Assembly (NCBI GenBank): GCA_963717505.1
Contig: OY970342.1
Location: 2,560,001-2,624,000 of the forward strand
Reading direction: 5' to 3'
Source: Candidatus Eiseniibacteriota bacterium
GTDB taxonomy: Bacteria > Eisenbacteria > RBG-16-71-46
Length of the DNA: 64,000 nucleotides
Below, piece after piece: positions 1 to 64,000 of the stretch. Positions within the stretch are counted from its first letter, which is position 1. The number at the start of each line of letters is the position of its first letter. The notes below the pieces were generated by a model. That model searched no databases, was not told where the DNA came from, and saw only the letters and a list, made by a program, of their open reading frames with translations. The position numbers were made by a program, and so were the translations under genes.

Positions 1-3000
1 GACCGAGCCAACCTCCGAAAAGCCCAAGTCCCGTCGGACCGCTCCCAAGAAGTTGACGACGGCGCCCATCGGACTGCGCGAGCTGCTCGATGGATCTCCG
101 GACGCCATCTTCTGCTGCGACGTCTACGGCCGTTGGAACTGGCTGAGCGCGATGATCGAGACGTTCACGGGCAGCAAGGTCGCGGACCTGATCGGCACCT
201 TCCCGGTGGATCAGATCCATCCGGACCATCGGTTCGGTTTCCTGCGCGCGTTCCTGCGCATGCGCGCGAGCGGCCCCGGCGACAGCGCGGACCGCCGCCT
301 GGTGCTGCTGCGGCCCGATGGCTCGACGCGTGAGGTCTGGATGCGGGCGCGGCTGGTCGAGCGTTCGGACGGCGATCTGGCGTTCATCGGCACCATCCGC
401 GATGCCTCGGGTGCGCCCTCGGTCGGTCCGGATCAAGCCGCGGGCACCGCGTCTTCGCCGGGCGATGCCGCGGCGGCGGGCGCGGCGGGAAAAAACCGCG
501 AGTGGGAAGCCCGGGTCGCCGCGCTCGACGCCGACCTGGATCGCGAACGGTCGGAAGCCCGCCGCATCGGCGAAGAGCTGCGCACGGTCCGGGACGAGCT
601 GAGCGGGCTGCGCGCGGTCCAAGACGAGGTGACCGGGCTGCGCACCCAGTTGACGATGGCCCAGGCCGGGACCGAGCAAGCCCGGACCCTGCTCGACGAC
701 CGCACCCGCGAGATCGACGAACTCAAGCTGCGGCTGGAACGGCGCGGGGAGCCGAGCGCCGATGCCCGCGGCAAGGTCGCCGAGATCGAGAAGGCGCGCG
801 ACCAGGAGCGGGAGCGCCGCGAGCAGCTCCAGATCGACGTCGAACGCGAGCAGCGGAAGCGCGAACGGCTCGAGCGTGAACTCGAGGCCGCCCGCAAAGG
901 CCGGCAGGAGGCCGAAGCACTGGTCGAACGTCTGTCCACGGAACTTCAGTCCTCGCGGCGATCCACGGTCGAAACCACCCGTGATGCCGCCTCGGCTCGC
1001 GCGGAGATTGAAAAGGAGATCGCGGAACGGCGCCGCGAACTCGAGAGCTTGAAGGCGCAGGCGGAGCGGGACGTGGACGCGGCGCGGACCACCGGTCGCG
1101 ATCAGGCCCAGGAGGCCACGGCCGACGTCCGACGTCGACTCGAGCAGGCCGAGACCAAGCAGAACGAAGCGAAGCGGCGAGGCCGAGTCCGCGCGCGACG
1201 AGTTGGAGCGCGTTCGCGAGGAGCTGAATGCGGCCCAGCGCGACGCGGCGGGGGCCCGCAAACAGGCGGAAGCGACCAGCAGGAAACTGGAAGCGGCCGC
1301 CCGCCGGGGCAGCGAGTTCGGAGACTTCGTCTCGATCATGTCGCACGAGATCCGCACGCCGATGAACGGCGTGATCGGCATGGCCCACCTGCTGCTGGAT
1401 TCGGGGCTCGAGCCGCAGCATCGCTCGTGGGTCGAGATCATTCGCCACTCCGCGCATTCGCTGCTGGCACTGATCAACAACTCGCTCGACTTCTCGCGTC
1501 TGCAGAGCGGCCAGATCGATTTCGAAGACGTGGATTTCGACCTGCGCGTCACCCTGCACGAGGTCGAGAACGTGCTGTCGGCGGTCGCGCGCGAGAAGCA
1601 GCTGGAGATTCGGGCGCTGGTCCACCACGAGGTGCCGTCCCGGCTGCGCGGCGACGCCGGGCGCCTGCGCCAGGTGTTGCAGAACATGCTGAGCACCGCC
1701 CTGCGCAGCGCCGACGGCGGCGACGTGCTGCTGGTGGTCGAGCGCACCGCGGAATCCGAAGACCGCGTCACGCTGACCTTCCACATTCGCGGCGCCAACA
1801 CCGCCGGCTCCGAGACGCACATGGCCAGCGCCTTCGAGGCCTTCGTCAACGAAGATCTGAGCGCGGCCCGCAAGCTGGGCGCCGACGGCCTGGGGCTCGC
1901 CGTGGCCCGTCAGCTGGTGACGATGCTCAAGGGCGAAGTCGGCGTCGAGCGCGACGATTCGAACGGCATCACCCCGTGGTTCACGCTCGGCTTCGAAAAG
2001 CAGGCCGAGGCCCAAGCCCCCGAGGAGGCGACGCAGGTGCGCCTGCGCGGCCAACGCATTCTGGTGGTCGATCCTTCGCCGGCAGCCCGTCGCGCGACCC
2101 ATGACATGCTCACGGTGTGGGGCGCTCGGGCCGACGAAGCGGCGAATGCCGAGGAGGCGCTGGCCGAACTGGAGCGGGCGGTGGAGGCCAACGACCCCTT
2201 CCAGGTCGCGATCATCGACATGGACCTGCCGGGTGAGAACGGCGAGAAACTCGGCGCCAAGATCCACGCAGTCGAGGCTCTCGCGGCAACCCGGCTCATG
2301 CTGCTGACCGGCGTTGGCCGGCGCGGCGATGCTTCACGGGTCCAGGGTCTTGGGTTCTCGGCGTACCTGATCAAACCCATTCGCTGGACCGAGCTGCACG
2401 ACGCTTTGACCCAGGTCGTGCGCACGGATCCCAACGCGGACGCCACGCTGGTGACTCGTCACTCGATTGCCGAGCAGCGGCGCAACAGCGTTCGCATCCT
2501 GGTGGTCGACGACGATCCGGTGAATCAGCTGGTGATGGAGTCCACGCTCAAGCGGCACGGCTATACGATCGAGCGATCGAGCACCGCCGCGGCGGCCCTC
2601 GAGCGTTTCGACGAAGCGCCGCCGGACCTCGTGCTTCTCGACCTGGCGTTGCCCGACATGGATGGCTACAAGGTCGCGCAGGCAATCCGCATGCGCGAGA
2701 AGGGCGGCACCCGGACGCCGATCATCGCGGTCACCGGCAAGATGGGCCCGGGAGACCGGCAGCGCTGTCTGTCGGCCGGGATGAACGATTACATCAGCAA
2801 GCCGCTGGATCTGGGCGACCTGACCGCGTCGGTCGAGCGCTGGACCCGGGGACGCGGTGCCCGGCCCGAAGAGTGGTCGGCCCCGACTGTGCCCGAGGAA
2901 ATCCGCGTATTGGCCCCGATCGTGGGCAACGAGGAGCACCCCTTCGAGTTGGCCCCCGAGGACGACCTGGCGGTTCCCGGCGATCGCCGGGCCAGCGCCG

Positions 3001-3593
3001 AGGCGGTTCCGGTATGGCAGGGCAAGGGGCGTCAGCGCCGGCCCAAGGCTCCCGAGCCCCTGGAGGACGACATCGAGCTGACCGATCCGGCCGACGAGGT
3101 GGGTAGGGCGGCCAAGGCCGCCGCCGCCGGAGCCCCTGCGCCCCCCAAGATCGAGATCGAGCCGCCGCCGCCTCGGGCCCCGGGGGACAGCCTGGTACTC
3201 GAAAGGGCGCCCGAGCGCGCTATGGCCGGCCAGAGCGACCCTCTGATCCTCGACGTCAAGCGCCTGGACGACACCAGCATGGGGATTCCCTCATTGCGCG
3301 AAACCCTGCTCAACACCTTTGTTTCCGACCTGCGGCCGCGGATCAACCGCCTGTACGAAGCCTTCATCAACCATGCGGCCAACCGGCTCGAACACGAGGC
3401 TCATGGGCTGCGGGGGATGGCAGCGACCATCGGGGCGGTCGCCTGCACCACGGTCTTCACCGAGATCGAGCGTCAGGCTCACGACGAGCGCTGGGAGCGC
3501 ATGGAGGAGTTGATCGAACAGGCTCGCGAGGTGGCCCGGGAGTTCGAAAACCACGTCCTGAACCTCAAGGTGAAGCTGGATCGGGCCGCCTAG
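1..3593 (+). CDS. PAS + long coiled-coil hybrid histidine kinase (HisKA-HATPase-REC-REC-Hpt); 5' end probably just outside the window; one +1 frameshift near 1177
   Basis: Frame is open from position 2. PAS-like N-terminus (DAIFCCD...IHPDH), then heptad coiled coil. At ~1177 'aag cgg c gag gcc gag tcc' shifts into ORF 1203..3593, which has the H-box MSHEIRTPMNG, two REC domains (IIDMDLP, LLDLALP) and Hpt (HEAHGLRG). Confidence 0.85.
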
Positions 3594-3818
3594 GTTCCGC
3601 TCACCCCACCCTCTCTGAATGTGATCCGGCCCGGGTCCCCCCCCCGGGCCGAGTCGCTTCCGGTCCCGGATTCCGGGTCGATCCACGCTCCAGGACCCCC
3701 TCGAGGGACCCGCCGACCCGCATATTTGCCCTTCGGTCGGGCCCGACCCGCTGGTATCATCATCCGGCAAAGTTTCGCCAACCTCGCGCGGATCACACCC
3801 TTCAGGAGGATACCCCCC

Positions 3819-4550
3819 ATGAGGCGCACGCTTGTCGCGGCGTTGTCGGTTCTGCTCGCCGCATCAGTCGCCCACGCCGAAGGCATCAACCTGTCCTGGA
3901 ACGATTGCGGCAGCAGCGGCCTCCAGAACCTCACCTGGACCTGCGACACGAACTCGGGCGGCACGTTCTCGATGTACGCGTCCTTCATTCCTCCGACCGG
4001 AGTTGTCGAGTTCCTTGGCGTGTCTTCACAAGTCGACATCTTCACCGAGAGCGCGACGCTCCCTGATTGGTGGAAGCACGGCGGTGGACAGTGCCGGAGC
4101 ACGACGGGTCTGGCCGTGAGCTTCGACTTCACCTCGGGGCCGTTCAGCTGCAGCGACTTCTACTCCGGTCAGGCCGCCGGTGGTTTCGCCTACGACGTTG
4201 CTTATGGGACCGCCAACCGCGCGCGCTTCCGCATTCAGCTCGCGGTGCCGTTCGAGAACCGCGCCGCGATCAGCTCGGCCGAGGAGTACTACGCGTACCG
4301 GGTCAACCTCCTGCGGGCCAAGACCACCGGCACCGGCTCCTGCGTCGGCTGCGCCGTGTCGACCTGCGTCGTGCTCAACGACGTTCAGCTCTTCCAGCCG
4401 CCGGAGCAACTGTTCGATCCTCTGATCTTCAACCCCGCGGGCCGGAACTTCGCCACCTGGCAGTTGCCGGTTGGTGGCCCTCCGGGCTGCCCGTTCGCGA
4501 CGCCGACTCGCCAGGCGACGTGGGGCCAGGTCAAGAGCCTCTATCGCTAG
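3819..4550 (+). CDS. Secreted Cys-containing protein with C-terminal TWGQVKSLYR motif
   Basis: AGGAGG RBS before ATG 3819; signal peptide MRRTLVAALSVLLAASVAHA; ends ATPTRQATWGQVKSLYR*. Confidence 0.85.
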   Translation: MRRTLVAALSVLLAASVAHAEGINLSWNDCGSSGLQNLTWTCDTNSGGTFSMYASFIPPTGVVEFLGVSSQVDIFTESATLPDWWKHGGGQCRSTTGLAVSFDFTSGPFSCSDFYSGQAAGGFAYDVAYGTANRARFRIQLAVPFENRAAISSAEEYYAYRVNLLRAKTTGTGSCVGCAVSTCVVLNDVQLFQPPEQLFDPLIFNPAGRNFATWQLPVGGPPGCPFATPTRQATWGQVKSLYR

Positions 4551-4571
4551 TCGATCTTCACCGCGAAATAC

Positions 4572-4600
4572 GAACGGCCACCTCGTCGAGGTGGCCGTTC
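4572..4600. terminator. Hairpin between convergent genes (probable terminator)
   Basis: Perfect 13-bp stem gaacggccacctc-gtc-gaggtggccgttc. Confidence 0.65.
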
Positions 4601-4645
4601 TGCTTGGGAGCCGGGCGCGAGGCGCCGGCGAAGGACTGCGGTTCC

Positions 4646-4990
4646 CTAGACGCGCCGGCGTCCGCGACGCGTGCCGAACAGCGAGTCGACGTAGGAGCTG
4701 ACCTCGGTCTTCACGATGCTCGGCAGGATCGCCTGGATCTTGGCGCGCACCTCGCCGCGCAGCGTGCTGGCCAGGTTGGACTCGCCACGAATCCCAGCGC
4801 GCGCGGCCACGCGGCCACGCCGCCCGGCGACGCCGGACTTCTTGCGCCAGGAGTAGTAGGTCACCGGGGTCACGCCGAAGCGCTTCTTGACGTCGAGCGC
4901 GGTGAGTCCTTCGCGCGAGGCCGCCGTCAGGATGGACTGGCGCTGGGTGACCGTGTAGGTCTTGCGGGTGCGGCGGCGTGCTTTCGCCAT
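4646..4990 (-). CDS. Small basic HTH DNA-binding protein (IS3 OrfA/HTH_Tnp_1-like fold)
   Basis: GAGGAG RBS; LTALDVKKRFGVTPVTYYSWRKK helix-turn-helix pattern; Arg-rich termini. Confidence 0.75.
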   Translation of the reverse strand: MAKARRRTRKTYTVTQRQSILTAASREGLTALDVKKRFGVTPVTYYSWRKKSGVAGRRGRVAARAGIRGESNLASTLRGEVRAKIQAILPSIVKTEVSSYVDSLFGTRRGRRRV

Positions 4991-5121
4991 GGAATGCTCC
5001 TCGAATCAGGGGTAGATGCGGTCCGCGAGCGATTCGCGTGCGGGTGCGCCCGGCTCGTACGGGGCGGGACGAACACCATGAATGCGGAAGCAATACCAAT
5101 GATCATCGCCGATCGCAACCT

Positions 5122-6081
5122 TCAGGCGACGAATACGAACTCGCGCCACTCTCGATATCCATAGTCGAGCAGGGCCCGTCGCCAAACGTCACGACGTTGA
5201 AATGCAACCAGCACCAGGACCAAGGGTGGGGCGAGGCCGGACAGGAACGCCGGCGTCGGGTCCCGAACCGTTATCGCCCGAGTTCCTGGGAACCGTGCGA
5301 GCAGGTCCTGTTGCCAACGCGCCAGACTGGCGCCGACGCCCAGAACGGTCGGCGGCCGCTGGCCCACGAAGCGTCGGGCCAACGTGTCGATCTTCAATGC
5401 CACGAAGCGTTCGCGCCGGAACCGTGGGTCCACACGGGTTGCGCTCGCCGGGTGTTGCCGCCACGCGTAGAGCGTTTCGGGGCGCTTCGCGAACCGGGCG
5501 CCGGCTTCGAGAAGTCGGATCGACAGGTCGAGGTCTTCGGCCCACGGCTGCGAGGTCCAGCCGCCGCTGCGTTCGACCCACTCGCGGCGCATCAGCGCTG
5601 TGCCGTGTACCAACGGGCTGTCGATCAACACTTCGCGCGCCATTGCTTCGTGGGTCAGCAGCGCGTTGTGCCACGCGATCCAGCGCACCATGCCGATTCC
5701 GGTCCCCGACGCGGGGAACAGACGGACTCGGCTGCCGACAACTGCGACCTCCGGGTGACGGCGCAAGTGGTCCATCTGGAGGGCGAACCGATCCGGGTGG
5801 CTCAGATCGTCGGCGTCCATGCGGGCGAGCAGGGGCCCGTTCGACGACGCCAGGGCCAGGTTGAGCGTGGCGGGAATGCCCCGCGCCTCCGATCGCACGA
5901 CCCTGAGCCGCGGCTCGCGCGCGGCGGCGCGTTCCAGCCATTCGCCACTTCCGTCGGTCGAACCGTCGTCGATCGCCACGATCTCGAAGTCGCGGAACGT
6001 CTGGCGCCGGATCGAGCCCAGGGCTCGGGAGAGGAAGGGGCGCGCATCGCGCACGGGCATCAACACCGACAAAGCAGGCAC
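5122..6081 (-). CDS. Glycosyltransferase family 2
   Basis: SVLMPVRD, IDDGSTD, ARMDADD (DxD) and AEDLDL motifs. Confidence 0.9.
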   Translation of the reverse strand: MPALSVLMPVRDARPFLSRALGSIRRQTFRDFEIVAIDDGSTDGSGEWLERAAAREPRLRVVRSEARGIPATLNLALASSNGPLLARMDADDLSHPDRFALQMDHLRRHPEVAVVGSRVRLFPASGTGIGMVRWIAWHNALLTHEAMAREVLIDSPLVHGTALMRREWVERSGGWTSQPWAEDLDLSIRLLEAGARFAKRPETLYAWRQHPASATRVDPRFRRERFVALKIDTLARRFVGQRPPTVLGVGASLARWQQDLLARFPGTRAITVRDPTPAFLSGLAPPLVLVLVAFQRRDVWRRALLDYGYREWREFVFVA

Positions 6082-6188
6082 GCCGCGACGCTAGCAAACG
6101 CCCGGCGCTCCGCCCAAGCTCGCTCCGGTTTGGCGCACCGCCACGGCCGGACCTACACTGCGCGATCCTACCGCTCGAGGGAATCGAC

Positions 6189-7052
6189 TTGGCCAACACC
6201 GCCCGACTGACCCTGCTCACCATCGCCGACGGGCTTCGCTTCCACGTCGCCGTGGGCAGCGGACAACAGATGTTGTTCGACAGCGGGCCGGGGATGCTGG
6301 CGCCCAGTCCGGTGGAGGGTCTGCTCGCCGCGATCGGTGGCTGCGGTGGCATGGACGTCCTCTCCATCCTGCGCAAGAAACGCCAGCGCGTGACCGGTTA
6401 CTCGATCGAATTGGTCGGCCAACGACGCGAGGATCATCCCCGGCGGTTCACGCACATCGACGTGGTCCACCGCATGCGCGGCCACGACCTGAGTCTCAAG
6501 GCGATCGAGGAAGCGATCCATCTCAGCGATACCAAGTACTGCTCGGTGCGCGCGTCGTTGCTTCCCGACATCACCCTCGCCAATCGCGTCGAGATCATCC
6601 CGGAGACCGGGGCGGAACCCGTTCGAACCGAGGCTCCGCCGCCGCCGGCGAGCCGCCGCGGGCTCTCGGAGTTGATCCTGCGCGTCGCCGACGTCCCGCG
6701 CTCGGTCGCGTTCTATCGGGACATCGTGGGTCTGGCGCTCGAGCGACAGGACTCGCCGGATTGGGCATGGCTGTGGTCCGGGCCCGAGGGGGCGCTGCCC
6801 CGGCTCGGGCTGACCCGCAAGCCGCTTTCGTTCGGCGCCGCCCATTGCGGCGGGCCCGCTCACTTTGCGATCGCGGTGCCACGCTCGGCGATCCCCGCCG
6901 AGAAGTCTCGCCTCGAGTCGCTCGGCGTCGTGGTCGAGGGTCCGGTGACCTTCGCCACGTGGCGGGCGGACTCGATCTACTTCGACGATCCCGACCGGCA
7001 TCGGGTCGAACTGTGCGGCTTCGAGCACTTGGAACCTCGGGAGGTCTCGTAA
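6189..7052 (+). CDS. OsmC-like domain fused to VOC/glyoxalase domain
   Basis: N-half SPVEGLLAAIGGCGGMD...KYCSV (OsmC/YhfA Cys pair); C-half VADVPRSVAFYRDIVGL...YFDDPDRHRVEL (VOC). Confidence 0.8.
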   Translation: MANTARLTLLTIADGLRFHVAVGSGQQMLFDSGPGMLAPSPVEGLLAAIGGCGGMDVLSILRKKRQRVTGYSIELVGQRREDHPRRFTHIDVVHRMRGHDLSLKAIEEAIHLSDTKYCSVRASLLPDITLANRVEIIPETGAEPVRTEAPPPPASRRGLSELILRVADVPRSVAFYRDIVGLALERQDSPDWAWLWSGPEGALPRLGLTRKPLSFGAAHCGGPAHFAIAVPRSAIPAEKSRLESLGVVVEGPVTFATWRADSIYFDDPDRHRVELCGFEHLEPREVS

Positions 7053-8467
7053 TGGGAAGAGCGGGTGACGCGGAGTTTCGTATCGAGCGGGATAGCATGG
7101 GCGAGATGAAGGTTCCGGCCGGCGCGCGCTACGGGCCGCAGACCCAACGGGCGGTCGAGAACTTCCCGATCTCGGGCCACCCCATGCGGCCGGAGTTCAT
7201 CCACGCGCTCGGGTTGCTCAAGCGCGTGGCGGCGCGGGTCAACGGTGCGTTGAGTCTGGTCGATGGCGGGCTGGCCGTGGCGATCGAAGAAGCGGCCGCC
7301 GAGGTCGAGGCCGGCCGGTGGGACTCTGAGTTCCCCATCGACGTGTTCCAGACCGGCAGTGGCACCAGCACGAACATGAATGCCAACGAGGTGATCGCCC
7401 AACGTGCCTCCGAGATCTCGGGCAAGAAGGTCCACCCGAACGATCACGTGAACTTCGGGCAGAGCAGCAACGATGTGATTCCGACCGTCCTGCACGTCGC
7501 CGCCGCGATTGCGATCGAACGCTCCCTGTTGCCGGCGCTCGCGCATCTGCACCAGGCGCTCGACGCCAAGGCTCGCGCGTTCGATGCCATCGTCAAGACC
7601 GGGCGGACGCACCTGATGGACGCGACCCCAATCCGACTCGGCCAGGAGTTCAGCGGCTACGCGTCGCAGATCGCGCACTCGATCGCGCGCGTCCGCGCGA
7701 CCCTGCCCGATCTCTACGAGCTGGCACAGGGCGGCACCGCGGTCGGCACCGGGCTCAACACGCACCCCGAATTCGGGCGTCGAGTCGCCGCCGAGCTGGC
7801 GAAGGAGACCGGCCTGCCGTTCCGCGAGGCCGACAACCACTTCGAGGCTCAGGGCGCCCAGGACGCCGCGGCGTGGGCGTCGGGAGCGCTCAACAGCGTG
7901 GCCGCGAGCCTGATCAAGATCGCCAACGACGTGCGCCTGATGAACAGCGGCCCGCGTTGCGGTCTGGCCGAGATCACGCTGCCGTCGGTGCAGCCGGGGT
8001 CGAGCATCATGCCCGGCAAGGTCAACCCGGTCATCTGCGAAGGAGTGATCATGGTCGGCGTCCAGGTCTCCGGCAACCACCTGGCCTGCACGATGGGCGC
8101 CCAGTGGGGACAGCTCGATCTCAACACCATGCTGCCGCTGATGGCCCACAATCTGTTGGAGAGCGTCCGGCTGCTGGCGGCCGCGAGCCGGGTGTTCGCC
8201 GACAAAGCGATCGCCGGCCTGGTCGCCAACGAGGAAACCTGCCGCGGCTACATCGAGATCTCGCCGAGCATGGCGACCGCGCTCAACCCGCTGATCGGCT
8301 ACGACGCGGCGGCCGAGATCGCGAAACGCTCGTTCAAGGAACGCCGTCCGGTGCGCGAGCTGGCGCGCGAGATGACGAAGCTGTCGCCGCGGGAGATCGA
8401 CGAGGCACTCGATCCGCACCGGCAGACCGAGCCCGGCCTGGGGCCGGGAAGCAGCGCGGGCGGTTGA
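7052..8467 (+). CDS. fumC: Class II fumarate hydratase
   Basis: RIERDSMGE, QTGSGTSTNMN, KTGRTHLMDA and the GSSIMPGKVNP signature; TAATG coupling to upstream gene. Confidence 0.92.
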   Translation: MGRAGDAEFRIERDSMGEMKVPAGARYGPQTQRAVENFPISGHPMRPEFIHALGLLKRVAARVNGALSLVDGGLAVAIEEAAAEVEAGRWDSEFPIDVFQTGSGTSTNMNANEVIAQRASEISGKKVHPNDHVNFGQSSNDVIPTVLHVAAAIAIERSLLPALAHLHQALDAKARAFDAIVKTGRTHLMDATPIRLGQEFSGYASQIAHSIARVRATLPDLYELAQGGTAVGTGLNTHPEFGRRVAAELAKETGLPFREADNHFEAQGAQDAAAWASGALNSVAASLIKIANDVRLMNSGPRCGLAEITLPSVQPGSSIMPGKVNPVICEGVIMVGVQVSGNHLACTMGAQWGQLDLNTMLPLMAHNLLESVRLLAAASRVFADKAIAGLVANEETCRGYIEISPSMATALNPLIGYDAAAEIAKRSFKERRPVRELAREMTKLSPREIDEALDPHRQTEPGLGPGSSAGG

Positions 8468-9591
8468 GCACGCTCTCCGATGATGTTCTGATCGCCCGGC
8501 TGAACGAAGCGCGCGCGCGACTGCAGGGCGTGGCGCACCGCACGCCGGTGATGACAAGTCACACGGTCGATGCGCTGGCTCGCGCCACCGTGTTCTTCAA
8601 GTGCGAGAATCTGCAGCGCATGGGCGCGTTCAAGTTTCGCGGCGCGTGGAACGCGATTTCGCGACTCGAGCCGGCCGTTCGCGCACGCGGGGTTGTCGCC
8701 TATTCCTCGGGAAACCACGCGCAGGCCGTGGCCCTGGTCGCCCGGCTGCACGGGATCCCGGCCACCATCGTCATGCCGAGTACCGCTCCCGCGGCCAAAC
8801 TCGAGGCGACCCGAGGATACGGCGCCGAGATCGCCCATTACGACCAGTCGGGGGAGGAGCGCAACGCCATGGCGGAACGCCTGGCGCGCGAGCGCGGCCT
8901 GACGTTGATCCCGCCATTCGACCACCCCGACATCCTGTGCGGCCAGGGGACGGCGGCGGCGGAGCTCTTCGAGGAAGCCGGCGCCCTCGACGCCCTGCTG
9001 GTTCCGGTGGGGGGCGGCGGGTTGATCGCAGGTTCAGCGATTGCGGCACTGCAAGCCTCGCCCGGCTGTCGCGTGATCGGCGTCGAGCCGGAGGCCGGCG
9101 ACGACGGTGTTCGGTCGTTCGCCGCCGGGAAGCTCGTATCGCATCCGGTCGGGGAAACGATCGCCGATGGCGCGCGCACGCCGTCGCTCGGTGTGCTGAC
9201 CTTCGAGGTGATCCGCCGCCACGTCTCCGACATGGTGAGCGTTCCCGATGCGGCCCTGATCGACGCCATGCGTTTGGTGTGGGAGCGCATGAAACTGGTC
9301 GTCGAACCCACGGGGGTGCTGGGGTTGGCGGCCATACTCAACGGCCGTGTCCATCTCGCGGGCAAACGGGTGGGGGTGATCCTGTCCGGCGGCAACGTGG
9401 ATCTCGAGCGCGCGACGGAGTGGTTTCAGGGTTCGTGCGGCGCCGGCGGAGCGTCCCCCCTCGCGGGCGCTGATCCTCAGTCCGGCGAGGTCCCCATTCG
9501 AGCCGCGGCGGGCTCCGGCTATTTCAGGTCCCCGAGCACTCGTTCGCCTGCGAATCGGCGGATTTCATCGAGCGGATCGCTCCCCAGGTGA
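8464..9591 (+). CDS. PLP-dependent threonine/serine dehydratase family (threo-3-hydroxyaspartate ammonia-lyase-like)
   Basis: FKCENLQRMGAFKFRGA, SSGNHAQ, PVGGGGL, ILSGGN; TTG start overlaps the fumC stop. Confidence 0.85.
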   Translation: MSTLSDDVLIARLNEARARLQGVAHRTPVMTSHTVDALARATVFFKCENLQRMGAFKFRGAWNAISRLEPAVRARGVVAYSSGNHAQAVALVARLHGIPATIVMPSTAPAAKLEATRGYGAEIAHYDQSGEERNAMAERLARERGLTLIPPFDHPDILCGQGTAAAELFEEAGALDALLVPVGGGGLIAGSAIAALQASPGCRVIGVEPEAGDDGVRSFAAGKLVSHPVGETIADGARTPSLGVLTFEVIRRHVSDMVSVPDAALIDAMRLVWERMKLVVEPTGVLGLAAILNGRVHLAGKRVGVILSGGNVDLERATEWFQGSCGAGGASPLAGADPQSGEVPIRAAAGSGYFRSPSTRSPANRRISSSGSLPR

Positions 9592-11222
9592 ATGCGCGAC
9601 ACCGGGCGCCCCCGGCGCTGGAGCACCTCGAGATCTCCCGCGGCCTGGGCCCGAATCAGCGCGGCGAAGCCGTGTGCCTCGTCGGGAATCGCGACGTCGG
9701 GATCTTCGTCGGCGGTGATCAACAGGAAGCGTCCGATCGGGGGGCCGCCCTTGTGCAGCTGTCCAGTGGAATGGAGGTAACGGGGACCGTAGCCGAGCGT
9801 CGTCGCCAGGCGAGTGGCGTCGCGCAGCCGGTGGCGGATGGTCTGCAACTGCTCGTGCACCTCGGGCGTTCGGTGAAGGAAGGCGAGGATGGCGATGTAT
9901 TCACCCGGATGGGCCGGTCGCAGGAGTGGATCGAGTGCCGTCACGGTGTCGTCCGAAACATCGGGCTGCCGCGAATGGGACGGGTTCATGGCGGCGCTCG
10001 AATCAGACGGAGGGGGAAGCGACATCCGGCCGAGCACCGTGCGCGTCGCCGCCTTGGCCTCGGCGACGTTGGGTTCGTCGAACGGATTCACGTCGAGCAC
10101 TGCAGCCGCGGTGACCGTGGCGATTTGCCAGCGAAGGAACTCGGCGCCGATTGCCGCCGGCCCGCGATTGTGCCAGCGCAGCACGGGATGGCCCGCGGCC
10201 GCCAGCGCGTCGAGCGCCGGTCCCTGGTTGGCCGACCACGGTACTGCGGAGAACGACACGAATACGCGGTCGTCGCCGTAGACTTCCGGCGGACCGAGGC
10301 GCTCCTCGACCACCGGCAGGATGCCGCGGCCCTGCTTGCCGGTGCTCTCGGCGACGAGCTGCTCGATCCAGTCCCCGAGGGCCTCGATCTCGGGGTCGAG
10401 GATCAGAGTCAACTTGTCGCGGCCTCGGCGCGCGAGCTCGCCGAGGGCGGCGCCGAGCGTGAATCCGTCCGGTACCGAGCGGTCGCCGGGCTCGCCGCGC
10501 GCAGCGTCCTCCTCGGCGCGCACATGATCGAGCAGCGCCATGAGATCGACTCCGAGCAGCGCCGCCGGCACCAGGCCGAAGTAGGAGAGAGCCGAGTAGC
10601 GCCCGCCAATGTCTGCCGAGTTCCGGAACACTCGCCGATATCCACGGTCGGCGGCCAGGCGCTCGAGCGGGGTGTCCGGATCGGTGATCGCGACGAACCC
10701 GCGGCCTGCTCGGCCTGCGAGCGTCGCCTGCGCTCGAGCCCAGAAGTGTCGTTCGAACGAAGTGACTTCGATCGTGGTTCCCGACTTGGAGCCGACCACG
10801 AATAGCGTGTCGGCGGGGTTCGCCTCCGCGGTTACGTCGCGTACCGCGGCCGGCGAGGTGCTGTCGAGCACGATCAACTCGAGCCCGCCCGGCCGACGTG
10901 CGAACGTGCGCGCGAGCACCTCGGGCGCGAGGCTCGATCCGCCCATGCCGAGGAGCACCACGCGCCGGTAACCGTCACGGCGTACTTCGGCGGCGAAGCC
11001 GGCCAGCTCGGACGCGGCCTCGCGCATCGCTGCAGGCGATGACAGCCAGCCGAGCCTCCGGCGCACGACCGCCTGGGTATCGGAATCGGCGCCCCACAGC
11101 GTCGGGTCGCGTTGCCACAGCCGATCCGCGAAGCGCGCCGCCTGCAGGGCTTCGAGGCGTGCCCTCACCGCGTCGGCGGCATCCCCGAGCGAGAACGAAT
11201 CCGGGAGCAGCGAGGCGGCCAC
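9519..11222 (-). CDS. pgi: Glucose-6-phosphate isomerase (type usually found with or fused to transaldolase)
   Basis: LGMGGSSLAP, SKSGTTIE, IGGRYSALS, EQLVAESTGK, NPFDEPNV, HSTGQLHKGG. Confidence 0.88.
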   Translation of the reverse strand: MAASLLPDSFSLGDAADAVRARLEALQAARFADRLWQRDPTLWGADSDTQAVVRRRLGWLSSPAAMREAASELAGFAAEVRRDGYRRVVLLGMGGSSLAPEVLARTFARRPGGLELIVLDSTSPAAVRDVTAEANPADTLFVVGSKSGTTIEVTSFERHFWARAQATLAGRAGRGFVAITDPDTPLERLAADRGYRRVFRNSADIGGRYSALSYFGLVPAALLGVDLMALLDHVRAEEDAARGEPGDRSVPDGFTLGAALGELARRGRDKLTLILDPEIEALGDWIEQLVAESTGKQGRGILPVVEERLGPPEVYGDDRVFVSFSAVPWSANQGPALDALAAAGHPVLRWHNRGPAAIGAEFLRWQIATVTAAAVLDVNPFDEPNVAEAKAATRTVLGRMSLPPPSDSSAAMNPSHSRQPDVSDDTVTALDPLLRPAHPGEYIAILAFLHRTPEVHEQLQTIRHRLRDATRLATTLGYGPRYLHSTGQLHKGGPPIGRFLLITADEDPDVAIPDEAHGFAALIRAQAAGDLEVLQRRGRPVSRIHLGSDPLDEIRRFAGERVLGDLK

Positions 11223-11242
11223 TTGAGAAGGGCTCCGTGCCG

Positions 11243-12376
11243 CTAGCGGCCGGCCAGCTCTTTGCGCCGGGCTTCGAGGGCTTCAAGCAGCAGGTCGTAC
11301 GACTGGGCGAACGCGGCCACGCCTTCGGTTTCGAGTTCGTCGATCAATGCGTCGAGCGGAACGCCGAGCGCCGGCAAGCGGGCGAAGATCGCGCGCGCGA
11401 CTTCGAGGTCGCGTTCGATGGTGAGCTCGACCGTGCCGTGATCGTTGAACGCTGCCAGCGTCTGCGGCGGCATGGTGTTCACCGTGTCGCGTCCGATCAA
11501 CTCGTCGACATAGAGCGTGTCGGGGTACGCGGGATTCTTGGTGCTGGTCGAGGCCCACAACGGGCGTTGCACGCGTGCGCCGCGAGTACGCAGTGCCGCG
11601 AAGCGCGTGCTGGAGAACGCCTTGCGAAAACGCTCGTAGGCCAGGCGGGCGTTGGCGATCGCGGCGTGCCCGCGGAACGAATCCAGCTCGTCGCGCCGCT
11701 CCCCGGCGGGCATCTCGGCGACCGCGGCCTCGATCGCGGCATCGACCTTGGTATCGACGCGCGACACGAAGAACGACGCGACCGAGACCACCGGTTCGAG
11801 CGGCTTCTGCGTCGACGCCAGCCGCTCGAGCCCCTTGAAGTACGCATTCAGCACCTGCCCGTATCGCGCAAGCGAGAAGATGAGCGTGACGTTGACGCAG
11901 ATGCCGGCGCCGGTCAGCGTGGCGATCGCGGGAATGCCTTCTGCAGTCGCCGGCACCTTGATCATCACGTTGGGCCGGTTGACCAGCCGGTGCAGACGGA
12001 TGCCCTCGTCGGTGGTCGCGCGCGTGTCGTGCGCGAAGCGCGGACTGACCTCGATGCTCACCCGGCCATCGAGTCCGCCGGTCGTGTCGAACACCTTGCG
12101 CAGGTGATCGCACGCGAGCTGGATGTCCTCGATGGTCAGTACATCGAACAACTCGTGGGAACCGAGTCCGCCCTGCACGCCCCGTTCGAGGGCCGCGTCG
12201 TAGTCCGAACTCCCGGTGATCGCCTGGTGGAAGATGGTCGGATTCGAGGTCACGCCGACCACCCCCGACTCCCGGACCATGCGGTCGAACTCGCCCGATG
12301 CGAGGTGGCCGCGCCGGATGAAGTCGAGCCACACGCTCTGGCCGAGGGTTCTCAGTTGTCCGGCACGACTCTGCAT
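11243..12376 (-). CDS. tal: Transaldolase
   Basis: GQSVWLD, GVTSNPTIF, VMIKVPAT (Schiff-base Lys), SFFVSRVD, QRPLWASTSTK. Confidence 0.93.
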   Translation of the reverse strand: MQSRAGQLRTLGQSVWLDFIRRGHLASGEFDRMVRESGVVGVTSNPTIFHQAITGSSDYDAALERGVQGGLGSHELFDVLTIEDIQLACDHLRKVFDTTGGLDGRVSIEVSPRFAHDTRATTDEGIRLHRLVNRPNVMIKVPATAEGIPAIATLTGAGICVNVTLIFSLARYGQVLNAYFKGLERLASTQKPLEPVVSVASFFVSRVDTKVDAAIEAAVAEMPAGERRDELDSFRGHAAIANARLAYERFRKAFSSTRFAALRTRGARVQRPLWASTSTKNPAYPDTLYVDELIGRDTVNTMPPQTLAAFNDHGTVELTIERDLEVARAIFARLPALGVPLDALIDELETEGVAAFAQSYDLLLEALEARRKELAGR

Positions 12377-12392
12377 CGAGATCTCCTTGCGT

Positions 12393-12944
12393 TTACTTGG
12401 CGCGCGCCGTGGCGATCCAGACCATGCGGCCCTCGGGATCCCGCATCCACGCGGCCCGATGCCCCCAGGGCATGTCCGACGGCGGCTGCTCGAAGCTCAC
12501 GCCCTGGGCGACCAGTCGCGCATGCGCCGCGTCGACGTCGGCGACCAGGAAGTAGAGGGCCGGCTCGCGCGGCGGCCGCCATTGTTCGGGCGGGCCCGGC
12601 GCCGGCGCCATGAAGCCGAGCGTCGAAGTCTTCGACAGGTGCACGGTCAAGTACTCGTGGCCGGAATCGTACGTGCTCGCGAAGCCCAGCGTTTCGGCGT
12701 AGAAGCGACGCACGGCTTCGAGGTCGTGGGTCGTGTAGTCGAGATGCGGGAGCGCCGAGCCGAGACCGCGGACGGCCGCAGTGGCGTGGCGCGCCGTCGT
12801 GCGCGCCGAGCGCTTGCGAGGGGATCGGGTGACGCTCGGCGATCGGCCGCGTCCGGTTCGAGCGGCTCGCGGGCGCGACGCGCTGCGTTTGGTGCGAACC
12901 ACACGTTTGCGGCGCGTCGGCTTGGATTTCCTGCGGGCCGCCAT
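12393..12944 (-). CDS. VOC/glyoxalase family protein with Arg-rich N-terminal tail
   Basis: MAARRKSKPTRRKR... tail, then DLEAVRRFYAETLGF...DMPWGHRAAWMRDPEG. Confidence 0.8.
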   Translation of the reverse strand: MAARRKSKPTRRKRVVRTKRSASRPRAARTGRGRSPSVTRSPRKRSARTTARHATAAVRGLGSALPHLDYTTHDLEAVRRFYAETLGFASTYDSGHEYLTVHLSKTSTLGFMAPAPGPPEQWRPPREPALYFLVADVDAAHARLVAQGVSFEQPPSDMPWGHRAAWMRDPEGRMVWIATARAK

Positions 12945-13011
12945 CTGGGATTCCCCGATTCCGTCAATAGAGAAGTGGACGACCGCAGAATGCACGTTCA
13001 ACGCGCCGGGT

Positions 13012-15099
13012 TCAACGTCCTCGCAGGTGACCGGTGATACGGGCAACCACCTGGTCGGGCGTGAATCCGAAGTGCTCCTGCAATTCGGCGAGCGGCGCCG
13101 ACGCCCCGAACGTGTCGATCCCGATCGCGAGGCCGCGCTCGCCGACGAAACGTCGCCAGTAGTCGGTCAGCCCCGCCTCAATAGACACGGTGGCGGCGCC
13201 CGGTGGCAGGACGGAATCGCGGTAGGCGGCGTCCTGTTCGAGGAATCTCTGGGGCGCCGGGAGACTCGCCACGCAGACGCTCGAGCCGTCGGCTTCGAGG
13301 CGCGTCGCGGCCTCGAGTGCCACCCATAGCTCGGATCCGGTCGCGATCAGCGTCACCGACGGAGCGTGGCCGGGGAGTTTCGCGGCCTCGCGCACCAGGT
13401 AACCGCCACGGCGAATCACGGCCGGATCGAAATCGGGGGCCCGCGCGATCGCCGGCAGGCTCTGCCGGGTCAGCGCCAGCAGCGTCGGACCGTCGCGCCG
13501 CTCGAGCGCCATGGCCCAGGCGGCCGCGGTCTCGAGCCCGTCCGCCGGCCGGATCACCAGCAGGTTCGGGATCGCGCGCAGCGTCGTCAGGTGCTCGATT
13601 GGCTGGTGCGTCGGGCCGTCCTCGCCGAGGAACACGCTGTCGTGCGTGAACACCCAGATCGTCTGCTGGCGCATCAGCGCCGACAGCCGGATCGCCGGCC
13701 GAGCGTAGTCGGTGAACACCAGGAACGAAGCAGCGTAGGGAATGAAGGCGCCGGAGAGCGCGAGCCCGTTGACGATGGCGCCCATCGCGTGCTCGCGCAC
13801 GCCGAAATGGAAATTGCGTCCATCGTAGGCGCCGCGCTGGACCGACCCCGAGTTCTGGATGCGTGTCTTGGTCGAAGGCTCGAGGTCGGCGCTGCCGCCG
13901 ACCAGCGCCGGGACGCATGCGGCCGCCTGTTGCAGGATCTGGCCGCCGTGAGCGCGCGTGGCTCCGGCGCCGGTGGGAGCGGTCGCGACCAGGCGGGTGA
14001 ACACGTCCGCGGGAACGCGCCGTTCCACCAAGGCGTCCCAGGCCGCTGCCCGCTGCGGATGCTGGACGCGCCAATCCTGCATGCGCGCCCGCCAGGCATC
14101 GTACTCGGGTCGCAACTCGTCGGCTCGGCGTGCGAATCGGGCACGCACCTCGTCGGGGACGAAGAACGCGGGCGACTCCGGCCAGCCGAGGGCGCGTTTG
14201 GCGGCCGCGGCTTCCTCGGGGCCGAGCGGTTCGCCGTGCGCGTGCGCCGTGTCTTGTTTCTTGGGCGCGCCGTAACCGATGTGGCTCCGGGTGATCACCA
14301 GACTCGGGTGGTCGCGATCGGCGATCGCTCGCTCGATCGCGCCGGCGACGGCTTCGTGGTCCTCGGCGGCGACCCTCTGCACCTGCCAGCCATAGGCCTC
14401 GAACCTGCGCCCGGCGTCCTCGGTGAACGTCAGGTCGGTGGCGCCCTCGATCGAGATCCGGTTGTCGTCGTAGAGGTAGATGAGATTGCCGAGGCCCCAG
14501 TGTCCGGCCAGCGACGCCGCCTCCGAGGCCACGCCCTCCATGAGGTCGCCGTCGCTCACGATGCCGAACACCCGGTGGCGGATCGGCTCGAAGCCCGGTT
14601 CGTTCACGCGCGCGGCGAGCATGCGGGCCGCGAGCGCCATGCCGACGCCGTTTCCGAAACCCTGGCCGAGTGGTCCGGTGGTGGTCTCGACTCCGGGCGC
14701 CAATCCGTGTTCGGGGTGTCCCGGCGTGCGACTGCCCAGGCGGCGGAACTTCTGCAGCTCGCTCATCGGCAGGTCGTAGCCGGCGAGGTGGAGTACGGCG
14801 TAGAGCAGCATCGAGCCGTGACCCGCCGACAACACGAAACGATCGCGGTCGGGCCAGTCGGGATCCTGCGGTTGGTAGCGCAGGAACCGCGTCCACAGGA
14901 CGTAGGCGACGTCCGCCATCCCCATCGGCATTCCCGGATGACCGGACTTGGCCCGTTCGACCGCGTCGACGGCGAGGAACCGGATCGTGTTCACCGCGAG
15001 TTGATCGAGTGCCGCGGGGCTCAGCATGGCGGGAACGGAAGGGTTCACGGGACCTCCGGGCGGTTCGCGAGAAGGTGGCACGTCGGCTCGTGGATCCAA
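13012..15099 (-). CDS. tkt: Transketolase
   Basis: SGHPGMPMG, RDRFVLSAGH, SDGDLMEG...DDN TPP motif, FGVREHAMG, GEDGPTHQP. Confidence 0.95.
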   Translation of the reverse strand: MDPRADVPPSREPPGGPVNPSVPAMLSPAALDQLAVNTIRFLAVDAVERAKSGHPGMPMGMADVAYVLWTRFLRYQPQDPDWPDRDRFVLSAGHGSMLLYAVLHLAGYDLPMSELQKFRRLGSRTPGHPEHGLAPGVETTTGPLGQGFGNGVGMALAARMLAARVNEPGFEPIRHRVFGIVSDGDLMEGVASEAASLAGHWGLGNLIYLYDDNRISIEGATDLTFTEDAGRRFEAYGWQVQRVAAEDHEAVAGAIERAIADRDHPSLVITRSHIGYGAPKKQDTAHAHGEPLGPEEAAAAKRALGWPESPAFFVPDEVRARFARRADELRPEYDAWRARMQDWRVQHPQRAAAWDALVERRVPADVFTRLVATAPTGAGATRAHGGQILQQAAACVPALVGGSADLEPSTKTRIQNSGSVQRGAYDGRNFHFGVREHAMGAIVNGLALSGAFIPYAASFLVFTDYARPAIRLSALMRQQTIWVFTHDSVFLGEDGPTHQPIEHLTTLRAIPNLLVIRPADGLETAAAWAMALERRDGPTLLALTRQSLPAIARAPDFDPAVIRRGGYLVREAAKLPGHAPSVTLIATGSELWVALEAATRLEADGSSVCVASLPAPQRFLEQDAAYRDSVLPPGAATVSIEAGLTDYWRRFVGERGLAIGIDTFGASAPLAELQEHFGFTPDQVVARITGHLRGR

Positions 15100-15100
15100 T

Positions 15101-16075
15101 TCAGGAACGGGTGCGCGCGTATTCGCCGGCGCCCCACAACGCGGTTCGCGGCTCGAGGATCAGTGCCACCGGAATCGTCTCGAGGACCGGCTCGAGCCGT
15201 CCCTTGTCGCGGAACGTTCGGGCAAAACGGCCGTCGGCGAGAAACGGACGGATCCGGGGCGCGATCCCGCCGCCAATATAGACGCCTCCGGTGGCAAACG
15301 CCTTGAGGGCGAGATTGCCCGCCTCGGCGGCGCAACAATCGACGAACAACTCGATCGCCATTCGGGCGCGCGGGCAAATGCCGGCGACCGCGGCATCGGT
15401 CACGACCGCGGCCACGTCGGGGGCGGTTCGCAGCGTATCGGGGAAGCCCGCGGGCTCCTCGCCGCGATCGGTCTCGGTCAGGAACCGGTAGAGATCGGCG
15501 ATCCCGGGCCCGGACAGGACGCGCTCGTAGCTGACGTGTCCGTAGCGCGCGCGCAGCCAGAGCAGCAGCTCGTCCTCGAGCGGCGAGCGCGGGGCGAAAT
15601 CGACGTGTCCGCCTTCAGAGGCGTGACCCGCCCACTGGCCGTCGGCCTGAATCATCATCGCCTCGCCCAGGCCGGTCCCGGGCGCGATCAGCGCGCGCGC
15701 GCCTCCGTCACCAATGCCCGGTTTGATCGGGAGCAAGTCGTCGTCGTCGAGCACCGGCAGCCCCCAGCCGGTCGCAGCGAGGTCGTTGAGCAGCGTCACC
15801 GGCCGATCGAGACGGCGCCCGAGGGCATCGCCGTCGACGGTCCACGGCAGATTGGTGGTCTCGCACCGATTGTCGCGCACCGGACCCGCGATGCCGAGCA
15901 CCATGCGGGTGGGCCGATCGCTGGCCGAGGCCAGGAAGTCATCGATCAGGGCGTCGAGGGTCGAGAATTCGCGGGTCGCCCGCCGGCCTTCGAAGCGCGG
16001 ACGGCGTGGAGGATCCCCGCGCTCGAACAGCGCCAGATTGGCCTTGGTGCCGCCGATGTCGCCGGCGAGGATCAT
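15101..16075 (-). CDS. glk: Glucokinase
   Basis: LAGDIGGTK, IAGPV, LLNDL, PGTGLG, SEGGH, YERVLSGPG, GGGIAP. Confidence 0.92.
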   Translation of the reverse strand: MILAGDIGGTKANLALFERGDPPRRPRFEGRRATREFSTLDALIDDFLASASDRPTRMVLGIAGPVRDNRCETTNLPWTVDGDALGRRLDRPVTLLNDLAATGWGLPVLDDDDLLPIKPGIGDGGARALIAPGTGLGEAMMIQADGQWAGHASEGGHVDFAPRSPLEDELLLWLRARYGHVSYERVLSGPGIADLYRFLTETDRGEEPAGFPDTLRTAPDVAAVVTDAAVAGICPRARMAIELFVDCCAAEAGNLALKAFATGGVYIGGGIAPRIRPFLADGRFARTFRDKGRLEPVLETIPVALILEPRTALWGAGEYARTRS

Positions 16076-16191
16076 GACGTCTCCTGCTCCGGGTCCCGGG
16101 TCACGTGCATCGAAGCGGTATCATGAACGCCTCCCAATCCCAACCGCGCTCGCCCTCCCGCACGCGGCCCCACTTTCCGGTTCGAGCAGCC

Positions 16192-17082
16192 ATGGCCGAC
16201 TTGACGTCGTCGATCGGAAACACACCCCTGGTGCCGGTGACCGGGCTCGAGATTTCCGAGCGTGTGCAGGTGTTCGGCAAAGCCGAGTGGCGAAATCCCG
16301 GCGGGTCGGTCAAGGACCGCGCGGCCTGGGCCATCGTGCGTGGTGCGGAGGATCAGGGCCTGCTGCCGGCGCGGACGCTGCTCGATGCCACGTCGGGCAA
16401 CACCGGCATCGCCTACGCGTGGATCGGTACTGCCCGTGGCTTCGCCGTGACCTTGTGCGTGCCGGCCAACGCCAGTCCGGCACGGCTCGAGCTCATGACG
16501 CTTCACGGGGCGAGCCTGATCCTGACCGACCGCATGGAGGGGACCGATGGCGCTCAGCGTGTCGCGCGCGCGATGGCCGCGGCCGAGCCCGAGCGCTTCT
16601 TCTACGCGGATCAGTACTCGAATCCAGCCAATGCGCGCGCGCACTACGAGACGACGGCCGCCGAAATCTGGGACCAGACGCGCCGCACGGTCACCCACGT
16701 GGTCGCCGGCATCGGCACGTCGGGAACATTGGTCGGCACCGCGTCGCGATTGCGCGAGCTGTCGCCGAGTGTGACCATGGTGGCGGTTCAGCCCGACTCG
16801 CCCTACCACGCGCTGGAGGGCCTCAAGCATTTGGAGACCGCCATGACGCCCGCCCTCTACGATCCCAGAGCCCACGACCGGATCGAGGTCGTGTCGAGCG
16901 AGGCGGCGATCGACATGGCGCGCCGGCAGGCCCTCCAGGGGCTGCCGATCGGCGCTTCGGCGGGAGCCGCACTGGTCGTGGCCGAGCGGGTCGCGCGCTC
17001 ACTGGACCGCGGCGTGATCGTGGCGATCCTTCCCGACGGCGCCGACCGCGACGTTGCGCCGGCGCGACCGGAGGGGCCGTGA
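16192..17082 (+). CDS. cysM: PLP-dependent cysteine synthase (CysM-type); alternative start 16123
   Basis: IGNTPL, NPGGSVKDR (PLP Lys), TSGNTG, GIGTSGT. Confidence 0.8.
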   Translation: MADLTSSIGNTPLVPVTGLEISERVQVFGKAEWRNPGGSVKDRAAWAIVRGAEDQGLLPARTLLDATSGNTGIAYAWIGTARGFAVTLCVPANASPARLELMTLHGASLILTDRMEGTDGAQRVARAMAAAEPERFFYADQYSNPANARAHYETTAAEIWDQTRRTVTHVVAGIGTSGTLVGTASRLRELSPSVTMVAVQPDSPYHALEGLKHLETAMTPALYDPRAHDRIEVVSSEAAIDMARRQALQGLPIGASAGAALVVAERVARSLDRGVIVAILPDGADRDVAPARPEGP

Positions 17083-17513
17083 GCCTCACGTTGCGCGCCC
17101 GCGCGAACGAGATCGTCCATTCGCACTTGTGTCGCAGCTATCCCGAGGAGGGCTGCGGCGTGCTCCTCGGGACCGACTCCGGCGGCATGCGCCTGGTCGA
17201 GCGGGCCGAGCCGGTGGCGAACCAGCGAACCGATTCGCGCGGAAACCGCTACCTGATCTCTCCCGAACACCTGTTGGGCGCCGAACGCGGAGCGCGTGAG
17301 AACGATTGGGACGTGCTGGGTTTCTTCCACTCGCATCCCGATCACCCGCCCGTGCCGTCGGCCTTCGATCTCGAGAACGCCTGGCCCTTCTACTCGTATT
17401 TGATCGTCAGCGTCGTGGCCGGCGCCGTGGTCGAATTGCGATCCTGGCGCCTGGCCGACGACCGCGGGGCCTTCGAGCCCGAAACCCTCGAGTTGTTGTC
17501 CGACGCGACCTAG
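17079..17513 (+). CDS. JAMM/MPN+ (M67) metalloprotease, Mec-like
   Basis: YPEEGCG...FFHSHPDHPPVPSAFD JAMM motif; GTGA overlap with cysM. Confidence 0.88.
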   Translation: MSLTLRARANEIVHSHLCRSYPEEGCGVLLGTDSGGMRLVERAEPVANQRTDSRGNRYLISPEHLLGAERGARENDWDVLGFFHSHPDHPPVPSAFDLENAWPFYSYLIVSVVAGAVVELRSWRLADDRGAFEPETLELLSDAT

Positions 17514-17570
17514 GACCGGCCGCTTTCGCCGCCGGCCCGGAGCGCGGCGGAAACGCGGAGACCACAGGAC

Positions 17571-19073
17571 ATGAGTCCGAACATTCGAATCCATCTGCCG
17601 ACGCCGCTGCGTGCGCATGCCGGCCAACAGGCCATCATCGAAATCGAAGCCGACACCGTCGGGAACGCCCTGCGCGAGCTGGCGCGCCGACACCCGGGGC
17701 TCGAGCGCCACCTCTACGATGGCGACGGCGCGCTCAGGCGCTACGTCAACGTGTATCGAAACCAAGAGGACATCCGCGGGCTCGGTCGCGAGGCCGCGAG
17801 TCTCAGCGCCGGGGACACGCTGTCGATCGTGCCCAGCATCGCCGGCGGGAGCGAGCCGTCGAAGCCCGGTGCCCGCGCGGCGAACCCCGGCCGGCCGAAG
17901 CTACCGCCGCCCGACTGGCAGACGGGCGCCGACGGACTGCCGGCGCTCTCGCAGGACGAACTCTTCCGCTACAGCCGGCACTTGATCCTGCCCGACGTCG
18001 GGCTCCAGGGGCAGCGCCGGCTCAAGGCGGCGAGCGTCCTGTGTGTCGGCGCCGGCGGTCTGGGTTCGCCGCTCAGCCTCTACCTGGCGGCGGCGGGAGT
18101 GGGGCGCATCGGACTGGTCGACGACGACCGTGTCGACGCCAGCAACCTGCAGCGCCAGATCCTCTACGGCACCTCGCAGGTCGGAGTCCCCAAGCTCGAA
18201 GCGGCGCGCGCGCGGCTGGCCGACCTGAACCCGGAAGTTCGCGTCGAAGTGCACCCGACCCGTTTGACCAGCGCCAACGCCATGGAGCTGCTCGCTCCTT
18301 ACGACGTCGTGGTCGACGGCACCGACAACTTCCCGACGCGATATCTGGTGAACGACGCGTGCACGCTGCTCGGCAAGCCGAACGTCTACGGCAGCATCTT
18401 CCGCTTCGAGGGTCAGGCGAGCGTGTTCGACGCGCGCAAGGGGCCATGCTACCGCTGCCTGTACCCGGATCCGCCGCCGCCCGGGCTCGTGCCCTCGTGC
18501 GCGGAGGGCGGCGTTCTGGGTGTGCTGCCCGGCGTGATCGGGGTCATTCAGGCGATCGAGACCCTCAAGCAGATCCTCGGGGCCGGCGAGTCGCTGGTCG
18601 GGCGCCTGTTGTTGTTCGACGCGCTGGCTCTGCGCTTTCGCGAGCTGACGCTGCGCAAGGATCCCGACTGCCCGCTGTGCGGCCGCCAGCCGACGATCAC
18701 CGCGCTCGTGGACTACGAAGCGTTCTGCGGACTCGACACCGTGCCCCGCGCCGACGGTTGGGAAATCGCAGCGACGGAGCTCCGCGACCGACTCGCGCGC
18801 GGCGACGACCTGCTGCTGGTCGACGTGCGCGAGCCCGACGAGTTCGCGATCGCGCGCATCGAAGGCGCCACCCTGATCCCGCTCAACACGATTCCCGAGC
18901 GCATGCACGAATTCGACTCGGGCCGCGAGATCGTGCTGCACTGCCACAAGGGCGTGCGCAGCCTGCGGGCGCTCGAGCTGCTGCGCCAGTCCGGGTTCCA
19001 GAAGCTGAAGAGCCTGCGTGGCGGAATCGAGGCGTGGTCGCAGGACGTGGATCCTGGGGTTCCGCGTTATTGA
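17571..19073 (+). CDS. MoaD/CysO-like ubiquitin-fold sulfur carrier fused to MoeB/MoeZ E1-like adenylyltransferase and rhodanese
   Basis: N-terminal beta-grasp domain ending IVPSIAGG (aa 92-93), linker, RYSRHL, GAGGLG, CYRC, SCAEGG, CPLC, rhodanese HCHKGVRS. Confidence 0.9.
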   Translation: MSPNIRIHLPTPLRAHAGQQAIIEIEADTVGNALRELARRHPGLERHLYDGDGALRRYVNVYRNQEDIRGLGREAASLSAGDTLSIVPSIAGGSEPSKPGARAANPGRPKLPPPDWQTGADGLPALSQDELFRYSRHLILPDVGLQGQRRLKAASVLCVGAGGLGSPLSLYLAAAGVGRIGLVDDDRVDASNLQRQILYGTSQVGVPKLEAARARLADLNPEVRVEVHPTRLTSANAMELLAPYDVVVDGTDNFPTRYLVNDACTLLGKPNVYGSIFRFEGQASVFDARKGPCYRCLYPDPPPPGLVPSCAEGGVLGVLPGVIGVIQAIETLKQILGAGESLVGRLLLFDALALRFRELTLRKDPDCPLCGRQPTITALVDYEAFCGLDTVPRADGWEIAATELRDRLARGDDLLLVDVREPDEFAIARIEGATLIPLNTIPERMHEFDSGREIVLHCHKGVRSLRALELLRQSGFQKLKSLRGGIEAWSQDVDPGVPRY

Positions 19074-19133
19074 CGTTCCAGTGACGCTTCCCGACTTGCG
19101 CGACGACTCCCGGGCGGCGAAACTTCCGCACCG

Positions 19134-20609
19134 ATGACCGAACGACGACTCCGATTCCCACGCCTTCCGGGGATGGCCGGACTGGTCGCGTGCGTGCTGC
19201 TGTCGCTGGTCGCCGCGTGCGCGACCAATCCGGTGTCCGGCAAGCGCGAGTTCTCGCTGGTCAGCAGCGAACAGGAACTCCAGATGGGACGCGAGGGCCA
19301 TCCCGCGGTCCTCGCCGAGTACGGCGCCTACGACGATCCCGACCTCCAGGCGTACGTCGACAGCGTCGGCCAGTCGCTGGCCCGCGGGTCGCACCTGCCC
19401 AACCTCGAATGGCATTTCACGGTGCTCGACGATCCGGCGGTCAATGCATTCGCGCTGCCCGGAGGCTACATCTACATCACCCGCGGCATCCTCGCGCACC
19501 TGAACTCCGAAGCGCAGCTCGCGGGCGTGCTCGGCCACGAGATCGGACACGTCACGGCGCGGCACTCGGCACAGCGCGCGACCCAGCAGCAGCTCGCCGG
19601 ACTGGGCGTCGGCCTGGCCAGCATCTTCTCGCCGGAGTTCCAGCGATACAGCGGTGCTGCGCAGCAGGCGCTCGGACTCATGATCCTCAAGTACGGTCGC
19701 GACCAGGAAACCGAGGCCGACCGACTCGGCGTCGACTACTCCACCAAGGTAGGGTGGGATCCGCGCGAGATCCCGGCGACCTACCGCACCCTGCGCCGGG
19801 TTGGAGAGAGCAGCGGGCAGTCCCTGCCCACGTTCCTGTCGACGCATCCCGATCCGGGCGATCGTGAGGTCCGAACGCGCGAGCTGGCGAACGCTGCCGC
19901 CGCCGGGCGCACTGGGCTGGTCATCGGGCAGAAGACGTATCTGACGCGGCTCGACGGCGTGGTGTTCGGGATCGATCCGCGGGCCGGGTTCTTCGACGGC
20001 GCCCGGTTCTATCACCCGCAGCTCGACTTCGAACTGGAGTTCCCGGCGGGCTGGCAGACGCGGAACACACGCGCGGCGGTGCTGGCCGCGGCTCCGGACC
20101 AGCGTGCGATCCTTCAATTATCGCTGGTCGAGAGCGGCGGCAAGAGTCCGGAGGGTTACGTGCGTGCGCTCCAGTCGGAGGGCGACATCGTTTCGGCGCG
20201 CGGCGCCCCTGAATCGATTCACGGAGCACCGGCCTGGGTCGGCCGGCTGCTGATCCGGAACGAGGACGGCTCCGAGGGCACGATGGTCGCCGCCTACGTC
20301 CAGCGCGGCGAGCATCTGTTCCAGTTCCTCGGACGCACCGCGGTGGTCGGCGCCGAAGACGAAGCGAAAGTGGTGGCGACCGCCCGGTCGTTGCGCTCGA
20401 TCGTGGACCCGGCCCGGCGTGCCGCGCAGCCGGACGTCGTGGCACTGGTGCGGGCGCCCTCGGCCGGTGCGCTTGGAGACCTGTTGCCGCAACTGGGCCG
20501 GCTGGCGATCGAGCCCGAAGTGTGCGCGCGGATCAACGATCTCGAGCTCGACGAGACCGTGCTCAAGGGACAAACGATCAAGGTCGTGCGTCCGGGCGCC
20601 GGCCGATAG
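19134..20609 (+). CDS. M48 metalloprotease lipoprotein with C-terminal LysM-like region
   Basis: Lipobox VAAC; NAFALPGG, HEIGH, QETEAD, FLSTHP. Confidence 0.88.
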   Translation: MTERRLRFPRLPGMAGLVACVLLSLVAACATNPVSGKREFSLVSSEQELQMGREGHPAVLAEYGAYDDPDLQAYVDSVGQSLARGSHLPNLEWHFTVLDDPAVNAFALPGGYIYITRGILAHLNSEAQLAGVLGHEIGHVTARHSAQRATQQQLAGLGVGLASIFSPEFQRYSGAAQQALGLMILKYGRDQETEADRLGVDYSTKVGWDPREIPATYRTLRRVGESSGQSLPTFLSTHPDPGDREVRTRELANAAAAGRTGLVIGQKTYLTRLDGVVFGIDPRAGFFDGARFYHPQLDFELEFPAGWQTRNTRAAVLAAAPDQRAILQLSLVESGGKSPEGYVRALQSEGDIVSARGAPESIHGAPAWVGRLLIRNEDGSEGTMVAAYVQRGEHLFQFLGRTAVVGAEDEAKVVATARSLRSIVDPARRAAQPDVVALVRAPSAGALGDLLPQLGRLAIEPEVCARINDLELDETVLKGQTIKVVRPGAGR

Positions 20610-20628
20610 GCGCTGCCGCAGCACGCGG

Positions 20629-20658
20629 TTGACACGCCTCGGACGTGCCGCTTAGTGT
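20629..20658 (+). promoter_or_regulatory. Sigma70-type promoter of the act operon
   Basis: TTGACA-N18-TAGTGT just upstream of ATG 20677. Confidence 0.5.
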
Positions 20659-20676
20659 CCCGCGGGCCTTCGACCT

Positions 20677-21207
20677 ATGCGCCGACTATTCGTTCCCCTC
20701 ATCGTTCTCATTTCGCTCGCTGCCGGAACCGCCGCGTTCACGCAGTCGTTCCAGGTTTCCCTGGGACAGGCGCGCGGCCCCGTTCAGCCGATCGCGTTCA
20801 GCCACCGGATCCACGCGGGAACGCTGCAGATGGACTGTCTCTATTGCCACTATGCGGCGGGCAAGTCCCCATCGGCGAACATCCCGTCGGCCGAAACCTG
20901 CATGGGTTGCCACAAGGTGGCCTCGGTCGATCGGCCCGAGGTCCAGAAACTGGCGGCACTCCACGCCAAGGGCGAATCTCCGCAGTGGAACGAGGTCTAT
21001 CGCCTTCCCGATCACGTCAAGTTCAATCACGTGCGCCACGTCAAGGCGGGTGTCGCTTGCCAGACCTGCCACGGACCCGTGCAGGAGATGGATGTCGTCT
21101 ATCAGTACTCGTCGCTCAAGATGGGTTGGTGCATCGACTGTCACCGGAAGAACCTGAACCATCCAGAGTACCCGTCGTCCATGGACTGTCTGGTCTGTCA
21201 CCACTGA
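20677..21207 (+). CDS. actA: Pentaheme cytochrome c, alternative complex III subunit A
   Basis: Five CxxCH motifs (CLYCH, CMGCH, CQTCH, CIDCH, CLVCH); QPIAFSHRIH; N-terminal TM/signal. Confidence 0.88.
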   Translation: MRRLFVPLIVLISLAAGTAAFTQSFQVSLGQARGPVQPIAFSHRIHAGTLQMDCLYCHYAAGKSPSANIPSAETCMGCHKVASVDRPEVQKLAALHAKGESPQWNEVYRLPDHVKFNHVRHVKAGVACQTCHGPVQEMDVVYQYSSLKMGWCIDCHRKNLNHPEYPSSMDCLVCHH

Positions 21208-21240
21208 ACCCATCGACCCCATCGACCCCATGACCGCGAA

Positions 21241-24200
21241 ATGACCGAATCGAACGGCCTGCAACGCCGCGACTTCCTGAAGTTGGTCGGCCTCGGCGCG
21301 ATTGGCGCCGCCGGCTGCGCCCAGCCTTCCGACAAGCTGATTCCGTATCTCGTACCGCCGCGCGACATCGTTCCGGGGATCGGCTACTGGTACGCGAGCA
21401 CCTGCCGTGAGTGTCCGGCCGGGTGTGGAATCTTGGTCAAAGCCCGCGAGGGGCGCGCGATCAAGATCGAGGGCAACCCGGAGCACCCGGTGAGCCGCGG
21501 CGGCGTCTGTGCCCGCGGTCACGCGGGGCTCCAGGCGCTCTACGATCCGGACCGCCTGCGCAGCCCGATGCGGAAAGAGGGCGGCGCCTGGAAACCCACG
21601 ACCTGGGACGAGGCGCTGGCGCTCGCCGCCGGCCGGTTGAAGGCAGCACGCGCCGAAGGCAAGCAAATCGCCCTGATCACCGAGAACGCTACGGGCTCGT
21701 TCGAGACGCTGGCCCGCGAGTGGGCCCGGGCGGCGGGTGGCTCGCACCTGGTCTACGAGCCGTTCAGTTTCCATCCGATCCGCGAGGCCAACCGCCGCAC
21801 GTTCGGGCAGGCGGTGATTCCGAACTTCGACCTGACTCGCGCGCACGGTCTCATGACCTTCGGCGCGGACTTCCTCGAGACCTGGCTCAATCCGGTCGGA
21901 TTCGCCCGGGACTTCGCCGACATGCGCGCGCATCGCGATCGCTGGTTCGTCGCCGCCGAGTCTCGACTGTCTTTGACCGCGGCCAACGCCGATCAGTGGA
22001 TCGCGCTCAGACCGGGCGGCGAGATGTCCCTGGCGCTGGCGATGGCGCACGTGATCCTGGCCGAGGGTATCGGCGCGCCGGTGTCCGAGCGCGGCGCCCT
22101 GATCGAGGCCGTGCGTCCGTTCGCGCCCGAGGCGGTGACCGAGGCCACCGATGTCGACGCCGACACGATTCGCGAACTCGCGCGCCGCTTTGCGCGGTCG
22201 AGCCCGAGTCTGGCCCTGGCCGGGGGTGTGGCGGCGCAAAGCGAGCAGGCGGTGGCCACGGTGTCCGCCGTCAATCTCCTGAACTACGTTGCCGGCAACG
22301 TCGGCCACACCGTGCGCTTCGATCGCACGGCCAACTACGACGCGGTGGCCTCGATGTCGGAGCTCCAGGCGATGGGAACCAGCATGTCGGGCGGCACGGT
22401 CGGCGTGCTGGTCGTCCATGGCGCCAATCCGGTGTACGCGGTGCCGAGCTGGGCTGGCTTCACCGCCGCGATGGATTCGGTTCCGTTCAAGATCTCGCTG
22501 TCCTCGGTCCTCGACGAGACCGCGGAACACTGCGACTTGATCCTTCCCGACCTGCACGCGCTCGAGTCGCTGGGCGACGCCAACCCGGCGCGCGGCGTCC
22601 ACACCCTCGTCCAGCCGACCATGAAACCGCTGCCGATGTTCGACGCGCGACCGGCCGGCGACACGCTGATCGCACTCGCCCGTCAGGCGGGCTTCGGAGA
22701 ATTGGCGCCGAGCTGGACGGAGTACCTGAAGGCGCGCTGGCGCACCGAGCACGCGGATTCCGGCAGCCGGGAATCCTTCGACGCGTTCTGGGACGGAGCG
22801 CTCGCCCGCGGCGGCATGTGGTCCGAGCCCGCCGGGACGCAGCCTCGCTGGCAGGGTGCCCCGACGTTCGCGGCACCCGCCCTGCGCGGCGTCGGGGACC
22901 TGGCACTCATCCTCTATCCGTCGATGTCGATGTTCGACGGGCGCGGCGCCAACAAGGGCTGGCTCCAGGAGATGCCCGACGTCACCACCAAGGCGGTGTG
23001 GGGCTCTTGGGTCGAGATTCATCCCGAGACCGCCCAGTCTCTGGGGGTCGGCACCGGCGATGCCGTGACCGTGACCACCGACGCCGGAAGCGTGACGGTG
23101 CCCGCCTACCTCTACCAGGGCATGCGCAAGGACGCGATCGCCATGCCGCTCGGCCAAGGGCATACGGCACTCGGACGTCTGGCGAAGGGACGCGGCGTCA
23201 ACGCGGTCGGCCTGCTCACCCCGGTCGACGATGCCGGTTCCGGCGCGGTCGCCTACCTGAGCACCAAGGCGCGCCTGAGCCGCGCCACGGAGCCGGTCCA
23301 ATTGGTGCGGACCCAGCGCCACATGGAAATTCACAATCGCGAAATCGCCGACGTCGTGCCGCTTTCGGCGTTGCTCGGCGCCGCTGCGGTCGAGCACGGC
23401 GCGGGCGCGGCCGCCGCCGGTCACTCGGCCGAGGCCAGCGCGGGGCACGGAGGCGCCGCGGGGGGACACGGGGCTTCGGGGGGCGGCTTCCTCGGCCACA
23501 CGCCGGCGCCCGGAAGCCTGATGCTCCACCAGATCCAGTCCAAGCCCGGGCGCTACACCGAGCCGCGAATCCGGGCCGAAGGCGAGAAGACTCCGGCCCA
23601 CGCGGTCAGTGCCTATGAGCCCAAACACGTCGTTCGCTCGCCGCGCCAGATTCCGGTCGACCAGGGCAGCTACGCCAACGCCAAGCATCGTTGGGCGATG
23701 GCCATCGATCTCGACCGCTGCAACGGCTGTAGTGCCTGCGTCGCCGCGTGCAATGCCGAGAACAACATCCCGATCATCGGCCCGGAACACATCAAGCGTG
23801 GTCGCGAAATGACGTGGATCCGCATCGAGCGCTTCGAGGAGAAGATCCAGCCGGGTGGCGCGCACGACGTCCGCTTCCTGCCGATGATGTGCCAGCACTG
23901 CGGCGATGCGCCGTGCGAGACCGTGTGTCCCGTCTACGCGACGTATCACAACCCGGAAGGCCTCAACGCCCAGGTCTACAACCGGTGCGTCGGCACCCGC
24001 TACTGCTCGAACAACTGCCCGTACAAGGTCCGCGCCTTCAACTTCTTCGACTACGCCGCCCCCGAGAAGCCGACCTTCGCGTTCGCCGAGCCGCTCAACT
24101 GGCAGTTGAACCCGGATGTCACGGTCCGCAACAAGGGCGTGATGGAGAAGTGCACGATGTGCGTCCAGCGGATTCTCGAGGGCAAGGGCAAGGCCAAGGA

Positions 24201-24408
24201 CGAAAGTCGCGACGTGCGCGACGGCGAGATCAACACCGCGTGCGCCCAGTCCTGCCCGACCCAGGCGATCGTGTTCGGTGACCTGATGGACCCGGAGAGC
24301 GCGGTGTCGAAGGCGTCGAGCGACGGCCGCCGGTATTGGGTGCTCGGCGAGCTCAACACCAAGCCGGGCGTGACCTACCTCAAGAAGATCCAGCGGGACA
24401 CGGTATGA
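21241..24408 (+). CDS. actB: Alternative complex III subunit B (molybdopterin-oxidoreductase-like domain + Fe-S domain)
   Basis: Tat signal RRDFLK and lipobox AAGC; C-terminal CNGCSACVAAC, CQHC...PCETVCP, CVGTRYCSNNCP, KCTMC. Confidence 0.9.
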   Translation: MTESNGLQRRDFLKLVGLGAIGAAGCAQPSDKLIPYLVPPRDIVPGIGYWYASTCRECPAGCGILVKAREGRAIKIEGNPEHPVSRGGVCARGHAGLQALYDPDRLRSPMRKEGGAWKPTTWDEALALAAGRLKAARAEGKQIALITENATGSFETLAREWARAAGGSHLVYEPFSFHPIREANRRTFGQAVIPNFDLTRAHGLMTFGADFLETWLNPVGFARDFADMRAHRDRWFVAAESRLSLTAANADQWIALRPGGEMSLALAMAHVILAEGIGAPVSERGALIEAVRPFAPEAVTEATDVDADTIRELARRFARSSPSLALAGGVAAQSEQAVATVSAVNLLNYVAGNVGHTVRFDRTANYDAVASMSELQAMGTSMSGGTVGVLVVHGANPVYAVPSWAGFTAAMDSVPFKISLSSVLDETAEHCDLILPDLHALESLGDANPARGVHTLVQPTMKPLPMFDARPAGDTLIALARQAGFGELAPSWTEYLKARWRTEHADSGSRESFDAFWDGALARGGMWSEPAGTQPRWQGAPTFAAPALRGVGDLALILYPSMSMFDGRGANKGWLQEMPDVTTKAVWGSWVEIHPETAQSLGVGTGDAVTVTTDAGSVTVPAYLYQGMRKDAIAMPLGQGHTALGRLAKGRGVNAVGLLTPVDDAGSGAVAYLSTKARLSRATEPVQLVRTQRHMEIHNREIADVVPLSALLGAAAVEHGAGAAAAGHSAEASAGHGGAAGGHGASGGGFLGHTPAPGSLMLHQIQSKPGRYTEPRIRAEGEKTPAHAVSAYEPKHVVRSPRQIPVDQGSYANAKHRWAMAIDLDRCNGCSACVAACNAENNIPIIGPEHIKRGREMTWIRIERFEEKIQPGGAHDVRFLPMMCQHCGDAPCETVCPVYATYHNPEGLNAQVYNRCVGTRYCSNNCPYKVRAFNFFDYAAPEKPTFAFAEPLNWQLNPDVTVRNKGVMEKCTMCVQRILEGKGKAKDESRDVRDGEINTACAQSCPTQAIVFGDLMDPESAVSKASSDGRRYWVLGELNTKPGVTYLKKIQRDTV

Positions 24409-25784
24409 GCCTGGTCGTCGAAGAGGTGACTACGACTCCGCCGCCCTCGCCGAGACCGGCCGCCGGCATGACGCAGAAGTCGGTCAACGACGACGTGCTG
24501 CGCCTGATGAGCAAGCCGGGGCGGATCTGGTGGACGATCTTCCTGATCGACCTGGCGATCCTGACAACCGGCTTGATCGCGGAGCGCAACCAGATCGTCT
24601 ACGGCGTCGGCGTCGCCGGGCACACGCGGCCGGTGATGTGGGCCTCGTACGTCGCCAACTTCGTGTTCTGGGTCGGCATCGCCCACTGCGGCACGCTGGT
24701 CTCCGCGATCCTGTTCCTGTTCCGTTCCCACTTCCGGCGCGCCGTGTATCGGGTCGCCGAAGCCATGACCGTGTTCGGCGTGTTGACCGCCGGCTTGTTC
24801 CCGATCCTGCATCTCGGCCGGCCGTGGTTCATGTACTGGCTGTTCCCGTACCCCAACCAGCGCCAGCTGTGGCCGAACTTCCGCTCGCCGCTGGAATGGG
24901 ACGTGTTCGCGGTGACCACCTACCTGACGGTGTCGAGCATCTTCTTCCTGGTCGGCATCATTCCCGACGCCGCGGTGGCGCGCGATCGCGCGAAGAACGC
25001 GATCATGAAGCTGATCTACACCGTGTTCTCGTTCGGCTGGACCGGGTCGAACAACCAGTGGAAGCACTTCTACGGCGCCTACCTCTACTTCGCCGCCCTG
25101 GCCACACCGCTGGTGCTCTCGGTGCACAGCGTTGTGTCGTGGGACTTCGCGATGTCGCAGGTGCCGGGCTGGCACAGCACCATCTTCGCGCCCTACTTCG
25201 TCGCCGGCGCGATCTTCTCGGGCGTCGCGATGGTCATCAATCTGCTGATTCCGATCCGTTCGGCGTTCAAGCTCGAGCACATCGTGACCCTCGATCACAT
25301 GGAGAAGCTGTCCAAGCTGGTCCTGCTGACCTCGACCATCGTCGCCTACTCGTACCTGTCGGAGTTCTTCTGCGCGTGGTACGGGCCGAGCTCGACCGAG
25401 CGCGACCTGTTCTGGTGGCGCGCCACCGGCCACTTCGCCTGGGCGTTCTGGATCATGTTCAGCTGCAACGTGCTCATTCCGCTGGCGCTGTGGTTCAAAC
25501 CGATCCGCCGCAACATGGCGGTGCTGTTCGTCCTGTGCCTGTTCGTGAACGTCGGCATGTACTTCGAGCGGTTCGTGATCATCGTCACGTCGCTGGCGCA
25601 CCCGTTCAACCCGAGCACCTGGGACATCAACTACCGCTTCTCCTGGACCGAGGCGGCGATCCTGGCCGGCTCGTTCGCCTGGTTCTTCATGTTCTTCCTG
25701 ATCTTCGTGCGGCTCCTGCCGGCGATCTCGATCGCCGAGATCAAAGAGACCCTGGCTCCGCCGATGCGGAGGAAGCACGGATGA
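24405..25784 (+). CDS. actC: NrfD/PsrC-family quinol-binding membrane subunit
   Basis: NFVFWVGIAHCGTLVSAIL, HLGRPW, NFRSPLEWDVFAV, LSVHSVVSWDFA, PGWHSTIFAPYFVAGAIFSG. Confidence 0.92.
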   Translation: MSLVVEEVTTTPPPSPRPAAGMTQKSVNDDVLRLMSKPGRIWWTIFLIDLAILTTGLIAERNQIVYGVGVAGHTRPVMWASYVANFVFWVGIAHCGTLVSAILFLFRSHFRRAVYRVAEAMTVFGVLTAGLFPILHLGRPWFMYWLFPYPNQRQLWPNFRSPLEWDVFAVTTYLTVSSIFFLVGIIPDAAVARDRAKNAIMKLIYTVFSFGWTGSNNQWKHFYGAYLYFAALATPLVLSVHSVVSWDFAMSQVPGWHSTIFAPYFVAGAIFSGVAMVINLLIPIRSAFKLEHIVTLDHMEKLSKLVLLTSTIVAYSYLSEFFCAWYGPSSTERDLFWWRATGHFAWAFWIMFSCNVLIPLALWFKPIRRNMAVLFVLCLFVNVGMYFERFVIIVTSLAHPFNPSTWDINYRFSWTEAAILAGSFAWFFMFFLIFVRLLPAISIAEIKETLAPPMRRKHG

Positions 25785-26329
25785 TCACGAAGATCCTGGA
25801 GAAGCTGCTGGCCGGTCCGCCGGTGAAGTACCGCGGCGTGATGGGGATCTTCTACTACGTCGACGACGCCGCCAGCACCGTGGGCATGTTGCGGCAGCAG
25901 GGGCACGCGGGCTTGAGCGTGTTCTCGCCGGTGCCGCACCACGACATCGAGCGGGCGCTCGGGCAGGGCCCGTCGCTGGTGCGCTGGGTCACGTTCACCG
26001 GCGGCCTGCTCGGCATCACCGGTGGTTTCGCCCTGTGCATCTACGCGGCCTATTCCTACCCCCTGGTGGTCGGGGGCAAGGAGCTGGTGTCGATCCCGCC
26101 CTTCGTCATCATCGGCTACGAGTCGATGATCTTGCTCGCCGGGCTCTCGAACCTGATCGGGATGTTGGCGCTCGGGCGACTGCCGCAGACCCGGTCGACC
26201 GCGCCCTACGATCCGCGCTTCAGCGAGGATCGGATCGGCATCTGGGTTCCGTGCGACGGGGATCGGGCCAAGCAGGTCGAGCAGCTGATGCGCGGACACG
26301 GCGCCGAGGAGGTGCAGGTCCATGGTTAA
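25781..26329 (+). CDS. actD: Alternative complex III subunit D (DUF3341-like)
   Basis: FSPVP, two TM helices, VGGK...PPFVIIGYE, YDPRFSED; ATGA coupling. Confidence 0.85.
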   Translation: MITKILEKLLAGPPVKYRGVMGIFYYVDDAASTVGMLRQQGHAGLSVFSPVPHHDIERALGQGPSLVRWVTFTGGLLGITGGFALCIYAAYSYPLVVGGKELVSIPPFVIIGYESMILLAGLSNLIGMLALGRLPQTRSTAPYDPRFSEDRIGIWVPCDGDRAKQVEQLMRGHGAEEVQVHG

Positions 26330-26876
26330 GCCGCTGCTCGGCGTGGTCTTGATGTCGATCGCGACCATGATGGCGCCGACCAGTCCGTCGACCGGGTGCC
26401 AGCGCGCGGTCAAGGCGCACACCGACCTCGCCTATCCCAAGAACCGCGACATGCGCACCAGCATCGCCCTGCTGTCCCAGCGCGGCTGGTATCGCGCGCC
26501 CGACAGCGCGAGCGTGCCGGTGGGCGGACGCGAGGTGATGGGCGATGCCGCGACCTTCGACGCCTCGTGGACGAATCCGCAGGCGCGAGACGCCGCCTCG
26601 ATCGAGCGGGGTGCGGCCGGTTACGTGCGCGTGTGCACGCCTTGTCACGGCGTCGCGCTCGACGGCAACGGCCCGGTGTGGCAGTCGAAGAAGTTCCTGG
26701 TGCCGATTCCGAACCTGATGCTGGCCACGACGCGCAACCGCACCGATGGCTTCATGTACCGCTACATTCGATTCGGGGGCGCGATCATGCCGAGCTACGG
26801 CGCGCAGGTGTCCCGCGAGGAAGCCTGCGACATCGTCAACTACGTCCGGGACCAGCAGGAGAAGAACCCGCAATGA
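26322..26876 (+). CDS. actE: Monoheme cytochrome c, alternative complex III subunit E
   Basis: Single CTPCH, IMPSYG axial Met, operon position. Confidence 0.82.
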   Translation: MVKPLLGVVLMSIATMMAPTSPSTGCQRAVKAHTDLAYPKNRDMRTSIALLSQRGWYRAPDSASVPVGGREVMGDAATFDASWTNPQARDAASIERGAAGYVRVCTPCHGVALDGNGPVWQSKKFLVPIPNLMLATTRNRTDGFMYRYIRFGGAIMPSYGAQVSREEACDIVNYVRDQQEKNPQ

Positions 26877-28150
26877 GCCACGCCGCGACGACCGTGAACC
26901 GCGACGAGGTGTTGCGTGACCTTGCGTCCAAGCTGCCGGGGACGCCCAACGTGCGGAAGCGGCAGATCTGGATCGCCTGCATGGCGCTGGGCGTCACCAC
27001 ATTCGCGTGGCTGTTGTTCACCCAGCCGCAGCGGGCGTGGGGTGCCTACGCGATCAACATGCTCTACTGGCTAGGCGTGGCGCAGGGTGCCGTGATCCTG
27101 GCGTGCGCGATCCGCCTGGCGAACGGCCGGTGGGCGGCGCCGATCCTGCGCATCGCCGAGTCGCTTTCGGCCTACCTGCCGTTCGGTTACGCCACGGTCG
27201 TGGTCATGCTGGTCGCCGGCATCTGGACCTATCTGCCGTGGGTGCAGGAAGTCGAGCCGCGCCAGGCGCCCTATCTCAACGTGCCGTTCCTCTACGCACG
27301 CACGCTGGCCGGGCTCGGACTCCTGTGGTGGCTGTCGCGCGACCTGGTGCGCACCTCGCTGCGCGCCGACGCGCACCTGCTCAAGGATCATGTGACTCCG
27401 GCGCTCAAACCGGCCTATGAAAAGCTGGCCGAGAACTGGCGCGGCGACGAGGCCGAGGCCATGTGGGCGCGCGACCGCCTGGCGATGCGCGCACCGCAGG
27501 TCGTGCTGTGCTACGCGGTGGTGTTCACGTTCATGACCTGGGACTGGGTCATGTCCCTGACCCCCGACTGGGTCAGTCAGATCTTCGGCTGGTGGTTCTT
27601 CATGGGTGCGTTCCTCACCGGCATCGCGATGACTGCGTTCGTCGCCACTCAACTGCGCACCAAGTACCGGCTCGAGGACTACATCACTCCGAACCACTTC
27701 TGGGATACGGGCAAGATCATGTTCGGCATCAGCATCTTCTGGGTCTACCAGTTCTGGTCGCAGTACCTGCCGATCTGGTACGCGAACCTGCCCGAGGAGA
27801 CCTGGTGGGTGTTCCTGCGCTTCGAGGAGCCGTGGCGACCGCTGGCGTTCACCGTGTTCACGTTCGTGTTCCTGCTGCCGTTCCTCGGCCTGATGAACAT
27901 GTACACCAAGAAGAGCCCGTTCTGGCTCGCCCTGTTCAGCCTGATCGTCCTGTCGGGCATGTGGATGGAGCGGCACATCCTGGTGATGCCGTCGCTGAAT
28001 CCAGCCGAGGTCTGGGTCGGATTGCCCGAGGTCGGCGTGACGCTCGGTTTCCTCGGGCTGTTCGGCTGGGCGGTGCAGAGCTTCGTCACCAAGTTTCCGG
28101 TGGTCAAGGTGACCGACGTCTTAGCCGGCCCCGGGGGGCACGGGCACTAG
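26873..28150 (+). CDS. actF: Alternative complex III membrane subunit F
   Basis: Multi-TM; WDWVMSLTPDWVSQIFG, DTGKIMFG, FSQ-like WSQYLPIWYANLPEET. Confidence 0.88.
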   Translation: MSHAATTVNRDEVLRDLASKLPGTPNVRKRQIWIACMALGVTTFAWLLFTQPQRAWGAYAINMLYWLGVAQGAVILACAIRLANGRWAAPILRIAESLSAYLPFGYATVVVMLVAGIWTYLPWVQEVEPRQAPYLNVPFLYARTLAGLGLLWWLSRDLVRTSLRADAHLLKDHVTPALKPAYEKLAENWRGDEAEAMWARDRLAMRAPQVVLCYAVVFTFMTWDWVMSLTPDWVSQIFGWWFFMGAFLTGIAMTAFVATQLRTKYRLEDYITPNHFWDTGKIMFGISIFWVYQFWSQYLPIWYANLPEETWWVFLRFEEPWRPLAFTVFTFVFLLPFLGLMNMYTKKSPFWLALFSLIVLSGMWMERHILVMPSLNPAEVWVGLPEVGVTLGFLGLFGWAVQSFVTKFPVVKVTDVLAGPGGHGH

Positions 28151-28172
28151 CTGAAAGGCTTCGCGAATCCAG

Positions 28173-28212
28173 CGCCCGGACCGCCCCGCAGGCTCCGGGC
28201 GGGTTTTTTTTT
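28173..28212 (+). terminator. Rho-independent terminator of the act operon
   Basis: cgcccgga...tccgggcg stem followed by a run of T's. Confidence 0.8.
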
Positions 28213-28246
28213 GGGTGCCGATTCGTGGAGATGAACTCGAAGTATT

Positions 28247-28329
28247 GCCGGGATGGCGGAATGGTAGACGCAACGCACTTAAAATGCGTTGGGCGAAAGC
28301 CCGTGCAGGTTCGATCCCTGCTCCCGGCA
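28247..28329 (+). tRNA. tRNA-Leu(TAA)
   Basis: GCCGGGA/TCCCGGC acceptor stem, D-loop TGGCGGAATGGTAGAC, anticodon arm ACGCA-CTTAAAA-TGCGT, long variable arm GGGCGAAAGCCC, GGTTCGATCC; CCA not encoded. Confidence 0.95.
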
Positions 28330-28356
28330 TGTCTGCTTTGATATCGTGCGTGCCGC

Positions 28357-29058
28357 ATGCGCATCGCCGACACTAACTGGATGCAGGTCGAGCGGCTGCT
28401 CGCTCACGAAGACCGCGCGGTGCTGCCGCTCGGCTGCACCGAGCAGCACGCCTGGCTGAGCCTCGCGACTGATAGCATCCTCGCCGAGCGGGTCGCGGCC
28501 GAGGCGGCGGAGCCGCTCGGCGTGCCGGTGTTCCCGGTCATCGGATACGGCATCACGCCCAACTTCACTGCGTACCCCGGGACCGTCTCACTGCGCGTCG
28601 AAACTCTGATCGCCATCGTGCGTGACGTGCTCGACGGACTCGCGGGACAGGGATTCCGCCGGATCGTGGTGGTCAACGGTCACGGCGGCAACGCTCCGGT
28701 CCGCGGATTCGTGCACGAGTGGCTGGCGGCGCACGCGGGGACGCAGGTCAAGTTCTTCGACTGGTGGAACGCGCCGCAGGTGTGGGCCAAGGTTCAGGAG
28801 ATCGACCCGATCGCATCGCACGCGTCCTGGATGGAAAACTTCCCCTGGACGCGGATCGCGGGGGAGAGCCCACCCGATGTCGCGAAGCCGCCGGTCGACT
28901 ATCCGGCCTGGACCCACCTGGGTCCGCGCGCCGTCCGCGAGCGTCTGGGGGACGGCAACTTCGCGGGTCGCTACCAGCGCTCCGACGCCGAAATGCAGGC
29001 GATCTGGAGAGTGGCCGTGGCCGAGACGCGCGACGTCATCGCCGGTGGCTGGGCCTGA
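28357..29058 (+). CDS. Creatininase family amidohydrolase
   Basis: LPLGCTEQH, LATD, VNGHGGN, HASWME. Confidence 0.88.
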   Translation: MRIADTNWMQVERLLAHEDRAVLPLGCTEQHAWLSLATDSILAERVAAEAAEPLGVPVFPVIGYGITPNFTAYPGTVSLRVETLIAIVRDVLDGLAGQGFRRIVVVNGHGGNAPVRGFVHEWLAAHAGTQVKFFDWWNAPQVWAKVQEIDPIASHASWMENFPWTRIAGESPPDVAKPPVDYPAWTHLGPRAVRERLGDGNFAGRYQRSDAEMQAIWRVAVAETRDVIAGGWA

Positions 29059-29174
29059 AGGCCGGGGCATGAAAATAACCGGCTCCCCGACCCGAAGATC
29101 GAGGAACCGGCGGGTGCGGCCCCGAATTACTTCTACTCGAGACGGGACTCGGAGCACACCGGTCGATCTAACGT

Positions 29175-31806
29175 CTATCCCGGGTCCCCGATCAAGAGGA
29201 ATCCCGACCAATAGGCCGGGTGCTGATAGGGGTGACCTCCGTCCTGGGTTCGGAATTCCCGCAGCCAGCGCTTGGCCTCGTGGAGGGCCGCCATCTTGCG
29301 CATCGGCGTGCCGGGCCCTAGGCCGCGGTCGTCCGAGTAGGCCCCGGCCCGGTTCTCGTAGAAGCGGGTCATGAAGGTGGCGATGGCCCGGTCGTCCGCA
29401 TACCAGAGTGAGACCAGGATCGTATGAGCACCGGCATACAGAAACGCGTTGCCGACCCCCAGCGCTCCGGCCGCGTAGCCGGTGGCACCGCCGGCCGAAA
29501 GACAACCGCTCACGGTGACCAGATCGCAGTTCAGAGAAAGAGAGTCGCGGATCTCGGGCCCGGTCAACAGGCCGTCACGCTCGTTGTTCGCGGTCACCGA
29601 CTCGCCCTGGAGCGTAGCGATGACCGTCGGGTCGGAATTCGGCGAGGTTTTGGGAGGCGCCCAGGATTCGGCTTGAGAGAGGACGATCGCCCATTCGTCG
29701 TACGCGCCGCGGCTCAGGACGTGCGTCGCAATGTGAATCGTGCCGAACCGCTCGAGTCGCCCCTGGCGGGCGAGCCGGTAGAGCTCGGGTTCGCTGGCAT
29801 CGGGACCGGCGAGCACCGTGGCGGTCGGGAAGACTCGCCGAAGGCGATCGATCTCCCAGCGACTGCCGGTGAGGCGCGGAAGTCGACGGAGAAGCGTGTC
29901 CGTCCTCCACACGGGTTCGGTCGCCAGCTCTGCGGGGATCGAAGCGGACGCGGAGGATCGCCCGCCTTCCTCCGCCCTCATCTCTTCGAGGTGACGCTCT
30001 GCAAACGGCGGATCACCGATCAGGAGCGCCGGCTCTGTGGCCGTCGAGGCGATCCGTTGCTCGGTCCACCAGGTGAGCAGGGTCGCCGATGGAGCGTAGG
30101 CCACCGCGTAGCGGTCCGCGAGCCAGGCGCCATCGTCTGACACCATCGGGTCGAGAACCCCGTGGAACGCCGGCGATCCGACCACGATCAGCTCGCTCGC
30201 GCCCGCGAGGTGGGGCAGAAGTGGTGCAACGCGCTCGGCCCAGAGCCTCGCGCCTTCGCGCTTGATACTGCCGGTCTCGTGGACCGGGACCGGCCAGGCG
30301 GCGGCACTGTTGATCAGCTCGAGCAGGAGTAGCGCGTGTCCGGTGACCACCGGGCCGAGCGTGACTCCCTCGGGTCGCAAACGAACCCAGTGCACCGGGC
30401 CCTGATCGCGGATCACGTAGCCCCACGCCGAGTGCGGTTCGCCGACGCCGGGGGCGATGTCGAGCCAGCCCACGATGGCGGTGCGGCTGGCCAACGCACG
30501 CTGCACTCGTTCGAGCGAAAACGGTTCGAACTCCGTGGTACGGAGACCTGGGATCAGGGCCTCGGCCAGCTCGCGCGCCTGCCCGCGCTCGAATTCGCGC
30601 CATGCCTCCTCGAGGCGTCCGCGGGCGAGCAGGACCGCCGCGAGCTCGTTGTAAACGGTGAGCCGAAAGCGACTGGCTTTTGCCGGCCCGGGCGCCGCCC
30701 GCAGCCGAGCCCGCTCGGCAACCGACGCGGCGTCGCGCAGTGCTTCTTCGGCCTCTGGCAGTTTGGTCTGCGCAGTCAGCGCGATGCCGAGCAGATTCGC
30801 GGTCACCGAGAGCTCGAAGTGCGAGGGCGGCAGGTGCCGGCGGCGGATCGCCAGGGCGCGGCGCAGCTCGCGTTCCGCGTTCGAGAAGCGGCCCATCTGG
30901 ATTTCGACCAGCCCGATGTCCATGCGGCTGTCGGCGACCGCGAGGTCGTCCTCGCCGAGATGCCCGACGGCGAATCTCGAGGGCTTGCCGCATCAGACGC
31001 AGCGCCTCGGGATACTGCTCGAGGTAGCGATGGATGTTGGCGAGCCCGTTCAGGCTCTCGGCGATCTCGGGACTGTCCGCGGGGAAGCACTCGCGCCTGA
31101 TCGCGAGCGCCTCGCGATGATGTTCCATCGAGTACATCCACCGGCCGGCGCTCTTCTCGGCGACGGCGAGCTGAAACAGACACTCGGCCACACCGGGATG
31201 TCGCTCCTCCAGCAACACGCGGCGCTCGGAAAGCGCACGTTCCAGCAGGGCGACCGCCTCGGAGTGGGACCCGCGCTGCTGCCCGAGTCGCCCCAGGTGG
31301 AAGAGACTGGTGGCGACGTCCTCGTGGCTGGGTCCGAGCCGCCGCTGCCGAGCCTCCAGCTGCAGGGACGCCAGCGCATAGGCCTGGTTCCATTCGCCGG
31401 CAGTTTCGAGCGAGTCCATCGCGCGGTCCAGGCGGTCGGCAGCCGACAGTTCGATCCGTGACGACGAGTCCAGGTTGGCGTAGCCATGGAGGAGTTGCGC
31501 GCGACGCCTCGCATCCGCCCGTTCGAGGTCGCTCGTTCGCGGCGTTCGATCGAGCCGAGTGGCCACCGAATCCGCGACCCGGGCCGCCGCCGCGTAGTCG
31601 CCGCGCCCGCGCAGCGTGGCAATCTCGGCGGCCGCCGGTTCGGGATCGGCGAGGCGAGGGGAGCCGCAACCGGCGGTTGCGATGAGCAAACCCAGCGTGC
31701 TCAGGGCTCGAAGGCGGCAGGGAGGGCGACTCGCGTTCCCGGCCGTGGTCGTCCTCGCGCCCGAAATGCGGCTAGTCGAGGCCCCGGTCGCCGTCGTCGG
31801 TTTCAC
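29175..31806 (-). CDS. TPR-repeat + CHAT (caspase-like) protease, probable lipoprotein; +1 frameshift near 30964
   Basis: ORF 30013..31806 gives LGLLIATAGC and kinesin-light-chain-type TPRs. An extra G in cggg at ~30964 joins it to ORF 29175..30923, which has HIATH, VTVSGC, VSLW and HPAYWSGF CHAT motifs. Confidence 0.82.
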
Positions 31807-32494
31807 CAGTTTGGGCTGCGAGTACCCGCATCAGGGAGTCCGCGGTTTGCCGATCCCCCGACTTTCGGAGCGACACGTAGTACGCCCGGCGCAGCTCCTG
31901 TCCCCATGGCTCGGGGACCGTGGCGAGCGAAGGCACCGATTGGATGACGGCAACGGCTTCCCGGTATTCCCCGGCCGCGGCCAGGGCGGAACCGAGATAG
32001 ACACGACGGATTCGCTCGTAGGGACCATAGGGACCTCCCGCCTGCGGATTGCGCAGCAGGGCGATCGCGGTCGTCAGGTCTCGTCGATCGTAGGCCTCGA
32101 GCCCGGAGATCAGGTTCGAATCCGCGACGCCTCCGCGCAGGACCGTGAGGTCGTTCGCCGCGGGGAGCCAGCCGATTTCGGGTGTCGGCTGAGGTTTCCG
32201 AGCGAACGGCAGCAGGGCCGCGAAGGCCACCAGAGCGACCGCCGCGGCGGCGGCGATCGGGATCCACCTCGTGGCCCGGGGTTTCGCGGGACGCTCCAGC
32301 GCATAGGTTGCTGCACGCAGGCGCTCGAGCTCCGCCGCCCGCTGGCGCACCGCCTCCTCGCACGCGTGGCAACGCCGCAGATGATCGAATGCAGCGTCTT
32401 GCGCGGCAAAGGTCAGATACCCCTGCACCAGGTCGGTGCAGGCGTCGTCGTCGAGGTGTGGGCCAAGTCCGCGAACGCCCATGCCCGGCTTCAT
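31772..32494 (-). CDS. Zinc-binding (HxxxCxxC) transmembrane anti-sigma factor with helical C-terminal domain
   Basis: HLRRCHAC motif, TM WIPIAAAAAVALVAFAALL; ATGA overlap with the sigma gene. Confidence 0.82.
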   Translation of the reverse strand: MKPGMGVRGLGPHLDDDACTDLVQGYLTFAAQDAAFDHLRRCHACEEAVRQRAAELERLRAATYALERPAKPRATRWIPIAAAAAVALVAFAALLPFARKPQPTPEIGWLPAANDLTVLRGGVADSNLISGLEAYDRRDLTTAIALLRNPQAGGPYGPYERIRRVYLGSALAAAGEYREAVAVIQSVPSLATVPEPWGQELRRAYYVSLRKSGDRQTADSLMRVLAAQTGETDDGDRGLD

Positions 32495-33231
32495 GAAGTC
32501 CCTCGCTCGCTCGGCTCGATTCGAAATACGCGGAGCAGCTCGGCGAACGTTCCCGCGGGCATGTCTTTCGCGAAATGACCCTTGTCCGCCATGCAGCGCG
32601 TGATGTGCTCGCGCGCGCGTTGCAGGACCACATCGACGTGACCGGGGTTCAATCCGACCTCCGGATGGTTCGCGATTTCCTTGGTCGACATCTCGTAGAA
32701 CACGCGAAAGAACCAGATGCGCCGGGTGCGCGGTTTGAGACCTTCCGCGCACGCGCAGAGCGCCGCGGCGAACTCGTTGCACTCGACCGCCCGGTTCGGA
32801 TCCCCGTCCGGGCCCGAGATCAGGTCGAGATGGACCGAATGGCCGTTCCTCGGCTCGTAGGCATCGAGCGGCACCAGCCGACCGGTGCGCCGCAGGTGGT
32901 CGACCAGTCCGTTACGGGCGATGGTCGACAGGAATCCCGGAATTTCATCGCAGCGTCGCGCCAGCGCCCCGGATGCACCGGACTCGGCCTTGCGGATCAG
33001 ATCCAACGCCTTGGCGGCCGCGATGTCCTCGACGTCGGAGGCGGGGACGCAACCGAGCCGCGAGGCATGGAGCCGCAAGTAGCGCCTGAGATTGATGTTG
33101 AGCAGTACCCAGGCTTCGCCGCAGGCCCGATCCCGTGCCGCCGGCGTCGGGGCTCGCCCGAGGAGCGCGCACAGCTCGCTCAGGCGGGCGGGCCATTGGG
33201 GATCGGATACGGCCGTGTCGAGCTGAATCAT
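32491..33231 (-). CDS. ECF-type RNA polymerase sigma factor
   Basis: Region 2 DVEDIA...FLSTIARNGLVDHLRR; region 4 LKPRTRRIWFFRVFYEMSTKEIA...VDVVLQRAR. Confidence 0.85.
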   Translation of the reverse strand: MIQLDTAVSDPQWPARLSELCALLGRAPTPAARDRACGEAWVLLNINLRRYLRLHASRLGCVPASDVEDIAAAKALDLIRKAESGASGALARRCDEIPGFLSTIARNGLVDHLRRTGRLVPLDAYEPRNGHSVHLDLISGPDGDPNRAVECNEFAAALCACAEGLKPRTRRIWFFRVFYEMSTKEIANHPEVGLNPGHVDVVLQRAREHITRCMADKGHFAKDMPAGTFAELLRVFRIEPSERGTS

Positions 33232-33453
33232 CGAGGGCACCTGTCCCGGAACCACAGAGGTGGCCCTCCCGTGGTGCGGGAGGCAGGCGCCCCTGCGGCA
33301 TGGTCGCAAAAGGATAGAACAGGCCGGGGTGCAGTCCAATGGACTTCCCGGCGCCGCCCCGGTCATAGTCGGCAGGCCTTTGAAGTCGAATCCTGCCGTC
33401 GAGGACCCCGGTTCCCCAGCCCGGGTCCAACCGGCGGCCCCGAGGTAACGCCC

Positions 33454-34458
33454 GTGCCGACACGCATACTTTCGCGGACTGACGTCGAGCGCCTGCTGCC
33501 GATGTCCGAGTGCATCGAGGTCATGGCGGCAGCCCTGAAGCATCTGGCGCAGGGTGATGCGGTGCTGCCATTGCGCAGCATGGTCTGGCTGCCCGACCGC
33601 TCGGGGCTACTCGGCTTGATGCCTGGCTATCTCGGCTCTCCACGCAGTTTCGGGCTCAAAGTGGTGAGTGTGATGCCCGGTAACCACGGCACCGAGTTCG
33701 ATTCGCATCAGGGGGTCGTCCTGTTGTTCAGCGTCGAGCACGGGGAGCCGATTGCCGTTCTCGACGCGAGCAGCATCACCGCGATTCGCACCGCCGCGGT
33801 GAGCGGGGTCGCGACCCGGGCGCTGGCCCTGAAGGACGCCGGTGATCTGGCGATCCTCGGTTCGGGCGTCCAGGCTGCGAGCCACCTCGCGGCCATGGCC
33901 GCGGTACGTCGTCTGCGACGGGTCCGGGTCTGGAGCCGCAACCCGTCGCATGCCGAGCGCTTCGCCGTGCGCGAGGGAGCGAGACACGCAGTCCCGATCG
34001 AGGTTTCGGCTACGGCGCGCGAGGCGGTGGCGGGCGCCGATCTCGTGTGCACGACGACCGCGGCCCGCGAGCCGGTATTGCACGGCGACTGGCTGTCGCC
34101 CGGGGTCCACGTCAACGCTGTTGGCGCCTGTTTCGCCTCGGCGCGCGAGCTCGATGCCGAGGCGGTGCGTCGCAGTCGTCTTTACGTGGACCGCCGCGAA
34201 TCGGCCCTCGCGGAAGCCGGCGACTTCCTGATCGCCAAGGCCGAGGGCGCGGTCGGGGACGGCCACATCGTGGCCGAGTTGGGGGATCTCTTGCTGGATC
34301 GAGCCCCCGGCCGGGAGGACTCGGGCCAGGTCACCTTGTTCGAGTCCCTGGGAATCGCGATCGAGGACCTGGCGGCAGCCCACCACGTTCTGGTTTCGGC
34401 TCAGCGGTCCGGCGCCGGGGTCGAGGTCGAACTCGGCGGGAGGCACGTACACGTCTGA
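33454..34458 (+). CDS. Ornithine cyclodeaminase/mu-crystallin family protein
   Basis: GLKVVSV, ITAIRTAAVS, ILGSGVQA, HVNAVGA, SLGIAIEDLAAA. Confidence 0.9.
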   Translation: MPTRILSRTDVERLLPMSECIEVMAAALKHLAQGDAVLPLRSMVWLPDRSGLLGLMPGYLGSPRSFGLKVVSVMPGNHGTEFDSHQGVVLLFSVEHGEPIAVLDASSITAIRTAAVSGVATRALALKDAGDLAILGSGVQAASHLAAMAAVRRLRRVRVWSRNPSHAERFAVREGARHAVPIEVSATAREAVAGADLVCTTTAAREPVLHGDWLSPGVHVNAVGACFASARELDAEAVRRSRLYVDRRESALAEAGDFLIAKAEGAVGDGHIVAELGDLLLDRAPGREDSGQVTLFESLGIAIEDLAAAHHVLVSAQRSGAGVEVELGGRHVHV

Positions 34459-34467
34459 AATCCCCCC

Positions 34468-34497
34468 TTCAAGGGGAACGTCGAGCCGTGGTAAACT
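34468..34497 (+). promoter_or_regulatory. Possible sigma70 promoter with extended -10
   Basis: TTCAAG-N18-TAAACT with TG upstream of the -10. Confidence 0.35.
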
Positions 34498-34677
34498 CCT
34501 GCCACGCATGAGGCGCCCCCCTTCGCGCCGGCTGCCGCAACCGGCTGCGTCTCCTGCCCTCTGGGAACGGAACCGGATCGACCCACAACATCAGGTCCGC
34601 GTCGCGTCCATCCTCGTGCTTGGGACTCATCGCCCCAGCGTGCGCAGGCGGGGCCCGCCGTGAGACAGGAGACATCC

Positions 34678-36402
34678 ATGCGGAGTATCCCCCGTCCCAT
34701 GGCGCCGGTGTCCGTCGCCCTCCCTCTGCTCCTGATCGGCTGTCTCGCGGTCGCTCCAGCCCTGGCCGGCCCGAACCGGGGCAGTCTCGAGCCCAAGGCC
34801 AAGCCCAAGTCGGAGGACACTTCACCGGCCGCGGCGACCCCCTGGGAGACCCAGGCGCCGCCGGCCAACGACACCTGCGCTGGGGCGACCCTGATCGCCT
34901 GTGGCACGTTCGACATCAGCGGTACGACCGCCGAAGCCCTCGACCACTACACCTTCTCGCACGACACGCTGTCCTGTACGGGATTCGTGACCCCGGGACG
35001 CGACGTGGTCTACAAGTTCAACGCCGTCCCCGGCGACAGTATCTGGGTCGATCTCACGACCCCGGGTTGGGATGGCGCGCTCTACTTGATCACCGATTGC
35101 GCGCATGAGGACACCACCTGCTACAACGGCGAGGACGACGCGGGTGTCGGTGGCACCGAGTTCCTGCGCGAAGGAATCGTCGAGGCCGGGACCTACTACC
35201 TGGTCGTCGACACCTTCGAGCCCAATGGGGGCGGACCTTTCACGCTCCAGGGTCAGTTCCGTTGCGCCGGAACGCCGCCGCCGCCGTCCAACGACCGTTG
35301 CGACTTCCCGGCGCTCATCGCCTGCGGGCCGGTTTCGTTCAGCGGAACCACGCAGTACGCGAACAACAACTATCAGTTCCCGTCGACTGCGAACTGCACC
35401 GGCGTGATCTCGGCCGGGAGGGACATCGTCTACGTCATGAACGTGGTGGCCGGCGACAGCCTGTCGGCGAACTATCAGTCGACCGCGAACGGTGTCGCCT
35501 ACATCGTCCACGACTGCACCAATCTGGTGGGCACCTGCATCCGCGGCGTGAACGCGGTCGGCGCCGGCGGAACCGAGCTGATTCGCCACCAGTTCCTGTT
35601 CAGCGGCACGTACTACCTGATCCTCGATTCGGAGGGGTCGAATTCGTTCGGGACCTGGTCCTTGACCGGCGAATACCATTGTCCGAAGCCGCCGTCCAAC
35701 GACATCTGCGAAGGCGCCATCCCACTGCCTTGCGGCCCGTTCGAGCGCAGCGGCAGCACAGTCGCCGCGGTCAACAACTACAATCTGGTGGATTCGCTCT
35801 CGTGCACCGGCTATCGCGCCAGCGGGCGCGACGTCGTTTACAAGGTCTACGCGACCGCCGGGGACAGCCTGTGGCTGGACTACGCGATGCTCGGCGCCGA
35901 TGGCTCGGTCTACGTCGCCACCAACTGCAATGACGTCACCTATTCGTGTGTCGCGGGCGCCGACAACGTCGGTTTCAACGAAACCGAAATGCTCCGCTAC
36001 CGCTTCCTCAGCACCGGGGTCTATTACATCTTCATCGACAACTTCGGCACGGACGCCGGCAGCCACTACACGATCTCAGGCTGGATGGACTGCGCGAACA
36101 CCGCCGTCGGCTCGAACCCCGCGCGGGGTCTCTCGCTCGGCGCGCTCCATCCGAATCCGTTCCGCAATCAGACGACGATCCCGTTCGCGCTACCGGCCGC
36201 GGCCCACGTGAAGCTGGTCCTGGTCGATTTGCAGGGCCGGGTGGTCCGCACCCTCTACGACCGCACCCTGGCGGCGGGCTCGCACCAGACCACCTGGGAC
36301 GCCCGCGACGACGATGGCCATCCGGTCCATGCCGGGGTGTATTTCCTCAAGCTCTCCGGCCTCGACGGTGAGTCGGTTCGCCGCGCCATCGTCGTGAGGT
36401 GA
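34678..36402 (+). CDS. Secreted protein with three Cys-rich PPC-like repeats and C-terminal FlgD-Ig (T9SS-CTD-like) domain
   Basis: AGGAG RBS; signal peptide; repeats begin PPANDTC, PPSNDRC, PPSNDIC; C-terminus PNPFRNQT...WDARDDDG...AGVYFLKL. Confidence 0.85.
   Translation: MRSIPRPMAPVSVALPLLLIGCLAVAPALAGPNRGSLEPKAKPKSEDTSPAAATPWETQAPPANDTCAGATLIACGTFDISGTTAEALDHYTFSHDTLSCTGFVTPGRDVVYKFNAVPGDSIWVDLTTPGWDGALYLITDCAHEDTTCYNGEDDAGVGGTEFLREGIVEAGTYYLVVDTFEPNGGGPFTLQGQFRCAGTPPPPSNDRCDFPALIACGPVSFSGTTQYANNNYQFPSTANCTGVISAGRDIVYVMNVVAGDSLSANYQSTANGVAYIVHDCTNLVGTCIRGVNAVGAGGTELIRHQFLFSGTYYLILDSEGSNSFGTWSLTGEYHCPKPPSNDICEGAIPLPCGPFERSGSTVAAVNNYNLVDSLSCTGYRASGRDVVYKVYATAGDSLWLDYAMLGADGSVYVATNCNDVTYSCVAGADNVGFNETEMLRYRFLSTGVYYIFIDNFGTDAGSHYTISGWMDCANTAVGSNPARGLSLGALHPNPFRNQTTIPFALPAAAHVKLVLVDLQGRVVRTLYDRTLAAGSHQTTWDARDDDGHPVHAGVYFLKLSGLDGESVRRAIVVR
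34858..36096 (+). repeat. Three tandem ~140-aa protein domain repeats
   Basis: Each unit is PPxNDxC...ACG...SGTT...CTG...GRDxVY...GDS...C...C...GxYYxxxD; units start at ~34858, 35281 and 35689. Confidence 0.75.
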
Positions 36403-36463
36403 TCGCGGGCTTCCGCGCCCCGTCGGCGAACCTGGGAGCGAGGTCGCGGATCGAGAGGATCCT

Positions 36464-37711
36464 GTGACTCGGATCGTCCTGTTGGCCGCGACGAAGACCT
36501 ACCGGGCCGGTGCGTTCCTGGAAGCCGCCCAGGGCCTCGGAGTCGACGTGACCGTGGGCTCGGACCGCCCGCAAGCCCTCGAAGCGCTGAATCCGGCCGG
36601 GCATCTGCTGCTGAATCCGGGGGACGCTGCGGCTTCCGGCCGAAGCGTGGCCGCATGGGGTCGCACGCATCGGGTGGCGGCCGTGCTCGCTGCCGATGAC
36701 GACCTGGCGCTGGTGGCGGCCCATGCGGCCGCCGAATTGGGATTGCCCCACCATTCGGTCCGCGCGGTGAGCACGGCAAGAGACAAACGGCTGATGCGCG
36801 GGGTGCTCGCGCGCGCCGGCCGGCCGGGTCCCTGGTATCGCGGCTTCGAGCTCGATCACGATCCGGCCGACGCGGCGCGCCGCGTCGACTACCCATGCGT
36901 GATCAAGCCCGTGGATCTGGGGGCCAGTCGAGGCGTGATTCGCGCGAATCATCCGGGGGAGTTTGAGGCCGCCTTCACGCGATGCGTGCGGATTGCCGCC
37001 GATTCGGGTTCCCTCGGCCTGCTCGCCGAACAGTACCTGCCCGGCGACGAGGTGGCGCTCGAGGGGTTCGTTCACCACGGACGGCTCGAGGTCCTCGCGC
37101 TCTTCGACAAGCCCGATCCGCTGGCGGGCCCGTTCTTCGAAGAGTCGATCTACGTGACGCCCTCGCGGCATCCGGATCGGATCGTGAGCGAGGTGGTGGC
37201 AGAGGCGACAGCGTGTGTGACCGCACTCGGTCTCGATCACGGGCCGGTGCACGCCGAACTGCGGATCGACCAGGGGGTCGCCACGCTGGTGGAGATTGCT
37301 CCGCGTTCGATCGGGGGGTTATGCTCGCGAGCGCTGCGGTTCGCGGGTGGTCTTTCACTGGAGTCGGCCCTGCTGCGTTACCTGCTGGGGGCGGCCCCCG
37401 GTTCGCTGTCCCGCGAGGCGCTGGCGGCGGGCGTGATGATGATCCCGGTGCCGGCCTCAGGAACCCTGAAGACCGTGCGCGGCGTCGAGCAGGCGCGGCG
37501 GGTCGATGGGATCGAGGACATTCGGATCACGATTCCGGTCGGCGACGAGGTCGTGGCGCTGCCCGAAGGCTCCCGCTATCTCGGGTTCGTCTTCGCGCGC
37601 GGCGACCACCCGGATCTGGTGGAAGCGGCCTTGCGGGCGGCGCACGCACGGCTCGAGTTCGACATACGGCCGATCGATGCGTCACCTGCGGTCGCCATGA
37701 GGACCAAATGA
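36464..37711 (+). CDS. ATP-grasp ligase (L-amino-acid ligase-like)
   Basis: ARDKRLMR, YPCVIKP..LGASRGV, EQYLPGDE, GPVHAELR, VEIAPRSIGG. Confidence 0.88.
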   Translation: MTRIVLLAATKTYRAGAFLEAAQGLGVDVTVGSDRPQALEALNPAGHLLLNPGDAAASGRSVAAWGRTHRVAAVLAADDDLALVAAHAAAELGLPHHSVRAVSTARDKRLMRGVLARAGRPGPWYRGFELDHDPADAARRVDYPCVIKPVDLGASRGVIRANHPGEFEAAFTRCVRIAADSGSLGLLAEQYLPGDEVALEGFVHHGRLEVLALFDKPDPLAGPFFEESIYVTPSRHPDRIVSEVVAEATACVTALGLDHGPVHAELRIDQGVATLVEIAPRSIGGLCSRALRFAGGLSLESALLRYLLGAAPGSLSREALAAGVMMIPVPASGTLKTVRGVEQARRVDGIEDIRITIPVGDEVVALPEGSRYLGFVFARGDHPDLVEAALRAAHARLEFDIRPIDASPAVAMRTK

Positions 37712-38304
37712 TCACGATCACCGAGTTGGCTCAGGAGAGAATCGCCGCGTTCATGAAGGCCGAGAACCGCCCCAATCTCGCGCTGCGCTTCGCGGTCGAG
37801 GGACGAGGTCCGGGCGGATTCATGTATCGGCTCGCCTTCGTCGATGCCGCCGAACAGGCCGCCGACGATCGGGTGGTCGACGTCGGTCCGTTCCAGGTCC
37901 TGGTCGATGCGCGGAGCGTCGAGAGCCTCACGGGAGTGACGCTCGATTTCGTCGAGGGTCCGAACCAGAGCGGTTTCCGCATCGACAACCCGAACCCGCT
38001 GTGGACCGACTCGGTGGCGCTCGCGGTTCAGAAGGTGTTGGACGAGGAGATCAACCCGGCCGTGGCCACGCACGGGGGCTGGGTGGCGCTGCTCGAGGTC
38101 CGCGACGGAGTCGCCTACGTCCAGCTCGGCGGCGGCTGCCAGGGCTGCGGCATGGTCGACGTGACCCTGCGCCAGGGCATCGAGGTTCGGTTGCGCGAAG
38201 TGGTTCCCCAGGTGCGCGAGGTGGTGGACACCACCGATCATGCGGGGGGCGCCAACCCCTACTATCGACCGTCCAAGGGCGGCGGCGCGTCGCCGTACTC
38301 ATGA
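37708..38304 (+). CDS. nfuA: NfuA-type Fe-S carrier (degenerate A-type domain + NifU-C domain)
   Basis: MITITELAQ..., GFRIDNPN, INPAVATHGG, GGGCQGC, DTTDH..GANPYY. Confidence 0.88.
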   Translation: MITITELAQERIAAFMKAENRPNLALRFAVEGRGPGGFMYRLAFVDAAEQAADDRVVDVGPFQVLVDARSVESLTGVTLDFVEGPNQSGFRIDNPNPLWTDSVALAVQKVLDEEINPAVATHGGWVALLEVRDGVAYVQLGGGCQGCGMVDVTLRQGIEVRLREVVPQVREVVDTTDHAGGANPYYRPSKGGGASPYS

Positions 38305-39803
38305 ACGTCGAAGCGCCGGCCGCGGTTGCCGGCGCGACACGCCGGGTCCGGGTCGTTCTGCTCTCGACCTACGACCTGGGCCGCGCCCCGTTCGGCCTGG
38401 CATCACCTGCGGCCTGGCTGACCGACGCCGATTGCGATGTGCGAGTGAACGATCTCGCGGTCGAAGCCCTCGACGAAGAGGCGGTGCGATCGGCCGACCT
38501 GATCGCGTTCCATCTGCCGATGCACACGGCGACCCGTCTGGCGGTCGCGCGGCTGCCGCACCTCAAGGAGTTGAATCCACGGGCGCGTCTGTGTGCCTAT
38601 GGACTGTACGCGGCACTCAACGAAGAGCACCTTCGCTCGCTCGGCGTGGCGGACGTGCTGGGCGGCGAATTCGAAGCCAGCCTGGTCGAAGTGGCGCGCC
38701 AGCTCGGTGCGCCGGGCCTCGAGGACTCCGTCGCCGAGGGGGCGAGGGACCTGCCATCCGCTCCTCCGAGCCCCGGCGCGGACTCCGCCGCGCCGGCCAT
38801 GCCTCGCCTCCGTTTTCGGGCGCCCGCCCGCCACCTGCTGCCTTCGCCCGAAGCCTACGCACATCTGCATCTGCCGGATGGTACGCAACGTGTGGTGGGC
38901 TACACCGAGTCGACTCGTGGATGTCGCCATCGTTGCCGCCACTGCCCGGTGGTTCCGGTCTACCAGGGGCGAGTGCGCGTGGTTCAGCGGGAGGTGGTGC
39001 TCGAAGATGTGCGCCGCCAGGTCGCACGCGGGGCCCGCCATGTGACGTTTGGCGATCCCGATTTCCTGAACGGTCCGGGACATACGCTGCCTCTGGTCCG
39101 CGCGCTGCACGCCGAGCATCCGGACGTGAGCTGGGACGCGACGATCAAGATCGAACACCTGGTGCGACACGCCGCACTCCTGCCGGAGCTGGCGGCTCTC
39201 GGCTGCATCCTGATCACCAGTGCCGCGGAGTCCGTGGACGATCGGATCCTCGCGCGTCTCGAAAAGGGCCACACGCGTGCTGACTTCGAAAACGCCGCGC
39301 GACAGGTGCGGAACGCCGGGATCACGCTCCAGCCGACCTTCGTCGCCTTTACGCCGTGGACCACTCCCGAAGGGTGGTCGTCGCTGCTTGCCGCGATCGC
39401 CGATATGGATCTGGTCGAGCACGTCGCGCCGATCCAGCTTGCGATCCGTCTGCTGATTCCCGCGCGGTCACGACTGCTCGAGCTGGATGAGGTTCGCCGG
39501 CTGGCGGGGGCCTTCGACGGCGAGGCGCTGGTGTACCGGTGGCAGCATCCCGACCCGCGGGTGGACGCTCTGCAGCGGGACGCCGAGTCTCTGGCGGGTG
39601 AGCTGGCGCGGGAGCGCGCCCCTCGAACCGAGTCGTACGCTCGGTTGTGGGCGCTGGCCGAGCGCTTCGCGACGGCCGAGGATCGCGACCGCGTGGCGCG
39701 CGCGGCGTCGTATCGGCGGCCGCCGGTGCCCCACCTGACCGAGCCCTGGTACTGCTGAGCGGAGCCTCTCGTGGAGCCGGCGGCTCCGCTCGGGTCGATC
39801 TAG
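38301..39803 (+). CDS. CUAEP-tail radical SAM selenoprotein (B12-binding-like N-domain); TGA 39756-39758 = Sec
   Basis: RGCRHRCRHCP (CxxxCxxC). After EPWYC-TGA the frame continues AEPLVEPAAPLGSI-TAG (39801-39803), and a SECIS-like hairpin follows the TGA. Confidence 0.85.
39759..39796 (+). promoter_or_regulatory. Putative bacterial SECIS element
   Basis: 12 nt after the UGA: 8-bp stem GUGGAGCC/GGCUCCGC with a G-initiated apical loop (GGC) 21 nt from the UGA. Confidence 0.65.
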
Positions 39804-42800
39804 AAGCCCGGCTGGAAGCTGAACTGCCAGTACCAGCCCTTCTGCGGGCGGTCGTTGGGATGAACCAGATCCATCTCGGCGATCAGGAAGCCGAACAAGT
39901 TCATACGCATCGCGACTCCGTGGCTGCTGACGACGTTCTGCTGGCCGTTCCGATAGGTCGGATCGTCGCCCATGCCCCATGCCGAACCGACATCGAAGAA
40001 CGCCGCCAGTTCGACCGGCGGCATCATCGCGCTGCGCAGCACCCCGAGCGGGCCGAACACCGGCAGTCGGGCCTCGACGTTGGCCACGGCCAAGCGGCTG
40101 CCGAACAGGCGATCCCACGACTCGCACGGACCGAACCCGGTCGGGTCCTCGCACTCGCTGACCCGGAAGGACTCCTGGTCGTATCCGCGCACCAGGCTCG
40201 GGTAGCCGAGGAACAGGGAGCTCATCAGCGGGGACTCCGCGTCGGGACCATAACGGCCAAAGGTCAGAGCCCTGCCCGCCAGGGTCAGCGGCCGCATCGG
40301 CATCACGTAGTGCCGAAGGTCGAGCAGGAAGCTGTTGTAGACCAGGTCGCCGGCATAGACATCGAGCTCGATGCGCCCGCGGCTGCCGAGGACCGGGCTC
40401 GTGCCGCCAAACAACGAATTGTCGTGGACCAGGGCAACGATCCCGACCCCCATGTCGAGCGCCTCCGGATCGGCGTAGAAGCCGCCGGTGGTCTCGCTGA
40501 CCAGACGGCCGGAGCCGTCGTAGAGGCGCGTCGTCAACTCGCTCTCGAACCCGACACTGCGGAATCCGCCGGCGAACTCGATGCGCCGAATGCGGTCGAA
40601 GGGATAGGCCACGGTCCCGAGCGCGCGACGCTCGACCTGCCAGATGAGCGCGACGTCCTCCTGGGTGCCCTGCGAGCCATCGGGAAGCTGGACGACGTTG
40701 TACTCCAGGCCTCGGGTCAGATACGGGACCTGGCTCAACTCGACGCCCCAGTTCCAGCGCCGCCTCAGATTCCGATAGTCGAGGACCGCGGCGACGTTGT
40801 TCAGGAAGTTGCCGCCGTCCGAACTGATCTCCAGATAGGTGGCGAGATTGTGATCGCCGAGCATGTCGCTCCAGTAGAGTGTGGCGCCGCCGCCGCCCGA
40901 CACGCTGCCGCCACCGACGCCAAAGCCGATGCCCACCTGGGACACCTTGTCGAGTGACAGCGAGGGGCGATAACCCGTCTGCTCGAATCCGGTGGTGTCG
41001 ACCAGTCCCTCTTCGGGGTCTTCGAGCATTGATTGGACCTCCCCGCGCTCCGAAGTGATCGGCTGCATCCGGGTGCGGAAGTCCACGGTGTCGGTAGGCG
41101 CACTACGCGCATACGAGGGCGATCCGGCGAACGGCGGATCCTGGACGTCGTTCGGATCATTGAGGGCCTGCTCGCCGGCCGGCGGCAGGCCGATGTCCAG
41201 CGATTCGGGGAGGGCGCGAACGGTATTGGTCACCGCGAAATCGGGATAGTCGGGTGGCAGGATCCAGGCGGCCAGCGAGTCCGCTCCGAACACCAGCGGC
41301 TGACCTCTGGTCGACAACGAGTCCAGGGCGAAGATCGAATAGGCCCCGTTCTCGTAGGCCGCGAATACCATCCGATCGCCGGTGCGCGACACCGAGATGG
41401 CCGGGCTGGTGGCGGTCAGGCCGCTGACGCCGGTGCCGACGTTCGTGATCTGCGTCCAGGTCTGCGACTCGAGTTCGAGCCGGACCAGGTTCGGGATCCC
41501 GCCCGGCGCGGCGATGCAGTAGAGCGCGCGGCCGTCGGGCGACCACTGCGGGTTCAGGTGCTTGGAATTCGGCAACGACGGCAGCAGATGGACCGAACCA
41601 TCGGGAATGTCGAGCAAGGCCAGTCGCAGGTGGCCATGCGACAGGTTCTCAATCGGAGCGAATCGCTCGGTGATGAACGCGATGCTCTTGCCGTCCGGCG
41701 ACCAGGCCGGTTGCAGGTCGGCGGGCAGGTCGTTCGTCCACCGACGCACGCTTCCGGAGTGCAGATCGATCGAGAACAAGTCGGTGTGACCGCCCGCGAG
41801 TGCCGAGAACGCGATGGAACGGCCGTCGGGCGACCACGACAGCGTCCAGATCTCGCCGATTTCGCGCACGGAATATTGGCGGCGCGTCTGACCCGAGGCC
41901 ACGTCGATCACCTGGATCGCCGACCGCCCGTTGCGGACGGTCGCGAACGCGAACTGGCGGTTGTCGGGGCTCCATGAACCCGCGCCGCTGACGAACTGAA
42001 GGCTCTGCAGGTGGGGATCCACCGCGGTGCGCGTCACGCGCCTGCTGATTCGGCCGGTGTGCGCGTCGGCGAGATACAACTCGATCGAGAACAGATCCCG
42101 CTCCGAGAGGAACATCACCTGACGTCCGTCGGGGCTGAGCGAGGGCGCCAGGTTGTACACGCCGCGATCGCCGGTGGAGCCGATCAGGGGCTTGACCAGC
42201 GCGGTCGGCGGCTGCCCACCGACACGGTCGGACTGGGCGCGCAGCGCCCGATGCCAGTCCCGAGCCAGCGAATCGGTCGGCACCCCGAGGACTGCCGAGA
42301 AGGCCTGTTCCATCTCGATGCCCCTCGAGACCGCCTTGAGCAGTTCTCCGATCGCGCGATCGCCCCAGCGCTCGCCGACGTAGGACCACAGGGAGTGGCC
42401 CCAGCGATACGGGAAGTAGCGGTACTCGGCCAGGTGCGCGAGGTCGGGCAGTTCCTTGCCGCTGCGCACGGCGTCGCGCATCCACATCGAGGTGTGCGGA
42501 TCGATCGGGCCAATGGTCAGGTACTCCGCCATGCCTTCGATGAACCACAACGGCATGCGCATCGCGACCGATCCGCCGACCCGCGAACGACCCATGATGT
42601 CGTACTGGAACGCATGAACCAGCTCGTGGCCGACGACGTGGTCGGTCTCGGCCAGCGAACCCGAGAAGGGCAGCACGATGCGCCGCTTGACCGACTCGGT
42701 GACACCGCCGGTGCTCTCGTCCAGGTCGCCCTGAATCGCGTTGGTCTGTTCGAAGTGCGGGTGGCTGGCATACATGATCAGCGGCTGCCGCCCGGCCAGC

Positions 42801-43051
42801 TCGTGATTCAGCACTCGGGACAGGCGCGTGTACCAGCGTTCGGCCATCCGTGCGGCGGTCGGGATGGCGTCCGACTCCTCGCTGTAGTAGTAGACGTCGA
42901 AGTGTTCGGTCTTGAGGATGTCGAAATCGAAGGTCCGGTAGTTGACCTTGTTCCGGCCGAAATACTGGGCCGAGGCCGGGTTCGATCCGAGCACGAGCAA
43001 GACGGCGGCTGTCGCCAGCGGCCCGAGCTTGCGTGGCTGGCAAAAGGACAT
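39800..43051 (-). CDS. Zincin-like (HExxH) domain + PD40/TolB beta-propeller + BamA/TamA-like C-terminal beta-barrel
   Basis: Signal peptide then QYFGRNKV; HELVH and WFIEGMAEY; repeated WSPDG; VRGY barrel motif; terminal Phe (FSFQPGF). Confidence 0.82.
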   Translation of the reverse strand: MSFCQPRKLGPLATAAVLLVLGSNPASAQYFGRNKVNYRTFDFDILKTEHFDVYYYSEESDAIPTAARMAERWYTRLSRVLNHELAGRQPLIMYASHPHFEQTNAIQGDLDESTGGVTESVKRRIVLPFSGSLAETDHVVGHELVHAFQYDIMGRSRVGGSVAMRMPLWFIEGMAEYLTIGPIDPHTSMWMRDAVRSGKELPDLAHLAEYRYFPYRWGHSLWSYVGERWGDRAIGELLKAVSRGIEMEQAFSAVLGVPTDSLARDWHRALRAQSDRVGGQPPTALVKPLIGSTGDRGVYNLAPSLSPDGRQVMFLSERDLFSIELYLADAHTGRISRRVTRTAVDPHLQSLQFVSGAGSWSPDNRQFAFATVRNGRSAIQVIDVASGQTRRQYSVREIGEIWTLSWSPDGRSIAFSALAGGHTDLFSIDLHSGSVRRWTNDLPADLQPAWSPDGKSIAFITERFAPIENLSHGHLRLALLDIPDGSVHLLPSLPNSKHLNPQWSPDGRALYCIAAPGGIPNLVRLELESQTWTQITNVGTGVSGLTATSPAISVSRTGDRMVFAAYENGAYSIFALDSLSTRGQPLVFGADSLAAWILPPDYPDFAVTNTVRALPESLDIGLPPAGEQALNDPNDVQDPPFAGSPSYARSAPTDTVDFRTRMQPITSERGEVQSMLEDPEEGLVDTTGFEQTGYRPSLSLDKVSQVGIGFGVGGGSVSGGGGATLYWSDMLGDHNLATYLEISSDGGNFLNNVAAVLDYRNLRRRWNWGVELSQVPYLTRGLEYNVVQLPDGSQGTQEDVALIWQVERRALGTVAYPFDRIRRIEFAGGFRSVGFESELTTRLYDGSGRLVSETTGGFYADPEALDMGVGIVALVHDNSLFGGTSPVLGSRGRIELDVYAGDLVYNSFLLDLRHYVMPMRPLTLAGRALTFGRYGPDAESPLMSSLFLGYPSLVRGYDQESFRVSECEDPTGFGPCESWDRLFGSRLAVANVEARLPVFGPLGVLRSAMMPPVELAAFFDVGSAWGMGDDPTYRNGQQNVVSSHGVAMRMNLFGFLIAEMDLVHPNDRPQKGWYWQFSFQPGF

Positions 43052-43183
43052 GCGATTCCTCAGTAATCGACGCGCCCGGCCCCGAGTGGAATTTTTACGT
43101 CGGTTCCAGGCCGCCGGCCGCGCCTTTGGATTCCGCCGCTCCCGAAGAGGCTCTGGTATTGTAACTCGCGGGATGTCATCTCG

Positions 43184-43981
43184 ATGACAATGATGCCAGC
43201 ATCGGGGCCGGGAGGCGAGCCGGCCGCCGGTGACGCGCCGGCCCTGGAGTTTTCGGCAGTTCGCAAGCGCTTCGGCACGTTCGTCGCGGTCGACGGCGTC
43301 ACGTTCGAAGTGCCGGCGGGCCGGTGTACGGCGCTGCTCGGCCCGAGCGGCTGTGGCAAGTCGACCCTGCTTCGCCTGGCCCTCGGGCTCCTCAAGCCGG
43401 ACGAGGGTGCCGTGCGATTCGCAGGCCGCGACACGAGTGAACCCGGAATGCGAACGCGAATGGGCTACGTCATTCAGGACGGTGGCCTGTTCCCTCACCT
43501 GACCGCCGCCCAGAATCTCGGCCTCAAGACGCGAGACCTAGGCTGGCCGGCGGCGCGGATCGCACGGCGTATCGACGAAGTCGCCGGGATCGCCCGATTC
43601 GCCCGCGAGCTGCTCGGTCGCTATCCGCTGCAGCTCTCGGGCGGGCAGCGGCAGCGCGTCGGCCTGATGCGCGCCCTGATGCTGGATCCCGAGCTGCTGC
43701 TGCTCGACGAGCCGCTCGCAGCACTCGATCCGATCGTCCGCGCGGGCCTCCAAGAGGAGTTGCGGCGCATCTTTCGAGAGTTGAGGAAGACCGTGGTGTT
43801 CGTGACTCACGACCTGGTCGAGGCCGCCTACGTCGCCGACGAGATCGTGCTGCTCCGTGCCGGCCGGCTGGTGCAGCGCGGGCGGTGGCGGGACTTGAAG
43901 GACCAGCCGGCGGAGGATTTCGTTCGCGAGTTCGTCCGCGCCCAGCGCACGCTGCACGACGTCGAGGGAATCCCACAGTGA
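43184..43981 (+). CDS. ABC transporter ATPase, osmoprotectant/betaine (OpuA/EgtV-like)
   Basis: GPSGCGKST, GYVIQDGGLFPHLT, LSGGQRQR, LLLDEP, FVTHD. Confidence 0.92.
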   Translation: MTMMPASGPGGEPAAGDAPALEFSAVRKRFGTFVAVDGVTFEVPAGRCTALLGPSGCGKSTLLRLALGLLKPDEGAVRFAGRDTSEPGMRTRMGYVIQDGGLFPHLTAAQNLGLKTRDLGWPAARIARRIDEVAGIARFARELLGRYPLQLSGGQRQRVGLMRALMLDPELLLLDEPLAALDPIVRAGLQEELRRIFRELRKTVVFVTHDLVEAAYVADEIVLLRAGRLVQRGRWRDLKDQPAEDFVREFVRAQRTLHDVEGIPQ

Positions 43982-45513
43982 GGGGCCGTCGCGCCGGGTT
44001 CCTGGCCGCGATTCTCGTGTTGGCCGGACTCCTGGGCGCCGGCCCGGCGCCGCGAACGCTGGTCATCGGCTCCAAGGCGTTCCCGGAATCGTGGATCCTG
44101 GGCGAGAGCATGGCGACGCTGGCTCGATCCTCCGGTCCTTCGGTCGAGCACCGCGCCAACCTGGGCGGGACCGAGATCGTTTACGCGGCGTTGTTGAGCG
44201 GCGCTGTCGACGCGTATCCCGAGTACACGGGAACCATTGCCGAAGTGATCCTCAAGAGCCCGGGCCGTCCCTCGTTGGCGGAGCTGAGAACCGGGCTCGC
44301 ACCGCAGGGGATCGGGGTGTCCGAGCCTCTGGGCTTCAACGACGGGTACGCCCTGGCGGTGACCGCGAGGACCCGGGATCGGCTGAATCTGCGCACGATC
44401 TCCGATCTCGCACGCCACCCGGAACTCGAGCTCGGGGTCACCCACGAGTTCCTGGGCCGACGCGACGGTTGGCCCGGTCTGGCCCCGGCGTACGGTCTTG
44501 GTGCGCACGCGGTGCGTGGCATCCAGCACGAGCTGGCCTACGAGGCCCTGGCGTCGGGTCGAGTGGACGTGATCGACATCTACACGACCGATGCGCAGAT
44601 CGAGCGAATGAAGCTCGCGGTGCTCGAGGACGACCTCGGCTTCTTTCCGCGCTACGACGCCGTCATCCTCTACCGCCTCGACCTCGAGCGCGAAGCAGCG
44701 TCCGCACTGTCCAGCATCCGACAGCTGGAAGGCCGGATCGACGAGAAGCGGATGATTCGCGCGAACGCGTGCGTGGTCCTCGAGGGGCAACCGACGTCCT
44801 CGGCGGCGGCCGGGCTGTTGGCCGATATCGGGCTCGTGGGTGAGCCGCCCACGGGAGAGGACACTCCCGGACTCGGAGAGCGAACGACGGTCGAGGTCAT
44901 CACCGCCAACACGGTTCAGCATCTGAAGCTGGTCGCGATCTCGCTCACCGGCGCGGTGCTCGCGGGCGTCCCGCTCGGGATCCTCGCGACTCGTGCTCCC
45001 TGGCTCGCGACACTGACGCTCGCGGGCGCCGGGATGCTGCAGACCATTCCGTCGCTGGCGCTGCTCGCATTCCTCATCCCATGGCTCGGGGTCGGTGCAG
45101 GTCCCGCGCTGGTGGCACTCTTCCTCTACAGCCTTCTGCCGATCGTGCGGAACACGTTCGTCGGCCTGACGTCGATCTCTCCCGGACTCGAGGAATCGGC
45201 GCGAGCCCTGGCGCTTCGCTGGCGCACCGATCTCTGGGGCGTGCGCTTGCCATTGGCCTCGCCCGCGATCATGGCGGGAATCAAGATCAGCGCCGTGATC
45301 AACGTCGGCACGGCCACGTTGGCAGCGCTCATCGGCGCGGGGGGCCTCGGGGATCCGATCCTGGCCGGAATTCAGCTCCGGCGGCCGGACCTCATCCTAC
45401 AGGGCGCGGTCCCGGCGGCGGCGCTTGCACTTGTGATCCAATGGGGGTTCGATGCCCTCGACCGGCTCGTCATCCCGCGCGGGCTCAGGCTGCCGCCGGA
45501 GCCGGGGGCATGA
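43978..45513 (+). CDS. Fused betaine-type substrate-binding + permease ABC subunit
   Basis: IGSKAFPES, YPEYTGT, YTTDA, FFPRY (OpuAC-type SBP); QTIPSLALLA, YSLLPIVRNT, ALIGAGGLG permease. Confidence 0.88.
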   Translation: MRGRRAGFLAAILVLAGLLGAGPAPRTLVIGSKAFPESWILGESMATLARSSGPSVEHRANLGGTEIVYAALLSGAVDAYPEYTGTIAEVILKSPGRPSLAELRTGLAPQGIGVSEPLGFNDGYALAVTARTRDRLNLRTISDLARHPELELGVTHEFLGRRDGWPGLAPAYGLGAHAVRGIQHELAYEALASGRVDVIDIYTTDAQIERMKLAVLEDDLGFFPRYDAVILYRLDLEREAASALSSIRQLEGRIDEKRMIRANACVVLEGQPTSSAAAGLLADIGLVGEPPTGEDTPGLGERTTVEVITANTVQHLKLVAISLTGAVLAGVPLGILATRAPWLATLTLAGAGMLQTIPSLALLAFLIPWLGVGAGPALVALFLYSLLPIVRNTFVGLTSISPGLEESARALALRWRTDLWGVRLPLASPAIMAGIKISAVINVGTATLAALIGAGGLGDPILAGIQLRRPDLILQGAVPAAALALVIQWGFDALDRLVIPRGLRLPPEPGA

Positions 45514-45636
45514 TGCGTCGGACTCGAGGTGGCGGAAGGGACCGCCGAGAACGAGCGGGCCCGGGGCGCTCGGAACCCTTCCGGTTCGCGGTCTGCCGCG
45601 AATCGGTTCGGGCATGGAATACCTGAGGAGCGACAC

Positions 45637-47643
45637 ATGAGACGGACGATCGCGTTGATTTGCCTGGCCGGGTTACTCACGGCGCGCGGGGTGCCGGCCG
45701 CCGAAACGGCGGCGGGCGACAGCGTGGCGATGACGGTTCCCGAAGTGGTCGTCAACGCCCTGCGCGGCAGGGACGTGCTGCGCAACGTTCCGGCGCCGGC
45801 CTTCGTCGTCTCGCGTGCCGACCTGACGCGGTCCGGCGCCGAGCGCGTCGCCACGGTGCTCGGCCGGCTCCCCGGGCTCCACGGCTACGGACAGTCGGGG
45901 ATCGGCGAGGCGCGGGTTCTGGATCCCCGCGGTTTCACCGCGAACGGCGAGAGCTCCTACCTCAAGCTGCTGGTGAACGGCCAGGACGTCCGCGGCGTCG
46001 AGAACGGCGACGTGGACTGGGACTGGGTGATGACCGACGACGTCGAGCGCCTCGAGATCGTCCAGGGTTCCGGCGCCTGGCTTTACGGCGACGGCACTGA
46101 GGGCGGGGTGGTCAACGTCGTGCGGCGCGACCCGGCGTCGGGCTTCCAGTCGGATGGCATGCTGAGGGCCGGCAGCTTCGGCCTCGTCTCCGGCAACCTG
46201 CAAGCTTCCGGCGGCGGGGAGGCGTTCAGGGGCGGCGTCCGCGGCAGCCTCCGCAACGCCGACGGCTATCGGGACCGCAGCCAGGAGACGGTGGTCTCCG
46301 GCGGCGCCGACGGCACCTGGAACCTGTCGGATCGGACCCGGCTCACGCTCGACGTCAGCGTGCTCGACACCCGGCACGAGGAACCCGGGGCGTTGACCGC
46401 GGACCAGCTGCGCACCGATCGCGACCAGGCCGACACGCAGACCGATTACGTCCACGCGCGCCGCATGGCGACGGGCCTCCACCTGGTGCATCACACGGAG
46501 GCGGAGGCGGAGTGGCTGTTCATGCCCTACGTGCGCACCGAGGACGTGGACCAGATCCGGACGCTCTACATTCCCGACTTCTCGGGTGGGTTCTTCCCCG
46601 AGACCAAGTCGCATCCGACGGAGGCCGTGACGTTCGGGGCCGAGGCCGGGTGGCGGGGACTCATGCGCGCGGTCGCGCTCAGCGCCGGGATCCAGGCCGA
46701 GCGGGCGCGGCTGCAGAGCGACCACCGGAGCACGGCCGACGGCACGCTCGAGGCGAGCGGCACCGGGTGGCGCGACGCCTGGTCGGGGTTCGCCAGCGCG
46801 CGCGTGCCGGTGGGCGGGCGCGCGAGCTTCAGGCTCGGCCTGCGCGGCGACGTCATCCGGGTCGGGCCGCTCGAGATCCCGGGGGCGAACGGGATCCCGT
46901 CCCGCACCCTGTCGGCCGCGAGCCCCTTCGTGGCGCTGAGCCGCGAGGTCGGCGAACGCGGCACGGTCTGGGCCAGCTTCAGCACGGCGTTCCGGGTGCC
47001 GACGCTGAACCAGCTGTTCGATCAGCGGGCGCTCGGCGGGGCGGTCGTGATCTCGAATCCGAGCCTCGATCCGCAGCGCTCGCTCAACTTCGAGGTCGGC
47101 GGACGGTGGGGTGGCGCGGGCGGCCGCTCGGCCACGGTCGCCGTCTACTCCTCGCAGGTCACGGACGAGATCGACTTCGACCTCGGGACGTTCCAGTACG
47201 CCAACATCGGCGAGAGTTGGCATCGCGGCGTCGAGGCGTCCGTCGTTCAGCCGCTGGGCCGCCAGTTGACGGCGACAGCGACCGGCGCGTGGACCCCGAC
47301 CACGATCGAGGGCGGCGCCGACGACGGCAACCAGATCAACGCCGTGCCCGAGGGCATGGCCTATGGGGCGCTGCGCTGGGCGCCCGGGGACCGCTGGTCG
47401 CTGGAGGGCGGCGTGCGGTACACCGGCCGGCAGTTCCTCGACAAGGCGAACCAGAGCACGCTTCCGGACTACGCGACCCTCGAGCTGGCGGGATCGGTCC
47501 GGGCGGCACGCGCACGGCTCACGCTACGGATCGCGAACCTGCTCGACAACGAGTACCAGGAATCCGGTTACATCGACCCGCGGGGTGCCGAGTACTTCCC
47601 GGCGGCGGGGCGGTCGGCGTCGCTCGGGCTGTCGCTCGACTAG
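45637..47643 (+). CDS. TonB-dependent receptor
   Basis: GAGGAG RBS; TonB-box-like EVVVNA; plug VERLEIVQGSGAWLYG..GGVVNVV; C-terminal NLLDNEY...GRS. Confidence 0.88.
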   Translation: MRRTIALICLAGLLTARGVPAAETAAGDSVAMTVPEVVVNALRGRDVLRNVPAPAFVVSRADLTRSGAERVATVLGRLPGLHGYGQSGIGEARVLDPRGFTANGESSYLKLLVNGQDVRGVENGDVDWDWVMTDDVERLEIVQGSGAWLYGDGTEGGVVNVVRRDPASGFQSDGMLRAGSFGLVSGNLQASGGGEAFRGGVRGSLRNADGYRDRSQETVVSGGADGTWNLSDRTRLTLDVSVLDTRHEEPGALTADQLRTDRDQADTQTDYVHARRMATGLHLVHHTEAEAEWLFMPYVRTEDVDQIRTLYIPDFSGGFFPETKSHPTEAVTFGAEAGWRGLMRAVALSAGIQAERARLQSDHRSTADGTLEASGTGWRDAWSGFASARVPVGGRASFRLGLRGDVIRVGPLEIPGANGIPSRTLSAASPFVALSREVGERGTVWASFSTAFRVPTLNQLFDQRALGGAVVISNPSLDPQRSLNFEVGGRWGGAGGRSATVAVYSSQVTDEIDFDLGTFQYANIGESWHRGVEASVVQPLGRQLTATATGAWTPTTIEGGADDGNQINAVPEGMAYGALRWAPGDRWSLEGGVRYTGRQFLDKANQSTLPDYATLELAGSVRAARARLTLRIANLLDNEYQESGYIDPRGAEYFPAAGRSASLGLSLD

Positions 47644-47694
47644 ACCGGCACGATCGCGGGAGAACGGTGTCGCGGGGCGCCGTGACGAGCGGGC

Positions 47695-48669
47695 TCACTC
47701 CGCCACGTAGAGCGTTTGGGCGAACGACCACTCCGCATCCAGCCACTGCCCCTCGATCCGGAACGCCAATCGTTCAGCGAAGCCGGCGAGGTCGGAGTCG
47801 CGGAACTTGTGCGAGCTTTCGGTCCAGATCGTCTCGCCCTCGTCGAATTCGACGACCTGTCGTGCGGCCGGGACGCGCACCGTCTGGTGTTGGAGCGATG
47901 CGAGATGCATCTCGATTCGGCGCTCGTGCGCGTTCCAGCGGACCACGTGCCGGAAGCGGGACAGGATGAAGTCGCCGCCCAGCTCGCGATTGATGCGTAC
48001 CAGCAGATTGCGGTTGAAGGCCGCGGTGACCCCGGCCGGGTCGTCGTAGGCCAGGACTAGGCGCTCGACCTCCTTCTCCATGTCGGTGGCCAGGAGCAGG
48101 CGATCCCCGGGTTGCAGCAACCGCCGCACTTCGCCCAGGAACGCGGAGCCCGCCTCGCGGTCGAAATTGCCGATCGTGCTGCCGAGGAAGAGAACGAGCA
48201 GGGCCTGATCCGGCTGCCGGCGCGCGACCGCCGCGCGCAGGCCGTCGAGGTACTCGGCCTCGAAGCCGACGATGGTCACCGAATCGATGCGATCCAGCTC
48301 GCGTCCGGCCTGGGTCAGCGCCGACATCGAGATGTCGATCGGGCAATAGGTCACGGGACCGCGCCGCGCCAGGACCTCGAGCAGCGTGCGGGTGTTTCGC
48401 GCGCTGCCGCTCCCCAGCTCGGCCACGACTGCGGACCCGGGGACCGGGCTCAGGATCTCTTCGGCGTGGCGGTGAATCAGACGCTCGCCAGCCCGGGTCA
48501 GACCGTACTCCGGCAGGAACGTGATCGCCTCGAACAGCGCCGACCCGACCGCGTCGTACAGATACTTGCTCGGTAGCTCCTTCTGGCCGGCGCGGGTCAG
48601 ACCTGCGCGGACGTCGTCGGCGAAGCGCACCGAGGGCGCACTGGCGTCGAGCGAGATGGTGAGCGCCAC
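47695..48669 (-). CDS. egtD: L-histidine N-alpha-methyltransferase
   Basis: KELPSKYLYD, LPEYGLTR, ELGSGS, FLGSTIGN, AYDDPAGVTAAFN, IWTESSHKF. Confidence 0.92.
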   Translation of the reverse strand: MALTISLDASAPSVRFADDVRAGLTRAGQKELPSKYLYDAVGSALFEAITFLPEYGLTRAGERLIHRHAEEILSPVPGSAVVAELGSGSARNTRTLLEVLARRGPVTYCPIDISMSALTQAGRELDRIDSVTIVGFEAEYLDGLRAAVARRQPDQALLVLFLGSTIGNFDREAGSAFLGEVRRLLQPGDRLLLATDMEKEVERLVLAYDDPAGVTAAFNRNLLVRINRELGGDFILSRFRHVVRWNAHERRIEMHLASLQHQTVRVPAARQVVEFDEGETIWTESSHKFRDSDLAGFAERLAFRIEGQWLDAEWSFAQTLYVAE

Positions 48670-48672
48670 GGT

Positions 48673-49977
48673 CTAGCGCTCCACCACCCGGAACTTGGCG
48701 TAGACGAACGGATAGTGCGGTTGGAACCAGTTGCGGAAGGAACGGCGCAACATGCAGGCGGCGGTGCGCGGGGAGCCGCCCTTCATGACGTAGTGTTTGC
48801 CATCGAAGAAGTTCGCCGAATACCCGGGGTAGAAGGCGTAGGGCTGGAATCCGGCAAACGGAGCGAACACGGTTTCGGTCCACTCCCAGCCGTTGCCCAC
48901 CAGGTCGGCCACCCCGAACGCACTGTCCCCGGCCGGATAGGCCCCGACCGGAGCCGGATCCCAGTGCGCGAAATCGAAGTTCCCTCGCGACCGATCGGGC
49001 GGCTGCTCACCCCACGGGAACTCGCGCTCGGTCCCTTCCGGGGTTCCGAACGCCGCTCGGTGGTACTCGGCTTCGGTCGGCAGGGAGCCGCCGCGCCAGC
49101 GGACGAATGCTCGCGCCTCGGCGTGGCTCGAATAGACGGGTTCGTCCGGAGCGAGCGGGCGATCGCCGAACATTCCCTGCCAGAGCCAGCCCGAGCCGCT
49201 CGGCTTCCAAAAGCGTGGATAAGTTATCCGCTGCCGTTCGCGCCACGCCCAGGCCTCGTCGTCCCATAGCTCGGAACGGGAGTAGCCGCCGTCCTCTATG
49301 AACGCCAGGTACTCGCCATTCGAGACACTGTCGGCATCGATGACGAACGCCGGCACGTCGACCGAGTGCTCGAGGAACTCGTTGTCCCATCCGAACCCCT
49401 CGCCGCGACCACGGCCCAGAGTCGCCGCTCCGGCCGGAATGCGCACTGCGGGTCGCCGGGTGCGCCCCGAGGGTATCGAGGTCTCGACCTGCGCGTGCTT
49501 CCGGTCGGCCGGCATCTGATGAAGCATGTAGGCGAGTGTTTCGACGTGCATCAATCGGTGCTCGATCGCGGTTTCGAGCCGGACGGCCGATTCCGGGTTC
49601 GCGCCGGTGTCGTCACCGACGCATTCGTCGATCCTGCGTCGAACCGTCGCCCGGTAGTCGTACACGATGGACAAGTCGGGCCAGGCGGAGGGCGGATCCG
49701 AAGGCAGCGCGCCATCGACCGGATCGATTCCGAACGCGAACAACCGGTCGAGGGCGTCGTCGAACGGCTCGACCCGGAATCCGTCGCGGGCGATCAGGTT
49801 CCAGTCGAAGGCCTCGAGATGACCGATGTAGAAAACGATGCGGTGCCGCTCCGGGATCGGGCGCTCGTAGAGCGCTTCGCGACGCACGCACTGAAAGAGC
49901 CGGTCGGAGGACTCGCGGGCCTCGGCCAGTCGGCCCGCGAGCGCGGCTGGGGGTTCGGTGGAGCGGACAACGGTCAT
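48673..49977 (-). CDS. egtB: Ergothioneine sulfoxide synthase (DinB-like + FGE-sulfatase domains); alternative start 50019
   Basis: FYIGH and EHRLMHVE iron triad; FGWDNE, LPTEAE, GNGWEW, YPGYSANFFDGKH, RRSFRNWF; adjacent to egtD. Confidence 0.85.
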   Translation of the reverse strand: MTVVRSTEPPAALAGRLAEARESSDRLFQCVRREALYERPIPERHRIVFYIGHLEAFDWNLIARDGFRVEPFDDALDRLFAFGIDPVDGALPSDPPSAWPDLSIVYDYRATVRRRIDECVGDDTGANPESAVRLETAIEHRLMHVETLAYMLHQMPADRKHAQVETSIPSGRTRRPAVRIPAGAATLGRGRGEGFGWDNEFLEHSVDVPAFVIDADSVSNGEYLAFIEDGGYSRSELWDDEAWAWRERQRITYPRFWKPSGSGWLWQGMFGDRPLAPDEPVYSSHAEARAFVRWRGGSLPTEAEYHRAAFGTPEGTEREFPWGEQPPDRSRGNFDFAHWDPAPVGAYPAGDSAFGVADLVGNGWEWTETVFAPFAGFQPYAFYPGYSANFFDGKHYVMKGGSPRTAACMLRRSFRNWFQPHYPFVYAKFRVVER

Positions 49978-50109
49978 CGCAGGGCCCCCTTCATCGGCTC
50001 GGTCGTACGCCGGTGCCATTGCGGCTCGAACGAGCCGGAGATGGTCCGGATGGCCAGAAGCGCCTGAAGCCTACCACCCGATCCCGGGAGCGGGGAGGGT
50101 GCTGGACGA

Positions 50110-50143
50110 ACGGCCACCCTCGCCCAGCGGCGGGGGTGGCCGT
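50110..50143 (-). terminator. GC-rich hairpin downstream of the peptidase gene
   Basis: acggccaccctcgcc-cagc-ggcgggggtggccgt stem-loop. Confidence 0.45.
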
Positions 50144-50166
50144 CGAATGCCTGCGGGAGGTGGAGC

Positions 50167-53091
50167 CTAGCGGACGACCAACACGGCTTCCGAGGCTCGT
50201 GCGCCCGCCTGGGACAACCGGGCGAAGTAGGGTCCGTTGGGAACCAGTCGACCGCGGTCGTCCCGGCCATCCCACACCGCTGTGTGTTCGCCGGGCTCGA
50301 CCTCGGCATCGATCACCGAGCGGATCGAGCGTCCCTGGATGTCGAAGATGGTCAGCTCCACGCGGCCGCGCTCCGCCACGCGGTAGCGCAGCGACGTCGA
50401 GGACCGGAGTGGATTCGGAGACGGACGCGCGAGCGCGAAGGTGCCGGTGGCGGCCGGGTCTTCGACCGACACGGTCGGATCGAACCCGTAGATGGCGAAG
50501 TCGTCGACCAGCGCTTCGACCAGAGACCCCAGCAGCTTGTCGGTCGCGATGAAGCGGACCTTCATGTTGGCGGTCGGCGTCACGTAGTCGTGAATGAAGA
50601 ACATGGATCGGTACCACGACCGGTCGGCGAGCAGCGTGTTCTCGACCGTGGTCCAGCTGGTGCCACCGTTGCTCGAGATCTGAACGATCCACAGATCGTC
50701 CTCGATCGGATTGTCGCCGCCGTTGTTGGTGTACCAGCGATGGAAGCTCACGACCGGCCGCACGAGGCCGCCGGCCACGCCGCTGAAGGTCGCGGAAGTC
50801 AGCGTGGTATTGCCGCCGTCGACGTCGTATGTGCCGGGGTAGAAGCTGGTGCGGTGGTCGGTGACGTAACACAGGGTCCCGCCCGGGGAATGATCAGCGG
50901 AGGGTTGGATGTTCGTGAGTTCCGGAGCGGCCCGTTCCCAGACGCCACTGGTCGCACTGTCGGTCGGGGCGCCCACGGTCCAGCCCTGGTTGGTCTCGAA
51001 GTTGTTCTCGAGCATCAACGAGTACAGCCCACCCAGGAACTTGTGATTCCGGGTTGGCGCGCCCCACGGCTCGATCTGGACGCCACCGTCCTCGGTCCTG
51101 GCCTGCACGTAGTAGCGAATGATTGCCGAGGCCTGCTGCGGCACCTGGGCGCCGTACTCGTCTGGATTCCCGGTCGGGAACATCGGGAACGAGTTGAAGG
51201 GGCTGCCATTGACCGAGTAGTAGAAGACCGGCGAGAACGTGTCGAGCGCACCGATCGGTCCGTTGTAGGTGATCACGGCGTTGACCGGGAACGGGCCGAT
51301 GCTGTTCTCGTCGGCCGCGGTGACGTCGATGTCGATGAAGAAATTCGTGCCGATGCCGTGGGCATTGAACGCGTTGACGATCGTCGTGTAGTGCGGTGTA
51401 CCGTTCGCCAGGTTGCCATCGGTGTCGTCCGCGACCAGGACCTCGATGAAGTACTCGCTGAGCGCGACGCCGTCATTGAGATCGTCGGGGGTGCCGTACT
51501 TCGCGAAGTGAGCGAGGCGGCGAGCGGTGGTCAGCCCCAGGGCTACCCGGATGTCCCACATGGCCCCGGCCACGATCAGGCCGGTCTCGTGGGCCGAGAC
51601 CGGGTTCTGCTTGTCCGGGTAGCGATACGTGTTGTTCACGGAACGGACGAAGGTGCCGGGTCCGAAGATGCCCTTGCCGAACGTGGGATTGTCCTGAAAG
51701 AGGGTGGCGTTGATATCGGCTGTTCCCTCCTGCAGGGCGTAGTTGTCCATGCCGCCTGAGATGCCTTGTGAGAAGTAGAGGTTGTCGTTGATGGCGTGCC
51801 CGTACTCGTGGTAGAGGAAGTCGGGCATTGTCGCGGTGGCCGGACAGCCGTCGCCGGCCGACAGGAACTGCAGCGCGAAACCGTCCCAGAACGCATTGCA
51901 GTGGTCGTCGTGGTCGACGTAGCAGAGGATGCTGTAGTCGGTGGCCGTGAACGCGGGATCGACCGATTTGACGAAATCGCGCGCGAGGTTCAGGTGGTAG
52001 AAGGCGTCGCGCTCCGAGTCCGTCGAATTGGAGATGGTCCAGCCGATGTTGACGGTCGCCGGGTTGGCCGCGGACTGGGCAAAGAACGCCTCGTTGCTCG
52101 GGCAGATGTCGAGCACGCAACGCTCGACGTCGAGATAGGGACCGCGGATTCCGGCCTGAACCTGCTGGGTTCCTATGACGTTGGCAGTGTACACGCCGGC
52201 GGCGTTGGTGGTGTCGGTCACCGCGCCGACCGTGACCAGCGCGTTGCCGAACGACCGTGTGGTCAGCGCGTCGGTCGGCAAGTTGAGATGGACTTGACCG
52301 TTCACCGTGCCGCCGATCGCCGCGAAGATGCGATTGCGGCGCATCAGGATCTCGCCGGTATGCGCGTCGACCAGCGTCTTCCAATTGCCGATGGGCTTCA
52401 CCGTGCGCACCCAGACTTCGTATACCAGGCGATACTCGAGGCCTTCGCTCCCGGAGTAGGGAAGAATGTAGAGGTCGCCGCCCTCGATGCGGTCGCGGGT
52501 GGCATCGAACGCGAGTCCGTTGCGCGCCGCTTCGCGCGCGACCGCGAACGGAATGCGCGGGGACGTCACGAGCGACGAACTGGGCTCGTGGGCATCCGCC
52601 CCGAACAACATGAGCCCACCGTTGGCACCGACGCGGAACTCCCAATCGGAGTAGAGCACCGGGATGCCGGCCACGGTCTGCCGATAGCGGACGTACCAGA
52701 GGTCGTTGACCCGCGTCGCCTTGGCTAGCTCGAGGTTGGGGCGGCCGCCGAACAGATCGGGGTTCTGTGTGATGAAGCCGCGAACCGCGCGATCGGCGCC
52801 GACCTCATCGTTCTGGAAGTTCGCCAGCGCGACCGGCGGGCCGTACGCGCGATGCGGAGTCCGCGTGACTTCGTTCCAGACGGCTCTCCATGCGCCGTAC
52901 CGCGAACGAAAGCCCGTCCATTCGACCCCGCGGGACAGCTCCTGCTGGATCTTGGCGCGGCGCGCTTCGGGAATTCCTCGGAGTTCGATGGTCCCTTCGC
53001 TGGGAGCGGTCGGGACCGCGGCCTGAACGATGGGGGCGGCGAGGGCAAGCAGGACGGGAGCCGTCCACGCCAGTCTTCTCAGCGACGGCAT
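50167..53091 (-). CDS. Secreted M4/M36-like zinc metallopeptidase (FTP/PepSY propeptide) with C-terminal FlgD-Ig domain
   Basis: GGAGG RBS; signal peptide; LVDAHTGEIL (PepSY), NAFWDG, HEYGH, LQEGTAD; C-terminus PNPLRSST...WDGRDDRG...GPYFARL. Confidence 0.85.
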   Translation of the reverse strand: MPSLRRLAWTAPVLLALAAPIVQAAVPTAPSEGTIELRGIPEARRAKIQQELSRGVEWTGFRSRYGAWRAVWNEVTRTPHRAYGPPVALANFQNDEVGADRAVRGFITQNPDLFGGRPNLELAKATRVNDLWYVRYRQTVAGIPVLYSDWEFRVGANGGLMLFGADAHEPSSSLVTSPRIPFAVAREAARNGLAFDATRDRIEGGDLYILPYSGSEGLEYRLVYEVWVRTVKPIGNWKTLVDAHTGEILMRRNRIFAAIGGTVNGQVHLNLPTDALTTRSFGNALVTVGAVTDTTNAAGVYTANVIGTQQVQAGIRGPYLDVERCVLDICPSNEAFFAQSAANPATVNIGWTISNSTDSERDAFYHLNLARDFVKSVDPAFTATDYSILCYVDHDDHCNAFWDGFALQFLSAGDGCPATATMPDFLYHEYGHAINDNLYFSQGISGGMDNYALQEGTADINATLFQDNPTFGKGIFGPGTFVRSVNNTYRYPDKQNPVSAHETGLIVAGAMWDIRVALGLTTARRLAHFAKYGTPDDLNDGVALSEYFIEVLVADDTDGNLANGTPHYTTIVNAFNAHGIGTNFFIDIDVTAADENSIGPFPVNAVITYNGPIGALDTFSPVFYYSVNGSPFNSFPMFPTGNPDEYGAQVPQQASAIIRYYVQARTEDGGVQIEPWGAPTRNHKFLGGLYSLMLENNFETNQGWTVGAPTDSATSGVWERAAPELTNIQPSADHSPGGTLCYVTDHRTSFYPGTYDVDGGNTTLTSATFSGVAGGLVRPVVSFHRWYTNNGGDNPIEDDLWIVQISSNGGTSWTTVENTLLADRSWYRSMFFIHDYVTPTANMKVRFIATDKLLGSLVEALVDDFAIYGFDPTVSVEDPAATGTFALARPSPNPLRSSTSLRYRVAERGRVELTIFDIQGRSIRSVIDAEVEPGEHTAVWDGRDDRGRLVPNGPYFARLSQAGARASEAVLVVR

Positions 53092-53423
53092 GACACCTCC
53101 TAGGGGGGCTACACGCAAGCCGTAGATGGGTGTTCCCGGCGCGACCGTGAACAAAGAGGATGAGGGCACAATCAACAACAACCACCGCGTCGAAGGGGTG
53201 ACGGGGATGGCGGTGTTTCAGGGCGGCAAGACTATCTCACGAACGGGCCCGACGCGACAACCCCTTTGTGCAGGGCAAGGCGTTGGCCCATGCAGTATTG
53301 CAAGCCTTCGCCGGTCCGGACTTCCGGGGGTTGCACTCCCTACGGGAGGGGGGGCATCCTGCCCCGGATTCGACGGCCCGGGCGGCTCCCCGGTCCCCGG
53401 CACTCGCTCGACGGAGGCGGCTC

Positions 53424-53825
53424 ATGCTCAAAGAGTTCAAGGAGTTCCTGCTCAAGACCAACGCTCTGGCTTTGGCGGTTGGTGTCATCATCGGCGCGGC
53501 CGTCGGCAAGGTGGTGAGCTCCCTGGTCAGCGACATCCTTATGCCGCTGATCGGCGTGGCGCTACCGGGGGGCGCGTGGCGGGAACAGAAGCTGGTCCTG
53601 AGCGCCAACCCCGACGGCAGTGCGGCGAACGCCATCACCTATGGGGCATTCCTTGGGAATATCGTGGACTTCGTGATCGTCGCGTTCGTCGTGTTCATGA
53701 TCACGAAGGCCATGCTCAAGCCGGCCCCGGCGCCTCCGGGCGCTCCGACCAAATCGTGCCCGGCCTGTCTGGAGACGATTCCCCAGGCCGCCACCCGCTG
53801 CCGGGCCTGCACGAGTCCGGTGTAG
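53424..53825 (+). CDS. mscL: Large-conductance mechanosensitive channel with C-terminal zinc-ribbon
   Basis: MLKEFKEF, LAVGVIIGAA, LVSDILMP, YGAFL..IVDFVIVAF; CPAC...CRAC tail. Confidence 0.92.
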   Translation: MLKEFKEFLLKTNALALAVGVIIGAAVGKVVSSLVSDILMPLIGVALPGGAWREQKLVLSANPDGSAANAITYGAFLGNIVDFVIVAFVVFMITKAMLKPAPAPPGAPTKSCPACLETIPQAATRCRACTSPV

Positions 53826-53886
53826 CTTTCCGGATCGGGTCGCGGGGCTGGAAGGGTTTTCCTTCGAGCCGATCGGGCAAAACGAG

Positions 53887-53912
53887 ACGGGCGGCGCTTA
53901 CGCGCCGCCCGT
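53887..53912. terminator. Hairpin between convergent mscL and csp
   Basis: acgggcggcgc-ttac-gcgccgcccgt, 11-bp stem. Confidence 0.6.
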
Positions 53913-53935
53913 TACGGTGAGGCGGTTCCCCGGGC

Positions 53936-54139
53936 CTACGACGACCGGCGGACGTTGCCTGCCTGCAGTCCCTTCGGACCGCGGCTGACTTCGAATTCAA
54001 CCGTATCGCCCTCGGCCAGCGTGCGGAATCCATCGCCCTGGATCGCCGAATAGTGAACGAACACGTCGTCACCACCATCCTGCGAAATGAAGCCGAAGCC
54101 CTTCGTCTCGTTGAACCACTTCACCCGACCGGTTGCCAC
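53936..54139 (-). CDS. Cold-shock protein (CspA family)
   Basis: [15 protein letters not shown] (RNP1), VFVHY (RNP2); AAGGAG RBS with GTG start. Confidence 0.95.
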
Positions 54140-54242
54140 GTTGAATACTCCTTGCGATTTCCTGCGGACTCTCGCCCGCGACTACTGCCGTCCAGACGCG
54201 ACGGCGACGCCCGGTCCCTGTGACCGGGTCTCGGCGCGGCTC

Positions 54243-54271
54243 AAAGAAAAGCCGCCAGGTTCCTGGCGGCT
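54243..54271 (-). terminator. Intrinsic terminator within the csp 5' leader
   Basis: Minus strand AGCCGCCAG-GAAC-CTGGCGGCT followed by TTTCTTT. Confidence 0.6.
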
Positions 54272-54307
54272 GCTGGCCTCATATGGCGCCCCACCGAAGA
54301 CGGCCGG

Positions 54308-54336
54308 AGTATCGGCACGCCCGAGCGTTCAGTCAA
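54308..54336 (-). promoter_or_regulatory. Sigma70-type promoter for csp
   Basis: Minus strand TTGACT-N17-GATACT. Confidence 0.55.
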
Positions 54337-54493
54337 GGCCTGTCTGGAAACGGCAAAGCCGGCCGCGCGTTCCGCACCCAAGGTCGTCGCCGCAAATGCC
54401 GAAGAATCCAACGGATCCGCGCGTTCCCCGACTCCGGCCCGAGTCGGTTTTCGTGATAACCTCCGCGCCCACGTTCCGGCCCTCGAGGATCTC

Positions 54494-57344
54494 GTGACCG
54501 ACCCGCTCGACGCCATCCACCAGGCCAACGCGGCCTACATCGACCGCCTTTACGACCGCTTTCGGGAGGATCCGACCTCGGTCCCGCCCGACTGGGCCGT
54601 GTTCTTTGCCGGCTTCGAGTTGGGCGGCGCACGCGGGCTCGCTCCTGTCGCCGGCGTAACCACCGGCGGCGTCATCGGGCTCGTGCACGCGTACCGGGAA
54701 TTCGGCCACCGGATCGCCCGGATCGACCCGCTGAGCGAGCCCCCGCCCGAGCGCAGGCAGCTCGATCCCGCGGCCCATGGCCTGTCCCCGGCCGACCTGG
54801 ACCGGCCGCTGGGGAACCACCCGTTCCGCGGGCCCGTGAACGGTGTGGTGCGCGACTTGATCACGGCCCTGCGCGACACCTACTGCGGCTCGATCGGCGT
54901 CGAGTTCATGGGGATCCCCGAGCGCGAGCGACGCGAATGGCTCCAGGAGCGCATGGAGTCGGTCCGCAACCGTCCCGTCTTCGAGCCCGCGGCGCGTGTC
55001 AACCTGCTGCAGGGACTGCGGGTCGCCGACGCCTTCGAGCAGTTCCTGCACGTGAAGTACGTAGGACAGAAACGATTCTCGCTCGAAGGCGCCGCCACGC
55101 TGATTCCGATGCTCGAGACTCTGGTCGACGCGGCCGCGGCGATCGGAGTCCAGCAGATCGTGATCGGAATGCCCCATCGTGGCCGGCTCAACGTCCTGGC
55201 CAACGTCCTGCACAAGCCACTCGATGTGATCTTCGGCGAGTTCGAGGCGAATTTCGCGCCCGGTGATGTGCAGGGCCACGGGGACGTAAAGTACCACCTC
55301 GGCTATTCGACGCTGCGCACCACCGCCGACGGCCGCGCGATCGATCTGGATCTCAACTTCAATCCCAGCCACCTCGAGTTCGTGAATCCGGTGGTCCTCG
55401 GCTCGATGCGCGCGCGCCAGGACCACATGGGGGATTCGCGAGCGATCGCGCGGTATTCCGGTGCTGATCCATGGCGACGCCGCCTTCTCGGGCGAGGGCA
55501 TCGTGCCCGAGACCCTGGTGCTCGCTCAGCTGCCCGCCTATCGCACCGGCGGAACCATTCACATCCTGGTCAACAACCAGATCGGCTTCACCACCTCGCC
55601 CTCGGACGTCCGCGCCTACGCGCTACTGCACCGACATGGCCCGCGCGATCGACGCCCCGGTGTTCCACGTCAATGGCGACGATCCCGAAGCCGCGGTCCA
55701 TGCCGTGCGTCTGGCGGTCGCGTATCGCGACCAATTCAAATCGGACGCGATCGTGGATCTGATCTGCTATCGCAAACACGGCCACAACGAGATGGACGAT
55801 CCGACCTTCACCCAGCCGGTGATGTATCGAGCCATTGCGAGCCATGCCCCGGCATCGCGCCGCTACGCCGAGCGCCTGCAGGCCGAGGGCGTCCTCGAGC
55901 CGGCCACGCTCGAGGCGATGGATTCGGAGATCGACGAGCGGCTCCAGGCGGCGCATCGCCGAGCGCGCGCCACGCCGGGCACCAGCGAAGTGCCGCTGGG
56001 CGGAGCCTGGAACGGCCTCGAATGGGCCGGAGACGATTGGACGGCCGACACCTCGGTGGCTCGCGATCGGATCCACTCGGTGCTCGCCGGCATCACCCGG
56101 GTCCCCGAGGGTTTTCACGTCCATCCGCGCGCGGCGCGATTGCTCGAAGAGCGCGCCGCGATGGTGGCCCAGGACCGGATCGACTGGGGCTGCGGCGAGG
56201 CGCTGGCGCTCGGAACGCTGCTGATGGACGGATACAACGTGCGCCTGAGCGGGCAGGACACGGGACGCGGCACGTTCAGTCACCGCCATGCGGTCCTGCA
56301 CGACCACGAGAACGGGGCGCGCTGGGTGCCGCTCCAGCACCTGTCCGCCAACCAGGGCCGATTCGAGATCATCGACACCATGCTGAGCGAGGCGGCGGTC
56401 CTCGGGTTCGAATACGGCTACACGACCGCCGATCCCAACACGCTGGTGCTGTGGGAGGCTCAGTTCGGCGACTTCACCAACGTGGCTCAGGTGATCGTCG
56501 ACCAGTTTCTCGCCAGCGCCGAGTCGAAGTGGCGGCGGATGTCGGGTCTGGTGCTCCTGCTGCCCCACGGCTACGAGGGCCAGGGGCCTGAGCACTCGAG
56601 CGCCCGACTCGAGCGGTTCCTCGAGCTGTGCGCCGACGGCAATCTCCAGGTGTGCAATCTGACCACGCCGGCGCAGTTGTTCCACGCGCTGCGGCGCCAG
56701 CATACACCGCCGGTTCCGCAAGCCGCTGGTGCTGATGAGCCCGAAGAGCCTGCTGCGGCACAAGCGCGCGGTCTCGCCGGTCGCCGAGTTCATCGGCGGC
56801 AGCTTCCGCAACCTGATCGACGATGCCGGCGTCGGGGATCCGGAGTCGGTGCGCTCCGTGCTCCTGGTGTCCGGGAAGCTCTACTACGCGCTCGAGGAGG
56901 CACGCGAAGAGTCGGGCGTCCAGGGAGGCGGCGATCGTCCGGGTCGAGCAGCTCTATCCGTTCCCGCGACAGGAGCTGGCGAACCTGCTCAAACGCTACC
57001 CGCGTGCGCGCGAGGTGCGCTGGGTGCAGGAGGAGCCGGCCAACATGGGCGGATGGCGCAGTCTGCGCCACCGCATCGAATCGATCGTGCCGGCGGGGAT
57101 GTCCCTCAAGCTGGTCTCGCGTCCGGCGTCGCCGACGCCGGCGACCGGGTACTATCCCCGGCACGTCGAGGAGGAGCGATTGGTGATCGAACGGGCTCTG
57201 GCTGCGTCAGATGTGCACGCCGTCACCCCTGCGTCCCGGCGCGCCGGCCGGCCAACGGAGTGGGCGGATGATGGTCGACGTCCAGGTTCCGCGACTTGCC
57301 GAGTCGATCTCCGAGGCCGTGCTGGTCGAGTGGCTGCAGCCTGA
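54494..57344 (+). CDS. sucA: 2-oxoglutarate dehydrogenase E1 (at least 4 frameshifts; true 3' end may be 57271)
   Basis: [70 protein letters not shown] spread across frames; shifts near 55436, 55614, 56701 and 56922. Confidence 0.88.
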
Positions 57345-58613
57345 CGGGGCCACCGTCCGCGCCGACGAGCCGATCGCCACACTCGAAACCGACAAGGCGG
57401 CGGTGGAAATCGCGGCGAGTTCCGCCGGCGTTCTGCGCCACGCTCGCAAGGTGGGCGAACGCGTGACGGTGGGCGATGTGCTGGCGCGGATCGAGGCCGG
57501 AGGGCCGGCCGAAGCCACGACTCAGGCCGGGCGGGCGCGCACCGGTGCCGCGTCCGCGGGAGCGGGCACGAGTCCGACGGTCGCCCCACCTGCACCCGCG
57601 CGCGAGGCGACCGCCCCCGCGTTGCCCGCGCGTCGCGACGCCTCGAGCAGCGGCAACGGCGGAACGCCGCCACTGTCCCCGGCGGTGCGGCGCCTGGTCG
57701 AGGAACACGGACTCGAACCCGGAGCCGTGCCCGGCACCGGCCAAGGCGGACGGTTGCTCAAGGAGGACGTGCTTCGCCATCTGGCGTCCGCCACTCCCGA
57801 ATCGGCTTCCGGGCCCGTGGCGCCTGCGGCTTCGACTCCCGTGATGCCGGCGGCCCCGGCCGCGACTCCGGCTTCGGCACGTGTCCCGGCGCCGGTATCG
57901 GCGGCCGGCGAAGAGGACGACGAAGTCGTGCCGATGAGCCGTATCCGGCAGCGCATCGCCGAGCGACTGGTGCAGGCGCAGCACACCGCCGCGATCCTGA
58001 CCACGTTCAACGAGATCGACATGACCGCGGTTCTGGATCTGCGCGCGCGCTATCGGAGCGGTTCGAGAAACAGCACGGCGTGCGCCTCGGGTTCATGAGC
58101 TTCTTCACGCGTGCCTGCGTCCTGGCGTTTCAGGACGTCCCCGCGCTCAATGCCGAGATCCGCGGCACCGACCTCGTGTTGCATCGCCGGGTTCACATGG
58201 GGGTCGCGGTCGGCACCGACCGCGAGGCCTGGTGGTGCCGGTGGTCCGCGACGCGCACCGGCGGACGTTCGCCGGGATCGAGCGCGAGGTCGAGCGGCTC
58301 GCGAGCCGGGCGCGCGACGGTTCCGCTGACCCTCGACGAGCTGACCGGCGGCACCTTCACGATCTCGAACGGTGGTGTCTACGGCTCGCTGCTCTCGACG
58401 CCGATCCTGAATCCGCCGCAGAGCGGGATCCTCGGCATGCACAAGATCGAGAAGCGCCCGATCGCGGTGAACGACGAGGTCGTGGTGCGGCCGATGATGT
58501 ACGTCGCGTTGTCGTACGACCACCGGATCGTGGACGGCGAGCAGGCGGTGACGTTCCTGGTGCGCGTCAAGGAGCGCCTCGAGGATCCCGAGCGGATGCT
58601 GTTCGAATTGTGA
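57268..58613 (+). CDS. sucB: Dihydrolipoyl succinyltransferase E2 (3 frameshifts)
   Basis: Lipoyl ETDKA, PSBD PAVRRL...[32 protein letters not shown]; shifts near 58056, 58224 and 58324. Confidence 0.88.
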
Positions 58614-60034
58614 GCCCCCAGAACGATCCAGTCCGCGAGTCCGGGCCGTTCGACCTGGTCGTGATCGGCTCCGGCCCCGGGGGCTACGTCGCCGCGATCC
58701 GCGCGGCGCAGCTCGGGCTGCTCGACCGCCTGCGTCGAGAAGCTATCCGTCGCTCGGCGGCACCTGCCTCAACGTCGGCTGCATTCCGAGCAAGGCGCTG
58801 CTCGACTCGAGCGAGCACTTCGCGCACGCGCGCCACGGACTCGCGGCCCACGGCGTCAAAGCCACGGTCGAGCTCGACCTGGCGCGCATGATGGCGCGCA
58901 AGGACGAAGTGGTGCGGGACCTGACCCGCGGGGTCGAAGGCTTGTTCCGCAAGCACGGAGTCACCTGGCTTCGCGGCAACGCGCGGATCGCGGCGGCCGG
59001 CCAGGTCGAGGTCACGGGCGCCGAGGGGGCTCGGACGCATTCCACGCGACGCATCCTGATCGCCACCGGGAGCAAGCCGATCGCCCTGCCGGGAATCGCG
59101 TACGACGATCGGCGGATCGTGCACTCGACCGACGCGCTCGCGCTGCCCGAGGTGCCGCCGCGGCTCGCTGGTCATCGGCGCCGGCGCGATCGGGCTCGAG
59201 CTGGGCTCGGTGTGGCTGCGGCTCGGCAGCGAGGTGACCGTCTACGAGCTGGCCGATCGCATCGTGCCCGGAATGGATGCCGCTTCGGGCAAGATCCTCC
59301 ACCGAGTGCTGGCGAAACAGGGCATGAAGTTCGTGCTGGGCGCCGCGGCGAAAGGCGCGAGGGACGCAGGCAGGGTCGTCCGCTTCACCTACGAGCAGGG
59401 GGGTGCGGCGCACGAGGTCGAGGCCGACGTCCTGCTGGTCGCGGTCGGTCGCCGGCCGTACACCGACGGCCTGGGCGCCGCCGAGGTCGGGGTTGCGTTC
59501 GACGAACGCGGCCGGGTCCGCGTCGACGAGCACTATCGCACCAGCGTTCCCGGGATCTGCGCGATCGGCGACGTCATCGCCGGCCCGATGCTGGCGCACA
59601 AGGCCGAGGAGGAAGGCATCGCCGCGGTCGAGCGCATGGCGGGCCAAGCCGGGCACGTCGCCTACGAATGCATCCCCAACGTCGTCTACACGTGGCCGGA
59701 GTTCGCGAGCGTGGGATGGTCGGCCGAGCAGGCGCGCGAGCGCGGGCACACGGTGACGGTCGGGATCTTTCCGTTCGCGGCCAACGGTCGCGCGCGGGCG
59801 ATGGAAGAGAAGGATGGACAGGTGTCGATCGTGGCCGACGCCGCCACCGACCGCATTCTGGGCGCCCACATCGTCGGGCCGCGCGCGAGCGACCTGATCG
59901 CCGAATTGGCGGTGGCCATGGAGTTCGGCGCGAGCGCCGAGGACATCGCCCGCTCGGTGCACGCGCACCCGACTTTGGCCGAAGCCGTGAAGGAGGCGGC
60001 GCTGGCGGTGGCCAAGCGCACGATTCATGTCTGA
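58610..60034 (+). CDS. lpdA: Dihydrolipoamide dehydrogenase E3 (3 frameshifts)
   Basis: [48 protein letters not shown]; shifts near 58721, 58743 and 59167. Confidence 0.88.
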
Positions 60035-60953
60035 CCGTTTCGTGTTGACGCTGGGTGGCTGGACCGTTCGCGCGGTCGAGACCGGGTACCTATGGCTCGA
60101 CGGCGGCTCGATGTTCGGCTCGGTGCCGAAGCCCCTGTGGAGCCGCGTGCATCCGGCCGACGCGCGCAACCGCATCCGTCTCGCCATGCGTTGCCTGCTG
60201 GCCGAGGGTCACGGGCGCCGCGTGCTGGTCGATGACGGGATTGGGGACAAACTCACCCCCAAGCTGGTGGACATCTACGGAGTGGAATCCGCTCCGACGC
60301 TCGAACAGTCGCTGGTGGCTCTCGGTCTCGAAACCGCCGACATCACCGACGTCGTGCTCACGCACCTGCACTTCGACCATGCCGGCGGCTCGACCCGCGC
60401 CGAGGGCGGCCGGCTGGTCCCGCGCCTTCCGCGCGCCCGCTACCACGTCCAGCGCCGGAACTGGGAGAACGCGTTGCGGCCGAATCCCAGGGAGCGCGCC
60501 TCCTATATGGTCGAGAACTTCGTTCCTCTCGACGAGGCCTCAGTCCTGAAGCTGTCGGAAGGAACGAATTCCCCCTGGCCGGGCTTCGACCTGGTGCTCG
60601 CCGATGGCCACACACGCGGCCAGCAGTTGCCGCGCATCTCTGGCCCCGAAGGTGCGGTCTACTTCGTCGCCGACCTGATTCCGACCGCGGCTCACGTCCG
60701 GATTCCCTTCGTCATGGGTTACGACATTGCCGCGATCGAAACCATGACCGAGAAACGCGCCTTGCTCGAGCGGGCGGTGGCCGAGGGCGCGTGGATCTGC
60801 CTCGAACACGATCCAGTCCACGCCTGGGGGCGGCCTCGGGCCGAGGGCGAGGACTTTGGCTGGGCGGAGCTGGTGGCGAGTGACGCCCCAACCGCCGGCT
60901 ACGGTGTTCCGTCCGCCGCTGGCGTCGAAGCTCGAGCCGGGAGCGCGCGCTGA
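60027..60953 (+). CDS. MBL-fold metallo-hydrolase
   Basis: LDGGSMFGSVPK, THLHFDHAGG, GHT, ADL, MGYD, EHD. Confidence 0.9.
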   Translation: MSDRFVLTLGGWTVRAVETGYLWLDGGSMFGSVPKPLWSRVHPADARNRIRLAMRCLLAEGHGRRVLVDDGIGDKLTPKLVDIYGVESAPTLEQSLVALGLETADITDVVLTHLHFDHAGGSTRAEGGRLVPRLPRARYHVQRRNWENALRPNPRERASYMVENFVPLDEASVLKLSEGTNSPWPGFDLVLADGHTRGQQLPRISGPEGAVYFVADLIPTAAHVRIPFVMGYDIAAIETMTEKRALLERAVAEGAWICLEHDPVHAWGRPRAEGEDFGWAELVASDAPTAGYGVPSAAGVEARAGSAR

Positions 60954-61612
60954 TGCTGCACGAACTGTTCGCGCTCTGGTTTCGCCTGACGCTCGAGTGG
61001 GGTTACGCCGGGGTCTTCGCGCTGATGGCGGTCGAATCGACCGTGTTTCCCTTGCCGAGCGAAGTGGTCATTCCGCCGGCGGCCTATTGGGCCGGCCAGG
61101 GCAAGCTCAACTTCTGGGGCGTGGTGGTCGCGGCCACCCTCGGGTCGTGGGCGGGATCGGCGGTGTCGTACGGCGTGGCTGCGTGGCTCGGCCGCCCGCT
61201 GATTCTCAAGTACGGCAAGTACGTGTTCGTGCCCGAGCGCAAATGGCTGCTGGCCGAACGCTGGATTCACCGCTACTCCGCGGCCGGGATCTTCTTCGCG
61301 CGCCTCTTGCCGGTGGTCCGGCACCTGGTGTCGCTGCCGGCGGGGGCGGCCCGCATGCCGTTCGCGACCTTCAGCGCCATGACGCTGCTCGGCTCGTTCG
61401 TCTGGAGCTGGGTGCTGGCCTGGTTCGGCGCCCGCGTCTTGGCGGATCAGCCTCGGTTGCTCGAGGACCCGGAAGCAATGGTCCACGTGCTCAAGGACAA
61501 GCTGCTGTGGTTCGCCGCCGCCGCCGCGATCCTGCTCGCGCTCTACATCTTCGTCGACCTGATGGGGCGCAAGCTCAGGCGCGAGGGCCAGGGCCCCAAC
61601 ATCGAGGCCTAG
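60953..61612 (+). CDS. DedA family membrane protein
   Basis: MAVESTVFPLPSEVV, FFARLLPVVRHLVSLPAG. Confidence 0.9.
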   Translation: MLHELFALWFRLTLEWGYAGVFALMAVESTVFPLPSEVVIPPAAYWAGQGKLNFWGVVVAATLGSWAGSAVSYGVAAWLGRPLILKYGKYVFVPERKWLLAERWIHRYSAAGIFFARLLPVVRHLVSLPAGAARMPFATFSAMTLLGSFVWSWVLAWFGARVLADQPRLLEDPEAMVHVLKDKLLWFAAAAAILLALYIFVDLMGRKLRREGQGPNIEA

Positions 61613-61621
61613 CCGAGCGCC

Positions 61622-62230
61622 TCACCACAAGTAGACATGCAGGCCGACCTCGGTCAGGTTGCCGCCGCGCGTCGTGAGCACGTTGGTCACGTCTTCCTCG
61701 CTGTCGAAGGTTCCGTCGCTATCGTCGTCGAGCTTCAACGTCTCTTTCTGATAGGCGATGCCATAGCTGGCGGAGAGGCTGACGTTGGCGACCAGGAACA
61801 GCTCGACCTCGAAGTCGAGCGCAGCGGTCCACGACGTGCGCTCCCCGAGGGCGCCGATGCCGAGGAAGAAGGTCTCGGCATCGTCCTCGGAGCGGTAGAC
61901 GAAGCCCGGGCGGGCGATACAGTGCACGCGCGACCACTGCTTGAGGCAGATCGGCGCGCCGACGTCGACCGTCCAGGTCACGAGCGTGCCTTCGATGTCC
62001 TGGCCGCTGTTCAAGTCGAGGGTGACAGCCTTCTCGGACGAGAACCCGAACCCGGCGTCGACGCCGAACATCGGGCTGATCCACCAGCGCACGCCGATCG
62101 GGGCCTGGATCGAGCGGAAGCCGAGTCCGATGGTCGCGGGGGCCGGGTCGTCGGCCGCGAGTGCAGAGGTGGCCGGCGCGAGAGCTGCGGCGACCAAGAA
62201 CGCCATCCTCCAACGAAAGCTGCGAAGCAT
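61622..62230 (-). CDS. Outer-membrane beta-barrel protein
   Basis: GGAGG RBS, signal peptide, alternating amphipathic strands, aromatic C-terminus VGLHVYLW. Confidence 0.75.
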   Translation of the reverse strand: MLRSFRWRMAFLVAAALAPATSALAADDPAPATIGLGFRSIQAPIGVRWWISPMFGVDAGFGFSSEKAVTLDLNSGQDIEGTLVTWTVDVGAPICLKQWSRVHCIARPGFVYRSEDDAETFFLGIGALGERTSWTAALDFEVELFLVANVSLSASYGIAYQKETLKLDDDSDGTFDSEEDVTNVLTTRGGNLTEVGLHVYLW

Positions 62231-62276
62231 GAATCCTCCCTCGACAAAGGTGTGCGCGCGGCGCGAATCGGCCCGC

Positions 62277-62360
62277 ATCGTTCGCGGTGACGCCAGGCAT
62301 GTCAAGTGAGTGGTCCCCGGCGACTTTCTGCTTGACGGCGGAACCCGTCGTGTCGATAGT
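62277..62360. promoter_or_regulatory. Back-to-back divergent sigma70-type promoters
   Basis: Minus: TTGACA-N17-AACGAT (62305-62277). Plus: TTGACG-N17-GATAGT (62332-62360). Confidence 0.5.
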
Positions 62361-62659
62361 CGGTTCACGGCCGAGCGTTGGGCGCCATCCTCCGGCGCCG
62401 TGTGCATGCCGCCGGCAACCCACTCCTCCTTAAGAACGGCATTCGCCTCGCCCGACTTCATGCCTGCCGTTCCATCCGACCAGAATTGCGACCGGGTTCG
62501 ATTTCGTCCGACCGGGAGGCTCCGGAGATGTGCGGTTTCACCGGGGTCGACGTTGGAACGTTTGTGCGCTCAGCGCGCAAACGGGCCTCGCCCGAATCCT
62601 GACGACCTGTTCGCCGGCGGGGCCCGAGTTCGGTTCCAGGTCGAGGAAGCAGGTGGGCA

Positions 62660-64000
62660 ATGTCGAGGATCGGAATCATCGCGACCCTGGCCGCTCTGGC
62701 GGGCGGCATCCCCCTCGAGTCCGCACACGGAGTCACCGCCCCAACGCCGACCGGATCGATCGTGGGGCGCGTGGTCGAGCAGAATCGAACGCCGGTGCCC
62801 TACGCGAGCGTCACGGTGCGCACGCTGGGTCGGGGCGTGGCAACCGACGAGGCCGGGCGGTTCGTTCTCTCCGGGGTTCCTCCGGGGAGCCATGTCGTCC
62901 ACGTGCAGCAAACCGGATTCGAGAGCGAGGGGGTGGAGGTCGTGGTCCGCGCCGGCGAGGCCGCGGCCCTCACGGTCATTCTCGAGCCTCGGGTCACCGA
63001 GGTGCCCGAGATCGAGGTCGTCGGGCGCAAGCCGATCGACGTCAAGACTTCGCAGACCACTCAGGTCATGCCGGGCGCCAGGCTGCAGGAACTTCCGGTC
63101 GAGGGCCTGATGGATGCCGTCGGAACCATGGCTGGTGTCGTGGTGCGCGGCGAGGACGTGCACGTCCGCGGTGGCCGGCCGGACGAGGTGAAGGTGCGTA
63201 TCGATGGCGCCGAGGCCTCGGATCCTCTGCTCGACCGCAATGCCACGGTCGCGACTCTGGCAGTCGAGAACTTCGAACTGATCTCCGGAGGCTTCGACGC
63301 CGAGCACGGCAACGCGCTGTCCGCCATCGTGAACGTGACGACGCGGGAAGGCGGCGAACGCTTCGGCGGCACCGTACGCTGGGACACCGATCGGTACGGG
63401 GATCCGACCAAGACCTTCGACAACTACGACCGTTTCACGTTCGGATTCGGAGGGCCCACGCCGGTTCGCAATCTGACCTACTTCGCGACCTACGAGGGCA
63501 CGTTCCAGGACACGTACCTGCCTTCGTCGTGGACCCAGCCATCGGCGACCCTCGTCGATTTCATTTCGACCGGCAACCGGCAATCGAACGCCATCAACAC
63601 CAACTTGAAGCTCGCCTACCGGGCCGACTCCAGAAACAAGTTGACGTTCGAGGCGATCCGCAACCGAACGATCGTGACTCCCTACGACCACATGTGGAGC
63701 CGGAAGGGCTACGTGCAGGTGGCGCTCGATACCCTGCGCCGGGAGGGATTCCCCGATCAGTATCGGCCCGTCTACGGCGCCTGGTCGGCGACCGCGATCG
63801 ACAGCACCTACCAGCCGATGAACATGCCCGACCACGTGCCGACCACCGACGACGCCTACCGCCAACTCTCGGCCTCGTGGACCCATCAGGCTTCGAAGCA
63901 CACCGTGCTGACCACGCGTCTGTCGGCCATCCAGTTCGAGACCCTGCAGTCGATCGGCCGCAAACAGCCGTGGGAGTTCGACACTCAGAGCCCACAGTTT
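62660..64000 (+). CDS. TonB-dependent receptor with N-terminal carboxypeptidase-regulatory-like domain (runs off the window)
   Basis: Absent from the ORF track because it has no stop in the window. Reads MSRIGIIATLAALAGG...GSIVGRVVE...GVATDEAGRF..., plug HVRGGRPDE...IDG, GGFDAEHGNALSAIVNVTTREG. Confidence 0.85.
   Translation, partial: MSRIGIIATLAALAGGIPLESAHGVTAPTPTGSIVGRVVEQNRTPVPYASVTVRTLGRGVATDEAGRFVLSGVPPGSHVVHVQQTGFESEGVEVVVRAGEAAALTVILEPRVTEVPEIEVVGRKPIDVKTSQTTQVMPGARLQELPVEGLMDAVGTMAGVVVRGEDVHVRGGRPDEVKVRIDGAEASDPLLDRNATVATLAVENFELISGGFDAEHGNALSAIVNVTTREGGERFGGTVRWDTDRYGDPTKTFDNYDRFTFGFGGPTPVRNLTYFATYEGTFQDTYLPSSWTQPSATLVDFISTGNRQSNAINTNLKLAYRADSRNKLTFEAIRNRTIVTPYDHMWSRKGYVQVALDTLRREGFPDQYRPVYGAWSATAIDSTYQPMNMPDHVPTTDDAYRQLSASWTHQASKHTVLTTRLSAIQFETLQSIGRKQPWEFDTQSPQF

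Follow-up and report, generated by a model that had tools for sequence, protein, structure and literature searches.

A CUAEP-tail radical SAM selenoprotein is co-inherited with an L-amino-acid-ligase-type ATP-grasp enzyme in at least two phyla

According to published accounts of ArsL, this enzyme is so far the only PF04055 radical SAM enzyme for which SAM cleavage at the gamma carbon has been demonstrated. SAM is converted into MTA and a 3-amino-3-carboxypropyl (ACP) species, and a cysteine tail holds the arsenic substrate. Where the source treats the motif, vicinal Cys-Sec (CU) dyads are otherwise ascribed to HgcA, MerT-family and SAO-system MerB-like proteins, and a radical SAM family with a CUAEP tail, described there as uncharacterised and modelled as NF040546, is counted among the few others (Haft, bioRxiv 10.1101/2022.07.06.499078). 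Two further systems bear on the locus described here. NfuA rebuilds the radical SAM cluster in LipA, whereas YggX, which carries the NCBIfam name 'oxidative damage protection protein', has been proposed as a ferrous iron donor. The L-amino-acid ligase BL00235, the nearest solved structure to the ligase of this locus, produces Met-Gly and Met-Met. What an earlier note on this DNA had stated about the ArsL tail and about the regeneration of the LipA cluster by NfuA is thus in print.

Within a 64,000-nucleotide stretch of contig OY970342.1 from a Candidatus Eiseniibacteriota bacterium (the window), a member of the CUAEP family is encoded together with a ligase and an NfuA-type protein. The features of the locus are:

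36464..37711, + strand: predicted L-amino-acid-ligase-type ATP-grasp enzyme, 415 aa, GTG start
37708..38304, + strand: NfuA-type Fe-S carrier with a Cys-free A-type domain and an Nfu domain, 198 aa
38137..38148, + strand: CQGC of the Nfu domain (Cys144, Cys147), the sole two cysteines of the protein in the translation
38301..39803, + strand: CUAEP-tail radical SAM selenoprotein, 500 aa with U486
38922..38945, + strand: CX3CX2C motif of the radical SAM [4Fe-4S] cluster (Cys208, Cys212, Cys215), present without change in all 19 aligned family members
39204..39206, + strand: codon of Cys302, a family-specific invariant cysteine (alignment A1) that opens strand 302-306 of the model
39747..39767, + strand: W-Y-C-U-A-E-P tail motif, from translation through the TGA at 39756-39758, the Sec codon
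39772..39788, + strand: SECIS-like hairpin 16 nt downstream of the UGA, formed in alignment A3 by pairing of columns 17-22 with columns 28-33

The ligase, NfuA and radical SAM genes are closely packed in one operon and translationally coupled. ORF listing, sequence and translations agree on the three co-oriented, overlapping plus-strand genes that the earlier note had described. At each of the two ATGA overlaps (37708-37711 and 38301-38304), the stop TGA of the upstream gene and the ATG of the next gene have four bases in common. Such overlaps are ordinary in operons and unremarkable alone; what rises above chance is the conservation of the gene pair in other genomes and the conserved hairpin behind the UGA. 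The gap 5' of the operon measures 61 bp. Scanning positions 36200-40000 returned no promoter-like sites and two terminator-like sites, which is within expectation.

The radical SAM protein matches NF040546 with 616.2 bits over residues 18-494 and profile positions 1-466 of 468, well above the curated cut-off of 500 bits, and is thus a member of the CUAEP/CCAEP-tail family. Searching the genome with the same profile gave a single copy at 609.8 bits with one TGA inside the match, and the C-terminal C-[U/C]-A-E-P motif of the model appears as WYC-U-AEP at residues 483-489. This is a large family, with at least 8000 protein matches at E <= 1e-20. The second-best NCBIfam match is the ArsL model NF040542 (269.7 bits, residues 19-428; cut-off 450), whereas every other radical SAM model of NCBIfam scored 43 bits or less. 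Identity to annotated ArsL and RCCLKC-tail proteins measured 32-34% over about 405 residues, or 81% of the length. By these scores, the NF040546 family is the nearest relative of the C-As bond former ArsL, and the relationship between a CUAEP-tail seleno-radical SAM protein and ArsL that had been proposed earlier holds. As a sister family it is much more common than ArsL; two soil phylum samples of 151 genomes each contain 23 genomes with the gene.

Comparing the two families reveals shared architecture and distinct ends. Both have an N-terminal Rossmann-like domain, a CX3CX2C core and a cysteine-rich C-terminal end. However, the CUAEP tail, WYC-U/C-AEP, offers two soft ligands, whereas the RCCLKC tail of ArsL has three arsenic-binding cysteines, and about 45 extra helical residues precede the tail in the CUAEP family. 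The invariant Cys302 corresponds to a leucine in the one ArsL aligned. The partners differ as well, being a ligase for the CUAEP enzyme and a methyltransferase for ArsL. An assignment of the protein as ArsL itself was rejected on the score below cut-off, the lack of an RCCLKC tail and the lack of an ars context. For the last point, seven proteins from a real ArsL island served as queries, and no homologue of ArsR, ArsC, an arsenite transporter, ArsQ, ArsM, aquaporin or ArsN1 was found in 81 loci at E <= 1e-5. An ArsL search of the own-phylum sample gave 0 of 151 genomes at E <= 1e-100, a threshold at which the positive control was likewise without matches. The likeness to HgcA, MerT-family and MerB-like proteins consists of the vicinal Cys-Sec dipeptide; those proteins lie in mercury or organometal neighbourhoods, whereas the CUAEP radical SAM gene does not.

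Under translation table 11, the radical SAM frame ends at the TGA at 39756-39758. Reading this codon as U adds 14 further residues up to the TAG at 39801-39803 and gives ...TEPWYC-U-AEPLVEPAAPLGSI. Across 81 homologous loci, the corresponding codon is TGA in 52 and TGC or TGT in 29. The genome encodes selA (565.9 bits), selB (345.5 bits), selD (346.7 bits) and tRNA-Sec (67.1 bits), all above cut-off. In the aligned loci, 83.3% of the cells in the hairpin are paired versus 73.0% in shuffles, and the covariation score of 0.355 (0.195 in shuffles) was reached by none of 500 shuffles. Pair 17-33, for example, is GC in 19, AU in 18 and CG in 5 sequences, and the segment folds better in Sec loci than in Cys loci. 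The 66-nt fold around the UGA of the single sequence has a z of -0.80, and 36 of 200 shuffles fold as well. A UGA aligned with Cys, a downstream stem-loop and Sec machinery, the marks of a bacterial selenoprotein, are therefore all present, and the family is usually a selenoprotein. Natural Cys forms occur in the cultured Thermomicrobium roseum and Saccharothrix syringae, which makes expression of the enzyme practical.

Pfam Radical_SAM matches the protein with 51.6 bits, and the B12-binding domain PF02310 stays below threshold (23.3 bits; cut-off 32.1); no SPASM or RRE domain was found among the Pfam matches. The AlphaFold2 model (mean pLDDT 85, pTM 0.86) is structurally closest to AprD4, MgmA, TsrM and MiaB. 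The sub-threshold PF02310 match, together with the cobalamin-free AprD4 as best structural match, speaks against a cobalamin-dependent (class B) enzyme. In the model, the tail has moderate confidence and forms beta-bridges, which suggests that it may be docked rather than free. Such a docked tail, preceded by the extra helical residues, makes the 'swinging arm' of the earlier note, which would bind a metal or metalloid or donate S or Se, no more than a conjecture. Residues E481, P482, W483, Y484 and C485 are invariant in the family alignment. In homologous loci, the residues after the dyad are conserved as AEPTxxQ[LV]xP, with varying tail lengths and ends. We also considered Cys302 as the 'missing third ligand' of ArsL and down-weighted it, since the model puts it at the N-terminal end of a barrel strand, a position that is probably distant from the cluster.

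The ligase carries ATP-grasp_4 (90.4 bits), LAL_C2 (64.5 bits) and ATPgrasp_N (29.7 bits), all above the Pfam cut-offs; no NCBIfam model exceeds its own cut-off, and the ESM Atlas matches are unnamed ATP-grasp/LAL clusters only. The single sequence matches BL00235 (3VOT) with 118 bits, and a profile of 17 orthologues does so with 235 bits over the full length (BacD: 109 bits). The invariant ATP-grasp residues are K148, E265, E277, R281 and G284-G285. The three domains and the homology to BL00235 and BacD place the enzyme in the L-amino-acid-ligase type, which agrees with the amide-bond-forming ATP-grasp ligase of the earlier note, and dipeptide formation is predicted. All three domains are common to this ligase, BL00235, BacD/YwfE and RizA. 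Unlike these, it belongs to a separate, unnamed orthologous group with 41-50% identity across phyla, has an invariant Cys287 after the R-x-x-G-G loop, and is co-inherited with a radical SAM enzyme.

This co-inheritance is the main new finding. Neighbours were counted by tblastn over the 81 loci, 50 of which have at least 3 kb on both flanks. An ATP-grasp gene lies within 3 kb of the radical SAM gene in 40 of the 50 well-flanked loci and in 55 of 81 overall, with varying gene order and strand. These adjacency counts are inflated by kinship and by the horizontal transfer of whole blocks. Whole genomes give a clearer picture. With a strong ligase match defined as more than 350 bits, the own-phylum sample (151 genomes, 23 with the radical SAM gene) contains such a ligase in 21 of the 23 genomes versus 0 of the 128 others, 7 of which hold just paralogues of 148-173 bits. 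In the second phylum sample (151 genomes), the values are 22 of 23 and 5 of 128, and in 12 of those 22 genomes the two genes do not adjoin. Among five genomes without an adjacent ligase, four carry a strong ligase elsewhere; Nonomuraea is without one. Neither the ligase nor YggX was found on the Thermomicrobium roseum megaplasmid record that holds a radical SAM copy, and the neighbours at ligase-less loci are heterogeneous, with no alternative conserved partner found. The two enzymes are thus a module whose genes are acquired, retained and lost as a pair in two phyla or more, whether linked or unlinked, and the co-occurrence that the earlier note had proposed to check proves strong. Together with the company of YggX or Nfu, it makes an orphan family part of a defined two-enzyme system whose substrates can be tested.

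The NfuA-type protein matches Fe-S_biosyn (53.0 bits, residues 2-96) and NifU (79.4 bits, 107-173) and scores below the equivalog cut-offs of TIGR03341 (117 versus 269.35 bits) and NF008392 (94.2 versus 268). Its architecture is that of NfuA, in which an A-type domain devoid of Cys is joined to a CXXC-bearing Nfu domain. As for NfuA and LipA, the carrier is encoded beside a radical SAM enzyme; unlike LipA, the CUAEP enzyme lacks conserved cysteines for an auxiliary cluster. The position between ligase and radical SAM genes invites reading it as a maturase dedicated to the operon, as the earlier note did. That claim fails. The gene is the only NfuA-like copy in a self-match search of the genome, 17 relatives that lack the radical SAM gene encode a full-length orthologue, and one of them has NfuA at this chromosomal position, flanked by the same genes on either side, but neither the ligase nor the radical SAM gene there. 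A single copy kept at its site without its neighbours is not dedicated to them; it is the general NfuA of the genome and, in contrast to a dedicated partner, persists without the radical SAM enzyme.

In other lineages, YggX mostly stands where NfuA does here, which likewise contradicts a dedicated role. In the 50 well-flanked loci, NfuA/Nfu occurs in 7 and YggX in 32, never both, so that either is present in 39. YggX adjoins the unlinked ligase in three of four genomes, and it is found in 38 of 128 genomes without the radical SAM gene. The module thus repeatedly sits beside the iron or Fe-S chaperone of the cell, NfuA/Nfu in some lineages and YggX in most others, an adjacency that may reflect co-regulation rather than direct service. 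Aconitase is divergent within 1 kb of the module in 23 of 81 loci; all belong to one synteny type (the same lgt, permease and G6PD neighbours), so this amounts to about one evolutionary event. Oxidative-damage genes (YggX, MsrP/MsrQ-like, Fpg, OsmC) are scattered around the module.

Our best guess, a tentative one drawn by analogy to ArsL, is that an ACP group is transferred to a soft atom at the Cys-Sec dyad and that the product is then ligated. The radical SAM [4Fe-4S] cluster would cleave SAM at the gamma carbon, a site that cannot be read from sequence, and the ACP group would move to sulfur, selenium or a metal or metalloid on Cys485-Sec486. The resulting gamma-substituted 2-aminobutyrate would be shaped like methionine or homocysteine, and the ligase would join it to a second amino acid via an acyl-phosphate. 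The cluster, labile to turnover and oxygen, or its unique iron could be kept loaded by NfuA or YggX. Methionine is itself the ACP-S-CH3 amino acid, so the Met dipeptides made by BL00235 offer a chemical analogy for the proposed product. The broader idea is doubtful: the pair might constitute a widespread, undescribed pathway in which non-canonical chemistry of the ArsL type on the Cys-Sec dyad would give a new gamma-hetero-substituted amino acid, such as a sulfur- or selenium-bearing homocysteine analogue. A dedicated ligase would turn it into a dipeptide, a low-molecular-weight thiol or selenol or a metabolite for handling metals, linked to the protection of Fe-S clusters. If true, it would give ArsL-like enzymes a second known reaction type and YggX a concrete client.

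A possible though less favoured explanation is that a canonical 5'-deoxyadenosyl radical acts on an amino acid or dipeptide made or consumed by the ligase, with Cys-Sec or Cys-Cys as a redox dyad whose selenenylsulfide or disulfide delivers or removes electrons or a hydrogen atom. Parallels exist in the C-terminal Gly-Cys-Sec-Gly of large thioredoxin reductases and the C-terminal cysteine pair of ribonucleotide reductase. The interchange of Sec and Cys at one position is typical of redox-active sites, the model most resembles structures of ordinary enzymes that form 5'-dA or belong to the cobalamin class, and the oxidative-damage genes around the module fit as well. However, ArsL is by far the nearest characterised sequence, and its tail binds substrate rather than acting in redox; moreover, the 81 loci hold no conserved partner of thioredoxin or reductase type.

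That the module serves iron and Fe-S homeostasis, by protecting or servicing Fe-S enzymes through a small thiol/selenol or iron-binding dipeptide or by acting directly, is unlikely. It would account for the mutually exclusive presence of NfuA/Nfu or YggX at most loci, for YggX staying with the ligase where the radical SAM gene lies elsewhere, for the divergent aconitase, and for an NfuA gene embedded between the other two with overlapping stops and starts. Yet the aconitase adjacency counts for about one event, YggX and NfuA also exist without the module, and we know of no Fe-S assembly step that uses an L-amino-acid ligase.

Very improbable is an arsinothricin-like pathway, the narrow form of what the earlier note proposed, in which the dyad would hold As(III), methyl-As(III), Sb or Hg while a Trojan-horse dipeptide antibiotic would be made by the ligase, as bacilysin is by LALs. 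Vicinal cysteines of ArsI bind organoarsenicals, ArsL is the closest characterised relative, and CU dyads are otherwise placed, in the source on the motif, in HgcA, MerT-family and MerB-like proteins. In 7 of 81 loci, a DUF169 gene separates the radical SAM and ligase genes, and what is published on Nitrospina HgcA-like genes draws a DUF169 gene beside them with MerR. However, the neighbours are housekeeping genes with no ars-island homologue at the threshold above, no conserved exporter or resistance gene was found in the loci, and presence in about 15% of genomes in the two phylum samples resembles a physiological trait more than a rare antibiotic cluster. Just as improbable is a peptide- or protein-modifying pair, be it RiPP-like (clusters for RiPPs often contain radical SAM as well as ATP-grasp enzymes) or a ligase extending a protein C-terminus such as the radical SAM tail, as RimK does with S6: the conserved residues after the dyad would suit it, but in Sec forms the hairpin explains them and tail lengths and ends vary, the SPASM, twitch or RRE domain of RiPP maturases is missing from the Pfam matches, the ligase, with its LAL_C2 domain, belongs to the LALs for free amino acids and not to the graspetide type, and the gene overlaps and short upstream gap leave no room for a precursor gene.

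Twelve long proteins match the ligase, five of them with both Radical_SAM and ATP-grasp Pfam domains. As natural fusions, these five (P0126, P0127, P0130, P0132 and P0133) were rejected: their junctions are all out of frame, those of P0126 and P0127 holding VLLSG or VVLLRRA, the +1 frame of WYC-U/C-AEP, and we take the five as probable frameshifted gene calls. Separately, P0124, a single sequence, consists of the ligase followed by a sulfite-reductase-like part.

The ligase, NfuA-like and radical SAM genes form a real operon. Open reading frames, raw sequence and translations bear out the coordinates of the earlier note, with three plus-strand genes chained by ATGA overlaps at both junctions. 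The genes and their flanks are:

34660-36402, upstream of the ligase gene: secreted protein, sorting tail of the Por/FlgD type
36464-37711, + strand: ligase gene (ATP-grasp), 415 aa, GTG start
37708-38304, + strand: NfuA-like gene, 198 aa
38301-39803, + strand: radical SAM gene, with the TGA at 39756-39758 read as selenocysteine
39800-43498, - strand: Peptidase_MA / PD40 / Omp85 fusion, 1232 aa, convergent and downstream of the radical SAM gene

The GTG start of the ligase gene is preceded in the raw sequence by a Shine-Dalgarno-like GAGAGGA. Neither flanking gene recurs beside the ligase and radical SAM genes in other phyla, and the unit is therefore taken to comprise the ligase, NfuA and radical SAM genes. 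The downstream fusion protein combines PD40 β-propeller repeats with an Omp85-type barrel, and the stop region of its gene runs into the last bases of the radical SAM gene; in relatives its position beside NfuA is conserved.

The radical SAM protein is a member of a named, uncharacterised family. It matches the NCBIfam model NF040546, 'CUAEP/CCAEP-tail radical SAM (seleno)protein', with 616.2 bits (cut-off 500). The second-best model, NF040542 for the arsinothricin enzyme ArsL, falls short of its 450-bit cut-off at 269.7 bits, and the remaining NCBIfam radical SAM models reach at most 43 bits. In the literature searched, the single relevant paper describes the family as uncharacterised. Pfam assigns a Radical_SAM domain, with a B12-binding domain below threshold. 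A confident AlphaFold2 model, built with 19 family members (pLDDT 85, pTM 0.86), has its best PDB structural matches in AprD4, MgmA, TsrM and MiaB; an ArsL structure is not among the matches. Searching the PDB by sequence yielded only 37 bits, to AprD4.

The radical SAM protein is also a true selenoprotein. Under translation table 11 its frame ends at the TGA at 39756-39758; reading this codon as selenocysteine adds 14 residues up to the TAG at 39801-39803, with the end ...TEPWYC-U-AEPLVEPAAPLGSI. The genome carries selA, selB, selD and a tRNA-Sec. Relatives accounted for 587 of 600 pattern matches, and the best 80 of these 587, drawn from many phyla, were kept and combined with the window. 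Among these 81 loci, WYC is followed by TGA in 52 and by TGC or TGT in 29. The proteins of Thermomicrobium roseum and Saccharothrix syringae are examples of natural Cys forms. The 36 nt from +9 after the Sec/Cys codon fold with a mean of -12.05 kcal/mol at the Sec loci (n = 52) versus -7.88 kcal/mol at the Cys loci (n = 29), a comparison between related rather than independent sequences. When the 52 Sec loci are aligned without gaps, a hairpin between columns 17-22 and 28-33 has 83.3% of its cells paired; shuffles give 73.0%, and sliding the hairpin gives no more than 64.4%. Its covariation score of 0.355 (shuffled: 0.195) was reached by 0 of 500 shuffles. Pair 17-33 is GC in 19, AU in 18 and CG in 5 of these loci. 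Taken alone, the window's own fold around the UGA is not significant. The selD gene of the same genome (G000:C1:3020964-3022149, outside the window) has an in-frame TGA, so that selD is itself a selenoprotein, and is directly followed by the tRNA-Sec. Within the window, a match to the tRNA-Sec model at 28247-28328 (+ strand; 43.5 bits, below the gathering score of 47) is probably an ordinary long-arm tRNA.

The ligase carries the Pfam domains ATPgrasp_N, ATP-grasp_4 and LAL_C2. With a profile built from 17 orthologues, the match to the L-amino-acid ligase BL00235 (3VOT) spans the whole of that protein at 235 bits, and BacD scores 109 bits. The products of BL00235 are listed as Met-Gly and Met-Met in a table of a review (PMC6920838). 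Together with the radical SAM enzyme, this L-amino-acid-ligase (LAL)-type ligase constitutes a two-enzyme module. By tblastn, a ligase with 40-50% identity lies within 3 kb of the radical SAM gene in 55 of the 81 loci; where 3 kb or more is available on either side, the count is 40 of 50. The order ligase-NfuA-radical SAM is found in the window, L019 and L045 (a Latescibacterota MAG); radical SAM-ligase is the order in most Acidobacteriota, Methylomirabilota, Oscillochloris, Burkholderiales and Rhodospirillales loci, and the two genes lie on opposite strands in L052, L067 and L069.

The two genes are also inherited together. In a sample of 151 genomes from the window's phylum, 23 carry the radical SAM gene, and a ligase match above 350 bits occurs in 21 of these versus 0 of the 128 others, seven of which hold paralogues of 148-173 bits. 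The two of the 23 that lack such a match are incomplete genomes, one 88% complete with the radical SAM gene at a contig end and one 87% complete. In 151 genomes from the phylum of locus L030, a strong ligase is present in 22 of 23 radical SAM genomes versus 5 of 128 others (one of the five, G183, is flagged unpublished); in both samples these are counts over kin that are not independent and blocks that may have moved horizontally, and they are given without statistics. The phyletic pattern is independent of linkage; in L030's phylum, 12 of the 22 pairs are not adjacent, being on separate contigs or up to megabases apart. Even allowing for kinship and transfer, it would be difficult to account for this pattern if the two genes had no function in common. 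Among five genomes picked for a non-adjacent ligase, four have a strong copy elsewhere (one with 5 stops), and the fifth, Nonomuraea, has a 135-bit paralogue only.

Several loci depart from this arrangement. One Mycobacteriales MAG has, directly upstream of the radical SAM gene, a gene for an ATP-grasp of the circularly permuted kind (CP_ATPgrasp_1/2; L075:4378-5724) where the LAL-type ligase would otherwise be. A class I/II PLP aminotransferase lies about 0.9 kb downstream of the ligase-less radical SAM gene of Nonomuraea (L028:10357-11628), and another adjoins, divergently, that of a Thermomicrobium roseum megaplasmid (L104:5503-6714). Candidate radical SAM-ligase fusion proteins proved only apparent, their junctions being out of frame. 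One metagenomic ligase of 1176 aa, P0124, is extended in the same frame by a PSP1-like segment and a sulfite reductase of the ferredoxin type, according to its source's Pfam list; this single sequence could be a merged gene call, and if real the fusion would hint at sulfur or selenium chemistry.

The middle protein is built like NfuA, with an A-type domain that lacks Cys followed by an Nfu domain whose CQGC holds the protein's sole two Cys, and scores under the NfuA equivalog cut-offs. The earlier note's description of a dedicated NfuA does not hold. A search of the window's genome with the operon copy matches no other gene, and the genome has no YggX. Full-length orthologues (52-74% identity) occur in 33 of the 151 genomes from the window's phylum, sandwiched between or adjoining the ligase and radical SAM genes in 16 and without a radical SAM gene in the other 17. 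In L102, a relative's locus, the order is secreted protein, NfuA, OsmC (L102:6685-7356) and, on the minus strand, the large fusion protein of the outer membrane, which reproduces the window's flanks; neither ligase nor radical SAM gene, nor remnants of either, is found at this site. NfuA therefore exists independently of the module, and it is the ligase and radical SAM genes that have come or gone on either side of it. In a second such relative, L103, NfuA again adjoins the fusion protein gene. Within the trio, the ligase/radical SAM pair is strongly conserved. Across phyla, NfuA or a bare Nfu domain is a neighbour in only 10 of the 81 loci.

The module repeatedly sits next to an Fe or Fe-S chaperone of the cell. 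YggX, which is Iron_traffic in Pfam and 'oxidative damage protection protein' in NCBIfam, lies within 4 kb in 44 of the 81 loci, never together with NfuA/Nfu (0/81), and one or the other is present at 39 of the 50 well-flanked loci. YggX is upstream on the same strand in Methylomirabilota and some Terriglobia, downstream on the same strand in L077, L084 and L086, and convergent with the ligase in most Acidobacteriota and Oscillochloris. Where ligase and radical SAM genes are unlinked, YggX still adjoins the ligase in 3 of 4 genomes. YggX is a general gene as well (17/23 radical SAM genomes and 38/128 others in L030's phylum), and the literature search listed no paper joining it to radical SAM or ATP-grasp enzymes.

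Among characterised relatives of the radical SAM protein, none comes nearly as close as ArsL. As described in two preprints (bioRxiv 10.1101/2024.02.01.577332; bioRxiv 10.64898/2026.04.29.721666), ArsL is a PF04055 enzyme that converts SAM to MTA and an aminocarboxypropyl (ACP) species and forms an Fe-C organometallic intermediate; the three Cys of its RCCLKC tail hold As(III), in line with the earlier note, and the tail-less enzyme keeps SAM cleavage and yields no product. An alignment with an annotated ArsL taken from a genuine ars island shows that the window's protein has the core in common with it, plus some 45 additional helical residues ahead of a differing tail with only two soft ligands. 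Cys302, invariant in the family, is Leu in ArsL; it starts strand 302-306 of the AlphaFold2 model and therefore probably faces away from the cluster.

We tentatively propose, as possible rather than probable, that the radical SAM enzyme would move the ACP group of SAM onto an atom held by the Cys485-Sec486 dyad, and that the LAL-type ligase would then ligate the product. This reading is favoured because of the relationship to ArsL, because the nearest solved relative of the ligase accepts methionine-shaped substrates, and because organometallic chemistry on the unique cluster iron would plausibly demand iron or cluster resupply. NfuA provides such resupply to LipA (PMC13692748), in line with the earlier note, and YggX is put forward as a ferrous donor (PMC3989283). 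A rival reading makes the dyad redox-active in an enzyme with canonical 5'-dA chemistry, and another places the module in Fe-S homeostasis. A third is a metalloid antibiotic pathway; seven ArsL-island proteins have no homologue at any of the 81 loci, and from gene context arsenic looks unlikely as the substrate atom. Peptide modification is the last of these alternatives to ACP transfer.

Among the remaining neighbours in the 81 loci, a divergent aconitase gene within 1 kb marks 23 loci of a single synteny type, and DUF169 lies within 3 kb in seven; the others are housekeeping genes. Three MAG contigs labelled Verrucomicrobiia or Dormiibacterota (L024, L027, L051) carry the complete gene order of the Acidobacteriota type (permease, lgt, aconitase, radical SAM, ligase, YggX, PGI, HAD, G6PD, glucokinase), which suggests mis-binning or block transfer and therefore calls for caution in counting independent lineages. 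DUF169 (PF02596; no NCBIfam name) follows the radical SAM gene in L031, L035, L037 (9507-10259), L041, L045, L050 and L053, and sits between it and the ligase where the ligase lies downstream on a contig that extends that far. According to a figure legend in a preprint (bioRxiv 10.1101/648329), a DUF169 gene also neighbours HgcA-like genes of Nitrospina, together with MerR and a YHS protein. Oxidative-damage genes adjoin the module or NfuA in scattered lineages: besides the OsmC gene of L102, these are two MsrP/MsrQ-like genes that follow the radical SAM gene (L030:9537-11245) and Fpg just before it (L038:451-1299).

Follow-up and report, generated by a model that had tools for sequence, protein, structure and literature searches.

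ArsL, which forms the C-As bond of arsinothricin during its biosynthesis, is the closest characterized relative of the radical SAM protein described here. According to the passages of two preprints that treat its mechanism, ArsL uses a CxxxCxxC cluster to generate a 3-amino-3-carboxypropyl radical, and its C-terminal RCCLKC tail, which has no auxiliary cluster, binds As(III) through all three cysteines and is required for C-As bond formation while being dispensable for SAM cleavage. A different C-terminal tail defines the family NF040546, named "CUAEP/CCAEP-tail radical SAM (seleno)protein". Where a 2022 preprint by Haft (10.1101/2022.07.06.499078) discusses this family, it calls it uncharacterized, with a rare CU motif, and reads the shared use of that motif as suggestive of an interaction with heavy metals. 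This preprint was the only relevant paper in a full-text literature search for CUAEP/CCAEP, and neither the accession nor the name of NF040546 appears in the main text of a review on the prokaryotic selenoproteome from 2026 (PMC13188914).

We analyzed a 64,000-nucleotide stretch of contig OY970342.1 from a Candidatus Eiseniibacteriota bacterium (the window), which holds a member of NF040546 as the last gene of a short operon (Table 1). The feature is real and had been correctly read in a preliminary description of the window, but it is already catalogued, as the curated family name states the selenocysteine (Sec) tail. We consider Sec recoding within a coupled ligase operon to be the best overall explanation of the locus, with a probability of about 0.9; an ArsL-like function within it is proposed tentatively.

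Table 1. Positions of the operon genes, the predicted recoding elements and the convergent gene in the window
Feature	Position	Strand	Details and basis
L-amino-acid-ligase-type ATP-grasp gene, operon gene 1	36464..37711	+	415 aa; Pfam ATP-grasp_4 (90 bits), LAL_C2 (64.5 bits), ATPgrasp_N
NfuA-like Fe-S carrier gene	37708..38304	+	198 aa; IscA/HesB-like domain and NifU C-terminal domain
CUAEP-tail radical SAM selenoprotein (almost certain reading), full CDS	38301..39803	+	500 aa, Sec at residue 486; NF040546 match
CxxxCxxC motif (C208, C212, C215), predicted to bind the radical SAM [4Fe-4S] cluster	38922..38945	+	translation and family alignment
TGC TGA, Cys485-Sec486 with the UGA almost certainly recoded	39753..39758	+	translation; TGA or Cys codon in homologs
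Ala-Glu-Pro codons 3' of the UGA	39759..39767	+	invariant in the family
SECIS-type hairpin with a GGC apical loop on an 8-bp stem	39771..39789	+	12 nt past the UGA; folding and covariation
TAG, true stop of the predicted selenoprotein	39801..39803	+	translation
Convergent gene, outside the module	39800..43498	-	1232 aa; ORF list; Pfam PD40, Omp85, Peptidase_MA_2

A UGA codon almost certainly read as selenocysteine

The radical SAM reading frame begins at an ATG (38301) that overlaps the stop codon of the upstream gene as ATGA, and no alternative ATG, GTG or TTG occurs within its first 20 codons. It runs through ...PWYC to a TGA at 39756-39758 and stays open beyond that point. The preliminary description had read the codons at this site as PWYC-U-AEP, followed 14 codons later by a TAG that interlocks, as CTAG, with the stop of the convergent gene. 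The sequence reads exactly in this way: the codons are CCC TGG TAC TGC TGA GCG GAG CCT, 14 in-frame sense codons past the TGA (AEPLVEPAAPLGSI) lead to the TAG, and bases 39800-39803 are CTAG, within which 39800-39802 form the stop of the convergent gene. A mechanical ORF list made with translation table 11 closes the radical SAM frame at 39758, so the earlier statement that standard gene callers truncate this protein holds for that list, the one caller covered. We annotate the radical SAM protein as having 500 residues, with Sec486, instead of 485.

The read-through protein matched NF040546 at 616.2 bits (cut-off 500; 609.8 bits in the genome search), which confirms that the CUAEP/CCAEP-tail radical SAM family named in the preliminary description exists. 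The alignment spans profile positions 1-466 of 468 and residues 18-494, the Sec position included, and residues C485-U486-A487-E488-P489 are the C-terminal C-[C/U]-A-E-P motif of this family. Having the same full-length match, the CxxxCxxC motif and the W-[YF]-C-[CU]-A-E-P tail with Sec in second place, the gene is a member that shows no structural difference from the family. The protein also matched Pfam Radical_SAM at 51.6 bits and, below threshold, Pfam B12-binding (23.3 bits; gathering score 32.1). In a family alignment of 98 of the 105 extracted sequences (seven short ones were dropped), in which U was treated as C, no Cys column is invariant apart from C208, C212, C215, C485 and U486, and A487, E488 and P489 are invariant in 98/98 sequences, as they are in alignment A2.

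The presence of selA, selB, selC and selD in the genome had been set beforehand as a check on the Sec reading, and all four genes are present with scores over the cut-offs. The genome (4.16 Mb, a single contig) contains selA (566 bits), selB (345 bits), selD (347 bits) and, about 170 nt after selD, a tRNA-Sec gene (67 bits) with anticodon UCA (ARAGORN: tRNA-SeC, tca). The selD gene itself has one in-frame TGA, in the motif VACAGUAAK, at what we take to be the active-site Cys/Sec position of SelD; if this placement is right, Sec decoding is in use in the organism. A hairpin 11 nt past the selD UGA (GGGUCC-GGC-GGACCU) has the same CC-GGC-GG apex as the hairpin of the radical SAM gene, and by itself it folds no better than shuffles.

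From the sequence, the UGA at 39756-39758 is thus almost certainly read as selenocysteine. The earlier proposal that a recoded UGA gives rise to a Cys-Sec-Ala-Glu-Pro tail is supported by the family match, the Sec machinery, the conservation of the AEP residues and the covarying hairpin described below.

A covarying SECIS-type hairpin follows the UGA

A hairpin beginning 12 nt past the UGA, with a G-first loop and the geometry of a bacterial SECIS element, was also part of the preliminary description. This hairpin, GUGGAGCC-GGC-GGCUCCGC, has a folding energy of -13.0 kcal/mol (z = -3.59), and 0/200 shuffles folded as well. The published bSECIS criteria, as set out in the relevant part of PMC13188914, are a loop of 3-9 nt, a stem of 4-16 bp, a G in the first two loop positions, a UGA-to-loop distance of 16-37 nt and an MFE <= -7.5 kcal/mol. 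With its GGC loop, 8-bp stem, UGA-to-loop distance of 20 nt and the energy given above, the hairpin lies within every one of these limits, and the assigned geometry stands. It resembles the bacterial SECIS element (bSECIS consensus model, with E. coli fdhF as the prototype) in being a hairpin inside the coding sequence, just past the UGA, with a small G-first loop, and its spacing and energy are as in the model. It differs in having a loop of only 3 nt, in lying inside the last 14 codons and in having no Rfam match; the Rfam scan, which covered 39600-39900 at E <= 10, carries little weight because Rfam has no generic bacterial SECIS model. Loops in most family members have 5 nt (e.g. AGUUG, AGGUG, CGGCG).

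Among homologs, it is this proximal stem that is conserved. When 28 Sec forms were aligned without gaps from the Cys codon onward, they showed a 7-bp helix that pairs columns 19-25 with columns 31-37 and that was also found by RNAalifold. In this helix 87.2% of cells are paired, compared with 49-58% when the partner strand is slid by 1-3 columns, and changes on both sides occur in 5 of the 7 stem pairs (22 cells, versus 1-9 in the slid controls), giving a covariation score reached by 0/500 shuffles. In four Sec forms (L106-L108 and L128), which have 4-nt loops, the pairing is shifted by one column, and these were scored as unpaired.

The hairpin also distinguishes Sec forms from Cys forms: 7/7 scored stem pairs form in 22/28 Sec forms versus 1/77 Cys forms, at least 6 of 7 form in 25/28 versus 3/77, and the mean MFE is -12.95 versus -3.83 kcal/mol, a contrast that is partly confounded by base composition (G+C 0.68 versus 0.52 over the hairpin stretch) and by the relatedness of the Sec forms to each other. 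The five high-GC Cys forms still fold weakly (mean -6.7 kcal/mol, against the Sec-form mean). In a second phylum, the Acidobacteriota, at least 6 of the 7 pairs form in 39/42 Sec forms when registers 54-57 are allowed (41/42 are at register 55 or 56), and the three Cys forms have 3-4 pairs.

When a wider stretch was folded alone, a longer alternative stem was preferred, in which GCGGAGCC, immediately 3' of the UGA, pairs with the 3' arm of the hairpin; this fold is no better than chance (z = -0.8). The longer GCGGAGCC fold is specific to sequences that repeat Glu-Pro codons. We rejected it as the functional form, as only the proximal hairpin is conserved and covarying.

The decoding of UGA through SelB and a SECIS element is established biology. 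By this mechanism, a ribosome positioned on the UGA would leave the hairpin just outside the mRNA channel, where it would recruit SelB-GTP-Sec-tRNA(Sec) for the insertion of Sec486. Translation of the 14 further codons up to the TAG would then yield a 500-residue NF040546 member ending in ...EPWYC-U-AEP....

Selenocysteine and cysteine forms of the family

Alternation of Cys and TGA among homologs, together with conservation of AEP, was the other check set beforehand. AEP directly follows the site in 28/28 Sec-form loci (the window included) and in 77/77 Cys-form loci. Neither of the two outcomes named beforehand as speaking against the Sec reading, a genome without Sec machinery or homologs without conservation past the TGA, was observed. 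Among 80 related loci on public contigs, 77 encode W-Y-C-C-A-E-P, with TGC or TGT as the second tail codon, two encode W-F-C-TGA-A-E-P and one is cut. This 77:2 ratio of Cys to Sec forms is biased, as one scan pattern spelled EPWYCCAE, and we rejected it as representative because unbiased profile searches reverse it.

In the phylum of the host, an unbiased profile search placed NF040546 over the cut-off in 29/206 genomes. We kept 30 loci, and a TGA is present in 26/26 that reach the tail; the other four are at contig edges. In an evenly drawn sample of Acidobacteriota, 48/301 genomes scored over the cut-off, and the 50 strong matches comprise 45 with one TGA, three that reach the tail without a TGA and two that stop short, so that 45/48 tail-reaching matches have one TGA. 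We fetched 44 of these 45 TGA loci, of which 42 are strict W[YF]C-TGA-AEP and one is a CU-SEP variant; in the remaining locus the motif was not found within the 301 nt fetched. Unbiased sampling of genomes in these two phyla shows Sec to be the usual form (26/26 and 45/48). A genome flagged as unpublished (G206) underlies three items: Sec row L049 of the alignment, one selD result and the point on which the Acidobacteriota sample was centred.

The radical SAM gene is coupled to an ATP-grasp ligase and an NfuA-like gene

The radical SAM gene is the last gene of a translationally coupled operon that also contains the ATP-grasp ligase and NfuA-like genes, with ATGA overlaps at both junctions. The ligase has weak NCBIfam matches to the BacD and DdaF ligases. 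The NfuA-like protein matches Pfam NifU (79 bits) and Fe-S_biosyn (53 bits), and it scores 117 bits against the NCBIfam NfuA model TIGR03341, below the cut-off of 269.

The ligase and the radical SAM enzyme are inherited together. A ligase homolog lies adjacent and on the same strand in 59/80 public loci, in most cases as the next gene downstream (median gap 7 nt), and four of the 21 public loci that have no adjacent ligase offer less than 100 nt of downstream flank. In the Arenicellales, where the ligase is unlinked, it is still encoded elsewhere on the chromosome in 3/3 genomes tested. Within the phylum of the host, tblastn located a ligase in 25/30 loci and an Nfu gene in 23/30, and clustering of the 9-kb flanks found the ligase in 16/17 loci and the Nfu cluster in 12/17, with everything else in 9 or fewer. 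Co-occurrence in the 206 genomes is nearly perfect: both genes are present in 27, the radical SAM gene only in two, the ligase only in three and neither in 174, counts that come from comparing two match lists for related genomes, which are not independent. Of the two radical-SAM-only genomes, one has its locus at a contig edge and the other has a contig that ends within the Nfu gene, and two of the three ligase-only genomes hold radical SAM fragments.

SufS-, SufU- and SufT-like ORFs lie directly upstream of the radical SAM gene in 12-14 loci, mostly from the Arenicellales, and a YggX-like ORF is present in 39 loci, all of these being named by eye from their sequences. Among the 17 same-phylum loci, no transporter, methyltransferase or resistance gene is common to all, and homologs of the convergent gene cluster in only 3/17. 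An HlyD/AcrB pair is present in 8-9 of these loci and OsmC in five.

Predicted fold and comparison with ArsL

An AlphaFold2 model of the 500-residue protein has a pLDDT of 86.7 and a pTM of 0.87, with moderate to low confidence in the tail (pLDDT 66 for residues 481-490 and 40 for residues 491-500). The low values in the model are consistent with the C-terminus being a mobile arm. The fold is nearest to AprD4 (TM 0.64), then to cobalamin-bound TsrM (about 0.53) and OxsB (up to 0.65), radical SAM enzymes with an N-terminal domain of the cobalamin-binding type, a likeness that stands beside the sub-threshold B12-binding match; TM to the methylthiotransferase MiaB is about 0.5. Identity to AprD4, TsrM, OxsB and the other top structural matches is 11-19%, and all three enzymes, unlike the NF040546 protein, are without a Cys-Sec tail. 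AprD4 was the sole match in a PDB sequence search (E = 1.2e-5), and no ArsL structure was among the listed PDB sequence and structure matches.

ArsL (NF040542) was the second-best family for the radical SAM protein, at 269.7 bits over residues 19-428, below the cut-off of 450. Each protein combines one CxxxCxxC cluster with a C-terminal tail rich in Cys, and neither has an auxiliary cluster. The ArsL alignment reaches profile position 407 (of 423) and stops short of RCCLKC, so the two tails are analogous rather than aligned; the tail of the protein studied here is C-U-A-E-P, lies about 57 residues past the end of that alignment and offers two thiol/selenol groups where the ArsL tail has three. 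The partner genes also differ, being an ATP-grasp ligase and an NfuA-like gene here, and no ArsM or ArsQ homolog was noted among the neighbors examined. Because NF040546 has only three plus two invariant Cys residues, a motif for an auxiliary cluster is absent from the family; an auxiliary Fe-S cluster on the tail was considered and is unlikely, with only two invariant Cys outside the radical SAM cluster.

Proposed chemistry and alternative readings

By analogy, the enzyme may work like its sister family ArsL, a possibility that we put forward tentatively. In such a scheme SAM would be cleaved in an unconventional way by the lone [4Fe-4S] cluster, releasing a 3-amino-3-carboxypropyl radical. 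A soft atom bound to the flexible vicinal Cys-Sec tail would be the target of this radical, and the ligase would go on to couple the unusual amino acid so formed to a second amino acid. The role of the NfuA-like protein would be to provide or mend the radical SAM cluster. Sec would serve as a better-binding or more reactive substitute for Cys, and its presence would not mark selenium as the substrate. A broader and somewhat more speculative version is that the ligase, NfuA-like and CU-tail radical SAM genes form a widespread soil and marine pathway with ArsL-type chemistry, in which a soft atom on a swinging Cys-Sec arm, possibly sulfur or a metalloid but not selenium, might capture the 3-amino-3-carboxypropyl radical to give a new non-proteinogenic amino acid that the ATP-grasp ligase makes into a dipeptide. 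If the proposal is true, Sec486 would be the first selenol shown to be a substrate-holding ligand in radical SAM chemistry. NF040546 is a named but entirely unstudied selenoprotein family, here given a well-defined SECIS and a tie to an amino-acid ligase and Fe-S helpers. Its only characterized relative, ArsL, carries out the rare formation of a carbon-metalloid bond.

Recoding itself has one competitor, in which the TGA acts as a normal stop, Cys485 is the last residue, and the open frame and hairpin beyond it reflect chance or a transcription terminator. Table 11 does close the frame there, the wider region folds no better than shuffles, and a hairpin at the end of an operon could be a terminator; yet AEP follows the TGA in every Sec form exactly as it follows Cys in the Cys forms, the NF040546 alignment continues across the site, the hairpin covaries, keeps codon phase and is not followed by a T run, and the genome has a complete Sec machinery, so that we find this reading scarcely credible. 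With Sec486 accepted, the function of the Cys-Sec pair can be read in other ways than by analogy with ArsL. The C-terminal arm of thioredoxin reductase forms a selenenylsulfide, and the pair may likewise be a redox centre that supplies a radical intermediate with electrons or with a hydrogen atom, without holding a substrate atom, as its vicinal arrangement at a flexible C-terminus would allow. Published statements in its favor are that the CU motif is rare in selenoproteins, made in a discussion of NF040546 that gives the family no function (Haft preprint, 10.1101/2022.07.06.499078), and that Sec/Cys interchange is typical of redox sites (PMC1794560). However, ArsL, the sole characterized relative, binds its substrate by a Cys tail according to the preprint passages cited above, and no thioredoxin-like or reductase partner is conserved in the neighborhoods examined. 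We regard a redox centre as rather unlikely; the redox and substrate-holding readings of the tail are compatible and not exclusive.

Two further alternatives concern the atom that would be transferred. NfuA rebuilds the sacrificed cluster in lipoyl synthase. In a sulfur-insertion reading, NfuA or Suf proteins would load the tail with a persulfide or with a small Fe-S unit, the SAM-derived radical forming a C-S bond to give a homocysteine- or methionine-like amino acid. Neighbors that handle Fe-S recur across unrelated lineages (the NfuA-like gene and, named by eye, the SufS/SufU/SufT-like and YggX-like ORFs), and the model resembles MiaB, both of which speak for sulfur insertion. These helpers may, however, simply serve the radical SAM cluster, two invariant non-cluster Cys are too few for a classical auxiliary cluster, and the nearest folds, AprD4, TsrM and OxsB, are not those of sulfur-insertion enzymes; we judge sulfur insertion to be improbable. 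The remaining alternative, that selenium is the substrate and that the product of the module is a seleno-amino acid containing a C-Se bond, would fit the dominance of Sec forms in two phyla and the presence of selD in Sec-form genomes. We rejected it as very improbable, as a selD match (E <= 1e-30) is missing in 6/10 Cys-form genomes that carry the module, which argues that the module works without selenophosphate; three of these six genomes are Arenicellales assemblies titled as single chromosomes.

Selenocysteine genes and the distribution of Sec forms

Selenoprotein status is not confined to the radical SAM gene of the source genome, as it also holds for selD, which carries its own in-frame UGA and is followed ~170 nt further on the same contig by a tRNA-Sec gene. 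The hairpin after the selD UGA (GGGUCC-GGC-GGACCU) has a CC-GGC-GG apex in common with the radical SAM hairpin. The sub-threshold match to the tRNA-Sec model inside the window is probably an ordinary long-arm tRNA.

Features in the window and selD of the source genome (G000:C1, contig of the source genome)
Feature	Window position	Contig position	Strand	Details
selD (locus L010/L014)	outside window	G000:C1:3020964-3022149		in-frame UGA in motif VACAGUAAK
tRNA-Sec model match, sub-threshold	28247-28328	G000:C1:2588247-2588328	+	43.5 bits vs gathering score 47
Secreted 580-aa protein	34660-36402		+	Por_Secre_tail, FlgD_ig
EgtD-type L-histidine N-alpha-methyltransferase	47695-48669		-	297.3 bits vs cut-off 290.9

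The frequency of the Sec form depended on how homologues were sought. Among the radical SAM homologues retrieved by pattern-seeded searching for loci, 77 had the Cys form and 2 the Sec form, while whole-genome profile searches recovered the Sec form in 26/26 and 45/48 cases in two phyla; a back-translated pattern that runs across a Sec site conceals Sec forms.

Genes neighboring the radical SAM homologues

In the Arenicellales loci (L024-L044), ORFs that we identified by eye from the printed sequences as SufS-, SufU- and SufT-like lie immediately 5' of the radical SAM gene, and the ATP-grasp ligase gene is located apart from it, elsewhere on the chromosome. A small ORF of ~114 aa, also named by eye, resembles YggX, an Fe(2+)-trafficking protein; it recurs in 39 of the 80 public loci (L022-L101), positioned after the ligase gene and ~1.4 kb 3' of the radical SAM gene.

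In 8-9 of the 17 same-phylum loci, genes for a membrane-fusion protein of the HlyD family and an RND pump of the AcrB type follow the radical SAM gene at a distance of 1.3-5 kb, in most cases in the same orientation (both genes in L132, L133, L135, L136, L142, L143, L146 and L147; pump also in L141). This pair, which the window lacks, could be a product exporter, or its presence could be coincidence. In three same-phylum genomes (G105, G132 and G038), the ligase homologue adjoining the radical SAM gene contains a single stop codon in frame, either TGA or TAG; the gene could be a pseudogene, the stop could stem from a sequencing error, or this could be a further case of recoding.

Within the window, the EgtD-type match suggests that ergothioneine-type biosynthesis is encoded close by. 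The operon begins 60 nt downstream of the gene for the secreted protein, which combines internal repeats of ~140 aa with a type IX secretion C-terminal sorting domain and has clustered homologues in only 4 of the 17 same-phylum loci.
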